Shown: one piece after another, positions 1 through 64,000 of the stretch
Layout: each line of letters begins with the position of its first letter
Position numbering within the stretch: position 1 is the first letter of the stretch
Origin: Chiloscyllium plagiosum
Lineage: Eukaryota
Assembly: GCF_004010195.1 (NCBI RefSeq)
Contig: NC_057713.1
Coordinates: 41,783,555 to 41,847,554, forward strand
Length of the DNA stretch: 64,000 nucleotides
Direction of reading: 5' to 3'
The notes under the pieces: generated by a model
The model's database searches: none
Told to the model about the DNA's origin: nothing
Seen by the model: the letters and a program-made list of their open reading frames with translations, nothing else
Translations under genes and position numbers: made by a program

Positions 1-945
1 GAGGCCCTGGTCATGGTGGATGGAGGTGTAGAGGGATTGGATATCCATGGTGAAGATGAGGCATTGGGGGCCGGGGAAACGGAAGTCTTGGAGGAGATGG
101 AGGGCGTGGGTGGTGTCTCGAACATATTTGGGGAGTTCCTGGACTAGGGGGGATAGGACAGTGTTGAGGTAGGTAAGGATGAGTTCAGTGGGGCAGGAGC
201 ATGCTGAGACAATGGGTCGGCCAGGGTGGTCAGGCTTGTGAATCTTGGGAAGGAGGTAGAACCGGGCAGTGCGGGGTTCCCGGACTATGAGGTTGGAAGC
301 TGTGGGTGGGAGATCTCCTGAGGTGATGAGGTTCTGTATGGTCTGGGAGATGATGGTATGGTGATGGGAGTGGGGTCATGGTCGAGGGGGTGATAGGAGG
401 AGGTGTCTTTGAGTTGGCGTCTGGCTTCAGCGGTGTAGATGTCAGTGCGTCAACCTGCCACTGCACCCCCTTTATCTGTTGGTTTGGTGGTGAGGTTGGG
501 TTTGGAGCAGAGGGAGTGGAGGGCTGTGCGTTGTGAGGATGAGAGGTTGGAGTGGGGGAAGGGGGTGGACAGGTTGAGGCAGTTAATGTCTCGGCGGCAG
601 TTGGAAATGAAGAGATCGAGGGTGGGTAATAGGCCAGCACGGGGAGTCCAGGTGAATGGAGTGTGCTGGAGACGGGCAAAGGGGTCCTCTGAAGGTGGAC
701 GGGAGTCCTGATTGTAAAAGTAAGCTCAGAGGAGGAGTGCGCGGAAGAATTGTTCGACGTCACGGCATGTATTAAATTCATTGATGTGTGGGCGGAGGGG
801 GATAAAGGTGAGGCCTTTGCTAAGGACTGATCATTCGACCTCAGGGGGATATGGTGAAAACTTGGCAGGGCTGGGAGCTAGGACCCGGTGTAGGCGTGGA
901 GCTGGGAGTGGGTGGAGTCAGTAACTGGAGTGGGTGTGGTGGTAG
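1..945 (-). mobile_element. Penelope-like element, RT N-terminal part (disrupted), runs off the left edge
   Basis: Minus strand reads ..KPTDKGGAV.., PRTARFYLLPKIHKPDHPGRPIVSACSCPTELI..YVRDTTHALHLLQDFRFPGPQCLIFTMDIQSLYTSIHHDQGL, typical PLE RT motifs. Confidence 0.85.
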
Positions 946-2280
946 GGGGAATGTTGGAGGGAATCCTGAGGGACAGGATGTACATGTATTTGGAAAGAAA
1001 AGGATTGATTTGGGATAGTCAACATGGCTTTGTGCATGGGAAATCATGTCTCACAAACTTGATTAAGTTTTTTGAAAAAATAACAAAGAGGATTGATGAG
1101 GACAGAGCGGTAGATATGATCTATATGGTCTTCAGTTCGACAAGGTTCCCCATGGGAGACTATTTAGCAAGCTTACATCTCATGGAATAAAGGGAGACCT
1201 AGCCATTTGGATACAGAACTGACTCAAAGGTAGAAGACACAGGGTGGTGGTGGAGGGTTGTTTTTAAAATTGGAAGCCTGTGACCAGTGGAGTGCCACAA
1301 GGATTGGTGCTGGGTCCAATACTTTTTGTCAGTTACATAAATGATTTGGATGTGAGCATTACAGGTACAGTTAGTAAGTTTGCAAATGACACCAAAATTG
1401 GAGGTGTAGTGGACAACGAAGAGGGTTACAGGATCTGGACCAGATGGGCCAATGGGCTGAGAAGTGGCAGATGGAGTTTAATGCAGATAAATACGAGATG
1501 CTGCATTTTGGGAAAGCAAATCTTAGCAGGACTTATACACTTAATGGTAAGGTCCTAGGGAGTGTTGCTGAACAAAGAGACCTTGGAGTGCAGGTTCATA
1601 GCTCTCTGAAAGGTAGATAGGATAGTGAAGAAAGCGTTTGGTATGCTTTCTTTTATTGGTCAGAGTATTGAGTACAGGAGTTGGGAGGTCATGTTGCGGC
1701 TGTACAGGACATTGGTTAGGCCACTGTTGGAATATTGCATGCAATTCTGGTCTCTTTCCTATCGGAAAGATGTTGTGAAACTTGAAAGGGTTCAGAAAAG
1801 ATTTGCAAGTATGTTACCAGGGTTGGAGTATTTGAGCTATAGGGAGAGCTGAACAGGCTGGGGCTGATTTCACTGGAGCGTCGGAGGTTGAGGTGTGACC
1901 TTATAGAGGTTTACAAAATCATGAGGGGTATGGATAGGATAAATAGACAAAGTCATTTCCTTGTGGTCAGGGAGTCCAGAACTGGAGGGCTTAGGTTTAG
2001 GGTGAGAGGGGAAAGATATAAAAGAGACCTAAGGGGCAACTTTTTCACACAGAGGGTTGTTCGTGTATGGAATGAGCTGCCAGAGGAAGTGGTGGAGACT
2101 GGTGCAATTGCAACATTTAAAAGGCATTTGGATGTGTATGTGAATAGGAAGGGTTTGGAGGAATACGGGCCGGGTGCTGGCAGGTGAGACTAGATTGGGT
2201 TGGGATATCTGGTCGGCATGGATGGGTTGGACCGAAGGGTCTGTTTCCATGCTGTACATCTCTATGACTCTATGACTCTA
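946..2280 (+). mobile_element. CR1 LINE, 5'-truncated
   Basis: SQHGF..KSCLTNL, VTSGVPQG.VLGP.LF..YINDLD, FANDTK, NFFTQRVV..WN; ends in a (CTCTATGA)n tail. Confidence 0.92.
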
Positions 2281-2449
2281 AGCGGATGAAGGTACAATGG
2301 TGACTATTTTGTAGATAGCAATCTTAATAGATCACAGTCCTTACAGTGTGAAAGCAGGCCATTCAGCCCATCAAGTCCACAGTGACCCTCCAAAGTGCAT
2401 CTCAACCAGACCTACTCTTCACTTTATACCTGCAGTTCTCATGAAGTGT

Positions 2450-4285
2450 GCAAGTATTGGATGGATTGGCTTTCTTAAAGGTGGATAAATGATGGTGGCT
2501 GGATGAATAGTATCCAGGCTCTTAAAAGAAGCCGAGGAGGAAATACAACATAAAAAAAAGAACTGTGGCGGAAACAAAAACAGAAATACTTGGGAAAACT
2601 CTGCAAGTCTGATAGCATCTGTGGAAAGAAAGCAGAGTTAACATTGCAAATGGGTTCTGAAGAAGAATAACCAGACTCAAAACATTAATTCTGCTTTCTG
2701 TCCACAGATGTTGCCGGGAAATAGCTCATGCTTTGAGAATCATTTTCCAATTTGCACTAGATAGAGCTGAAATACCAGAGTAATGAAGGTTTGCAGACAT
2801 CGCACTACTAACCAAGGAAGGGTGCAAGTGATAAGCTGAATAATTATAGGTGATTAATGAGCAAAAAATTAGAATAAATACTGAGAGAAAGGATTATCAG
2901 TAACTTGAAAAGGCATATATTAATCAGGGACAATCAACATCATTTCTTTAAAGGAAGGTCATGTCTTATAAACTCAGTAGAATGTTTTTAGGGAGTTACA
3001 GGAGAATTTTTGAATGCAGAGCAATGGATGTTGTCTATATTGTTCTTAGAAAGGCATTTCACAAGGTCCCACATGACAGACTGGTCAGAAAAATTAAATC
3101 CCATAGGACACAGGGGAATGCGATGTGCTAATCCAAAATTAGTTTAGTGAAAGGAGACAAAGGGTAATGACTGACAGCTGACATTTGTGAATGAAAAGCA
3201 TTTTCCAGTAGTGCTCCACAGGGTTCAGTATTGGGTCTCTTGTTATTATATTTTCATTATTTAGACTTAAATGTCAGAGCCATGGTGGGGAAATTTACAG
3301 ACAACATATAACTTGGCTCGGTGATTGATAGTGAAGACGGTGTCTGATGACTGCAAGATTACATCAATAGCTTGGTTGAGTGGGTGGAAAAGTGGTAAAT
3401 GGATTTTAATCTGGAAAGTGTACGCTTATGCATTTGGTGAGAACAAACAAAACAAGGAATAATCATAATAATCAAGTACTGAGAAGGGCAGAGAAAGTTA
3501 CATTTCCACTGGTTCCTGAAAGTGGATGAACATTTAGGCAAAGTGATAAAGAAGGCATAAGAAATGCTCTGCTTCATTTGTCAGGTACTGAATACTAAAG
3601 TAGGAAGTAATGCTGGAACTATACAAGATATTGGTTAGAGTTGGAATTTTGTATACAGTTCAAGCCACCATATTTACAGGAAGGGATATAATTGCTCTGA
3701 GAGGGTGCAGTGAGATTTACAAAAATATTATCTGGGGCTTGAAAGCTGCAGCTGAGAGAAGCGATTAGATAGGCCAAGGTTGTTTTCCTGAAAACAGAGG
3801 AAGCTCAGAGGTGACATAATTGCCCGAAACATTAATTTTCCTGCTCCTCGAATGCTGCCTGACCTGCTGTGCTTTTCCAGCACTACTCTAATCTTGACTC
3901 GAATCTCCAGCATCTGCAATATGCACGTTCGCCTATTTGGATAGAGTGGACAGGCAAGATCTGCCACCTGCAGAGGTCAATTATTAGAGGTACACATTCA
4001 AGTGATTAGGGGAAGAACGAGAGGGGACTTTTGCAAAACCTTTTTCACTCGCAGAGTAGTGGGTCTCCAGAATTTGGTACCCAGTTTGGTCCTTGAGGTG
4101 GACACCCTCAATCTATATAAAAGGAATCTGGATCTGTAGCTAAAGTGCAACAGTTTCTAACGCATACAGACGAGGTGTTAGAAAGTATGATTGGAATGCT
4201 TGTTAATTTATTCAGCCGGTGCAAGTACTGGTACAGGCCGAACACCAACTTTTGCTGTAACTTATCTATTGTTCTATGTTTCCAT
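2450..4285 (+). mobile_element. Older decayed CR1 with short PLE-terminal-repeat inserts (2575-2715, 3820-3920)
   Basis: Degenerate CR1 RT motifs and a ttctatgtttccatga tail. Confidence 0.7.
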
Positions 4286-5147
4286 GAATAAAGAAGTTTC
4301 ATTTTTTATCTTCAAATCTGATGGGATCTTCCTGAAATTGAGGACATTTTGGAAAACTTAAAACAATGCATGAACTACCTCATTAGCCACTTCCTTTAAA
4401 TTCTACAATGCTTGTCAGCAACAGTTCCAACAATTTATTCAGTACCACTGAGTTTCTGGAGATTGTAATGTCTCTGAGTTTCTGTATCCCAGACATCCCC
4501 AGATTTAGCTGCTTCTGGGATGTCACTCATCTCTATAGAGAAAACCAGTAAAACATCTGCTCCGTTCAAATATCTTTCTTTTCTATTACCTATTCTCAAT
4601 ACTCATATTTTATAGGGTCAACATTTATTAATGCTTTTCCTTTTAAAAATATTTATAACACGTTTACTGTTTGTCTTTATATTTTTGTCTAGCTTTCTCT
4701 CATTACATAACTTCCTGCTTCTTTTAGTCATTTTTGTATTGCATATATTTATTTTATTTATATATGTTTTTATATTCTGTCCAATCTTCATATCTATGAT
4801 AAGTCTTTGCATGATTTTATGCTTTTTTTATGCTTGGTACTACCTTTAACATTTTTAGTTAAGAACGATGGTACATGGACATTGAGTTATCCACAAATGA
4901 TGATTATTTGCATTTTTAAAAATCGTTCTATCATTAAAATTATAAAATTGCCACTCCTGATATTCATGCACGGAAAAATACATTCAGATATCCTGATTTT
5001 CATTAGTATCAATAATATGTTTTCCACAATTATTGCTAAAAATATAAGCTCTTATCCATACCTAAGTGTACAGTTGCAATTTTACAGAAATTTGGCTGAA
5101 ACTATTCATTTGCTTTCGGCACCACTGTTAAGTCTTGTAATGCTCAC

Positions 5148-5222
5148 CTTTCTATAGATAATATTTGTAATAACTGAAGAACTCAAGGTTTTTGGATCAG
5201 CATGAAAACACAATCCTCCAGT
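5148..5222 (-). CDS. TMEM67: TMEM67 coding exon 6
   Basis: tgtttctag|TGGLCFHADPKTLSSSVITNIIYRK|gtgagc; matches the human exon starting TGGLCF. 75 bp, phase 0 to 0. Exon 7 was not found in the window. Confidence 0.92.
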
Positions 5223-5561
5223 CTAGAAACAAACAGAAGTAATGTTGGTAATAGATCAGTTAACTGTAGTGCTCCTCTCAGGTTTGTTCCTCCATTGAAC
5301 ATATTATTTTAAATAATCATATCCTGAATTTTAAAACAATGATATTAGAGTGGAACAAAAAAATATAGATTTTAAATACTTGTATGCCGATTCAGTGTAT
5401 CATAATCAAGAATATGTTTGTACATTTGACAAAATAACATTGCTATTAAGTGGACTTCCAATCCATACATTGGTGCACAACTTGAGAAATGAGGAGCAAA
5501 CCTTTTACCCCTAGTAGTTACAGCATAGTTGTGAGATAATTTCAGAATAACATTTTCTTAC

Positions 5562-5628
5562 CAGAATGTTTGACTGGCAATCACAAGAGTGTGTGGCATT
5601 GATGAATGTTTCATGACATCTGATGCAG
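5562..5628 (-). CDS. TMEM67: TMEM67 coding exon 5
   Basis: ctttccaccag|(L)CIRCHETFINATHSCDCQSNIL|gtaaga; matches human CVRCEPTFVNTSRSCAC..NIL. 67 bp, phase 2 to 0. Confidence 0.93.
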
Positions 5629-8089
5629 CTGGTGGAAAGAGCAAAAACATTTAAAACAATTTTAAGTTAATACCCTGCCATCCTGCGCCCCACTACCTTC
5701 AGTCCACCACCCCCAAATATGCATATTGCACCATCCTCCACCCCTACATCCACCAATGCTGCACCAAACAGACATTTCATCAAATTTAGATTGCTCATTG
5801 AAGCATAAATTTGATCACTTTAAGGCCAATAGAAGATCTATATAAAATCCATTAGGTTTGTTGTTTCCAGTGAGTGTAAATTACTCGGGAACTTTTGGCT
5901 GAGGAGAAAATCTTGATCTTGCATTTACATTCTTAAAATATACAAGGAACATTTTGCATGTAATCCTCTAACATACAAGCCATACAAGCAAAATTTATTT
6001 ATTGAAGAGTTAAATTAAAACTTTCATTTACAATTGGTGGATCATTGAAAGTCTAACCACACAAAATAGATGTTTTGTCAGTGGTCTTATGTTACCAGCT
6101 CTAAGTCTAATTAGAACTAAGCCGACTTTAAACCTGTCAATTGTGTCTCTGATTGCATGTTCGTAACTTAGAGTTCCTAGGGAACTACTCAGAAGAGATA
6201 GGGTTAAGGGGAGAACTTCCTCGACTCTGATTTTCATTTTTCAGTCTTTGCTGGAAAGTGTTTTGAAGGAGAAAGACAGAAGCATGTATCAAGCTCCGAA
6301 GTGCCAGAAGTATTTCAAGAGAGCAACATGTGCCAAGCAGTGTTCTTAAGAAAAGTAGCTTAAAGTAATGTTATTATCATAAAATAAAGAGTTACTATTA
6401 ATCCCAAACCAGTGTGAGAATACAGTTGGTAGAAAAGAAGTGAAATTAAGACTTTTCAAGTTAGAAAGAAGAGGGGGAGAATGAAGCTTTTCATAAATAG
6501 TGTAGCACTGGAAGGAAACTAAGTCAGGAGTGCAATAATAAAGGTAAGAAAGATTATCTATAGCTCCAGCAGATCAGTTGAAATTTTAATTACTTCAGGC
6601 CCATCAAAATTTTAAAAAATACAGAAGAGAAAGAAGAATCTCTTTCTCTCTGTTTCTCTTGCTTAAGGAACAGCGTGAGATATAATTAGAATTGCAACAA
6701 TGTTTGAAAGCCGAATCAGGGTGTGACAATTCTGATACAAAGGTGTGGTTTCTGTTTAATCTATTAAGAGTGCTTGTATTATTCTACTGTACATTTAAAA
6801 ATCTTTGAATCTGGGTTATAGCAGAATTGAATGTGTGTTTTTTTTCTGATTTATCTTCATTTCTGTTGTTAAAACAAAGACCGCAACATTGTTTGCTTAT
6901 GTTTTAGTAAAAGAACACTTTAAATCATGATCTATCTAGCTAATTTCTTGTTGGGGACCTGGCATATCTGGTACTAACATTAATTGGACTCTACCCCACA
7001 ATAATTGGGGTCATTAGAACACAATACCACGCAATGTAAATTGCTATTCCTTTGCAATTTGACATTCTTACAATTTGGATGAGCACAAACAAAAAGCTTC
7101 CATAGCATATCTCTTTTTTTAGCAATACTTAGTTTCTGTACTATATATCTGATTTTGATAACAGATTGCAAACCAATGGAACACAGCATTCCAGCTGTAT
7201 CATTTCTGTAAGCATATTTTGCATATCTAAAACACCTAAAAATGTTTAAGTTTAGACTATTTTCATGGTGAATGATATTTCATGGAAAGAGAATGGTAAA
7301 TAGGAAGGGTATTTTTCCTAATCCTTTTTGAGGTTGATGAGAGACCTACCAAGGTATTGTCTGCCCATGTGCAGATTCTATATGGATGGATAACAGCAAA
7401 TGTAAAAAAGGCAAGCAATCAAACTAAATAAGCAACTTGTGGGTGACACATTTCCTCATGCTTAAATTAAGGGGAGTGTTCAACAGGGAACTCCTTTTTT
7501 GGAAATCTACTGTTGAGATTTTATCCACATTATGAAAGTAGTCAAATGACCCCTGAGGCAGAATTTATAGTTGAGCTACCATTACCTAGCTTATATCAAC
7601 TCTGAACAGAGGCGATCTACTCAATGAGAATGTGGGTTATGTGGCTTATCAGTATCATGTATAAATGACCAAGAGCAGTCTTACATAGTTAGATGTTTAT
7701 TTTCATCCTCACATGACTCATGAGATCGAACAAAGTGTTATTCAATGAATGGCTATGAACTCGACAAGGGAGTATGGGTTCATAGAGGAGCTATGAGGAA
7801 TCATTGAGGTGCCATGGATAATATAAACAGGAATGTAGGTCACATGAGTGTTAAGGTGCTGTAGAGAAAAAGATTAAAGGTATAAGAGCCTTTTATAGAA
7901 CCAGGCTGATTGTCAGAGAACTGAAGTGGTCCTTCTGACTAGCCTACTTAGATGTTTGGCCTGTAACTGCTCTGAAACTGCCTCTGGAAGGAGATGGTTC
8001 AACTTGATTATGTTTGTAAGAGTTCATTTCCATGCAGATGGGTCTGCCAAGTCAGGAACTTTCTTGATTTGAGCTTCCCTTTACAATCA

Positions 8090-8390
8090 AAAGGTGTGGT
8101 GCTGGAAAAGCACAGCCGGTCAGGCAGCATCTGAGGAGCAGGAGAGTCGACGTTTCGAGCATGAGCTCTTAATCAGGAATGAGGGACGCCCAAGAGGACT
8201 GAGAGATAAATGGGATGGGGGTGGGGCTGGGGGATGGTAGTTAGGAATGCAAAAGGGAGATGGAGGTGGGGGGGGGGTGAAGGTGATAGGTCGGAGAGGA
8301 GGGTGGAGCGGATAGTTGAGAAAGGAGATGGACTGATAGGACAGTTCAAGAGGGCAGTGCCGGGTTAGAAGGTTGGATCTGGGATAAGAA
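8090..8390 (-). mobile_element. PLE terminal-repeat fragment with a degenerate hammerhead (8147-8180)
   Basis: Same family as 46378-46841. Minus strand reads CTGATTA-A-GAGC-TCAT-GCTC-GAAACGTC. Confidence 0.75.
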
Positions 8391-8894
8391 AAAGATAATA
8401 ATAAGAAAACAGGCCTAATCTGTATAATCCTTCCACATAGCTTAACCCCTGATATCCAGGTATCATTTTTGTAAACTTACTGGTGCTCAGGCCTAGTAAC
8501 TGTTCCTAAGACAATGTAGCACTAAGATTGTGTGTGGTACTCACTCAGTTATACCAAGGAGTAAGGAAAATCCATCTTTTTTTTTAAATCAACTAAAGCT
8601 TGACAAAGCATTCAAGATTACTGACTACATTCAATTAGGGACCTCTATGTGCCCTTGGTATAATTAGTGTCCTGAATCCTGAAAGGAAAACAAAAGTATT
8701 TACCATATGTTTGATATGGTAAAATGAAGAAGGATTTAACCCCCCTCCCCCACCCAGCAGATCAGGCGTGCATTAAAATCAATAAAGAATGCAGACCAAA
8801 CATCAAAGAAGAGATGCAAATTAATTAAAATGACAATTAGATTTTGATCCAAGAACATAGCATCAACTTGAATGCAAGGAGGGCAAGATAAACA

Positions 8895-9078
8895 GTGTCG
8901 AGAGTGTGGTGCTGGTAAAGCACGACAGGTCAGGCAGCATCCAAGGAGCAGGAGAATCGACGTTTCGGGCAAAAGCTCTTCAATTCTCCTACTCCTCGGA
9001 TGCTGCCTGACCTGTTGTGTTTTTCCAGCACCACACTTTCGACTCTAATCTCCAGCATCTGAAGTCCTCAATTTCGCC
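8895..9078. repeat. Fold-back (inverted) pair of PLE terminal-repeat fragments
   Basis: ~8897-8958 is the reverse complement of ~8983-9042. Confidence 0.8.
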
Positions 9079-10259
9079 CATTCAGGAGAGATGTTAGGAA
9101 ACACTTCTGTACAAAGAGTGGTAGAGATTTCGAACTCTCTTCAAAGTTCAATGACCTAAACACTTGACTAGCTTTTGAAATTCTTGGTGAAATTGTCTCC
9201 TGAGTTCATTCTGAAGTATTGCATCAATTCTCTCAAACACAACTGGATGAAACATGCATTCCAGCTCAAAATGAGTTATTCTGATTTCTGTGTGCAAATA
9301 ATGTCTCAATGATGTTTTGTTCTCCATGGTTATTTACAAATCAATGTGAAGGCCTATGTCTGTTAGACCTTGGAGTTTTATGTTTGCTGATCTGACTTAC
9401 ACAGACTTCAACCACTGCAAGCTAACTACCAGTACTTAACTAGCTTCTCCCGCATCAAGTGCTAAAATGGCTGCCTCCAGAGCTCCCACTTTTGGCCTTA
9501 CAGTTTTCCTTCCACATTATCAAATGGTCTACCTGACCTACCAACCCAAAAAACTGCTGCATCTGACTGACCCAGGTGAGTATTTTGGGTTTGCCTTCTT
9601 ACTGTTGAGACATTCCAATTATGTTTTTCCTCTCCAGAGATTTGCTAGTTCATTGTTATGATTCAATGTCTTCTAAGGTTCTTTTTTATGCCTTTTGGAG
9701 TCTTTCTGCACTATCACTTTGTTATCAGAGTCTTCTAAGGTCTTTGTTATCTGTCTCTGAAATGTTGTCCTTTTCCAGTTGTTTTATTCTGGAAGAGTTT
9801 TGAAATCTAGCAGATGGCCTGTCTTCAAATCTTCCTTTTAAAAATTCAGTTACACCTTTGAAGTCTTCCCATGTTCATTACTGCTTTCAGAGTCTTCTCT
9901 TTTCAGTAATAGAAAGATCAATGAAAGATATCTGGGATTTTCCAGTCTGCTTCCACTTCCTCTAGATGACAGTGGCTAGTTTAGGTGCCTGGAGTTGGTG
10001 TCCCCACAGCAGACTGAAGGATGAGCACTCTAAGAATGATTGAAGGCCTTCACTGGCCGCACTGCCAGTAGCCTTCTCATTATTAATCCCATTCCTGCCC
10101 ACCAGTGATTGATCTATTTCTTAATTTCAAACTTAAAAAAAATTGGCAGGTGAGCGCCTTCTTCTTGGAGCTCCCTCTCTTTTTAATCTTGCCTTCAACT
10201 ACCAGCTGCTACTTTCTTATGTTCTTCAGTCTACAAGGTATTTGGCCCTGCAGCTCTTC

Positions 10260-10545
10260 AAAATAAAGGGCCGCCAATTTAAGACTGAGGTGAGGAGGAA
10301 TTTATTCACTCAGAGGGTTGTGAGTCTTTGGAACTTCTTGCCACAGAGGCCTGTTGGGGCAGAGTCCTTGTGTATATTTAAGGCTGAGAAGAATAGATTC
10401 CTGATGAGTAGAGGAATCAAGAGTTATGGAGATACCGCAGGAATTGGATGTGAGTTATTAGCCGGATTAGCCATGATCCTATTGAATGGCACAGAAGGCT
10501 TGAGAGACCGAATGGTCTATTGTTATTCCTATTTCTTATGGACAT
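10260..10545 (+). mobile_element. CR1 3' end
   Basis: FKTEVRRNLFTQRVVSLWN motif and a tail. Confidence 0.8.
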
Positions 10546-11639
10546 ATAGGATCGAGAGCCTAACTACAGGCCACTTAAGATGGAACCCCTGTGAAAACCC
10601 TGCCCCTGGCAACAACTGCGACTATTGCTTCATCTTTCTTGGATGGAACATCTGGGGTTCTAGCTTTTTCATCAGTTGGTCAGACTCGATGATGTGATAA
10701 TTTTGTTGATTTCCAAATTTCTAATATATGTCATGGATTCACCCGTGATTCCCTTACTTGGCAGTAAAGCCATGCAGGGAGCAATCAGTAATACACTGCC
10801 CACTGGAATCCAGGGAATAAGCCTAGAAATGTTATACAACACAATTTCACTTTAAAACTAAATGCAAATTTCAGTAGGTGTATAACTGTTAATTGTTATT
10901 TAATGCAAGGATTTTGGGCTTTTCTTACAATTATCAATAGTACATAAAATGAATGATGCAAAACGAAATGTAATTTTTTCAGTCTTTGCCCTCATTTTCA
11001 TCTCCCTTATAAATAGTCGAAACAAGTTAATATTATCTATTCACTTGAGTGTTTACAGCTAGTGCAATTAGCCACTATTTTCTATCTGTAGTTTGCACCC
11101 TTCCTTCTTCCTGTTTGCGTATAACACTGACAACATAGAATTATAGAATTACTTTATTGTATCCATTCTTTGACTTATTGATACTGAAAAGCAACACATT
11201 TGTATTTGAATTATTGTGTCTATTAACCACAGAGAAATAAATAACGTTTTCAGGCGTTTTTGTCTTATCAAGACTGACTACATATTATAAAATTTAGTCT
11301 GCAGTCAAGCTATTATTACATATAATGAAAAGTTATCATTTTCCATCGAGCAAAAATGCTTTGGAATGCTTTGCGTTTTCTTTGCGTTTTGCAGTCCAGA
11401 AGCTTACTTAGTCTCACTATCTACTCCATAGATGATAATAAAGAATGTGATAGAGACATGTGCTCTTCTATCGTTTTGATATCCACCAACCGATTCCCAT
11501 CTGTACTCACCTAGTAGGGTGCTTAATCCATTCCTAATCATCAGATCTTCCAACAGAAACCTGGGCACCCACAAGGAGCTGTCGGCCATCAGGAGCAGAA
11601 CAACTGTATTCAACCACAATCTGTAACCTCTTGATTTGG

Positions 11640-13200
11640 CTTACCCCCATCCTACCATTACTATCAAGCAGGGACATTTTGTGAAGAGTGCATTAAGCAG
11701 GTCAGGAGCAGCACCAGATATATCCAAAAAAAAAGCTGTCAACCAAGTGAAGCTGTAATGCAAGACTATTATGCCAAACAGTGGAAGCAGCAGGTGATAA
11801 CACCAAACTAACAGATTAGATCTGAGCTCTGCAGTCTTGCGACATCCTGTTGTGAATGGTGGTGGACAGTTAAAAAAAAAACAGGGGGATGAGAAGACTT
11901 CACAAATACCTCCATCAATAGCAGTGAGCTCAGCAAAAGATAATGCAAAAGTCAAGGCTGAAACATTTGCAACAATTTTCAGACAGTAATGCCAAGCGGA
12001 TAACCCATCTTGGGCCTCCTGAGGTCCATTGTCTCACAGCTACCAGTCTTCAGTTAATTTGATTCACTTCACATGATATCAGGAAACAGCTGAGGGCATT
12101 GGATGCAGTAAATTCCATACGTCCTGACAATATTTCAGCAATATTACTGAAGATCTGCCCTAAAAATAGCAGCACCCCTGGCCAAACTGTTCTAATACCG
12201 CTACAAAACTAACATCTGGCCGACAATGTGGGAAGATTTTTTTTATTCATTCACAGATGAGAGTGTCTCTGGCTAGGCCAGTATTTATTCTCCATCCTTA
12301 ATTGCCCAGAGGGCAGTTAAGAGTCAACCACATTGCTATGGATCTGGAGTCACATGTCAGCCAGACCAGGTAAACATGGCAGTTTTCTTCCATAAAAGAC
12401 ATTAGTGCACTAGATGGATTTTCCTGACAATCAACAATGAATTCATGGTCATTATTAGACTCTTAATTCCAGATTTTTATTGAATTCATGTACCACTACT
12501 GGCTGTAGCAGGACTCAAACCCAGATCAACAGAATATTACCTGGGTCTCTGGATTAACAGTCCAGCAATAATGCCATAGGCCATTACATCCAATTGCTCA
12601 GTTATGTTGTGTCCACAAAATGTAGGACTATCCAACAATGCCATTTACTGTCCGATCAATCGACTCTTGATCACCAGTAAAGTAATGGAAGAGATGCTGA
12701 CATCACGTTATTATGGCACTTACTCAGTTCAGGTTCTGCCAAGGCTATTCAGCTTCTAACCTTGTTACAGTTTTGATCCAAAAAAGAGCTGAACTCCAGA
12801 GGAAAGATGGAAGCAACTCTTGTTAATATCAAAACAGCATTTGAATAAGTAAAGGAATATCATGGGCATCAAGGAGCCCAAGCAAACCTAGAGTCAAAGG
12901 AAATCAGGAGAAAAATATCCGTTGGTCAAGGTCGTACCTAATACAAAGGAAGATATTTATAGTTGTTGTCCATCAATAATTTCAGTCCCTAGGCTCCACT
13001 GCAGCAGTTTCTCAAGGTAGTGTCCCACTTTCAGCTGCCCTCTTAATTACTTACTCTCCATTATAAAGTCAGATGTGGGAATGTCTGCTGATGACTGAAC
13101 TATGTTCAACAACATGTGGGATTCTTCAGATACTGAAGCAGTTTAGGTCCGTGTGCAGCAAGACTTGAACAATATTCAGACTTGATAACTGGCACATAAC
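11640..13200 (+). mobile_element. Decayed CR1/L2-group LINE RT fragment, interrupted by a SINE
   Basis: Degenerate RT-region sequence (PDNI.A..LK; SQGS; ADD-like motif); related to 43620-44290 and 61830-62570. Confidence 0.6.
12238..12590 (-). mobile_element. tRNA-derived SINE
   Basis: tRNA-like head with a B-box-like GGGTTTGAGTCC on the minus strand at ~12510-12525; A-rich tail at the left end. Confidence 0.65.
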
Positions 13201-14449
13201 TGGAGCACACACGAACCGAAAAAAATTCAGCACTTTGATCCCATTTTGCTCATCACGATCATGGCTGATCTTCAATACCATTTTCTTGCACAAACTCTGT
13301 TTAAGGTCTTTAAACATTAACAAGTGAAAGAGGGTGTCTGCTGGAATCCTACTAGCTCCAGTTCCATATGATCTGACATTGTTATGATATAGTTCCTTTC
13401 ACACATGCTCAGAAGCTATTCTTAGAGCTGTGGTATAAAGACCCACTTACTCTACATCGCCCCGCCCTGCCTGCAAGTTCTTTGTGGTGTCCCTTTTAAT
13501 CAGTTAAGCACAAACGTTTAATTTTTTATCTCCCACTTCCTCCCTAACCCCAATATATCTCTTCCGCTTGCAGCGTTAACTTCCCATTGTTCACAGCTCT
13601 TGAGAGGACTTATCAGCAGCATGTTCTTCTGTATCACTGTCTGGGAGGCTGGCAGAGAGGCAAAGTGGGAAGCCAGCTTCTTTGCAGCTGCTGGATAATG
13701 GTTTAATTTACTTTTCCATGTACTTCTTCGCCTTTTTCAGACTTTTGTCCTGATTCTGCTGGTTTTTCTGTCATTAAGAATAGCTTGCTTCTCTATGGCA
13801 TTCTACTATGAACTTAGAGAGATATCTCAAGAGTGTCTTAAGCATTATGGGTGTAAATAACCAAATTAACTGCAGTAGTTCAAAGAAGGTTAACTCACTG
13901 GAAACTTCTCAAGGATAATTAGGGATGAGCAATAAATGCTGGCTAAGTGAGACTAAATAAAAAAAAAGTGAAGTGGGTGGATTAATTGTTTCCTTCTGTG
14001 AGGGGAAAATATCAATCTCAAATGATGAGAGGCCCTTCACAGGACACAGACACCTATAAAGTACAGACCTGTGACTAATACATAGTATATGAACCTTCAT
14101 CATTAACCTATTGTGTGGACCACAAATCCTTGTCTCAAGCACTCTTGACTCTTTCAAGCAACTGAAAGGATTAATCCCACTAAGTGCTGTGATGTCATTA
14201 CAACATTTGACAATCTATTGCCTGGCCTGGCTGCAACTCACTTGTGCTTGGTGAATTTTCACGTGCTGATCATGACTCTATGCCAACCCCTAAATGTGAA
14301 CTGGTGACTCTGAGTTAAAGGTCAGACAATAGTGTCCCCTCTACACAGGTCTATGGTTGCATTTTCCATGTCCCTTTGTAAGTTGAGAAGATGTAAGTTC
14401 TTAACAACCTGAAAGCCCAAAGGTATAAGGGAGGGTTATTGCAAAGAAC

Positions 14450-16180
14450 ATAAGAAAATCAGAAATAGGAACAAGAGCAGCCCCTCAAGCTGTAGGATCA
14501 TAGCTGATCCACCAGAGGCTATAAACCTTCTTTCTTTCCAGTTCCTCAAAACCCTCAACTCCTCAATATTTCAAAAATCTGTTGACTTATTCTTTAAACA
14601 CTTCTAGTCATCTAACCTCTACAACTGTTTAGAGTTGAGAATTCCAGCCATTCACTACCCTCTGTGAGAAGAAATTCCTTCACCTCTCAGGGTGGATTTA
14701 TTTTGTAACCACATTCACGTGTTGAAACATCTTCTTCACATCCAGGCTGTTAAGCCTCCTGTAAATCTTGAATATTTAAATCACCCCCATTCTTCTAAAC
14801 TCTAATGAATAAAGGTCTAACATGGTTATCTGTTCTTAATGCCAATTTCTTCATCCAAGGAATAGGCCTACTGACCCTCTTTTGACCTACCTCCAATGTC
14901 AGTACATCCTTTCTTAAATACAGAGACCAAAACTGAATATAGTATTCCAAGTGCTGCCTCACAAACATCTTGCACAATTCTAATCGGACTTTCTATTTTT
15001 AAACTGCAAACCTCAGACAATAAAAGCCAAAATTCTATTTGCCTTCTTGATTATTTGCTGTACTTGCATGCTGATATGTTTTGTATTTCATTCACAAGAA
15101 CAGCCACATTTGGCTGTGCTGCAGTTTGTGGCAGGCTCTCTCCATTCCCTACATGAAACTCCATCTCCATCTGTCATGTTTTTGTCCACACACATAACTT
15201 ACATATATCTCTTTACAGGCTCCTTATCTCCTTATCATAGCATGTACTCCCCCCAATTTCTCTATCATCAGCAAATCTGGATACATTACACCCTCCCCCT
15301 CCTTCAACTCATTAATGTAGATAGTAAATAATTGAGGGCCTGGAATAGATCTTTGTGGAACACTACGACTTACATATTTCCAACATGAAAAAGGCCCATT
15401 AATTTCAATTCTTGTTTTCTGTGTGTTAATCAATCCTCAGTCAATACTAATACATTACTCCTGATATGGTGAGGTCCTATCTTGTGAAATAAACTTTTAT
15501 GTAGAACATTAACAAATTCCTTCTGGCAACCCAAATGCGCTACATCGAATCATGGAGGTGTACATCATGGAAACAGACCCTTCAGTCCAAATTGTCCATG
15601 CCGACCAGATATCCTAACCTAAGCTAATCCTATTTGCCAGAATTTAGCCCACATCCCTCTAAACCCTTCCTATTCATATACCCATCCAGATGCCTTTTAA
15701 ATGTCCTAGTCTCCACCACTTCCTCTGGCAGCTTATTCAAAACACGCACCACCCTCTGCATAAAATTAGCCTCTTAGGTCCCTTTTAAATCTTTCCCCTG
15801 TCACCCTAAACCTATGCCCTCTAATTCTGGACTCCTCCAGCACAGGGAAAATACCTTGTCTTTTTATCCTATCTATGCCCCTCATGATTTGATAAACCTC
15901 GATAAGGTCATCCCTTAGCCTCTGAAGCTCCAAGGAGAACATTCCCAGCCTATTCAGCCACTCCTTATAGTTCAAACCCTGGCAACATTCTTGTAAATCT
16001 TTTCTGAACGGTTTCAATCTACTGGTCTCCTTTATCAACTGCTTGCTCTATCTTCAAAGAACTCTGGAAAATTTGTCAAACATGATTTCCCTGTCATGAA
16101 AATATGTTGACTCTTGTTTGATTGTGTTAAGCTTTTCTAAATGTTCTTATTTCTTCTTTAGACTCTAGAAGATTTCCAAC
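14450..16180 (-). mobile_element. Older CR1 interrupted by a younger CR1 3' end (~15548-16020)
   Basis: HLEYYIQFWS..LRKD, SVPQRSI.GPQLFTIYIN and RGHRFRV.GERFKRDLRG motifs. Confidence 0.8.
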
Positions 16181-16916
16181 AACAGTGTGGTCACCCATTT
16201 GACCACTCTAGTCAAGTCCTTAAGCTTTCTCAACATTACAGTCTTGTCAGCATGACATCCTGGATCATGCCATCTGCTCACCCTCCCTTCTGTGAAGGTT
16301 TCATGTCATTGGTACAATGAGGGCACCTCTCCTGGCCTCCAGAATAGCCCAATCCCTGGAGCACTGCAACATTCCTTTCAGTAGAGACTTCAACAGGAAT
16401 TATCTATGAACCTTCACTTCATTCATGCAGTTGTACTATTATAGGAACTGCTCCTTTAGAAATTAAAGCAGCCTGGTACATTGTTTGCTTGCTATGCCAT
16501 TTAAACCCCTGTGGTTTGCATAAGCTGTCAACAGTTTTATGGAGAGAAATGCCACACAGGATCTAGTCTGGGCTGTACTACAATTGTTCAAATTAGGTCT
16601 CAAAGCTCTATCATGATCAGTGTAGGCATGCCAAGGATTACAGTTTCAACTTTCAAACATAGAAATAAACTACCGTCTACCATAATATAGTTTACTGAAA
16701 AAATATAACTTGAACACAAGACTTTTCCATGTTTTCAACCATGTTTTCAGTAGTATCAATAGTTGGCCATTTACTTCATTTTTCTTTCTGACAACATTCA
16801 TTCAAAAAGAAAGTACCCATTAATGATCAATCTATAACTCATAAAAAAGTTTAAATGATATTTAATATAAAAATTTGCATTGCTAATATATGAGAATGTT
16901 GGTAAGTATTACGTAC

Positions 16917-17016
16917 AGTTTTGCAGAAACGTCTGGCGTAGAGAAAGATGGGGCAGTATTATAACACGGCTCACACTTTGCTTCTTTTAATGGTGGTCCA
17001 TTAATATGCCTTTCCA
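16917..17016 (-). CDS. TMEM67: TMEM67 coding exon 4
   Basis: ccttttaag|(V)ERHINGPPLKEAKCEPCYNTAPSFSTPDVSAK-CT|gtacgt; matches human ERDINGTLLSQATCELC. 100 bp, phase 1 to 2. Confidence 0.93.
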
Positions 17017-18159
17017 CTTAAAAGGAATAAAAATTCCATATTAAACAATTTTAATTGTAATATGTTCTTGAGTATAAATAGTTTGGATCATTACGATTAA
17101 GTTCACCCAAACTTTAAAAATGTCAGTTTCCCATCAGAGTTGCAGTCATAAATAACACCACATAAATATAGAACTCTTAGCTCAGTAAAATAATACTCCT
17201 TTAATGCAATAGCCAGAGTTTAAACATTGTCAACAAGCACAATATATAGTTAGCATGTTTTCACTAAAATATTAAATAGCTGTAACAAAGCAAGCAGTTT
17301 AAACTACTTGTATAAAATTATCCAATGTTCTCATCTGATGCTCAAAGTCATAATTCAGTCCATTGCCTAACCTGTTAAAAGTGTCGATGTACATACTGAC
17401 AATAATGCATTTTAGGATAAATATTTTTGGCATTTCTTTAAAACTTGAAACTAAGAGATTCAGTCACCACTTTCGCGCCATTGCAATTTGGGAGTGAGCA
17501 TATTTAGCAGCAAATTATCTTCTGAGATTAGATATTTTCTGTAAAACTTGAAACAAAGTTCTGGATTGAATGATTATTGTTAGTTTAGCACTATTGAGAT
17601 TCATTAGTCCAGGAATTTGCACTGTTAAGTAAATGAAGAAAAGAAAATCAAAGACATTTGGCAAAATCTTCCATTAGGAAGTGTAGTCCAGCAACAGTCC
17701 TAGAAGCAAGGGTCACTTTCATTTAGGGATTATTGGGTGTTTCTTTTACGCAATCATGGTTCCCAGGTTTAGGTTTTTGCACAAGTGCAACGGCAAATCT
17801 AATGGGGTGGTGTTGAGCTGGCAGGAAGATCTCACCCCATTAGTACATTCTAGCAGTGAGGGTGCTACACTTGAAAGGCACCCAGATGGCAATTACTCAC
17901 TGCAAACAAGGAAGATCAACTAGCCTGTGTTAATTTAAAGCAACATTATTTAACTTTTTTGTCCTATTCAACCTGTTCAGTGATTTTATCAAACAAAAAT
18001 TTGCCTTATTAAAATCATCATTTTCCAAATTCTCACAATATTTACTCTCTATTTAGCTCTATCTATCTGAGAAAGGATATTATTGGCAACAATCCATATG
18101 TTTGAGCTGGGCCGTTAGCAGTACCGTCCTCTCTGAAATAAGCCTTTCTCTCTTACAAT

Positions 18160-18730
18160 CAGAGAGCATGGATACAGACCCTTCGGTCCAACTAGTCCAT
18201 GCCAACTATGTTCTCAAACTAAACTCGTCCCATTTGCCTGCATTTGGCCCATATCACTCAAAATCTTTCCTATTAATGTATTTATTCAAATGCCTTTTTA
18301 ATGTTATAATTCTATCAGCATTCACCACTTTCTCTGGCAGTTCATTTCACACATGAATCACTGTCTATGTAAAAGTGTTGCCTCTTTTCAAATCTTTCTC
18401 CTCTCACCTTAAAAATATGCCCCTAGTTTTAAACTCATCTACTATAGGAATAGAGTCTATTCAATAGACCCTTGCTATTCATGTTACCTATGCCTCTCGT
18501 TTTATAAACCTCTATAAGGCCACTCGTCAACCTCCTATGTTTCAGTGAAAAATGGCTGGCCTATGCAGCCTATTTTTAGAACTCAAATCCTCCATACCGG
18601 GAAGTAACTGCTAAGTCTTTTCCGAACCATCTCCAACTTAGTAAGATGTTTCTGATAGGAGGGCAATCAAAACTGCACACTGTACTCCACAAGAGGCCAA
18701 AATAATGTCCTGTACAACCTCAACATGACA
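18160..18730 (-). mobile_element. CR1 3' fragment
   Basis: Reverse complement of the CR1 3' end seen at ~1700-2280. Confidence 0.8.
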
Positions 18731-19177
18731 ACTTGTGAAATTGCACACTTCTTAGGTTCAAATTTAATCACTGAATCTTAGAATTGAACCGTTGACGATC
18801 TTATTCCTATTATACAGTTCACCAGCCGGCTTCTCAAGCTGGTTCCCACATTATTAAATTTGATCTAGTTTTTCTTAGCAAAGACTAGTATGCAAGGGCA
18901 AGCATCTTTTCCTAGGGATGCCCTTTAAGTAGTATCCAGTGAACTGTTTTGGGACCTTTGTACATTCTGCCATACGTAAGTGGTCTTCCAAACAATTTTT
19001 TTAAAAAAAGTGTAATTATTTGCAGATGACCGTGTGGTTTATGAATTAGTGAAAAATGCAAAATGATCTTCTGGAAATGCAAATATGGGAGGGCAAATCG
19101 GAAACGGCATTCGATGGCTCTAAATTTGTAATCAAATTCTCCAGTAGATAGATGCACAATCAGACTTGATGGTTTAT

Positions 19178-19675
19178 AGAGTCATGGAGTCATAAAAATG
19201 TACAGCACGGAAACAGACCCTTCGGTCCAACTCGTCCATGCCGACTGGATATCCTAACCCAATGTAATACCATCTGCCAGCATCCGGCCCATATCCCTCC
19301 AAACCCTATTCATATACCTATCCAGATGCCTGTTAAATGCTGCAATTGTACTAGCCTCTACCACTTCTTCTGGCAGCCCATTGCACACATGCACCACCTA
19401 CTGCGTGAAAAAGTTGACCCTGAGGTCACTTTTATATCTTAACCCTCTCATCCTAAACCTATGCCCTCTAGTTCGGGACTCCCCCACCCCAGGGAAAAGA
19501 TCTTGTCTATTTATCCTATCCATGCCCTTCATGATTTTATAAACCTCTATAAGGTCACCCATCAGCCTCCAATACTCAAGGGAAAACAGCCCTAGCCTAC
19601 TCAACCCCTCCCTATAGCTCAAATCCTGGCAACATCCTTGTAAATCTTTTCTAAGCCCATTCAAGTTTCACAACA
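19178..19675 (-). mobile_element. CR1 3' fragment
   Basis: GDLIEVYKIMKGMDR..RGHRFR..NFFTQ plus the microsatellite tail. Confidence 0.85.
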
Positions 19676-19929
19676 TGAAAACCATCTTCAATGAGGATTC
19701 CACGTTTATCAGGTAGTATCTGAAACAAACGGATTCATGTATTTCTGAGGAGGAACTTTTGGTACTGGAACAAAAATATTATTGAGTTGTTGTTATGAAA
19801 CATTTTGTTGTCTAAACCTGGTATAACCAAATGGTATGTGGGATTCCCGTTTGATGAGAAATATCAATAAGGTTGTGGTGATCCAAAGACGTGCTGCACA
19901 AATCAGAACTGGAAACACACTAACATCAC

Positions 19930-20125
19930 AGAGTCATAGAGTCATACAGCATGGAAACAGACCCTTTGGTCCAACTTGTCCATGCTGACCAAGTTTCCCA
20001 AACTGAACTATTTTGGGTTTGTCTGCGTTTAGCTCATATCCTTCTAAACATTTCCTATCCATGTACTTGTCCAAATGTCTTTTAAATGTTGCATCTGCAC
20101 TGGCCTCTACCACTTCTTCTGGCAT
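19930..20125 (-). mobile_element. CR1 3' tail fragment
   Basis: PEEVVEA..TFKRHLDKYM plus the (TCATAGAG) tail. Confidence 0.8.
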
Positions 20126-20260
20126 ACGTGATCAGAGCTTTGAAATAGAAGTCACTACAACAATGGAGGTAGTAAAGTATCATGATCAAAGTTTGTGAGA
20201 AGATTTGTAGTTTGGGTGATCGTTGTTGTGGCTCTGTTCACTGAGCTGGGAATTTGTGTT

Positions 20261-20300
20261 GCAGACGTTTCGTCCCCTGTCTAGGTGACATCCTCAGTGC
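20261..20300 (-). ncRNA. Minimal type-I hammerhead ribozyme motif, apparently intact
   Basis: Exact reverse complement of 21831-21870. Confidence 0.85.
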
Positions 20301-21830
20301 TTGGGAGCCTCCTGTGAAGCGCTTCTGTGTTGTTTCCTCCGGCATTTATAGTGGTTTGTCTCTGCCGCTTCCGGTTGTCAGTTCCAGCTGTCCACTGCAG
20401 TGGCCGGTATATTGGGTCCAGGTCCATGTGTTTGTTGATAGAATCTGTGGATGAGTGCCATGCCTCCAGGAATTCCCTGGCTGTTCTCTGTTTGGCTCAT
20501 CTGTTTGCATCATCTCCACACACATGCAGATGGCAAGCAACATGAATTCGACTGGGACAACACTACTATTATAGGACAAGCCAAACAGAGAACAGCCAGG
20601 GAATTCCTAGAGGCATGGCACCCGCCCACAGATCCAATCAATAAGCACATCGACCTGGACCCAAAATACCGATCACTGCAGCGGACAGCTGGAACTGACA
20701 ACCGAAAGCAGCAGATTCAAACCACAACAAATGCTGGAGGAAAGATCACAGAAGCNNNNNNNNNNNNNNNNNNNNNNNNNNNNNNNNNNNNNNNNNNNNN
20801 NNNNNNNNNNNNNNNNNNNNNNNNNNNNNNNNNNNNNNNNNNNNNNNNNNNNNNNNNNNNNNNNNNNNNNNNNNNNNNNNNNNNNNNNNNNNNNNNNNNN
20901 NNNNNNNNNNNNNNNNNNNNNNNNNNNNNNNNNNNNNNNNNNNNNNNNNNNNNNNNNNNNNNNNNNNNNNNNNNNNNNNNNNNNNNNNNNNNNNNNNNNN
21001 NNNNNNNNNNNNNNNNNNNNNNNNNNNNNNNNNNNNNNNNNNNNNNNNNNNNNNNNNNNNNNNNNNNNNNNNNNNNNNNNNNNNNNNNNNNNNNNNNNNN
21101 NNNNNNNNNNNNNNNNNNNNNNNNNNNNNNNNNNNNNNNNNNNNNNNNNNNNNNNNNNNNNNNNNNNNNNNNNNNNNNNNNNNNNNNNNNNNNNNNNNNN
21201 NNNNNNNNNNNNNNNNNNNNNNNNNNNNNNNNNNNNNNNNNNNNNNNNNNNNNNNNNNNNNNNNNNNNNNNNNNNNNNNNNNNNNNNNNNNNNNNNNNNN
21301 NNNNNNNNNNNNNNNNNNNNNNNNNNNNNNNNNNNNNNNNNNNNNNNNNNNNNNNNNNNNNNNNNNNNNNNNNNNNNNNNNNNNNNNNNNNNNNNNNNNN
21401 NNNNNNNNNNNNNNNNNNNNNNNNNNNNNNNNNNNNNNNNNNNNNNNNNNNNNNNNNNNNNNNNNNNNNNNNNNNNNNNNNNNNTACATAGGACAAACAG
21501 GAAGACAGCTAACGATCCGTATCCATGAACACCAACTAGCCACGAAACGCCACGACCAGCTATCCTTAGTAGCCAATCACGCAGATGACAGGCAACATGA
21601 GTTCGACTGGGACAACACTACTATTATAGGACAAGTCAAACAGAGAACAGCCAGGGAATTCCTAGAGGCATGGCACTCATCCACAGATTCTATCAACAAA
21701 CACATCGACCTGGACCCAATGTACCGGCCACTGCAGTGGACAGCTGGAACTGACAACCAGAAGCGGCAGAGGCAAACCACTATAAATGCCGGAGGAAACA
21801 ACACAGAAGCGCTTCACAGGAGGCTCCCAA

Positions 21831-21870
21831 GCACTGAGGATGTCACCTAGACAGGGGACGAAACGTCTGC
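21831..21870 (+). ncRNA. Minimal type-I hammerhead ribozyme motif, apparently intact
   Basis: GCA-CTGAGGA-T-GTC(ACCTAGACAGGG)GAC-GAA-ACGT-C-TGC. Stem I GCA/TGC, full core, stem II GTC/GAC plus CCT/AGG, palindromic ACGU stem III, GUC triplet. Predicted cut after 21867. Confidence 0.85.
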
Positions 21871-24578
21871 AACACAAATTCCCAGCTCGGTGAACAGAAC
21901 CACAACAAGTATCATGATCAATAAAATATGGAATAGACTGGTGGAAATTGAGAAACACAAGTACTTAGTACCTCCAGCAATGACGAAACATGAAGTATCC
22001 ATTCATACAATCTACAAAGACCATTTGTTTCCAAGACCATGTATCAACAATCTTTCTTCCCAAGAGCAATTCGGCAGTTTAACGATAACATATTACTGAA
22101 GAAACTCAGCAGGTCTGACAGTATCTGTGGAGAGAGGCAGAATTAATGGACGGGTTCAAAATATTAACTCTATTTCTCTCTCCATAGTTGAGATCAGCTG
22201 AGTTTGTCTCACATTTTATGCTTTTATTTCAGATTTCCAACATCTGCAGCGTTTTGTTTTCACAGCAGTGGAACAAGCTGACAAAGGAATTTGTCACAGT
22301 CCCATCACTTCAAATCTTCAAGACCCATCGTTCGATTGTTTCTATTGGAAGGCTTTCATCATCAACATTACCACCATTTCAGCAGAATGCATCTGTTTTA
22401 GCTAGTATAATCTATATTAATGTTAGTAGAACATGGATAGTAGTCTGCCATAACACAACTAAAGCAGAAGCAGAAAGCAGACAACCTTGCTCATTGCTCA
22501 CTCTTTTCTAGAGTTGACCTATATTAGTTCCAGGTCAGGCAATGTCTTGATGTTCAAATTGCCATCTTCTTTTCCAGATCCTATCATGGCCTCACAACTT
22601 CCTAACTCTGTATTCTCATTCAGTCACTCACCCCCAGTAAAATCTAACTTGTCCAATTACAACCTTAAAAATATCCCCATTTTTAACTGTTCTAACATTG
22701 CTGACCGAGCAGTTAGCTGTGTCTGGACCAGCAACTGGAACTCCTTCTCCCAACCATTCTACGTCTCTACCTTTCATTTATTCTTTAAAATATTGTTTAA
22801 CTTTTAACTTATATCAGGTTTTGGTCATCTGACTAATATTTCCATCTGTAACTTGGGGCCATATATTTTTAATTTGTTAATGTGATGTGGTCATCACTGG
22901 TTAAGCCAGCATTTATTGCCCATTTCTCATTGACCTTGAGAAGATGGTGATATTGTGTTTTGTAACATTCTTGTGAAGCACTTTCGGAATTTATATTTTG
23001 CAAAAACAGAGCAGTGGACAGAGAAGTTATGACAAGTGATACTTGAGCAATGATAAGCTAGATAAGAATGAATCGTATGCAACAGTCTAGAATGTTGATA
23101 AGAGTCATTTCAATACTATGGCAAGGGTGGAAACCTGATTGGACAAATTCAAACTTAGAGTTCTGAGAAAGCTGGGCATGGATTTGGGAAGAATCAGTAA
23201 GTTCATGGACACTGGACAGGAAAGGAATATGTAGGTGGGGAGGTTGTCATAGTTTGCAAGTGGTGGAATCAAGGGTTTTTTGAGGAAATAAGTGATGCTA
23301 TCAGATACCAAGGAGAGAAAGAGTCACCATCTAAAAAAGAGAATAAAATTGGCTAGCATGAGGAGCAATGGTCAGCAATTAAGTCAGAATAATGTCAACA
23401 GAGTTCAGCGTTGGTATGCGGGAAGGTTGTAGAAAAAAATTGAGAAAGTCACAAGTTCAGGGCCAGGAAAATAGAAACTTTTACAATAAGTTTGAACCAG
23501 TGAACGAGCTTGGACACAGCAGAGACAGTTGATTAAAGGTTATCCAGCTTATTGACAAAACTGCTCATGAGCTTTTTGTACATATTGTTAGATGTGATGA
23601 TCAAGGAGACAAGTGTGAATGGTTTACGAAGACTGTAAGTATAAGAGAAAAGATACAGGGGTTATTTTAGCATTCCAGGGTGATCCTATAATTATGACCA
23701 GTTTCAGAAAAACGAGCAGGACCTTATTGCATTTTATGAGCTCCAATCATATTTAGTGTTGGATGAAAAACTATTTGTATCTGTATCCATTCAACTCTTT
23801 ATTGCTTAGATTTAAAGAAATAGACATTAGTAATATAGCAGGATGAGAGAGTGGGGAATGATTTTATTGGGTCTATTGTGTATCAAGGCTAAGGTGGGTG
23901 TGTGGTTAAACAAATTAATAGCTACAGAAATACTGTAATGAATGGAAGGCCAAAGGCAGACAACTGGAACTTTGAAAGTGTAGTTCTAAGTGAATTCAGC
24001 AAGTCTTTTTCAAGTGTCAGACTCATTATAACGGCATTGGGGCAGGGTGGGAGTGAAAGGCATTTAGTGACATATGGAAAAAAAAGAGTCGACTTTACTT
24101 GTTACTGATAACACAGTGTAGCAGGTCCGTGTGAGATGAGAACATCAAAGAGGGTGGCCACGAATATGGGCTGAAGAATTTGCATGGAATTTTGAGATGA
24201 CCCAGAGAAAAGAGAACAGATTTTTTCATGAACAATAGTGTCAAAGATGATAAAGGTAGATGGGAATATGAAGTCACAATCAGATCATCCATAATCTAAT
24301 TGAATGATATTGAGGGACCAAATGACTTACTCCTGTTCCTAATTCTTATGTTCATGAACATAGTGAGGTTGAGAGGATGTTGAATTCGCTGAGAATGAGA
24401 AGTGATTCAATGCAGAGGACAAAGGGAGAGAATTTTTATTGTACTTTGGAATGGTGGTAGAAAACGATGATTTTGTCTAAGAGTTAAGAAGAAAATGTCA
24501 GCAGTATAGGGGCTTAGCTGGGGTGATATTTGATGATAAGCACCATGAGGACATTGTGATAGACTTGACAGGGTAAGT

Positions 24579-24837
24579 AAGATTAGATGAGATTACATTA
24601 CAGTGTGGAAACAGGCCCTTCGGCCCAACAAGTCACACCGACCCGCCGAAGCGCAACCCACCCATATCCCTACATTTACCCCTTACCTAACACTACGGGC
24701 GAGCACCCGGAGGAAACCCACGCAGACACGGGGAGAACGTGCAAACTCCACACAGTCAGTCGCCTGAGGCGGGAATTGAACCCGGATCTCTGGCGCTGTG
24801 AGGCAGCAGTGCTAACCACTGTGCCACCGTGCCACCC
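24579..24837 (-). mobile_element. HE1-type (V-SINE) tRNA-derived SINE
   Basis: Minus head GGGTGGCACGGTGGCACAGTGGTTAGCAC..GGGTTCAATTCCC (A/B boxes); V-domain-like GAGTTTGCACGTTCTCCCCGTGTCTGCGTGGGTTTCCTCC; CR1-like tail. Confidence 0.88.
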
Positions 24838-25179
24838 ACGGTGGGGGATTAATCAGATGGGGTGGCTTAATTGAGGAAAAGGTACCACACTGCAATCAGA
24901 CTACTATCAATACTATGATGTGACAATGTGTGAGGCAACAAAAAAATCAACAGTTGTGCAGAACATGGTTCATGGATGATATCGGAGAAAAGATTTATTC
25001 TATATGACAAAGAGCTGCTGGAGCTTGATTCCACAATAATTAGGAGTCTCAACTTCATCAGTACAATGCTCTAGAACTTTTCTTCTTTTAAAGAAAGAAA
25101 AACAAACCATGTTTTAATTCCTAATATTAGCACAAAGGAAAAATATTTCCATCTCACAGTACCATAATGCAACACATAC

Positions 25180-25276
25180 CCAGGATGTATCCTGGTAGAC
25201 ACTGACATTTTCCATGATTGTCTACACTGGCACCTGGGGGACATCTAATACAGCTCCATCCATCGTGGGTGACTGC
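25180..25276 (-). CDS. TMEM67: TMEM67 coding exon 3
   Basis: ttttcaag|AVTHDGWSCIRCPPGASVDNHGKCQCLPGYIL-G|gtatgt; matches human GVTEDGWNCISCP..GKCHCPIGHIL. 97 bp, phase 0 to 1. Confidence 0.95.
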
Positions 25277-26334
25277 CTTGAAAATAATTACAATAATTAC
25301 TAAAATATATTTTAAACAATTATACAGCCATGTCAAAAAAAATGAACTGTCAAAATGCATTTATGGAATTTATACATGTATATTGCTTTTGCCCTATATT
25401 TTAGAGATTCCTCCTTAAATGTCTTGCCTTTTCCATCTTTCCATTCTTTTAAGGTGGTTTTTATGGGAAACAAAAATGGGCTCTGTAGGCTTTTTTGGAC
25501 TCATAACGCCTCTTCAGTTTCTTCTAAAGGGGTTTGTTCAGACACAATCATGGTGATTTTACCCCTGTGCTGTCATTTTGAACCTCCAATGTAAACCTAT
25601 ATCATGTATTAAAATGTCACACAGTCAGGCATGCATTAATCAGCATGGAGTGCAACCAGCACTGCCTAACGTTGTTATGAATTACCTACAGATTAGTTGC
25701 TGAGACCTTATTCTAAGCTGCAATAGATTCCAATCTTCAGACATTCCAATCTGCTATCTAGAAATGGCTAAACATGCAGGGCACAGTAAGGACTGTGGGA
25801 CAGGCAACATTGTCTAGTACAGAACAACCTCGATTATCTGAACAAGACGGGTGGGGAGCATTTTGTTCAGATAACTGATTGTTCGGATAACTGATCTCAT
25901 CATAAACAAAGGAAGCCATACTGAACATAATTACACATTTACAGAGTCTTTATTTCATTCAATCGATAAAATGTGTACAAACACTGGATATTGCTTAAAA
26001 ATTCTTGATATTTTACTAATAAAATCACTTTTTGGCTAGAGTTTGACTGAAGTCTGTGAAATTTTTCGCTGACATTTTCCTCGGTTTTATCCCAGTCCTC
26101 AAAAGCAGCCGGCATTGGTATTGACAATTGTGCTGTAATACTAGCCATCTCTTTGGCCAAACTGTTCTAGTACAGCTTCTACACAGATGTCTGCCTGACA
26201 ATAGCGAAGATTGCCAAGACATGTACAATCCCAAAAAGTAAGACAAATTGACCAATCATCCAATCAGCCTGCTCTTGATCATCAGCAAACTGTTGAAAGG
26301 TGTTCAAATCAACTAGGAGAAAGTGAGGACAGTA

Positions 26335-26520
26335 GATGCTGTAGATCAGGTTCGAGAGTGGGGTGTTGGAAGAGCACAGCAATTCAGGCAGCATCTAAGG
26401 AACAGGAGAATTGACCTTTCAGGCAAGAGCCCTTCATCAGGCTCTTGCCCAAAACGTCAAATATCCCGCTCCTTAGATGCTGCATGACCCGCTGTGCTTT
26501 TCCAGCACTCCACTCTTGAC
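26335..26520. repeat. Fold-back PLE terminal-repeat pair with a degenerate hammerhead (minus, 26411-26441)
   Basis: Inverted arms ~26353-26430 and ~26441-26518. Minus strand reads CTGATGA-A-GGGC-TCTT-GCCT-GAAAGGTC. Confidence 0.75.
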
Positions 26521-26747
26521 TGTTGAAAGGTGTCGTTGATAGTATTATCAAGCACCACTTACTCAACAACAACCTCTTCATCAATGGTTAATTTGTGTTC
26601 TACCCATTTATGTCCAGAAATTATCATAGTTTTGGCTCATACATGAACTAAAGACTTGAATTCCACAGGTGAAGACAGATTAACTGTGCTTGACATCAAC
26701 ACGAAATGAAAATGAACACAAGATATCAGATTTCAGATAAAATATCA

Positions 26748-26885
<138 letters not shown>

Positions 26886-28174
26886 TCAAAACTACATGCA
26901 GGACAAACTTCTTTGGCAAAGCATACGGAGTCATGATCCAATTTACTGTTAAGGTGAACAGGAATCAGCGGGCAGTGTTACATGAAGTATAACACACAAA
27001 GCTTCAGTTCCCTTCTTATAGTTACATTTTTTAATGATTTATAATAACTTTATATTATTATTTATAGCAAAACTTAGGGTAGTTTGGCAGAATATGGAAG
27101 CTTTTCTCTGATAAGGTACTGTGGTCTAAAGCTGAAGTCCTACACCTGCAATGAAGTATCATTGTAGTATGACAACTTTACATTGGTAGTCTTTATTGCA
27201 AATGTGGAAATGTAAATTATACTTGAGAAATGTTGCCAAAAATGTATAACAGGAAAAGAGGTATTGTATATAGTAAGTGTGCACAGACAAATGATTCACC
27301 TATTTTCCTAGTTGAGGTCCTATTGTATTACATGGGGATTACTGAGCAGGATGTGGGATTGGGAGGTGGGGAGGTTGGAGTAGTGGTGTGTCTCCAGTAG
27401 GTGAAGTGTTAAGACAAAGTGTGCTATTTGGGGCAAATGGGCTTGAGGGCAGCTTCAGGTATATAGATGTAATTTACTTCTCACTTTAAAATCATTTGCT
27501 CATAATTCCTATATTTCCATGATAGAGTTCTATATCTACATTTAATGTTAGTTGTCAAATTGTCAAATTGCAATTACACTCTCCTACCGTGACGGCCATA
27601 ACCAGTTCAACTGAACTTACGACCCTTCCTCAAAGTTTTTTTATTCTGCTGTCCATTTGCTCCAATATTTGAGTCAGAGCCTTCAACCTCCTCTCCAGAG
27701 CCCTTACCCTTACTTTTTCCAACTTTTACAAATTTCTAAAAACCTGACCCTTTAAGCAAACTCAGCAATTTTCACAGTTATTTTTCAATTGCAAGTTAAA
27801 TTTCACAATGTATTACAGTGGGATTTGTACTCATAACTATCAGGTAGCTAGCCCATCACCAGCATAACTGAGATCGTTATAACTTTCTGATAACTTAAAA
27901 TTTAAGCTACCTTCCTAACATTATGGCATTTACAATACATAGTTCTTGGTATTGTAGTTGAGTAATTTCTCCTGGAGAGTTTGAGCAACAATCTGGAGAT
28001 GTATTCAAATTCAGTTTTCTGAATAATTCTGGAGTAAAAGCTAATTGTAATAATGATAACCATAAAAATAAATGGTTGTTCTTAAATGTGCAATTGATTA
28101 AAAAAAGTTATTTAGGGAAGGTAATCTGCTATTTTTTCTTGTCTACCTGTGAATTCAGACTCACAGCAAGATAT

Positions 28175-28283
28175 TTTTAATCAACCTGTTCAGATGTGTT
28201 ATCAGACATCGCTGGAGCAGGTGGGATTTGAACCAAGGCCTCCTAACTCAGAGATAGGGATACTACCACAATACCACAAGAGA
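28175..28283 (-). mobile_element. Short tRNA-derived SINE (related plus-strand copy at ~34377-34470)
   Basis: A-box-like GTGGTATTGTGGTAG and B-box-like GGTTCAAATCCC on the minus strand. Confidence 0.6.
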
Positions 28284-28611
28284 CTGTAGACATACAGCAA
28301 AACAATGGACTCTTAATTGCTTTTGAAATTACCTACTAAGGTGCTTAGTTATGCCAAGGTAACTTGAGAAGGTAAGCTACAGATACTGCAGCAATTCAAG
28401 AAGTAGACTCATTTTCTCAAAAAATAAGGGTGGATAATAATTTCAGTGGGTAATGTGCCTATATATATATAACACAAATGAATATGTGGATTCAATTTAC
28501 TTAAAAATTTCTGATGCATTTTTAAACAGTTAACCAAGTACAGACAGAACACGATCATCTCTAAACACATCCTTTAGTGCTATAGGGCCCATTGCCTCTG
28601 GTTATGTAATT

Positions 28612-29432
28612 GTCATAGAGTCATAGAGATGTACAGCATGGAAACAGACTCTTTGGTCCAACTAGTCCATGCCGACCAGATATCCCAACCTAATCTAGTC
28701 CCTTTTGCCAGCACTTGGCCCATATCCCTCTCAACCCTTCCTATTCATATACCCATCCAGCTGCCTCTTAAATGTTGCAATTGTACCAGCCTTCGCCACT
28801 TCCTCTGGCAGCTCATTCCATACACGCACCACCCTCTGTGTGAAAGAGTTGCCCCTTAGGTCCCTTTTATATCTTTCCCCTCTCACCCTAAACCTATGCC
28901 CTCTAATTCTGGACTCTCCCATCCTAAGGAAAAGACTTCATCTGTTTATCCTATCCATGCCCCTCATTATTTTACAAACCTCTATGAGGTCACCCCCCAG
29001 CTTTTGACGCTCCATGGAAAATAGCCCCAGCCTATTCAGCCTCTCCCTATAGCTCAAATTCCCCAACACTGGCAACACCCTCGTAAATCTTTTCTGAACC
29101 CTTTCAAGTTTCATAACATCCTTCCAACAGGAAGGAGACCAGAATTGCACACAATATTCCAAAAGTGCCCTAACCAACATCTTGTACATGACCCCCCACT
29201 GCTATACTCAATGCCAATAAATAAAAGCATAGCAAACACCTTCTTCAATATTCTATCTACCTGCAACTCCTCTTTCAAGGAGCTATGAACCTGCACTCCA
29301 AGGTCTCTTTGTTCAGCAACACTCCTTAGGATCTTACCATTAAGTGTATAAGTCCTGCTCTGATTTGCTTTCCTAAAATGCAGCACCTCACAATTATCCA
29401 AATTAAACTCTATCTGCTACTTCTCAGCCCAT
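28612..29432 (-). mobile_element. CR1 3' portion
   Basis: CEVLHF.., LEYCVQFWSP, RGHRFRVRGERYKRDLRGN plus tail. Confidence 0.9.
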
Positions 29433-29434
29433 TA

Positions 29435-32400
29435 GTCCATCATTAGCATGTTGAATTTCTGAAAGAGACATTCCCATTTTATCTCCCAAAAATAGCTCTT
29501 GTATGTTACAAATGAAAAGACAATTACATTGGTTGATAGCAAAACTAGTTGTAGAATTAGTGATTGTAAAATTTATAGGTAGAGAGATAGTGATCATAAA
29601 ATGCATGCGCACATAAGAGTGTCCTGCATGGCTCATTTTATTTGCTCAAGACAAGTCGGTTAGAAGATAACTGGCAGCAGGCAATTGGCATCCCACTTTG
29701 CCAGTGGAGTTCTGATAGATGGGAAATGTGTGTGGTTGCTGGCCATGGATTGTATGCTGAGAAACTGGTGACCTGTTGAGAATCCAGAGGTACAAGTGGT
29801 GAATATCAGTCGTCAGGTTACCAGTATGACTTTCATGTTGGGAACTGTCACTGTCCAATTCCTACATGGCATTTGGGAGATTGACAAACTACATATCGAT
29901 AAGATGAGTTGAGGTAATAATAATTATTTTAATACATCCCAATAGACCTCTTGCTACTCACTAGCATGAATCTCATCTGATCATTCAAAACTTGGTTAGA
30001 AAATGGGATGATATAGTGTTGATGTTGAGAAACTCCTCACTGGATTTCTCACTGAGTTTTCCAAAGTTTCTCACCATAGCCCACAACATTTCGGCCTGGA
30101 AAGATTGCACTTTAAGAATTCGATAGATGATTTCAGTAGTTTGACAGCTCTTCCAGATCTTTTTGTAGTGTAGCCTTCTGGAGATATGGATTTTTGTCCA
30201 TAGTAGTTCTTGGTTTGTAGCTATGTTATTGGTGCATTGGTTGTTATGCCTCTGTTCCATCATAGTGTTTCCACCTGTGCCTGTTTTTGTATATACTGTG
30301 CTCATTTTACATATGGTGTGCTTTTCTTTGCTGGCTTTTGTTCCTTCTCAACATTACTTTGCCGGATATTGTGGCATTGTAAGACTTTGGTACACTTTGC
30401 ACATTTCTGCATGTTTCCATGATAGTGATTCTGACCATTTATCCTCCGTGTAGTGGAAGCAATTCTGCATCTGGAGGTCATCCTGCCTTGTTTGTCAATA
30501 AAAACATTCTACATATAAGAGAATTTGGATCATTGGTAACATGCCAAGACCATTCTCACTTAAGTTCTGAACATGATCTTTGAAGGTGATGTTAATCCCC
30601 TATTTAGAGAGGTAGCTCCGAGCTGTAACATAGCAACATTAAAAACTTTGTTTTGTTGTCCTAAACTATAGGATAAGTGATTTAATGGTGTGCACCATTT
30701 ACTTGGCAAGACAATTTGATCTACGGTAATGTAATGAAAAGGTTAGATGGTTCATGCCCCTTTTGGCACACAAATCCTTGAACGTGTGCCAGCCCAATGT
30801 TAGAAATTTTTTTTTTCAGCTGTTCCAAACAGACTAAAATGGCACTCTATGTCTGCTACTGATGAGCTTGAAGAGTTCTTGTTTTCACCTGGTTGATAAT
30901 TGGAAATTTGAGAAATAATCAACAACTACAATAAAGCTGTCTACAAGACCAGTGCTGATTTTGGATCAAGAGACTGAAACAATTTCATGCAGATGTTGAG
31001 GTTCTCTATGATACTATGGCTGTGGCTTTGACATGTGTCGCATATCCTCACTAGCTTTTCTATGGCTAGGGATCTTCAATGAGATGATTTGCCAGTCATC
31101 TCATCTGCTCTATGTGATTTTGTCTTTGCTGTAGTTGTGACATGTCGGAGCAGAAAAAGCTCTGAGTACAAGTACCTTTTGAAGATTACACACCTCCAGG
31201 TACCAAGTTCTTCTCTAAGAGGCCAAAATCATCTATGAATGCCTGTGACCTTTTGTATCATGTCAGGCCAAACTTCAATGATTCCTTTCCACAATGTCTT
31301 CACTTGTGACTCATTTGCTGTTTCTGATTGAAGTTTAACACATCTATGCTGCTGTCTGCATCCTTATTCAGACTTCCAATTGGCTCAGTGTACCTTGAGG
31401 TGTTTGTGTGGTAATGCACATTCCACATCATCTAATTCATTTCCTGTATGTGAATTTTTGCCCTTTCTAGAAGGGTTAATTGATAGAATTGCATTTTTTC
31501 TGAGGTGCAATACGACGTAACCTTTGAAATTTCCTGCATCATCAAACCTGTCAGGTACAATTAATGGAATTTCTGAACTACCTCGATTTATGTTTTTTTG
31601 GTTTTTGACAATCATGTGTACCTTGGCAATCTCTATTGGATGCTCACACTTTAAATCCATACATACTGGTAGTCCTGCTGTGCTCATCCACTCATGTAAC
31701 ATATTTGTGGTTTCCATGTTAAATTACTGCAGCTACATTGCATTATTAGCATGTAAGGTTGAGGGATGAGTGACCCAAAGTATGCAGTTACACTCGCAGT
31801 TATCGAATTCCAATGATCCATGTACATGTCAATTATGGTTTTGAGTGCATGTTGCTAGTTCGCTTCAGGCAATTGACGTGATTGTTGTTAATTGACACTA
31901 ATAACAGGCCAGAAATTGACAAAGAGATGAAGTTAGGTGAGGACCTGGAAACAATCATTATTACTGAAGAGGTAGTGAGCTAAGGATAGACAAGTCTCCT
32001 GGCTCTGATGGAATGCATCCCAGGGTACTAAAAGAGATGGCAGGAGAAATAGCAAGTCACTTGTGCTAATTTTCCAAAATTCGTTGGACTCTGGAGCAGA
32101 TCCGGCAGATTGGAAAATAGCAAATGTGGTGCCACTGTTCAAAAAGGGAGATAGACAAAAGATGGGGATTATAGACTTAACCTCTGTAATGGTTAACTTA
32201 ACCTCTGTAGTGGGGAAGATGCTTGAGTCTATTATCAAGGAAGAAATAGCAAGGCATCTGGATAGAAATTGTTCCGTTGGGCAGATGCAGCATGGGTTCA
32301 TGAAGGCAGGTCATACTTAACAAATCTTTTGGAATTCTATGAAGACATTACGAGCAAGGTGGACAACGGGAACCTAGTGGATGTGGTGTACCTAGATTTC

Positions 32401-34560
32401 TAAAAGGCCTTCGACAAGGTGTCACACAAGAGGCTGCTGTATAAGATAAAGAGGCATGATGTTACGGGTAAAGTTTTAGCATGGATAGAGGATTGGTTGA
32501 TTAACTCGGAAGCAAAGAGTGGGGATAAATGAGTGCTATTCTGGTTGGCAATCAGCAACTAGTGGTGTGCCTCAGGGATCAGTATTGAGGCCACAATTAT
32601 TCACAATTTATAGAGATGATATAGAGTTGGGAAACATTTGTCGTGTATCAAAGTTTGTAGATAACACTAAGTTATCTAGAGTTTGTAGAGCAAAGTGTGC
32701 AGAGGACTGTGGAACTTTGCAGAGGAACATAGATACTTTAAGTGAGTGTGCAAAGGTCTGGCAGATGGAATACAATGTTAATAAATGTAAAGTCATCCAT
32801 TTTAGTAAGAGTAACAGTAAAACGGATTATTACTTGGATGGTAAAAAGTTGCAGCATGCTGCTATGCAGAGGTGTCTGGTGTCCTTGTGCATGAATCAGA
32901 GACAGGTGGTCTGCCGGTACAACAAGTAATTAGGAAGGCAAATAGAATTTTGTCCTTCATTGCTAAAGGAATTGAGGTTAAAAGCAAGGAGATTATGTTG
33001 CAGCTGCACAGGATGCAGGTGAGGCCACACCTGGAGTACCGTATGCAGGTTTGGTCACCTTACTTGAGAAAGGATGTACTGGCACTAGAGGAGGCGCACA
33101 GGAGGTTCACTAGGTTAATTCCAGAGTTGAGGGTGCTGGTTTATGAGGACAGATGGAGTAGATTTGGATTATATACATTGGAATTTAGAAGAATGAGGGG
33201 GGGAAATCTTATAAAAACATATCAAATTATGAGGGGGAATAGATAAGATAGAAATAGAGAGGTTTCCATTGGCAGGTGAAACTAGGACAAGAGAGCACAG
33301 CATCAAAATTAGGGGAAGCAGATTTAGGAATGAATTGAGAAGGAACTTCTTCACCCAGAGGGTTGTAAGTCTCTGGAATTCCTTGCCCATTGAAGTATTG
33401 ATGCTACTTCAGTAAACATTTTTAAAGCTAAGATATATATTTTGTTGAAACAGTAAAAGAATTAAGGAATAGTGTGAGAGCAAAGGTGAGTGGAGCTGAG
33501 TCTACAAAAAAGGTTAGCCATGATCGTATTGAGTGGCGGAGCAGACTCGAAAGGCCAGATGACCTACTCCAGCTCCTAGTTCTTACGTTCTAAAGCTTCT
33601 AGATATCTCACTTCATTCTCGTGATGCTTATTTCACATAAATCTTAGAATGCAAGACAGCTTCATTGTTGGTGCATTAGACTGTACTTTTTGTACAGCCT
33701 TCTTGCTTTTTTGCGATCTGGTTACCCTGTCAATATTTTTATCTTACTGTCGTATTAATGGGTATTATTGTCCAGCTGATGGTTTTGTAGTTGCTCCCAT
33801 TGATTAACAGTAAATCACTACCGTAACCTTTCTCTTTTTCAGGGAAGTGGTATACTTTGAGGCAATCACCAACTCCTTTAACTTGAAAAAATTACATTAA
33901 TTATGGTATCTACTAATAAACTGCTCTATTGATTCCTGTGGCTGTTGCAAGTAGGTCATTAGTTCTAAGCTCTTGACACTTATACAAAGCTGATCTTCCA
34001 GGACTTTCCACATCTTTATGGGAGCTGTCTGGTTCTCTTCAGATAAACGAGAAGAATTGATTCTATGTGACCCTTTGCCAATCAGTATTTTCAAAGCTTG
34101 TTTAACTGATCCTGCCACTGCTTGGTCTGGGAAGCATAGCTGTATACTTTTTTTAGTGATTTAAACTTGGTAAGAATTCCTTGGTTAACAGTTCATCCTG
34201 CACATTGTTAAGTATTAAAGGTCAAATGTTGGTTAGACTGAGTCTAGGCATATGCTTTTCAGATTAGAATTTTATTTCAGTTCATACAGCTTCAACTCCA
34301 ACCCAGTGACTGCTCATTTCACATATCTATAAATCCAATTCTTATCCAATTATCTCTAATCTAACACACAAGGAATCTTGTGGCACAGTGGTAGTGTTCT
34401 TACCTCTAAACTAGAGGAGCTGGGTTCAAGTTTAACCTATTCCAGAAGTGTGAAATAACACATCTAAATATCTTAACAAATATGTAACCATTGCTTGTTC
34501 CCTAGTTCTATTCAGACTCAGGCAGCCTTTACAGACCTTACAAGATGATAATATTGTTAT
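29435..34560 (-). mobile_element. Highly decayed Gypsy-like internal region, split by a CR1
   Basis: Gag-like LELMTYLQQPQESIEQFISR (~33900-33975) and pol-like PDRFDDAGNFKG..LHLRKNA..I.PSRK (~31460-31560); many stops. Confidence 0.55.
31935..33590 (+). mobile_element. CR1 LINE RT plus 3' UTR
   Basis: PADWKIANVVPLFKKG, QHGF, SGVPQGSVL.PQLFTIY, RPHLEY..WSPYLRKD. Confidence 0.92.
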
Positions 34561-34580
34561 CAGTTCTTCTGTTTTGCTTG

Positions 34581-34915
34581 GGGCATGGATAGGGTAAATT
34601 GACAAAGTTTTTCCCTGGGGTCGGGGAGTCCAGAACTAGAGGGCATAGATTTAGGGTGAGAGGGGAAAGATATAAAAGAGACCTAAGGGGCAACTTTTTC
34701 ACACAGAGGGTGGTACAGGTATGGAATGAGCTGCCAGAGGAAGTGGTGGAGGCTGGTACAATTGCAACATTTAAGAGGCATTTGGATGGGTATATGAATA
34801 GGAAGGGTTTGGAGGGATATGGGCCGGGTGCTGGCAGGTGGTATTAGATTGGTTTGGGATATCTGGTCAGCATGGACAGGTTGGACTGAAGGGTCTGTAC
34901 ATCTCTATGACTTTA
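34581..34915 (+). mobile_element. Young CR1 3' end
   Basis: Very similar to 1925-2270. Confidence 0.9.
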
Positions 34916-35607
34916 TGATATTATCATGGGGCATGTGCTCTCAGCATTGTTTCTATTGTAGTCTCTGTTTTTTGATTTACATTTTACTTTGCGCATATAT
35001 TGTGTATGTTCAGTACACATTTAATGTTGTCTATTTTTGATTTAAAACTTATTTAAGGACTTGTTCTGTTGATTCTGCACTGTTCCCGATTAAAACTCAT
35101 TATTTAAGAGCAGTTTTCAATCAGCTGGCTGCTTGCCTAGCTTTGTCCAGTTCAAAGGTACTCACAGTTTGTGAACAAACTGTAATGTTTACTGTTGTAT
35201 GTTTCTTTTGTTGTCTGTATTTTGGGACTTCTGATCTTTGGAGTACTTTTGAATGCTGTCTGCAATTTCCCCCCATGGCCTTCATGCTGCTTTCTTTGGT
35301 CTGTTTTTTTTTAAAGAGACTACAGTGCTGCACATCATGTTGTGATTGCTTCTGCTATCTATGGATAATATATGTAAGTTCCATAGATTATCTTGACTTG
35401 AAAACCTCTGCACAGCTTATTTACAGATTTGACAATAAACTCTATATCTACAATACAGAGGTAGTGTTTCAGTGGTCTCAGGTCATGTAGTGATTGCTTG
35501 TCATATCTAAACACAAATATGAGGTACTGGGATTCTAATTACTTTAAGACCTTTGGTGGATCTGTTTGCGAGTAAAACGAGTACAAAGAGGCACATAGTA
35601 ACCTCCA

Positions 35608-38600
35608 TCAAATAACTGCACAGAGGCCAGTATCACATCACTAAGTCACCCTTTATTTCCACAAGAATTGTATTTGTCACTGGCCTGGCTTTCTTAGAGC
35701 GCTTTGAGAGTGAACAGAACCTCTGACACACCTGTTTATATGCGTTAGCCAGGGCACCCTGATTGACCATGTTAACAGCCCGAATCTGAGAACTCATGTT
35801 CTATGAGGTCCACTTGGCTGACTGAGTTACAATCACTAGATCCGTCCCCTTTAAGTCTGGGAATGTAGGCCTGTTCTTTTCCTTGTAGCCTCTTCTGAGG
35901 CATTTTCGCAACGGGTCAGATATGGACAGCATATTGTGGACTATAGCCCTTCTCTTACGCCCAGAATACTTTGGAAGAAATTCATCCTCTTCTTTAGGTG
36001 GTAAAGGCGTTGACATTCACCATTATCCATCTCAGGATCTGAGGTTTTCTTGGCATTAGATGGAGGGGGGAGAACCCATGGGCTCTGACAACCTTTCTGA
36101 CTATTCTGAGGGACTGGGTATGCTTTACTTCTGCCCTGTTTATGAACTTGCAGCTTTCATGTGGTCCATGGTTTATTCAGGATTGCCTCACCTACCTGAA
36201 CTTTATATGTCACAGAATCTGACCTCATATTGACCATGCCTCTTAACTTGCATGGCCATTTCCGTAGTTTCGGCACCAAACTACATCCCCTGAAGTAAAC
36301 TGTCTCCCTCGCTTAGAGGAATCTTGTGTCTGGCATTGGTGTTCCTGATGCTGTTTCACCCTCCACTCCCAGGTCCGGGAAGATCAGATTTACATTGTGC
36401 AGAATCTTCTCCCCATTAGTAATTCTGCTGGAGCTATCCCTGCAATTGATGAGAGGTGGTCTGATAAGCAAATAGGAACTGGGACAGTTTGGTATCTACT
36501 GAAGCTGTAAGCTGTTTCTTTAAGCGTGCTGATCTTTTTGCCATACCATTGGTATGGTCCAGATGGATGGTATGGAGCTGTCCTTATATGCCAAATGCCA
36601 TTTGACTTTAGGAAATACTTGAATTTTCTGCTGGTAAGTAATGACCCATTGTCTGTGACCAACACCTCCAGAGCCTGTGTGTTGCAAAAGATGCTTGCAG
36701 TTTTTATATCATCATGTTTGATGAATGAAACTCTATGCATATCTAATTACTTTTGAGTGGGCATCCACAATGACTAAGAATGTTGACCCCATGAAATGAC
36801 TGGCACAGTTCTCATGTAACTGACTATAGGGTTTACTCTGCCATTCTCATAAGTGTAGGGTAGCTGCCAGTGGTAACTTTTGACTTTATTGGCACTATGG
36901 GCATTGCCCCACTAACACGGCTATGTCTGCATCCAATCCTGGCCACCAGACATAACTTCTTGCCAACATCTTCATTTTAGATACCCCTGGATGACCCTGG
37001 GGGAGCTCAGCTGGTATCTGGCAGGGGCCTTTGCTCAGGGCAATTACTTTTGCTCCTTGTAATAGCTGCTCACATATGGAAGACACAAAATGGCCAACAA
37101 GAGATAAATAGGATTAAACAGCCTGACCTAGCATTAAGACACAAAATGGCAGACAAGTAATAAAACAGAATTAAATGCCTGCTTCAGCATTTAAGTGAAA
37201 TACAATGGTATCTTTGAACAGGGCTACTCCAAGGCGTAGCACAAACAGCCATCAGCGACAGTTCAACAATAGGATCTCTCAGCATAGAAACAAGTTCATT
37301 ACACTATAGCAAGTGATTGATTCCAGCCTCATTAATGAAGGAATGTTGTCCCATTAGGTGAAAAGAATCAGTGAGAAAAAGGACAATAAATCTCAGTCCA
37401 TAAGGCAATTAGTCTAACTCATCAGGCAGCTGTGAAAACAACAGCTAAAGTTATTTGGTAGTACTCAGTTGTTTTCTTTTGAGGTTATTCACAATATTAA
37501 GACATGGGTTCTAGTTAAAGATTCTTCAGATAATCAGAGATAGATTTCAACATAATTTTAGATACACATATTTAACCAAAATATAGGAGAAGCATTAGGG
37601 GAAAACATTTAAACATTGATGTGAAAGTTAATTAGTCTCCTTATCTTTAAAAAGATGCCTAACACGTCCTGTAACAAATAGAGTGTTCCCAACTCATTAA
37701 ATAGTACTAACGTAGAAGTAGCTGTAAAACATTAGTCCAACTAACTTTATAATACATATTAATACTATGGATCTTATAGTAGCTAGTTACAACCTTGTTT
37801 TTTTTTCGATATATATCATTAGGACAGTGGGAAAGTGTAAGAGAAGAAACAGAATTTGATACAGATGCAGAATTCAAGCAGTCCTTAGAGATAAGCAAGT
37901 CTGGGACAGGTCCAAAGGAGTACAGCCAATAACTTTGGAATGCAAATTAATAGGATGTATAGACATATCCCAAGGCCTGGAGATTACAGTGTCTGTTAAA
38001 CACCAAGAGATTATGGGATCCTGGGGCTGTCCATAGGAGCGCTGTCGGGCATTCCTCTCCATGGGCCATCTGTGAGCCAACTCTATCCTGATACCATACA
38101 GGCAGACATTGCACAATAGTACTAGATCTTGTTTGGGATTGTAGTTTGCCAACACTTGAGTTGATGACAGCTGCTTCTTCACTCTCCTAAAGGCTACATC
38201 TTGTTTACAAGACTATTTCTATGGCTGATCCTTTTTCAATAGCAGATATAAGAGTTCCAGGATAGAAGCCAGGTTACAGATGACCTTTACATAAAAATTC
38301 ACCAATCTAAGGAAAGACCTAAGCTCCAATACAGATGATAGAGCCCGGGAACCCTCGCTTTATCTTCCAATGGATATAATCTGGTCTTGTCAACTCGTAG
38401 CCCAAGTAGATCACTTAGGGTGCCTGGAACATACATGTTTCCCTTTGAAGGTGTACCCCTGCCTTGGAGAAACCTCTAAGGACTATATCCAAGTTCTCTA
38501 TGTGCTCTTTATTGGTCTTCAATGCTATTAGCACATCATCCAGATAAGGGGTGACCTGGGGTAGACATTGTAAAATGTTCTCCATCTACTGAAAAATGGC

Positions 38601-40560
38601 ACAGGCTGATGATACCCCAAATGGCAGTCTCGTATATTGGTACAATAATGGGCATAATTTAAGCTTACTTCTGGGAATCCTCATCTAACTGTAATTGCAG
38701 GTATGCGTGGCTCATATCCAGCTTTGTAAAGGACAGGTCCATCGCCAGCTTTGCATGTAAATCGTCTATGCATGAGATTGGGTATTTATCCAGCTGTGAG
38801 AAGCAGTTTACCATTTGGTTAAAATCTGTACAAAGGCTTCACAATCAGTACAACTGGTGCTGCTCATTCTGCAAACTGCACTGATATGATGATTCCTTTG
38901 CTTTCCAACCTCCTAATTTCTGCCTCTATGTTTACAGATAAGTGGCATTGGGTGGGCCTTGCATAATCGTGCAATTGCTTCCTCATCAACATGCAAGTTG
39001 GCCTTGTCTCCTTTGACGGCCCCTCAACCTTCCTGAAGAACATTCAGGTTTTTAATTCGGACTTCTCTCAGGCAGCCATTTTCTGATTGAAAAATATGGA
39101 GTCAATCAAGCTGAATCTTTCTCAACCAATTTCACTCCATCAGGTTTGGGTCCAAGTCTTTTGCTACAATTAGTGGTAATTGAACCAGCTGCTTCTCATA
39201 CGAGAAGTGGAGTGAAGTTGTACTCTTAATCTGTAAAGGTTCCCTGGTAGATTCTCAGTCTAGTCAAGATATTATGCAAACTTAGGGGTTGGAGTCGAAA
39301 ATTAATTTTACTAAAGACTGATTCTACAATCACTGGTATTAGAACCGATGACCATTTAACCTGACATTTATTTTGATTGGGTCTGATTTGGATGTTGGTA
39401 AGCAACTTTATTGTTCCAAGCCAGATGAATTTGGGCTTTCCAGGGTATGCACTCTCCTGGATACTGGCCTATGAGTTCTCTTACTTAATTCAGGCCAAGT
39501 GGGTCTCTTTTGCTGTCTCACGTCTGCATACCAGCAGCAACTACAATGGATTCTGAAGAAAATATTAACCGTTTACCTGAGGCTTGCCTGTGTTTTGGGG
39601 CTTTGCTTTCGGCAAAGAGCCCCTCTGTTCAGGATTTGGCCTGACTGAGGCTATGCAATTGCCTTCACTCAAGTGGCGTTCCCCAAGCTCAGTCAGCCTG
39701 GCGAGGGTATCCATTTCCTTTGGCATGTAGTTCCTGTACTCCACTTGTCATATTTTCTAATGACAACGCCAGTTGTGGTGCCTGTTTGAAATCCAGTTGG
39801 GCTTCAGCTCATGGGCATTTTTGCATGGTCATATCATTAATACTACATTCCAACAATCTCTCCACATCTTGTTAAGGGTTAAACCAAATCACATGCCTCT
39901 GACAGTTGTCTTAACCTTGTCAAAAATCCCCACATGGATTCCTGTAATTCTCAAATTGTCCAGTAAAATCTATAGTGTCTCAGTATTACAGGACGCTTGG
40001 AATCATAATATTGCTTGACTAAATCCATCAACTCTTGAAGGATTTTAGCATTTGGTGCCTCAGAAAATGTTACGTTCCGAATAAACAAAAAAAAACTGCT
40101 GGTCCACAAGCTGTCAGGAGAATTACTCATTATTTTTCATCTGCCCTAATGTGATTTGCAGAGAAAAAATAATGCATTCTTTCCATGTATTGGGTCCTGT
40201 CTTTTATAGCAGGATCGAATGAGCCAAGTTTCCCAAATAATAGCATGATGTCAGAAATGCTTACTCAAAGTCAAAAATGTTGCGAGCAAATCTCTTAAGG
40301 CGCTTTTTTCTTTCTTTCGTCACCACTGAAATAACTCCACACAGGCTGATATCCTGTTGCCAAGTCACCCCTTATTTACACATGTATAATACTTGGCACT
40401 GGTCCAGCTTCCTCAGAACCAGCTCTAAGTGAACACTACCTCTAACACTCCTGTATATATGTCAGCCAGGGCTCCCTGATTAATAGCCAGGTTAATAGCT
40501 CCAGTCACGGAACTCATATTCTATGAGATCCACCTGGCTAACCTCGTTATAATCACTACA
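35608..40560 (-). mobile_element. Decayed Gypsy LTR retrotransposon with both LTRs (5' LTR 40327-40560, 3' LTR 35608-35840)
   Basis: Two ~233-bp direct repeats. The 5' LTR is TG..CA, with PBS-like TGGTGACGA after it and a purine tract at 35841-35852. Gag start MLLFGKLGSFDP; integrase zinc finger HPGVSKMKMLARSYVWWPGLDADI; core VTDNG and APYHPS. Confidence 0.88.
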
Positions 40561-41376
40561 CTCTGAACATATCCTTTTTCCAGGGTGCTGTGATGTCAAA
40601 TTGCCTTGGCCTCTGGTCATGTGATGGCATCCTGTTATTTTGCTTATTTGCAGGTTGAACCTTTCTCATGAACACCTTTCTTAAAGCAATAATACTGCAG
40701 AGGAGACATTCTTTCTTTGATATTTTTGTATGTGCCGATTGAAAATTTACACACCTCTGAGATTCTCCATTCCCACGTGGCCTTCATGTATCTGCTAGAA
40801 AATGTATCTGCATTGATGTCCTTCATTCATCCTTTTTGAGTATGATGTTTAATGAGCCAATTCATAGCACAATCATTTAGTGAAATGACACTGCTGATAA
40901 AATAGTATAACCCCTTGGTTATGCTTACTGTATCTTGTCTTGCCATCCTTGAATCATCTATGAGAACATCTGTAATTCTTTGCTTTTGTTAGTCGTGTCA
41001 GTAATTTGAGTCAGTTCTGAAGGTATTATATTCTCTAGATGATCTACCTTTACAGCTAGATCTTTTATTTCATGTTTGTCATGTTCTGATATAAATGGAT
41101 AGGTGAACTATTCACTGTAAACTGATGTATACAGCAATGTCGTGCAATTTTAGGATTCCTTTACCTATAGTGTTCTTAACTCAATGCTGTCTTTAAGGAT
41201 ATGGATGTTTTGGTTCTTCCTATTGTACTTCTCATTCTGTACCTCTTTCTCTGATAACTCATTTTCCATTTATTTTGCTCTGTACATTTTTTCTAGTGAT
41301 TTGGCCTTCCACAAGCTCTAAAGTTTGATCCAAATGCATGACATTTCTTCTGTTTACGAACACATGTGATTGTGTT

Positions 41377-42275
41377 TGTGACCCTGACGGAAGAGTGCAC
41401 TGAATATCAAGCCTCAATTTTCCAAAAAGCTGTCACAAATGTATAAATTACAAAATGAATCACTGAGATGGTTAGTTTGTCTAGCATTGATCACTACCTA
41501 AAATAAAAGAAACTCACATCAGGTTTTATTAACAAACAAGGTAACAAAATACATGTGTTATAAACAAAGTTTCCTTTAACAAGTGGCAAAATGGATTATT
41601 AAGTATTATTTTGCATATTGAAACTGTACAATCTTTAAATCCTAACACTCACATTCATTCATTTACAAACAGGATGGGCAAAACAGAGAATTTTGCAGAA
41701 GTATTATGTGTGAGTAAAAACAAATCACAAATTAAGAGTCCAAATCACAAGAGTGAAATTAGGTGACTTGCTCACAGTTCTTTTGAGTTTTGGTGGTTAT
41801 TTTATGCTTTTGTTGACTACAGTGATCCTCAACTTAGTAGCTGGGCAGTTGGACCTAGGTTATTGCATAAGTTAGGAGATAATCTTTTGAAAGTGTTTGA
41901 GTGCTGCTTTTTTTTCTGTTAGAGGAGGACACAGAGAGACACCTATCTTCACTTGCAGACTACCTGGAGTTTTGAGTGCATTTACTCCTCAGATTTACAA
42001 CAAAATGCAACTTAAAACAAATCCAAAAGCTGTTGCTGGCCAGTTTTATTTTCAATCAAAAGGCATTAGATTCACAAAAGTATCAAATTCACCTTCTCAA
42101 AAACGTTACATGATCTTGTTTTTAACCAGTAAGTAAAAGCCACAGTTTTACATCTGACCTTCAAAATGCAAAAACAAAAACAGTGGACCCTTCTCTGCAA
42201 TACAGCCATGTCCAAATTTCAATTTTCCAGCTTTACATTTCCAAAGAAAATACATGCAGTGTGTACATTGTGACA
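41377..42275. mobile_element. Possible solo LTR
   Basis: Bounded by TGTGAC...TGTGACA and non-coding. Family not recognised. Confidence 0.3.
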
Positions 42276-43474
42276 ACTCTATTATTTCTTGTGTGCATTT
42301 TTTGGTGCTGTTTCACTGCATTAATCCTGAAGCCTTTCACCTGAGTTAATTGGAAGTTAGACATTTAGGTAGCCAGTGTGTTCATCTAGCTACTTATGCT
42401 AGTGTCTACAGCCAGTAAAATTGTGAGCTTGACTTTCCAATTAAAATATTTTGTATTTCAGTGTGTGCAAAGGCCAAAATAGGCTAAACTATCGATTTAA
42501 ATCTTTCACAATATTTTCAGTTTTGGTTATGAAATTATCAACAGGCTCATCCAATTCCTGCCTCAGGCCTTGAAATTGACTGGTTGGTCCTGAAATTTAC
42601 AACATTTTCTTTTAAGATGCCTTTAATGAAGCTACTTAATGACAGTCTGCACTTTGTTGAAATTTCTCAAAACTTCATAGACACTGTTAGCCTCCCATTT
42701 CTTTGCTGTCCAGAGATTTGGCGACAGTCAGTGCTGCGGCTCTATAGCAACCAATTGGGGGTATATAGTAACACAGTTAGCAAGATATGCACACATCAAT
42801 ATTAGATCAGGGCATTTACTGTCAGGGGCTGTCAATTAGGTCACTCAAGGGTGTGGGCTATCAACAGTCCATTGGGTTTATCCACAGAAACTCAAGAACA
42901 TGGGGTGAGGGTATGGGGGTTGGGGTGGGGGTGGGGGGTATATGCTATGGGACAGTGACCAAGGAACCTATTCTTTGAGAGTGGGGACTGAAAGCAGGGG
43001 AAAGGAGGAGAAGACAATTAAGAAGTAGACGGCGACAGTATTTGCTAAGGTGAGACTATGGTAAAACATGAATGGGAAGGGAGGGAAATTCATCCACAGT
43101 TGAGGGGGGAACATGTTCATTTCATGTGGCAGGGGCTGGGAGGAAATGTTGGCAAGTGCATGGCTCATGTAGATGGGCTGGATGGGAACCTAGGGAGGTG
43201 TAAGGCCTATGGCATTCACAGGATGGGGACCTGGATGGTCATGGCCTTGCTAATATGTAGAAGTGTTGGCTGGAAGCTAATAGCCAAAGAATGCTCATCA
43301 GATAGAAATTCAAAGTACACAACGTAAAAGAAAATGGCTGAGACCAAACTCAAAGTGAGTGTGGTGTTATCAACCTGTGAGTCAGGGGCTGCAGGACCCA
43401 CCATCGTGAGGTCCATGAAAGGAATAAAATATCACACATGGAACTGACCTGCAAGGTCCCTAAACCTGACAATT

Positions 43475-43602
43475 CAAATGATGAAGGACTCTTGCCCAAA
43501 ACTTTGATTCTCTTGCTCCTCGGATGCTGCCTGACCTACTGTGATTTTCTAGCACCCACTCTCAACTCTGATCTCCAGCATCTGCAGCCCTCACTTTCTC
43601 CT
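43475..43602 (+). repeat. PLE terminal-repeat fragment with a decayed hammerhead
   Basis: ATGATGAAGGACTCTTGCCCAAAAC followed by the same downstream sequence as 46745-46838. Confidence 0.7.
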
Positions 43603-43619
43603 GGGTATGTCCATTACCA

Positions 43620-44292
43620 ATAAGAAACAATCTAACCACCAGGACCCAGGGGTTATCATTGACCAGAAAGTCAACTGGACTCACCACATAAACACTGTGG
43701 CTACAAGAGCAGGTCAGAGGCTAGGAATACTGTGGTGAGTAAGTCACCTCCTGACTCCCCAGAGTCTGTCCACCATCAATAAGGCACAAGTCAGGAGTGT
43801 GGCATATTTCCCATTTGCATGGATGAGTGCAGCTCCAACAACACTCAAGAAGCTTGACACCATTCAGGACAAAGCAGCTTGCTTGATTGGTACTGCATCT
43901 ACAAACATCCACTTCCTCCACCACCAAGGCTTAATATTATTGCAGCAGTGTGCACTATCTACAAGATGCACTGCAGGAGTTCACCAAAGATCCTCAGACA
44001 GCACCTTGCAAACCCACAACCACTTCTATCTAAAAAGGCAAGGGGAGCAAATATATGGGAACACCATCACCTTCAGATTCTCCTTCAAGCCACTCATCAC
44101 CCTGACTTGGAAATATATCACCATTCCTTCGCTGTCGCTGGATCAAAATCCTGGAATTCCTTCCCTAATGGCATTGTGGACTACAGCAGCTCAAAAACGC
44201 AGCTCACCACCACTTTCTCAATGGCAGCTGGGGAAGGGCAATAAATACTAACCAGCCAGCAATGCCCACATCCCACAAATGAACAAATGAAA
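43620..44292 (+). mobile_element. CR1/L2-group LINE 3' end
   Basis: AWMSAAPTTLKKLDTIQDKAACLIG; A-rich tail. Confidence 0.7.
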
Positions 44293-45256
44293 AAAAATCT
44301 AATGCTGTTCCTCAAGCAAGACCCTGGACCGTTCACTTTCAAGACAGACAGAAAGAAAGAAACTCTTCATTCTCGTTTGTATTTTTCAATACTTTGATGG
44401 GTCTGAGGAATAGACTGGCATTTTTGTGGCCATCAATGTGGCTCCAGGATGATATGTTGCCACCCTGGTTTCAGGGTCAAGGATGTCACAGAGCAGTCAC
44501 AAGACGTTTTTTTAGAGGGAGGTTGAACAGCAAGAAGTTATGGTCCATGTTTGTATTAATGACTTAGGTAGGAAAAAAGATGTAGTCCTACAATTGCAAT
44601 TTAGAGAGCTACGTAGAAACCTAGCAAGCAGGACCACAAAGGTGATCACCTCTGGATTACTCCCATTGCCATGTGCAAGCAAGTACAGAAAATGATTTGG
44701 ATAGATTGTTGGCACTTAAAGTTGACAAGACACTGCAACTGGATGAGATGCCAACAAGAAGTTTGAAGGAAATGACAGTAGGACTTACGGGGGCACTGCC
44801 CATTATATTTCAGTCTTCCCTGGAGTCTAGGAAGGTGCCAGAAAACTGGCTGACTGTGAACATTACACCCTCCTTTAAGAAAGGTAGTCAGGTTAATCTC
44901 AGCAATTACAGACCAGTTAGCTTATCGTTAGTGGTGGGAAAACATCTACAAACAATTATTCAGGATAAAAATAGTAAGCACATAGGAAAAGGTGGGTTGA
45001 TTACGGTAGAATCAGAACAGATTTCTAAAGGACAAATCATATTTAACTAACTTGCTGGAATTTTCTTTTGAAAAGGTAACAGAAATGGGCAATAAAGGTA
45101 ACACTGTTGATGTGATATACCTGGATTTTCAGAAGGAGTTTAATATAGTGTTACATATAAGAAAGATGGGAAGGAAAAAACAGAGAACTATAGAACTATG
45201 ACATCAGCGGTGGGCAAGTTGTTGGAAGGAATTCTGAGGGACAGAACTTACATATA

Positions 45257-45413
45257 TAGAGGAACCCCAATTATCTGAATTTCAGAATATCGGAACAAGA
45301 TTGCAAGGTGTCGATGCTTGGCTAAACGATATAATCCGGTCGATTATCTGGCATTCAGTTAACTGAATGAAATATTCACTGCCCATGTCCTTTGGATAAT
45401 TGAGGTTCCTCTG
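45257..45413. mobile_element. Tc1/mariner-type MITE with TA duplication (partial relative at ~25820-25893)
   Basis: TIRs TAGAGGAACCCCAATTATC / GATAATTGAGGTTCCTCTG, flanked by TA; interrupts the CR1 at a TA. Confidence 0.8.
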
Positions 45414-45591
45414 TATTTGGAAAGGCAAGAACTAATTAGGCTTTGTCAACATGGCTTGTGCATGGGAAATTGTGTCTCACTAATCTGATGGAATGTTTTG
45501 AGGAAGTGACAAAGAGGATTGATGAAGGCAGAGTGGTGGAGGTGGTCAATATGGACTTCAGTAAGGCATTTGACAAGGTTCCGCATGGTAG

Positions 45592-45737
45592 ACCTGGACA
45601 GTCCCCGACCTCAAATTCACCTGGACAGTCCCCGACCTCAAATTCACCTGGACAGACCCCGACCTCAAATTCACCTGGATAGTCCCCGACCTCAAATTCA
45701 CCTGGACAGTCCCCGACCTCAAATTCACCTGGACAGT
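45592..45737 (+). repeat. 27-bp tandem repeat, ~5.4 copies
   Basis: Unit ACCTGGACAGTCCCCGACCTCAAATTC. Confidence 0.95.
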
Positions 45738-46841
45738 CTCAGATTCCTCCCTCCCCTTCCTCGACCTTTCTATTTCTATCTCAGACGACCGAATCAACAC
45801 GGACATCTACTACAAACCAACCGACTCCCACAGCTACCTGGACTACACCTCCTCTCATCCTGCCCCCTGTAAAAACGCCATCCCATGCTCCCAATTCCTT
45901 CGACTCCGCCGCATCTGCTCCCAGGAGGACCAGTTCAAAATACGTACAACACAGATGGCCCCCTTCTTCAAGGACCGCAATTTCCCCCCCGACGTGGTCG
46001 ACGATGCCCTCCACCACATCTCTTCCACTTCCCGNNNNNNNNNNNNNNNNNNNNNNNNNNNNNNNNNNNNNNNNNNNNNNNNNNNNNNNNNNNNNNNNNN
46101 NNNNNNNNNNNNNNNNNNNNNNNNNNNNNNNNNNNNNNNNNNNNNNNNNNNNNNNNNNNNNNNNNNNNNNNNNNNNNNNNNNNNNNNNNNNNNNNNNNNN
46201 NNNNNNNNNNNNNNNNNNNNNNNNNNNNNNNNNNNNNNNNNNNNNNNNNNNNNNNNNNNNNNNNNNNNNNNNNNNNNNNNNNNNNNNNNNNNNNNNNNNN
46301 NNNNNNNNNNNNNNNNNNNNNNNNNNNNNNNNNNNNNNNNNNNNNNNNNNNNNNNNNNNNNNNNNNNNNNNNNNNNNATGGGCTAATGCCCGAAACGTCG
46401 ATTCTCCTGTTGCCTAGATGCTGCCTGACCTGCTGCGCTTTTCCAGCAACACATTTCCATCTCTGATCTCCAGCATCTGCAGACCTCACTTTCTCCTCAA
46501 AGATTTCAACCTACTGCGAATCCTCTTACAAGGATGCCTTCCTTGAAGGAGCTCTCTTTCTCCCTCTACAAAGGTTTCAGTGAGTCCCTCTCTCACTGCA
46601 CCCCCCAGGTCATCTCCTCTGCACAGAAGCTCTTCAGACCTATTTCCGACGCCCCTCCCCCAAGTCCCTCCTCCCTATCTTTTATCTTAGCCTGCTGGAC
46701 CAACTTTCCTCATTCCTGAAGAAGGGCTAATGCCCGAAACGTCGATTCTCCTGTTCCCTAGATGCTGCCTGACCTGCTGCGCTTTTCCAGCAACACATTT
46801 CCATCTCTGATCTCCAGCATCTGCAGACCTCACTTTCTTCC
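45594..46841 (+). mobile_element. 5'-truncated Penelope-like element with tandem terminal repeats; contains gap 46035-46377
   Basis: RT C-terminal PDLKFTWTVSDSSLPFLDL..DIYYKPTDSHSYLDYTSSHP..SQFLRLRRICS. Direct repeats ~46380-46495 and ~46724-46838. TSD CATGGTAGAC at 45584-45593 and 46842-46851. Confidence 0.88.
46712..46747 (+). ncRNA. Minimal hammerhead ribozyme motif (second family)
   Basis: ATTC-CTGAAGA-A-GGGC-TAAT-GCCC-GAA-ACGT-C-GATT. Complete core; short stem I with one mismatch. Confidence 0.75.
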
Positions 46842-48232
46842 CATGGTAGACTGATTAGCAAGGTTGGATCACACGGAATGCAGAGAGAACTAGCCATTTG
46901 GATCCATAACTAGCTCGAAGGTAGGAGACAGAGAGTGGTGGTGGAGGGTTGCTTTTCGGACTGGAGATCTGTGACCCGCTGCATGCCGCAAGGATTGGTG
47001 TGGGGCCCACCGCGTTTTGTCATAAATATCAATGATTTGGATTAGTAAGTTGACAGAAGACACCAAAATCAGTGCTGTAGTGGGCAGCCAAGAAGTACAA
47101 TGAGATGGACTGAGGAGTGACAAATGGAGCTTAATTTAGATATATGCAGGGTGCTGAATTTTGGTAAGGCAAATCACGGCAGGATTTACACAATTAATGT
47201 CCTGGAAAGAGTTGCCGACCAAAGAGACCTTGGAGTGCAGGTTTATAGTTCCTTGAAAGTGGAGTTACAGGTAGACAGGATAATGAAGAAGGTGTTTGGT
47301 ACACTTGCATTTATTGATCAGTGCATTGAGTATAGGAGTTGGGGGGGGTCACCTTGCGGCTGTACAGAACATTGGCTTGGCCATTTTTGGAATATTGCGT
47401 GCAATTCTGGTCTCCCAGCTGTAGGAAAGATGTGAAACTTGAAAGGGTTCAGAAAAGATTTGCAAGGATGTTGGCAGGGGTTAGAAGGTTTGAGCTATAG
47501 GGAGAGACCGGGGCTATTTTCCCTGGAGGTCGGAGGCTGAGGGGGAGATCTTATACAAGTTCATAAAAATCATAAGATAGCGTGAACAGCCAAGACCTTT
47601 CCCCCATGGTAGGGGAGTCCAAAACTAGAAGGTATAGGTTTAAGGAGAGAGGGGAAACTTTTTCACACAGAGGTTGGTGAATGTATGAAACGAGCTGCAG
47701 TAGGAAGTGGAGGAGGCTGGTAGACTTACAACATTTAAAAGGCATCTGGATGAGTAAATGAATAGGAAGTGTTTGGAGGGTATGGGCAAATACTAGAATA
47801 ATTTAGGATGTCTGGTTGCCATGGATGAGTTGGAAGGAAGTTGTATGTTTCCATGCCCTCTGATTCTATGAATACAACAGACTTGCGATGAAAGTTATAA
47901 GTCATTGTACAAAAAGGACAGCAGCAATGTGATAGGAAATTCAGTAATGATCAATGGATATTCTTCAAGTTGGAGGAAGGCTTGGACTTCCATGGGATCG
48001 AACCTTTGCTTTTCCTAATATATATGTTGATATTCTACATTTTTGTGTGCATGGGGAAAATTTCTAAGTATGCAGATGACACTAAACTTGGACAGTCTAA
48101 GTCTCCAAAAGGACACTAAACAAGTTTATGGAGTGAACGGATATGTGGCAAATGATGGTCAATACAGAGAAGTGTGAGGTGATGCACTTTAGTCAAAAGA
48201 ACATTGAAAGACAATATGAAATAGGGTTTACA

Positions 48233-48430
48233 ATTCTAAAAGAAATAGGAGCAGAAAAACCTGGGTACTTATGGGCACAGATAATTGAAGGTGGTAGGAC
48301 AGGAGAACATAGAACATAGAACATAGAACATAGAAGAATACAGCGCAGTACAGGCATTCTAAAAGAAATAGGAGCAGAAAAACCTGGGTACTTATGGGCA
48401 CAGATAATTGAAGGTGGTAGGACAGGAGAA
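48233..48430. repeat. Perfect 75-bp direct duplication flanking a 48-bp LINE/SINE tail
   Basis: 48233-48307 equals 48356-48430. The insert is (CATAGAA)4-GAATACAGCGCAGTACAGGC. Confidence 0.9.
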
Positions 48431-49939
48431 GAGAGCAGTTAAAGTGTACAGTGCTCCTGGGCTTCATTAATAAGGCATAGAGTATAAGAGCTAGGAGGTG
48501 ATGTTGAACTTGTACAACATTTGTCCAATCCCAGCTGAAGAACTGTGTCACACGAAAGGAAAGCAGAGTTCAGAGATGATTTACAAGCATAGTTCCAGGA
48601 ATGAGAAACTTCAGTGATGAGGACAGATTGAAGGAACTGGGACATTCTTGTTGGAAAGAAGGCAGCTGAGAGAAAATCTGATAGAGGTTTTCAGGATCAT
48701 GAGTGGGCTGTATAGATGGGGAGAAGCTTTTCCCATTTGTAAAACAAGAAACAATGAGAAGGCATAGATTTAAAGCGATATGCAAATGATGATGCGAGAA
48801 AAACTTTATCAGACAGTTTGGATATAGAATGAACTGCCTGGAAATGTGTTGTATTCATGTTCAATTGAGGTATTAAAGATGATTTTGGATGATTATTTGG
48901 TTAAAAATGGTATTCTAGGATATGGGAATAGAGCAGGGGACTAGTACTAGATAATAGAATCAGTGTTGGCATGATGAGCCAAATGAACTCCTTTTGCACC
49001 AAAACAATTCTGTGATTTTGCTCCTATGTCTCAATGCAGTAATTCCAGTGCAGAAGAAAAAATGTGGCACCTCAAGCTGGTTATGAATAATCTAATGAAA
49101 TACTAACTATTTAGCTTCTTGAGCCTAATCTAGCATTCATTCATATGCACATCTTTATTGTGAAGTCACTAAACAAACTAAGTACATATATGGTAGCAGT
49201 GTGTCAGCATTACATAATGATAGTGCTTCTCAAACCTTTCCCACATGATCTCAATTAAGCGAGAATAGAAAATAGTCACAAATCAATGGGGTGTGGGGTG
49301 TTATGAGGGGAAAGGGCATTTGAGATTTTTGAATCAGAGCTGGCTACCTCAAAATTTCAGCTGCCCTCCTCTCCCCACCCCTACTTTGGCAAACCCTCCC
49401 ATATGGTAGTTGAATCTGAAATGGCAAAGATCAGTGTATCTTGGGCCACTTGATCTGGGGGTGCAAGGTCAGGTTACAGCAACAAGAGCTGTTAAGAAGT
49501 CGTCTACAAAAGCTTTGTTAAGTATGTGACTGAGTGCTGAGCTGTCAGCCTGAGATCTGACACCATCATTCTCAAATTTAAAATGATCATCAATTGTCGC
49601 CAGTGGAAGAGTTCCAAAATTCGACCACCCTTTGCCAGTTTCCTAATTTCACCTCCGAAAGATCTAGGTGACAAAGAGCAGGCAACTGGCGCCAGTAATG
49701 ATGCTTAATTAATGAGCTGGATGGGCTGAACGGCCTTCCTCTGCGATTGTGTGGTTGTGTTTTGTCTTCAAAACGTGGAGTAGGCTTTCCAACCAGCAGA
49801 AATTGATTATTGTCCGCCAACCCAACTTCTGCTATGTACCAAACATTTCTAACGGCGAGTTAGGTTTGAACTGGTCTCTTGTCACTGGGCACCAATAATA
49901 CCCCCCTACCCCCAAAACCATCTGACAAGTTTTACCCAC

Positions 49940-50129
49940 CATCGCTACCTGACTGCTGGTCGGCGCCACACGGCCTGCACACCATTCGGGAAATGTCAAA
50001 ATACTCTCGCTTGGTGCATTGTTGCACGGTTTGGAAAGGCAGAGAGAGGATGACGGTCTGGGTAGAGGGCAGATGTAGCAGGAGCAGCGGTGCCCAGAAC
50101 GACACTACCTCCCCAACTGTCATGGCCAT
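49940..50129 (-). CDS. TMEM67: TMEM67 (meckelin) coding exon 1: signal peptide and start of Cys-rich domain
   Basis: Reads MAMTVGEVVSFWAPLLLLHLPSTQTVILSLPFQTVQQCTKREYFDISRMVCRPCGADQQSGSD-G, matching the meckelin N-terminus (human ..FSFPFQQPEKC..YFDISALSCVPCGANQ). Phase-1 donor G|GTGGGT fits exon 2. An alternative ATG lies at 50123. Confidence 0.9.
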
Positions 50130-50379
50130 GAGCCAACCGTCACTCCACCCCGCCCCCCGGCTCTCCCACAATACACCGGGGGAGGCAGCTGGTCCTGACA
50201 GCTCTCCACTTCAATATAACCGCAATGGGAAAAAAAATGATTAAGCTTTGGTGCAGATAAAAAATATTGATTTAAACATGCAAAGCCTACTGGAGAATTC
50301 TGAACCTGAATCCACAGTATGTTTGTACAGGAAAAGGGGCCTTGATTTATTATATTTGAATACATAGCTGCCAGGACTT

Positions 50380-50451
50380 CTCCCTCCGGAGGCGGCGGAA
50401 GCGCCATCGTGTCGGTGGCTGAGGCACCAAGCGGCGGCGGCGGAGGTGGCG
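50380..50451 (+). other. RBM12B: Putative non-coding exon 1 of RBM12B
   Basis: GC-rich GGCGGC leader ending at donor CG|GTCAGT (GT 50452-50453). The 5' boundary is a guess. Confidence 0.5.
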
Positions 50452-51751
50452 GTCAGTTGGTCGGTGTGGACAGACTCCTGTCTCATTTTAACGCGGCTTT
50501 TTCTGTCCTTCCAAAGGGGTGGGTGTTGGGAAGCAGCGGTTCGTGTGCTGAGGCGTTGGGCGTCTTGCTCCTTCGGGGTCGGGTGGGAAAACCGGGCCTT
50601 TGCTGCAGAGGAGCGAGTCCGTACTGGGGCGGTGGAGTTTGGAGAGTGAATGTAGTAGAACTGTGGGCCAGGCCATTTACCTCATTGTCGCTTAGATTTT
50701 TTTCCTTTCGCTTGCAGCTCCCGCCCGCTCTAAGCCTTTTTTTTGTTCAGCGGGCTACGTCCTGAACACATTGAATCCTTAGATAGGTTAGGTTCACCCC
50801 GCTCCACCTTAGTTGTCTCTCTTTCATCTCGGCGATCTGCAACTTAAATAGGCGAAAACTTAAAAATATGGGAGGAACAAAACACTTAAATGATTATATG
50901 TGGGAGACGTTTGAGTTTTGATTTAATTCTTTCAGTATGGCATAAGTTTGAACAGTTCCCGATAATGTTGTGAAGAGCCTTCTTTATCCAGTTAGCTTTA
51001 TTATCACACCCATAATTTGAATGCAGTTTTCCCAGGCAAATAAGTATATTTGAATAAGAAATGCTTTATCAAAGGAAAAAGCTTTATTATATATTGGTTT
51101 CAATCGCCATAATCGCTAATTTAGAAATGTGTGTGTAGTCGGTGATTTTGACCTGCAAAAGCATTGAAGCGTTTCTGATGTACTTCCTTTTAATCCATTG
51201 CTTTGCTGGCACCATCTCTTGAATTTCCTGCTGAACCCCTCTACCATTTCAGACTCCTGAAGATTCTTCTTAAAACTTAAATCTTTGACTTAAGCTTTAA
51301 TCAATTGCCTAAAGTAGTTTGATAAACTTCTGATAATACTGGTCATTTTCACAGAATGTTTGAGATTTTTATTATTTTTATCATTTCTAGGAAAGAAGAA
51401 TCATTGGTTTAACACTCAGAGCCGTTATCAACTTTTAAATCAGCACTTGCTATATCTGTACCAGTGGGAATGTTATGTTCTCTAATTTAACAAAGTTGTA
51501 GCCTACTGTAAATGCATTTTTTTCTGTTATAGAAAATATTCACAAATCGATGAAATGACAGAGGCTATTTACTTTGTGTTAAGTCATTAAAGATTCTTTT
51601 GAATTTGAAAATTGATTTGGTTCATGCAATTTTGGTGTGGAATGACTTTATTGAAATGTTTTAATTAGTAAAGTTTGTTCAGTAGCAGGTGCTTGAAAAT
51701 CATAGCTTGATAATCCCAACATTATTTTGATTCTAATTGCATTTATTACAG

Positions 51752-51838
51752 GTTTGATCTTGTTCATTTTTTTTCTTGCAGCTATAGAATTGATTGTAAC
51801 GAACTTATTCGTGTGTCTTAAAAGAAACCTTTTTACAG
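51752..51838 (+). other. RBM12B: Putative non-coding exon 2 of RBM12B (alternative acceptor gives start 51782)
   Basis: CTAAT branch-like motif at ~51733; acceptors tttattacag (ends 51751) and T-rich cttgcag (ends 51781); donor CAG|GTTAGT after 51838. Confidence 0.5.
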
Positions 51839-53610
51839 GTTAGTGTTATACAAATGGTAGGTGACTGAAAATTGTCTAACTGGGATAGACTACTAATCTT
51901 TTATTGTCATGCAACACTGACTTTTTTTTAGTTTTTTTTATTACAAATGTTGTGATTCAGTTATGAATAGTAACTTCTAAACCAAAGGGAAAGTGAAAAT
52001 AAAGTTTTCTTAAATGTATCAATTTCCAAGCAGCTGCATGTGTAGGAATTTGTCACTGCATACCAAGCTGCAGAGCACTTGCATTTCCTGTGCATTACAA
52101 TTTCTGTGTTTTAATGCATCCGATTATGAAGCAATAATTAGAAAAATCTGTGTTCACTAAACTTCTGATGTTAAATATACTTTACAATGCAGGATTAATA
52201 TTTAATTTTGTCCTGCATAGTATATTTAAGAGCTTTTTTTTCCTGGTTTACTATTATAATTAATTAACAAGTTGCCAAAAAAATTTAAATCTGACCTTTT
52301 GGTTCTTGCAATTGAGTTATTCAGACTGTACACTGCTGTTTAGTCCAATGCATTGGAGTAATCTGAACTTCTGTCCAGAGTGCATAATGTTTTTTTTTGC
52401 AACTGTTGCTGTAATTTTGCTTTATTACAGAGTTATGTGCATTATTCCTATTGCCCATAGTGCTAACTAGTATTTCAATCAGTATCCGTTTTCTGAACAG
52501 ATAGTGAGAGTCTGTGTATTGTCCATTATGGATTAGTTAAAAATGTACATATTTTTCAATCCAAAACTATCACTTTCTATCTCCTTTATGGAACAAAGTC
52601 ATAAGCCTAAGGACTGTTACTTCAAAAGAATCGAGATGTTTTGAATGCAAATACTATATTCTTAGCTGAACCTGCATTTGAGATGCTACAGAATCAAGTC
52701 TACTGTACCTGATAGCTTTGCGAAAACATTAATATTGTGATCTACCTGAAAGAACCATCTTTGAGATGAAATAATTTATTTCTCAACTGGACTGCTGAAT
52801 TATGTGCAGTAGTGGATTTTTCAGTTTGCCTGGAGTTAGTTACAGTTTGAAAATGCCCCAGTGTGGATTTTACGGTTTGAATTTGCTTCATATCTGCAAT
52901 CGTTTGCATCAGAGTTCAGAGGAATACTTGAAAGGAAAAGAAAATTTGGGTTACTAGCTTGATTGTTTTTGAGAATACAATAAATAGGATTTGTCCATTC
53001 CTGGTGTGAAGTTATTTGACAGAGATGGATTACATATGGGAGAAAAGATGTGATGGACTCTTTACATAAAAGATCATGGTTGCAGTTTTGGGCTAATTTC
53101 AGATGAATTTTAATCCTAGGTCCTTTTTACATTCCTTGTTTGGAGAAGGAATAATGCAGTACTAGTAAGTTGCACTTACTTGGACAGCAGTTTTGAACTT
53201 TGATCTATCATCTTATTTCAAGATGAATTCCACTGAGGTGCTGTGGCTGAGTTAAAACGCCTCATCGATTTTTCACATTAAAGACAATTTCAGTCATTAT
53301 CAAATCTTGTGGAGAGCTGTTGTGGATTGGAGGATATCTTCAGAACTTTTCGAAACTACTTTAGTGTATTTGGTGGTTTGAGTTGGGAGTTTGAGATTTG
53401 ATGGTTATACTTTTTGAATTGAAGGTCAATGTTTAAACCAATTTGTGCTGAGTAAGAAGAATCTGTTTTATTCTTACAAATAAGTCAGAAATGCTAATTT
53501 TATTATATTTGGAAGTTAATGCAGTATCCAGAACCTTTTTGATATAATTTGACGTCATCCTGTGTGCCTTTCTTGCCTGCAGGTAACATTTTCTATTGGT
53601 AGAGTTCAGC

Positions 53611-55833
53611 ATGGCTGTGGTCATCCGCTTGCAGGGGCTCCCAGTTTCTGCAGGAACCTTGGATATTCGTCACTTCTTCTCTAGATTAACCATTCCTGAT
53701 GGAGGGGTGCATATAATTGGTGGTGAACTGGGAGAGGCATTCATTGTATTTGCTACGGATGAAGATGCACGGCTTGCTTTGATGAGATCGGGTGAATTTC
53801 TTAAAGGGAGTAGAACAAAACTAACATTAAGTAGCAGAAACGAAATGCAGAGTACAATTGAGATGAGTCGTAAGAGATATGCACGTTCCAGTGGAGAAAC
53901 ATCCAGTTACGGAAGGTCGGGATTCAGCAGTTCTGGCACAGGTGGCTTAGGTAGTATGTCTTCTACGCTAGCTGAAAACTTAGTTGCAGCAATGCAACAT
54001 GAAATTAATAGGGATGCGTTTCATCCTGGTGAAATTGGAAGTTCTGATGTGAACAGCTATGGCTCTCGTATGGATCCTATGATGAGTGGGAATATGGCAA
54101 CAATGGCTTTATCTTCTCCGCAGAACATTCCAGTTGCTCCTAGTTCCTCAATGTCTGCGTTATTTGGAATGACACCTGGAGCAATGAGTGATAGTTTGGA
54201 TAAATTTAATGGCTCTGGGTCAGTGGATCCTTTTGCTGTTTCTGCGTATAATCAAAGGAGAGAACAAGGAGCTTTTCATTCTGATGATGTTTATTTGCAT
54301 CTGCAAGGCATGCCATATTCTGCTGGAGAGCTGCAAGTAAGAGAATTCTTCCACGGTTTACAAGTGGAAGCAGTTCGTCTACAAAAGGATTACCGGGGTA
54401 TGAACAATGGAGAGTGTTTTGTACGGTTTGCCAGTTCTTGGGATGCAGCTGAGGGACTGAAGCGTCACAAAAAATACATGGGGCAAAGATTTGTAGAGGT
54501 GTATCGAGCTACAGAACTAGAATGGATTTCTGGGGGATCTGATTTGTTTATAGATGATAGACATTTGGATTTAAACCGACACAATCGAGGTCGTTCCCCT
54601 CATCGTGAAGATAAACATTTCCATTCTCAAACTCGATCAAGGTCACCTCGAAGACACAGGTCACGATCTTATTCCCCTCAAGATCAAGATTATTGGATGC
54701 AGTTAAAAAATATACCGTATAGTATCTTAAAAAAAGATATACGAAATTTCTTTGATGAACTAAATATCACAGATGACCAGATTTACCTTGTAGAAGATCC
54801 TCATGGTAAAAATACTAATGAATGCTTTGTGAAGTTTAGAAATGATTCTGAGATTCGTAAAGCTTTAAGATACCATAAGACATACATTGCAAACCGTGCA
54901 GTTTATCTGTATCCTGTTGCTAAAAAAGCTGTGATAGAGTTGATGGACGCTGTTAAGAAACAAAGATCAAGAGAAAAATCTGCCTATAGAAATGAAGAAA
55001 AAAGGTACCAGTCAAGAGAAGGAGCACATTCCCCAAGATTGTATATTTATGCTCGTAATCTACCATTTGATATCTCCAAATCTGAGATCCATAAATTCTT
55101 TGAGGGATTTGGTGTGGCTGAACATGGGATCCGAATACTTGTTGATAGTAATGGCATTGGACTAGGGGAGGCTCTAGTCAAGTTCAAGTCTGAAGATGAA
55201 GTACTAAGGGCTGAGCGCTTATATGGTAAAAAGCTTGGAGGAAGAGAAGTTGTACTAAAGGTGGTTACTTCAGAAGAGGTGTTTGAACTTGGTAACGCTT
55301 CTATGCATGAAAGAGCCAAAGGTCAAAAGGAAAGTGACTACTTTGGTTCATATGGTGGTGGTGGTGGTGGTGATCACTCATTATCTCATGATATGCATGA
55401 ATTATCTAAGCCTTTCTTTGAACCTTCTGGTAATTTGGATTCTGTATCCTCCATGCAAGGACCAATGTATGGCAGAGAAGAAGGAACTTATGGAGGGTTT
55501 AACACTGGAAACAGCAATTTTGATGACTTTAGTGGAGGGGGATTAGGATCGCGATTTGATTCAGGCTACCGAGGTCGTACTGGAGTTGCCAGTGGCATGG
55601 CTGTTGTGAAGGCTTTCAACCTGCCTTTCAAAATTTCAGTTGATGAAATACTGGACTTCTTCTATGGCTATCGTGTTATTCAAGAGTCTGTCATTGTACG
55701 GTACAATAAGAGGGGGTTTCCTGCAGGCGACGCAATAATTACATTTGAAACAGTTGATGAAGCAATGGCTGCTGTTCGTGAACTGAATGATAAACCAATT
55801 GGAAAAAGAAATGTCAAACTAAGTTTGCTCTAA
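53611..55833 (+). CDS. RBM12B: RNA-binding protein 12B (multi-RRM), single coding exon, 740 aa
   Basis: Starts MAVVIRLQGLP..DIRHFFS.LTIPDGGVHIIGGELGEAFIVFATDEDAR (RBM12-family N-terminus). Five RRM-like segments, an RSRSP tract, and C-terminal NLPFK..EILDFFYGY..AMAAVRELNDKPIGKRNVKL. Position next to TMEM67 matches RBM12B synteny. True ATG is at 53611; acceptor AG is at 53581-53582. Confidence 0.93.
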   Translation: MAVVIRLQGLPVSAGTLDIRHFFSRLTIPDGGVHIIGGELGEAFIVFATDEDARLALMRSGEFLKGSRTKLTLSSRNEMQSTIEMSRKRYARSSGETSSYGRSGFSSSGTGGLGSMSSTLAENLVAAMQHEINRDAFHPGEIGSSDVNSYGSRMDPMMSGNMATMALSSPQNIPVAPSSSMSALFGMTPGAMSDSLDKFNGSGSVDPFAVSAYNQRREQGAFHSDDVYLHLQGMPYSAGELQVREFFHGLQVEAVRLQKDYRGMNNGECFVRFASSWDAAEGLKRHKKYMGQRFVEVYRATELEWISGGSDLFIDDRHLDLNRHNRGRSPHREDKHFHSQTRSRSPRRHRSRSYSPQDQDYWMQLKNIPYSILKKDIRNFFDELNITDDQIYLVEDPHGKNTNECFVKFRNDSEIRKALRYHKTYIANRAVYLYPVAKKAVIELMDAVKKQRSREKSAYRNEEKRYQSREGAHSPRLYIYARNLPFDISKSEIHKFFEGFGVAEHGIRILVDSNGIGLGEALVKFKSEDEVLRAERLYGKKLGGREVVLKVVTSEEVFELGNASMHERAKGQKESDYFGSYGGGGGGDHSLSHDMHELSKPFFEPSGNLDSVSSMQGPMYGREEGTYGGFNTGNSNFDDFSGGGLGSRFDSGYRGRTGVASGMAVVKAFNLPFKISVDEILDFFYGYRVIQESVIVRYNKRGFPAGDAIITFETVDEAMAAVRELNDKPIGKRNVKLSLL

Positions 55834-55929
55834 GTACAGTGGAACCTATGCTGTTGTTTTAAACAAACAAATTTTAGATGCTCTGAAGTAAAAGTTAGTT
55901 GCTGTCTGACTACTGGTTCCACCAAATGG

Positions 55930-57570
55930 AATAAATAAATAAATTGAGTTGTTGTCTTTTGTGATTTTCAGGCAAACATCACTCCTGTTGAAATTTTTTT
56001 CATTTATGTTGCCAGAAAATAGTTGGTTCTAGTTTACTGCTTTGGGATATATTACATTCTGTCTTGACTCAATTGATATAGTTTACAAGAATACATTCTA
56101 ATTTTGTTCAGTGTCTTGATTTTGATAGGGTTTGAAAGTTAAGAGCTGTTGCTGTCTAGATGGTTTGGAAGTAAACTTGAATAGTTGAACTTCAGCATGA
56201 AGAAGTTCTGAATTGCTTTTATTTTTCACTGTAAAAGGATGATTGAATGAAACATTTTAAATGGCTCAACATCCTGTATAATAATTGTGTAACTTTGTTA
56301 ACGGTGATTTTTTTTTCCCACTTACCCGAATTCTATTTGAGGCAAGTTATGGACATGGGATAACTTAGTCTATGTTTTGGACATAGTGATATGCACATTT
56401 AAAATAAGCAAAAAATAGGCTTAAAAGTGCATCATTGTTTCAAAAAATAAAACCAATCCCAGGTCTGTAGGTTGAAGAAGTATTAGACCAGAGAATAAAA
56501 TTACTAATATAATTTTTAATTTTGATGTTATTTGTCCCTTCTGTAAGTGTCAACTGAAGAAACATTTTCTTAGAAGGTTATTAAACATTTCTAAATAAGC
56601 TACAACCTACCTGATGCTTTAACAGTGAATGTTTATTTCTGTCTTGTCAACTGAGGCTATTCATTTACAGAAAGATTTTCCTTATCCAATTGTGACTTAA
56701 TTCCATCTGTTAAAAACATAGGAAGTTATTTACAGATCTCCATTTTAAAGTTTGACAGTGCAATACCATAAAAATTTCAATGCATATATGGTCCAAGTAT
56801 TCATTCTCTTTAAATGTACAGGATTTGACCAATTCAGTCCTTGTCAGAATGATACTAAGAATTTATTTTTTGCATTTGTAGGCGTGTTAACTTTTAATTA
56901 AAAAAAATTAAATATATTTTGCATTTGTGTTTACTGGAAAACCAACATTGTGTATTGCTTGATGGTTAAGATGTTTAAGCAGTAAGCATTTTTCTTTGTA
57001 ATAGAAAATGGTTTGTCATGTATGAAAATGTACTTAAAAGTCATTTTTAAAAAGTTGTGAAGATGTGACTAACAGCGTTTTTTTTTCTGCAATTTTATTT
57101 TGTATCATAGTTGTCCTGAAATAGCACATGTTAACAGTTCTCTATTTTCTGGTAGAGTTGGGGGAATATGTAGCATTCCTGAAATTCTAAAGAACAAAAC
57201 CAGTAATGAGTTTTAAAAAAAAAATCTCCAACCAATCTACTTTATAGATGTGAAATTACCGAACAGCTATATGTCCTAAATAGATTCTGTTTAATTTATG
57301 CAGCACAGCACTAATAGTTACATTTTCGAATGGTTTAAAAGATATAACTAATGCAGGTAAAAATTAATCTTTTGTGATTTATAATCCTTTGATCATTATC
57401 AACCTATGTCAGGGAACCAATTGTGGGTTCAAATGCTGGGAAGAATGTTTAAATATAGGTTAGTTGAATTAAAATATGTGTACACTTTAAAATTATGGTT
57501 TATCTTGTCAGATAATGCCAGAATAATCAATAGTGCTTAGTCATATTTTTTAACATATATTAAAATAAAA
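55930..57570 (+). terminator. Candidate polyadenylation signals in the AT-rich RBM12B 3' UTR
   Basis: AATAAA at ~55930 (tandem), ~56446, ~56494 and ~57563, in a TE-free stretch. The site actually used is unknown. Confidence 0.4.
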
Positions 57571-59619
57571 ACAATCCCATTATTTTAGTATGCATCAATA
57601 TGCTTGGAAAGCAGAGCAATAATGAGTTTGACAAAAACATTTGAGATAAAAATGACATTTTTTTTTCCTTCTAAGAGCTTTTTTTACTCTAAGCTTGGAA
57701 ATCTTTTCAATGATTCTTTGGGATGTGGTGATGCTGGCAAATCTGACATTTTAATTGCTCATCCTTTGTTTCCTTTGACATGAGAGTGATGGGCTGCCTT
57801 TCTAAGATGCTGCAGTAATTTATACTCCATAGAGTTCCATTTGCTTACACAGTAATGGAAATAATGTAATGTCACATCCAAGGTAATGTTACTTCTGACA
57901 GGAACAACTTAATTCTAAGTGGTGAAAATGATTGGCTTTTGATGCTGTTGTTCACAAAACCTTGGCAATATACTGTTATGTGGATTTGACACTATTGGCT
58001 TAAGTATTTGTTTGAGCTCATGAATGAGTATTGATCAAACATACTATATTTCTCCAGATTAGTATCTGTGGTGCGGTTGCAGCTGTGTCCATCCATGCAG
58101 GGGGAAAGTGTTCTCATTCCTGGCTTCTGCCAAGTAGATGGTGGAGAAGCTTTGGATAAATGTAATATGAGTCACACACATGGGATATTGATCCACTGAC
58201 CTGTTACATAACTTTTGTTTGACTGTCCCCATTGAGTCTGAGGTCAATGATAACCCTAAGATGGTAGAAAACTCTCGTAATATCCAATTTTGACAAGAGA
58301 TTATTAGATTTTCTTGTTAGTAATGCCCTTTGCCTGGCACTTTGTTCATGTAACTAGCGTACTATTTATCATGCTTAAATCTTGAGTTGTCATGGGAATC
58401 CTGCATAGTGGTTCATTATCATTATCTGAAATGAACTCAGAACCTGCAATTGCTAGAAAAATCCTTACTTAAGTTTGAGGGAATGTGGAGAGGAACCAGG
58501 TATTTGGGCTTGAGTCACTCGAATTGAGCCACTCCTGGAACTAGCATTATTTGGCCTCCCAATAATAATCTTTTCTTTGTGTTCGTTAGGACTCCAGTTA
58601 TTGGAGATGTCTCCTTGATATCATGCTTAGTGACGGGTAGTCACTCTGATGTTGCTTCTGTAATTCAACTCTAGCTTCCATATTTTTACCAAAGTTGATA
58701 TTAAGCCTGGAGTCAAGTAGTGATGATGGATCCAAATGGGGATCATTGAGGAAATTGTTGTTTAATAGTTGAAAGTACTTTTGTTGCTTTCCATGGCTTT
58801 GATTATTGAGAATGTGCTCTGGATTGGTCTTCATTTTATATATAGTGAATACCTGGGCAATTATCTGTTTACCAGGTAAACACCTGTGTTGTCAAAGGTT
58901 GGAACAATTGGGCAGGAGTGTGCCTGTTTTTCAAGCCAGTTCTTGAGTGGTAACTGTGATGTTGTCCAAGCTTTTGTTTTGTTGTTTACACTCCTCCAAT
59001 TCTGGTGTGTATTGAATTGTTTGAAGATGGTAACTGCAAAGTGGAGATCTGAGTTGGAATCTAACAAAGCATCATCTACTCCACAAATCTGCTGATGATG
59101 GTTGAACATTTTTGAATTTGGTTGCTGGACATTTCTGTGGTTGTCATTGTTGGGCTCTTCATTACATTAATCATTTAACTTTCTGTACTGTTACTTGACT
59201 AAACGTGGCTGGGTTGTAGGGCTTTAATCAGTTGATTGTGGCATTGCTTATCTGTCGTTGATCTTGTTTTAACATGTTAAAAGCTTTGCCAGGATGACAT
59301 TGCCTTTTCCAGATAAATTTGGTGCTGCCCTCCTACAGTCCTCATTCATTGAACCCACTGCCTTTTAAAGTGCAGTAAGGATGAAAAAACAGATGCCAGG
59401 CAATGGAATTTTGTCACACCAGCAATTTAACAACTTCAATCTTTGTGATTTTAATGTGAAAAGTATAATTATTTTTATAAAATTGGTAAAAGTTAAAATT
59501 TAGTAAATTATGCTGCATTTTACATTTTAATTTTACATTTACATTTTACATTTTAATTTACTTCTTAGAAATAATTCGTGTTAATGTTTTTCTTTACCAT
59601 AATAAATTGATTATTTAGA

Positions 59620-62570
59620 AACTAGGAGCAAAAGTAGGCCATTAGGTTCTATCATTTCTCTGCCATGCTATGTCCCTGATGCTTTTAAAATATTTTTTAA
59701 AAATTATTCTCTTTTTCTTGGATATATTCAGTGACTTTGGCTTCTGAAACGTTTTATGGTAGAGAATTACATGTTTGCTACCCTTTTAGAGTGAATTTGT
59801 TTTTTCATTTCAGCCAAAATTGGCCTACCCCTTATCCTAAGGTTGTGTTCCCTGATCCTAGACACCCCAACCAAGGAAAACAACCTTCCTACATCTAGAC
59901 TCTCCTATTACAATTTATATTTTTTTGTTCGATCCCCTGTCATCCGTGTACATTTCAGTGAATACAAATCAAGCCAAACCAGTACTGCCATTCTTAGTCA
60001 TAATTTGGACATACCGGTGTTGGACTGGGGTGTACAAAGTTAAAAGTCACACAACACCAGGTTATAATCAACAAGGTAAAAACAATGACTGCAGATGCTG
60101 GAAACCAGATTCTGGATCAATGGTGCTGGAAGAGCACAGCACCAACACCAGATTATAGTCCAGCAGGTTTAATTGGAAGTATTAGCTTTCGGAGCACCAC
60201 TCCTTCATCAGGTGGTTGTACTCCAAAGCTAGTGCTTCCAATTAAACCTGTTGGGCCATTCTTAGAAGTCTCATGAATGTCCACTGCACTCATCCTATGG
60301 CAAGTATATCCTTTCTTGGGTATCAAGACCAAAACTGCATGCAATACTCCAGATATGGTCTCATTAAAGCTCAAAATAACTTCAGTAATACATTCCTACT
60401 TATGAACTCAAATCCTTTTTGCAATGAATACCAATGTACCATTTGCTTTTTGCACCTGCCTGTCTATTTTCATTGACTGAGTGTACAAAGACACACACAT
60501 CCCTTTTATACATCCTCATTTCTCAATATACCACAATCTAAATAATACTCTCCTCTGTTTTCCGTAACTTCACATTTAGCCATGTTGTCCTATATCTGCC
60601 ATGTATTTGCTCACTCATAATTTGTCTAAATCGTGAAGCCTCCTTGTATCTGGATGTCCTTTAAAGTGTCATCCAGATTTGTTTTGTCAAACTTGGGAAT
60701 GTTGTATTGGTTCTCTCAACCAGGTCACTTCTATAAGATCTTAAAAAAAAGGCTGTTTGACCCCTTGACACTGCTTCATCGTTCAGTTGGATTGTGGCTG
60801 ATCTGTTCAGTTTTTATGTCCACTTTTCCCTGAAACCCTTGTTTCTCCTACTGATAAAGAATCTATCTGAGCCTTAAATATACAAAAGCACTTTCTCAAC
60901 AGATGTCTCTGGCAAGGGATTACAAAGAGACTCTGAGAGAAGTTCTTCCTCATTTAAATCTTAAATTGGCACCCTTTTATTTTGATACCTCCCATGAAAG
61001 GAACTCTTTTAAGCATTTACCCTGTCAAGCCACGTAAGCACTCTGTATGTTTCAATTAGATCATCTCTGATTTTTATAAACTCGAGTGTCGAGCCACAAA
61101 ACTATCCCTCTATATTAGGAATTCTCTTCGTGAACATGCTTTGAATTACATGTGATGACAATTTTTTTTTTTCTGAAATAAGGGGACCAAAACTCATCAC
61201 AGTATTCCAGATATAGACAGTTTGGAAAGTTATCTAAGATTACAAAGGGATCTTGATCAATTGGACAAATGGGTCGAGAATTGGCAAATAGTGTTTAGTT
61301 TAGATGAAAGCAAGCTGTTGCGTTTCAGTAAAACTTACAGGGGCAAGACGTACACAGTTCATGGTAGGGTCCTGGGAAGTGTTGTCAAATGGAGACATCT
61401 AGATGTTCAGGTACATTGTTCATTGAAAGTAGCATCACAGGCAGATAGTGATAAAGATGTTTGGCAGGCTTGCCTTCATTGCTCAGAGCATTGAGTCAAG
61501 AAGTTGGGACATTGTATTGAGGTTTACAGGACATCGGAGAGACCAATTTTGAAGTACTGTACAGTTCTGGTCACCATACTATAAGAAGGATATTATTAAA
61601 TTGGAGAGGTTACAGAAAAAAATTTACAACGATGTTACCAGGACTGGAAGGTTTGAGTAATAAAAGGCTGGATAGGCAGGGGCATCACTGGTTGAGGCGT
61701 GATCTTATAGAGGTTTATAAGTTAAGAGGAGCATAGATAAGGTGAGTAGCAAAGGTCTTTTCTCTAGGGTAGGGGATTTCAGAACTAAAGTGTGTAATTT
61801 TAAGGAGAGGAGAAAGATTTAAAAGACTTTTATCCTAGATGGTTAGTGTCGAAGGAGCCTTTGGAGAATTTCTGCAGTGCACCTTGTAGATGCTACTGAC
61901 TAGTGGTGATGGTGGAAGGAGTGAATGTTTGTGGATTGAGTGCCATTGAAGCAGGCTATCATGTTCTTGATGATGTCAAGTTTCTTAAATGTTGGAGTTA
62001 GCTATCAGGGCAAGTTCCAGGTATTTCTTCATACTTGATCTATACCTTGTAGGTGGTGTATAGGCTTTGGGAAGTCAGGAGCTGTGTTATTTATTTCAAG
62101 TTTCCTAGCCTGTGACCTGCTCCTGTAGCTACAGTATCAATGTGACTAGTATAGTTCAGTTTCTAGTCAGTTAATCCCTAGGATATTGATTAATGAGGTA
62201 TTTAGTGATGGAAATGTCTTTGAATGTCATGGGAAGATTATCATGATTTGTTATTTCTACATCTTGAATGTTACTTGCCACTTTGTCAGTCCAAACCTGG
62301 ATATTGTTCAGATCTTCTAGCATTTGGGCATGATTTGCTTAAGCATTTGAGGACTCTCAAATGGTTCTAAATATTGTGCAGTCATCAGTGAGCATCCCTA
62401 TTTCTGGCCTAATGATGGAGAGAAGATCATTGATGAAGAAGGTGAAGATGATTGGGCCACAGACCCTGAGGAGCTCCTGCAGAAAGATCCTGGAGTTGAG
62501 GTGACAGTCCTTCAACAACCACGACTATCTTCCTTTTTGCCAGGTATGACTTCTCTTAATGGAGACTTTG
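59620..62570. mobile_element. Cluster of decayed LINEs: CR1 minus (~59620-61215), CR1 plus (~61215-61830), L2/CR1-group minus (~61830-62570)
   Basis: LQRDLDQL..W..WQ motif and similarity to other CR1 copies in the window. Confidence 0.7.
60015..60255 (-). mobile_element. Short composite PLE-like repeat with a hammerhead motif (third family, 60180-60214)
   Basis: Minus strand CAC-CTGATGA-A-GGAG-TGGTG-CTCC-GAA-AGCT-A-ATA. The adjacent inverted copy has AAAGCTAGTG, which restores stem I. Confidence 0.7.
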
Positions 62571-64000
62571 CCCCCAATTTTGGCCCAAATTATTCAAATT
62601 TAAACATTTTCAGATTTATTTCTAGCTAAATGTGGGGAAAGAATTTAAATGTTCTTATGTATGACGATATGGATTTTCAATTTTTGTTATACTGGGCTTG
62701 AGCAGATACCGGGAAAAAAGGTAAATTTCTCCACCAACTGGAGGGATTTGCACACTTTGGTGAGATGATTGAATTCATTTCATGAATCTTCATATATAAA
62801 TGGGATTAGTTGTCCTTTTTCTTTCGTGCAGTCAGCTGCTGGTATCTCCTTTTTAATAGTCTTGAGGAAATCTTTGAATCTGTGCACACTTTTACAGAAT
62901 AGCACCTGAATGATGCAGAGTAATTTCATAAATGGTGAGATATAAAGAATGAAGATAGTTGTTGGGAGTACTTAATCATAGGGTAAATATTGAATAAAAC
63001 TAGAGGTCTATGCACAGTTGGGAGCTGTTACAGATATTGGTTTGGACTTAAGTTTATGATCTATATTCAGGAGGTTATTTTCATCTGCCTTGTAATCTAT
63101 TTGGTTAGATATATTCTGTAAAGATGCAATGAATCCATTGAACCAGCTCAGCAGGAGTTCCAAATCTAGTTGGATTGCATATCATGATTTGTGCAGTAGC
63201 ACCCATGTCATCGAGGGGGTCTCATCAATTAGCCTTCCCTATCACTGTGGACAAGATAAATGTCCATGTTATTTGGGTGAGACAAATACAAAAATATTGG
63301 CGATCTAATCAGTAATAGAGTTGAGGGTTATGGGAAGCAAGCAAGAAAGTGACAAGAGACTAAGGTAAGATCAGTGATGATCTTGTTGAATGACAAAGCA
63401 GGTTCAAAGGTGCTGAATGGCCCATTGATCCTATTTCTTTGTTCATGCGTTGTAGTTCTTTTTGATGTAGTTACATAAAGTACATGTAACTTTGTACAGT
63501 CTAAATTCACACACAGAATCACCATTTTTCCTCATTGTTGGTGCACTTTACACTAAGGTGGACTTGATACGCAGTTTGTTTTCAAATTCTAATTATATAC
63601 TTGATTTCAGAGGACAAGTTGAATTATTTTAACAGGTGACCTTATATGAAGCAGTATGCAACTTAGAAATGCTGGTGCTCTGAGCTGTGAACCAAATACT
63701 CATGGTGGGAATCAACATACTGAAAGAACCAAATTTACTGTGTGATCCCATTTAATTTTTAAAAGGCAAAGTTTTATCTATTTTGTAACTTCAGTAATAA
63801 AGCTTAAATTAATATGAATTAACAGATAAACTACAGTATAAATAACATTGAATCAGAGATACAATAAATAAATATCTTATTTGCTAGAGAGTATACTTAG
63901 TGTGTATATTGTATTCATTTCAGTAACACATTCCTTCAGATTTCTGATCTTCCAATCTTTCTCTTCAAGTATTTAGTTACCGATTCTCCTCAAATAAGAG

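Follow-up and report, generated by a model that had tools for sequence, protein, structure and literature searches.

The window analyzed here (64,000 nucleotides of contig NC_057713.1 of the shark Chiloscyllium plagiosum) contains two hammerhead motifs on opposite strands of one short element, which raises the question of why they face opposite ways and whether either is likely to act as a ribozyme at this locus. With good confidence, we interpret the locus as a truncated insertion of an endonuclease-bearing (EN+) Penelope-like element (PLE) in intron 3 of TMEM67, in which both hammerheads represent a single end-repeat motif; their opposite orientation follows from the inverted end copy that such insertions usually carry. 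The element is likely non-autonomous, and motifs in related proteins place it, as a likely assignment, in the Penelope/Poseidon clade. The features of the locus are the following.

17018..25180, minus strand: host context, intron 3 of the TMEM67/meckelin gene, bounds approximate
20175..20189, no strand: left target-site duplication (TSD), 15 bp, identical to 21907-21921
20190..20497, minus strand: inverted 5'-truncated element end (inverted pLTR arm), 308 nt with tail, of which 273 nt are 97% identical to the right arm, with a 71-codon EN C-terminal frame
20190..20224, minus strand: 35-nt PLE "tail", on the left arm only, fitting the 30-40-bp tail of PMC8557442 and PMC11167929
20261..20300, minus strand: minimal type-I hammerhead motif, copy 1, the sole copy that is sense on the host pre-mRNA
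20498..20515, no strand: head-to-head junction, 18 nt, short inverted snippets of adjoining sequence
20516..20755, plus strand: direct partial repeat (upstream pLTR-like copy, diverged subfamily) with an open EN C-terminal frame, 88% to 21578-21810
20756..21484, no strand: assembly gap, 729 N, 42% of the element
21485..21850, plus strand: C-terminal 121 codons of a PLE ORF, GIY-YIG from YIG onward, 90% to an RT-bearing Chiloscyllium punctatum protein
21831..21870, plus strand: minimal type-I hammerhead motif, copy 2, with cleavage predicted to follow C21867
21840..21842, plus strand: AUG made up of A9-U9b-G10.1, at which the next tandem ORF likely starts, placed as in PAc (PMC11167929)
21907..21921, no strand: right TSD, 15 bp, identical to 20175-20189

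The host gene was recognized from the full C. punctatum meckelin protein, residues 91-126 of which align to 25288-25181 and residues 127-160 to 17017-16916, with GT and AG at the intron boundaries; a Pfam search of the host exons gave no identification, and a single host exon had no match in the PDB. TMEM67 is a ciliopathy gene.

The two 40-nt motifs are identical, as the original prediction had stated, and lie inside a 116-nt exact run within the 273-nt inverted arms (97%, 8 mismatches). The core (CUGAGGA...GAAA...UC) is present, with the loopless ACGU helix III at 21863-21866 and C17 at 21867, and the motif shows all core hallmarks of minimal hammerheads (min-HHRs): C3-A9, G12-A15.1, U16.1-H17, a loopless palindromic helix III, nucleotide 9b, and G10.1-C11.1. 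The hammerheads had been called intact, which holds for the core, the ACGU stem III, and stems I and II, but left out of account an extra U (21841) between A9 and G10.1, the mere 3 bp of stem I, and the A.G mismatch that divides stem II into two blocks of 3 bp. Helices I (3 bp) and II (3+3 bp) are formable, but another fold is favored. That the 40-mers are identical was not taken to indicate selection, since P = 0.30 for 40 unchanged nt given the divergence of the arms; for a run of at least 116 identical nucleotides, P = 0.10.

Two element halves and the 729-N gap between them are bounded by the perfect 15-bp TSD, which had been correctly reported, and the element accordingly spans 20190-21906. 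The proposal of a TSD-bounded PLE insertion carrying the known minimal type-I pLTR hammerheads is thereby supported, although the gap had been overlooked. Sequence comparison within the window reveals pLTRs from partial tandem copies, both direct and inverted, and the 35-nt tail and 15-bp TSD agree with the one-end tail of 30-40 bp and the TSD of variable length that mark EN+ PLEs. The left arm ends 102 nt and the right arm 67 nt after the AUG. The direct repeat enters the gap approximately 20 nt short of where its own hammerhead would begin, and the gap likely contains a third hammerhead along with the GIY half of the endonuclease. With the middle concealed by the gap, the element length, the RT content, and the continuity of the two halves depend on the TSD, and an undersized gap would leave room for a nearly complete copy. 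As to the presence of the insertion in other sharks, one X1 contig reaches from unique flank across the first 21 nt of the element, and one X5 contig carries 16 unaligned letters ahead of the right TSD, both below the 31-nt bridging rule.

The hammerhead core holds both the likely ORF start codon and the stop of the preceding ORF: the TAG of the 121-codon fragment lies at 21848-21850, within stem/loop II. From the AUG, the right-arm frame is halted by a TGA at 21891-21893; its left-arm counterpart aligns to residues 2-41 of an 832-aa PLE ORF (P0018; E 0.001); a TGA is present in the N-terminal frame of both arms, and most family copies are without it. What the original prediction called an open GIY-YIG frame is a C-terminal fragment of 121 codons that begins at YIG. 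No RT and no GIY/CxxC half occur in the visible element sequence, and both would fall in the gap region; Pfam searches with the two EN fragments of the window gave nothing significant and no GIY-YIG match. Histidines are present in the visible fragment, and the cysteines of the EN CCHH motif would fall in the gap. All 5 relatives checked have the CxxC inside GIY-YIG, and the stretch of 95 residues preceding EN in these 5 proteins contains no CX2-5CxxC zinc finger; the Pfam GIY-YIG match is weak in 3 relatives. In 2 relatives (P0001 and P0183; 88-90% identical), the RT lies upstream of EN in the same ORF.

Comparison with described systems indicates that most of these traits have precedents. 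Min-HHRs of metazoan PLE pLTRs have already been reported in close opposite-strand pairs (Cervera & De la Pena 2014, PMC4209133), and the window motif shares with them the type-I topology, the missing loop 3, the palindromic 15.2-16.2 pairs, the extra 9/10.1 nucleotide, G10.1-C11.1, a short helix I, a longer helix II, and the paired opposite-strand arrangement, while its stem I has 3 bp compared to 4-5 bp in the Schistosoma families (PMC4209133). The words "Shark," "Callorhinchus," and "Chiloscyllium" are absent from 2 supplementary files of that paper. PAc, the Poseidon element of Anolis carolinensis (Frangieh et al. 2024, PMC11167929), likewise starts its ORF at the beginning of stem II, and its cut site lies 26 nt beyond that start, the distance in the window element being 28 nt from the A; the 2 elements further have in common ends at 2 AC-rich sites one tail-length apart and an AT-rich target. 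Unlike PAc, the window element has its preceding ORF stop inside the ribozyme, overlapping the next AUG with no untranslated spacer; its end sites lie at +67 and +102 rather than at approximately +111-118, as for one PAc site, and the copy is truncated and diverged. In the literature searched, which mostly excluded subscription papers, we found no description of such a stop/start overlap in Penelope hammerheads.

The EN+ PLE unit is known to consist of a partial tandem pLTR, an adjoining inverted 5'-truncated copy, a tail, and a TSD (PMC8557442; Pen2a_Av, PMC3846280), and the inverted-pLTR layout seen here also occurs in PMC8969392. The window element shares all 4 parts, the palindrome-like head-to-head junction, and a pLTR with the first ORF codons, so that the opposite orientation of the hammerheads needs no new explanation: inverted pLTR, direct repeat, one-end 35-nt tail, and TSD correspond to the PLE layout already in print. 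With 15 bp, the TSD departs from the 8-10 bp of the Adineta cases consulted, and the inverted arm resembles the distal arm, not the adjacent direct repeat. Non-LTR retrozymes (PMC7229834; 10.64898/2026.07.22.740005) also have type-I hammerheads, a proposed PLE ancestry, and a chondrichthyan occurrence, but they are non-coding head-to-tail tandems with a ribozyme per unit, whereas the window locus consists of inverted coding fragments. The visible copies lack the at least 2 head-to-tail non-coding hammerhead units that define a retrozyme, with room for a hidden tandem in the gap.

Three other readings of the locus were weighed. That the motif is chance or purely protein-coding sequence with no ribozyme is hardly tenable. 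It would be in line with the result of the Rfam covariance-model search, which yielded no hammerhead family among 7 matches up to E 10, with a folding stability showing no excess (z -0.15), and with coding constraint on this stretch in 2 frames. Against it, a generic minimal-hammerhead descriptor matched the window 3 times (both motifs and one site at 46716) but never in 150 first-order Markov simulations of the window; the motif occupies the pLTR position, with the AUG placed as in the tested PAc ribozyme (PMC11167929); and in 10 related shark proteins the C-termini vary between E and D at the codons spanning the hammerhead core, while 2 read-through protein forms retain the stem II spacing. 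A model (R1) built from 15 unrelated motifs gave the motif 37.3 bits, a partly circular score since the seed pattern was derived from the motif, and, less circularly, also matched a different motif at 46710-46749 (E 0.0003). Among 106 distinct metagenome pattern matches, stem I averaged 2.01 bp compared to 0.68 +/- 0.10 in permutations and the extra stem II 2.04 compared to 0.68 +/- 0.09, both features lying outside the search pattern. The metagenome scan covered 119 loci (approximately 180 estimated); blastn matched none of them to the element, and tblastn matched 3 to P0001; one unrelated locus has the same layout, with 2 tandem and 1 inverted hammerhead beside a weak endonuclease match. Viral contigs gave 19 pattern matches, 0 of them confirmed. 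Covariation on an alignment of 15 of the 106 matches was dropped as evidence because those rows had been chosen for pairing. Somewhat less improbable, though still unlikely, is a composite locus, in which the diverged middle would be a separate insertion or a misassembled repeat and the true event would comprise the 2 inverted arms only: the middle fragment, which adjoins the gap, shares 88% identity with the arms, and PLE structures are said to break assemblies (PMC8557442), but the inverted snippets that make up the 18-nt junction come from the start of the middle fragment, which points to a real join, and a direct partial repeat beside an inverted arm is the typical layout (PMC3846280).

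We consider it very unlikely that the ribozymes are active at this locus, cutting the TMEM67 pre-mRNA (left copy) or an antisense or element transcript (right copy), or, in a variant, that the right copy dimerizes with a third copy in the gap, with effects on host RNA or release of a retrozyme-like unit of approximately 1 kb. Both cores are intact; a same-strand pair approximately 1,055 nt apart is plausible because the direct repeat halts just before its hammerhead; and non-LTR retrozymes have been proposed as PLE derivatives (10.64898/2026.07.22.740005). However, the hammerhead fold is not the minimum-energy one (-6.0 versus -8.7 kcal/mol), stem I and II pair probabilities in context (21800-21906) are 0.002-0.007, and the double hammerhead is outcompeted by the best dimer (-12.7 versus -20.9 kcal/mol), in energy models that leave out protein help and tertiary contacts. 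Lying on opposite strands, the 2 hammerheads are each other's antisense rather than dimer partners in cis, and transcription from either side reaches the antisense arm first; an arm-to-arm duplex of approximately -565 kcal/mol pairs the whole hammerhead with the opposite arm, so both are predicted to be mostly silenced by mutual pairing. Published min-HHRs had no activity as monomers and little as dimers (PMC4209133), and the PAc ribozyme depended on the element's protein, with no RNA-seq ends mapping to its cut site (PMC11167929). RNA read ends placed here likewise show no pile-up at the cut site, in a library poorly suited to show one. Ribozyme activity at the locus is doubtful, and the original proposal of potential activity on both strands is weakened accordingly.

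The truncated EN+ PLE insertion likely arose when the GIY-YIG domain nicked both strands of the AT-rich target 15 nt apart, as the TSD suggests. Reverse transcription of uncut element RNA would then have begun internally, at two AC-rich sites that lie 67 and 102 nt from the AUG, positions at which the ends are observed and which PMC11167929 suggests as start sites. Both sites are 3' of the cut site at +28; since both arms extend beyond the cut, the template was uncut or religated. The 2 truncated products would have been joined head to head via the 18-nt templated junction seen in the window. In this junction, 16 of the 18 nt are covered by inverted matches of at least 5 nt, a level reached by 6 of 4903 random window 18-mers under a coverage measure picked after the junction had been inspected. 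Of 25 variable sites, 19 set the direct repeat apart from both arms, so that the inverted arm agrees with the far arm rather than with the repeat next to it. A tentative extension is that the inverted arm represents a second priming event (double-ended TPRT by a dimeric enzyme), in which both target nicks would prime at the 2 internal start sites and the cDNAs be joined end to end; in that case, the affinity of the inverted arm to the far arm, together with a tail that the far arm does not have, would exclude fold-back on the neighbor. As part of the same tentative proposal, the cut would act as an off-switch unless the RNA is circularized: in this shark family, approximately 40 nt would encode an ORF stop, the next start, and the ribozyme, and cleavage would both strip the downstream unit of its start codon and part the ORF from the RT start sites. 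We found no paper connecting Penelope-like elements with twin priming in the literature searched, mostly without subscription papers. Cleavage in the parent element is likely no more than weak and would involve a dimer or the protein that the element encodes; at this locus, the ribozyme is likely a passenger, as the one sense copy in host pre-mRNA follows its 273-nt antisense partner and would enter a long duplex.

The insertion had been described as young, which is overstated: 8 of 273 sites distinguish the arms, most family reads depart from the right arm at 9-11 of its 422 positions (in 40 of 375 difference rows), and the N-terminal frame carries a TGA. The divergence between the arms was not used to date the insertion, because 2 different templates may have given rise to them. 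The element family is abundant, judging from the 51,588-85,438 contigs per DNA-type run placed on a 2.3-kb stretch that includes other flanking repeats. Family RNA is mostly of one orientation and deepest at the hammerhead bin (121 versus 10 at 21825-21901); 8 of 1,580 placed RNA reads are at least 99% alike, so this RNA says little on the present locus. A search of sequencing runs gave no RNA record with the sequence, a result that carries no weight in either direction.

The class-level view is unchanged, as pLTR hammerheads, inverted pLTRs, and opposite-strand pairs have all been published; the addition is a compact family, exemplified here in a shark, whose ribozyme overlaps with both a stop and a start codon. 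Given confirmation by long reads at many loci, the subfamily markers of the chimera could separate self-priming (PMC3846280) from two-ended priming. Fold-back of the arms is predicted to put a 273-bp double-stranded stem, a possible ADAR substrate, in the TMEM67 intron.

The Penelope-like element (PLE; 20190-21906) is flanked by a target-site duplication (TSD), and both identical 40-nt hammerhead motifs lie within a 116-nt exact run, as the original prediction had it for the duplication and the motif identity. Its description of a PLE insertion with inverted motifs holds, but it left unmentioned a 729-N gap and a third, direct repeat:

20175-20189 and 21907-21921, perfect 15-bp TSD
20225-20497, minus strand, left arm
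20261-20300, minus strand, hammerhead
20523-20755, third (middle) repeat, direct, 88% identical to 21578-21810
20756-21484, assembly gap, 729 N
21634-21906, plus strand, right arm, differing from the left at 8 of 273 sites
21831-21870, plus strand, hammerhead

The left arm exceeds the right by 35 nt, and the 18-nt junction between arm and middle repeat is built of inverted snippets of neighbouring sequence (by a post hoc measure on which 6 of 4,903 random 18-mers score equally high). These features match the layout described in PMC8557442, where a PLE insertion is a partial tandem that frequently has an inverted, 5'-truncated copy beside it and, on one end, a tail of 30-40 bp, and in PMC3846280, where the same layout is flanked by TSDs and has palindromes where the inverted copy joins.

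Each motif opens with a 3-bp stem I, followed by CUGAGGA, one additional U, stem II (two 3-bp segments separated by an A.G mismatch and ending in a tetraloop), GAAA, CG, UC and stem I', exactly the features of the minimal type-I hammerhead (min-HHR) as defined in PMC4209133, which also records close min-HHR pairs on opposite strands. A generic hammerhead descriptor found 3 sites in the window versus 0 in 150 Markov simulations; an Rfam search of the window returned 7 matches up to E 10, none of them a hammerhead. The oppositely oriented hammerheads were correctly spotted, and the element is a real but ordinary PLE insertion whose minimal hammerheads are of known type.

Ribozyme and reading frames overlap. 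The AUG at 21840 constitutes A9-U9b-G10.1 of the hammerhead, and its frame on the left arm (one stop taken as X) aligns to residues 2-41 of P0018, an 832-aa PLE ORF (17/40 identical, E 0.001). This placement resembles that in PAc, the Poseidon element of Anolis carolinensis, whose ORF starts at stem II (PMC11167929). The stop codon of the visible ORF, at 21848-21850, thus overlaps the start of the next. Eight of ten related shark proteins terminate one residue past the T/P-E/D-D/E-V/D core peptide; the other two read through, with stem II spacing unchanged. In the AUG frame, the 18th codon of either arm is TGA, and the two also share a T at 21737/20394, whereas the majority of family reads show C. 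As the changed positions are CpG sites, these common changes are suggestive of a shared source of the arms rather than proof of one.

At either terminus of the insertion an outward-facing 3' end of the element is found, one 67 and the other 102 nt past the AUG. Since both lie beyond the predicted hammerhead cut site at +28, the copied RNA was uncut or religated. By analogy with PAc, the ends probably mark the two internal start sites of the reverse transcriptase (RT); the PAc protein cleaves either strand of the target and extends it, ribozyme cleavage being dispensable (PMC11167929). The inverted arm could instead have been made by fold-back on the adjacent repeat, which predicts agreement between arm and middle repeat. 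Of the 177 positions common to the three repeats, 152 are identical; at 19 others the arms have the same base and the middle repeat a different one (other patterns: 3, 2 and 1). The arms thus side together, opposite to that prediction, and, provided that the middle fragment is correctly assembled, this sequence comparison makes a second priming event more likely than fold-back.

The insertion had also been proposed to be young, with potentially active ribozymes on both strands. Youth is not supported, the arms differing at 8 of 273 sites. Folding models speak against activity: the hammerhead fold is predicted at -6.0 kcal/mol versus an MFE of -8.7, its stem pairs have predicted probabilities of 0.002-0.007 within 21800-21906, the double hammerhead reaches -12.7 versus -20.9 for the best dimer, and the motif has no excess folding stability over shuffles. 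The two visible copies are mutually complementary rather than dimer partners, the antisense arm comes first in a transcript of either strand, and the predicted arm-to-arm fold pairs the whole motif. Min-HHR monomers are described as inactive and dimers as weak (PMC4209133). A same-strand partner may be hidden in the gap.

Past the gap, a 121-codon fragment matches 15 longer proteins (83 candidates), the closest being an RT-domain protein of Chiloscyllium punctatum (90%), which as query retrieved full-length relatives such as P0018 (49%). In each of the five relatives checked, the GIY-YIG endonuclease contains CxxC and the linker lacks a zinc finger; by the criteria of PMC8557442, these motifs point to Penelope/Poseidon, a placement based on motifs in relatives. 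The endonuclease tail of this PLE also forms the end of five annotated isoforms of shark host genes, P0005, P0007, P0010, P0013 and P0014 (among them MAP3K7, NT5DC1, CUEDC2 and WBP2-like), which suggests exonisation of, or read-through into, intronic copies.

The family is very abundant, with 51,588-85,438 contigs per DNA-type public run aligned to a 2.3-kb stretch that also includes flanking repeats. Its RNA in public runs is mostly of one orientation, shows no read-end pile-up, and is at least 99% alike to the locus in only 8 of 1,580 reads. Among 135-140 family RNA reads, about 9 have a 1-nt insertion on the 3' side of stem II, at 21857, and 9 have a 1-nt deletion 18 nt further, at 21875; together these possibly mark a subfamily with a compensated frameshift.

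In metagenomes, 106 distinct sites matched a core pattern that omits stem I and extended stem II, and pairing in these two stems was about threefold that of permutations. Stem I has at least 3 bp in 46 sites and none in 35, and position 17 is other than G in 95. The layout of two tandem hammerheads plus one inverted recurs at one unrelated locus (L002:91-836), where three sequence-variant minimal hammerheads surround a weak PLE endonuclease match.

Other PLE remnants in the window belong to a third family and to a second, distant one, which by its motif may be Neptune-like:

13-545, minus strand, third family, RT fragment, 30-36% identical to P0183/P0018 (related proteins)
45592-46840, plus strand, second family: RT-thumb fragment (25% identical to P0018), 343-N gap, pair of end repeats with 99% identity, one of them truncated by the gap at 46378
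45592-45740, 24-nt unit in five or six tandem copies at the fragment's 5' junction
46710-46749, plus strand, complete minimal hammerhead in the other end repeat
3821-3918, 8095-8184, 8905-9075, 26318-26507 and 43479-43599, decayed short copies of the second family's end repeat, 77-87% identity

The 24-nt tandem is consistent with RT slippage. Two decayed copies are head-to-head fold-backs, joined at ~8980 and ~26440, within or next to the hammerhead.

Six C. punctatum meckelin (TMEM67) exons align on the minus strand, with identities of 91-100%. The element sits between the exon encoding residues 91-126 and the one encoding 127-160, so that the host is probably a bamboo shark and the insertion site TMEM67 intron 3. 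TMEM67 exon 1 (49938-50129, minus strand) and an open frame of 748 codons (53587-55833, plus strand) are arranged head to head; the latter bears four RRM stretches and is, judging by synteny, presumably RBM12B-like.
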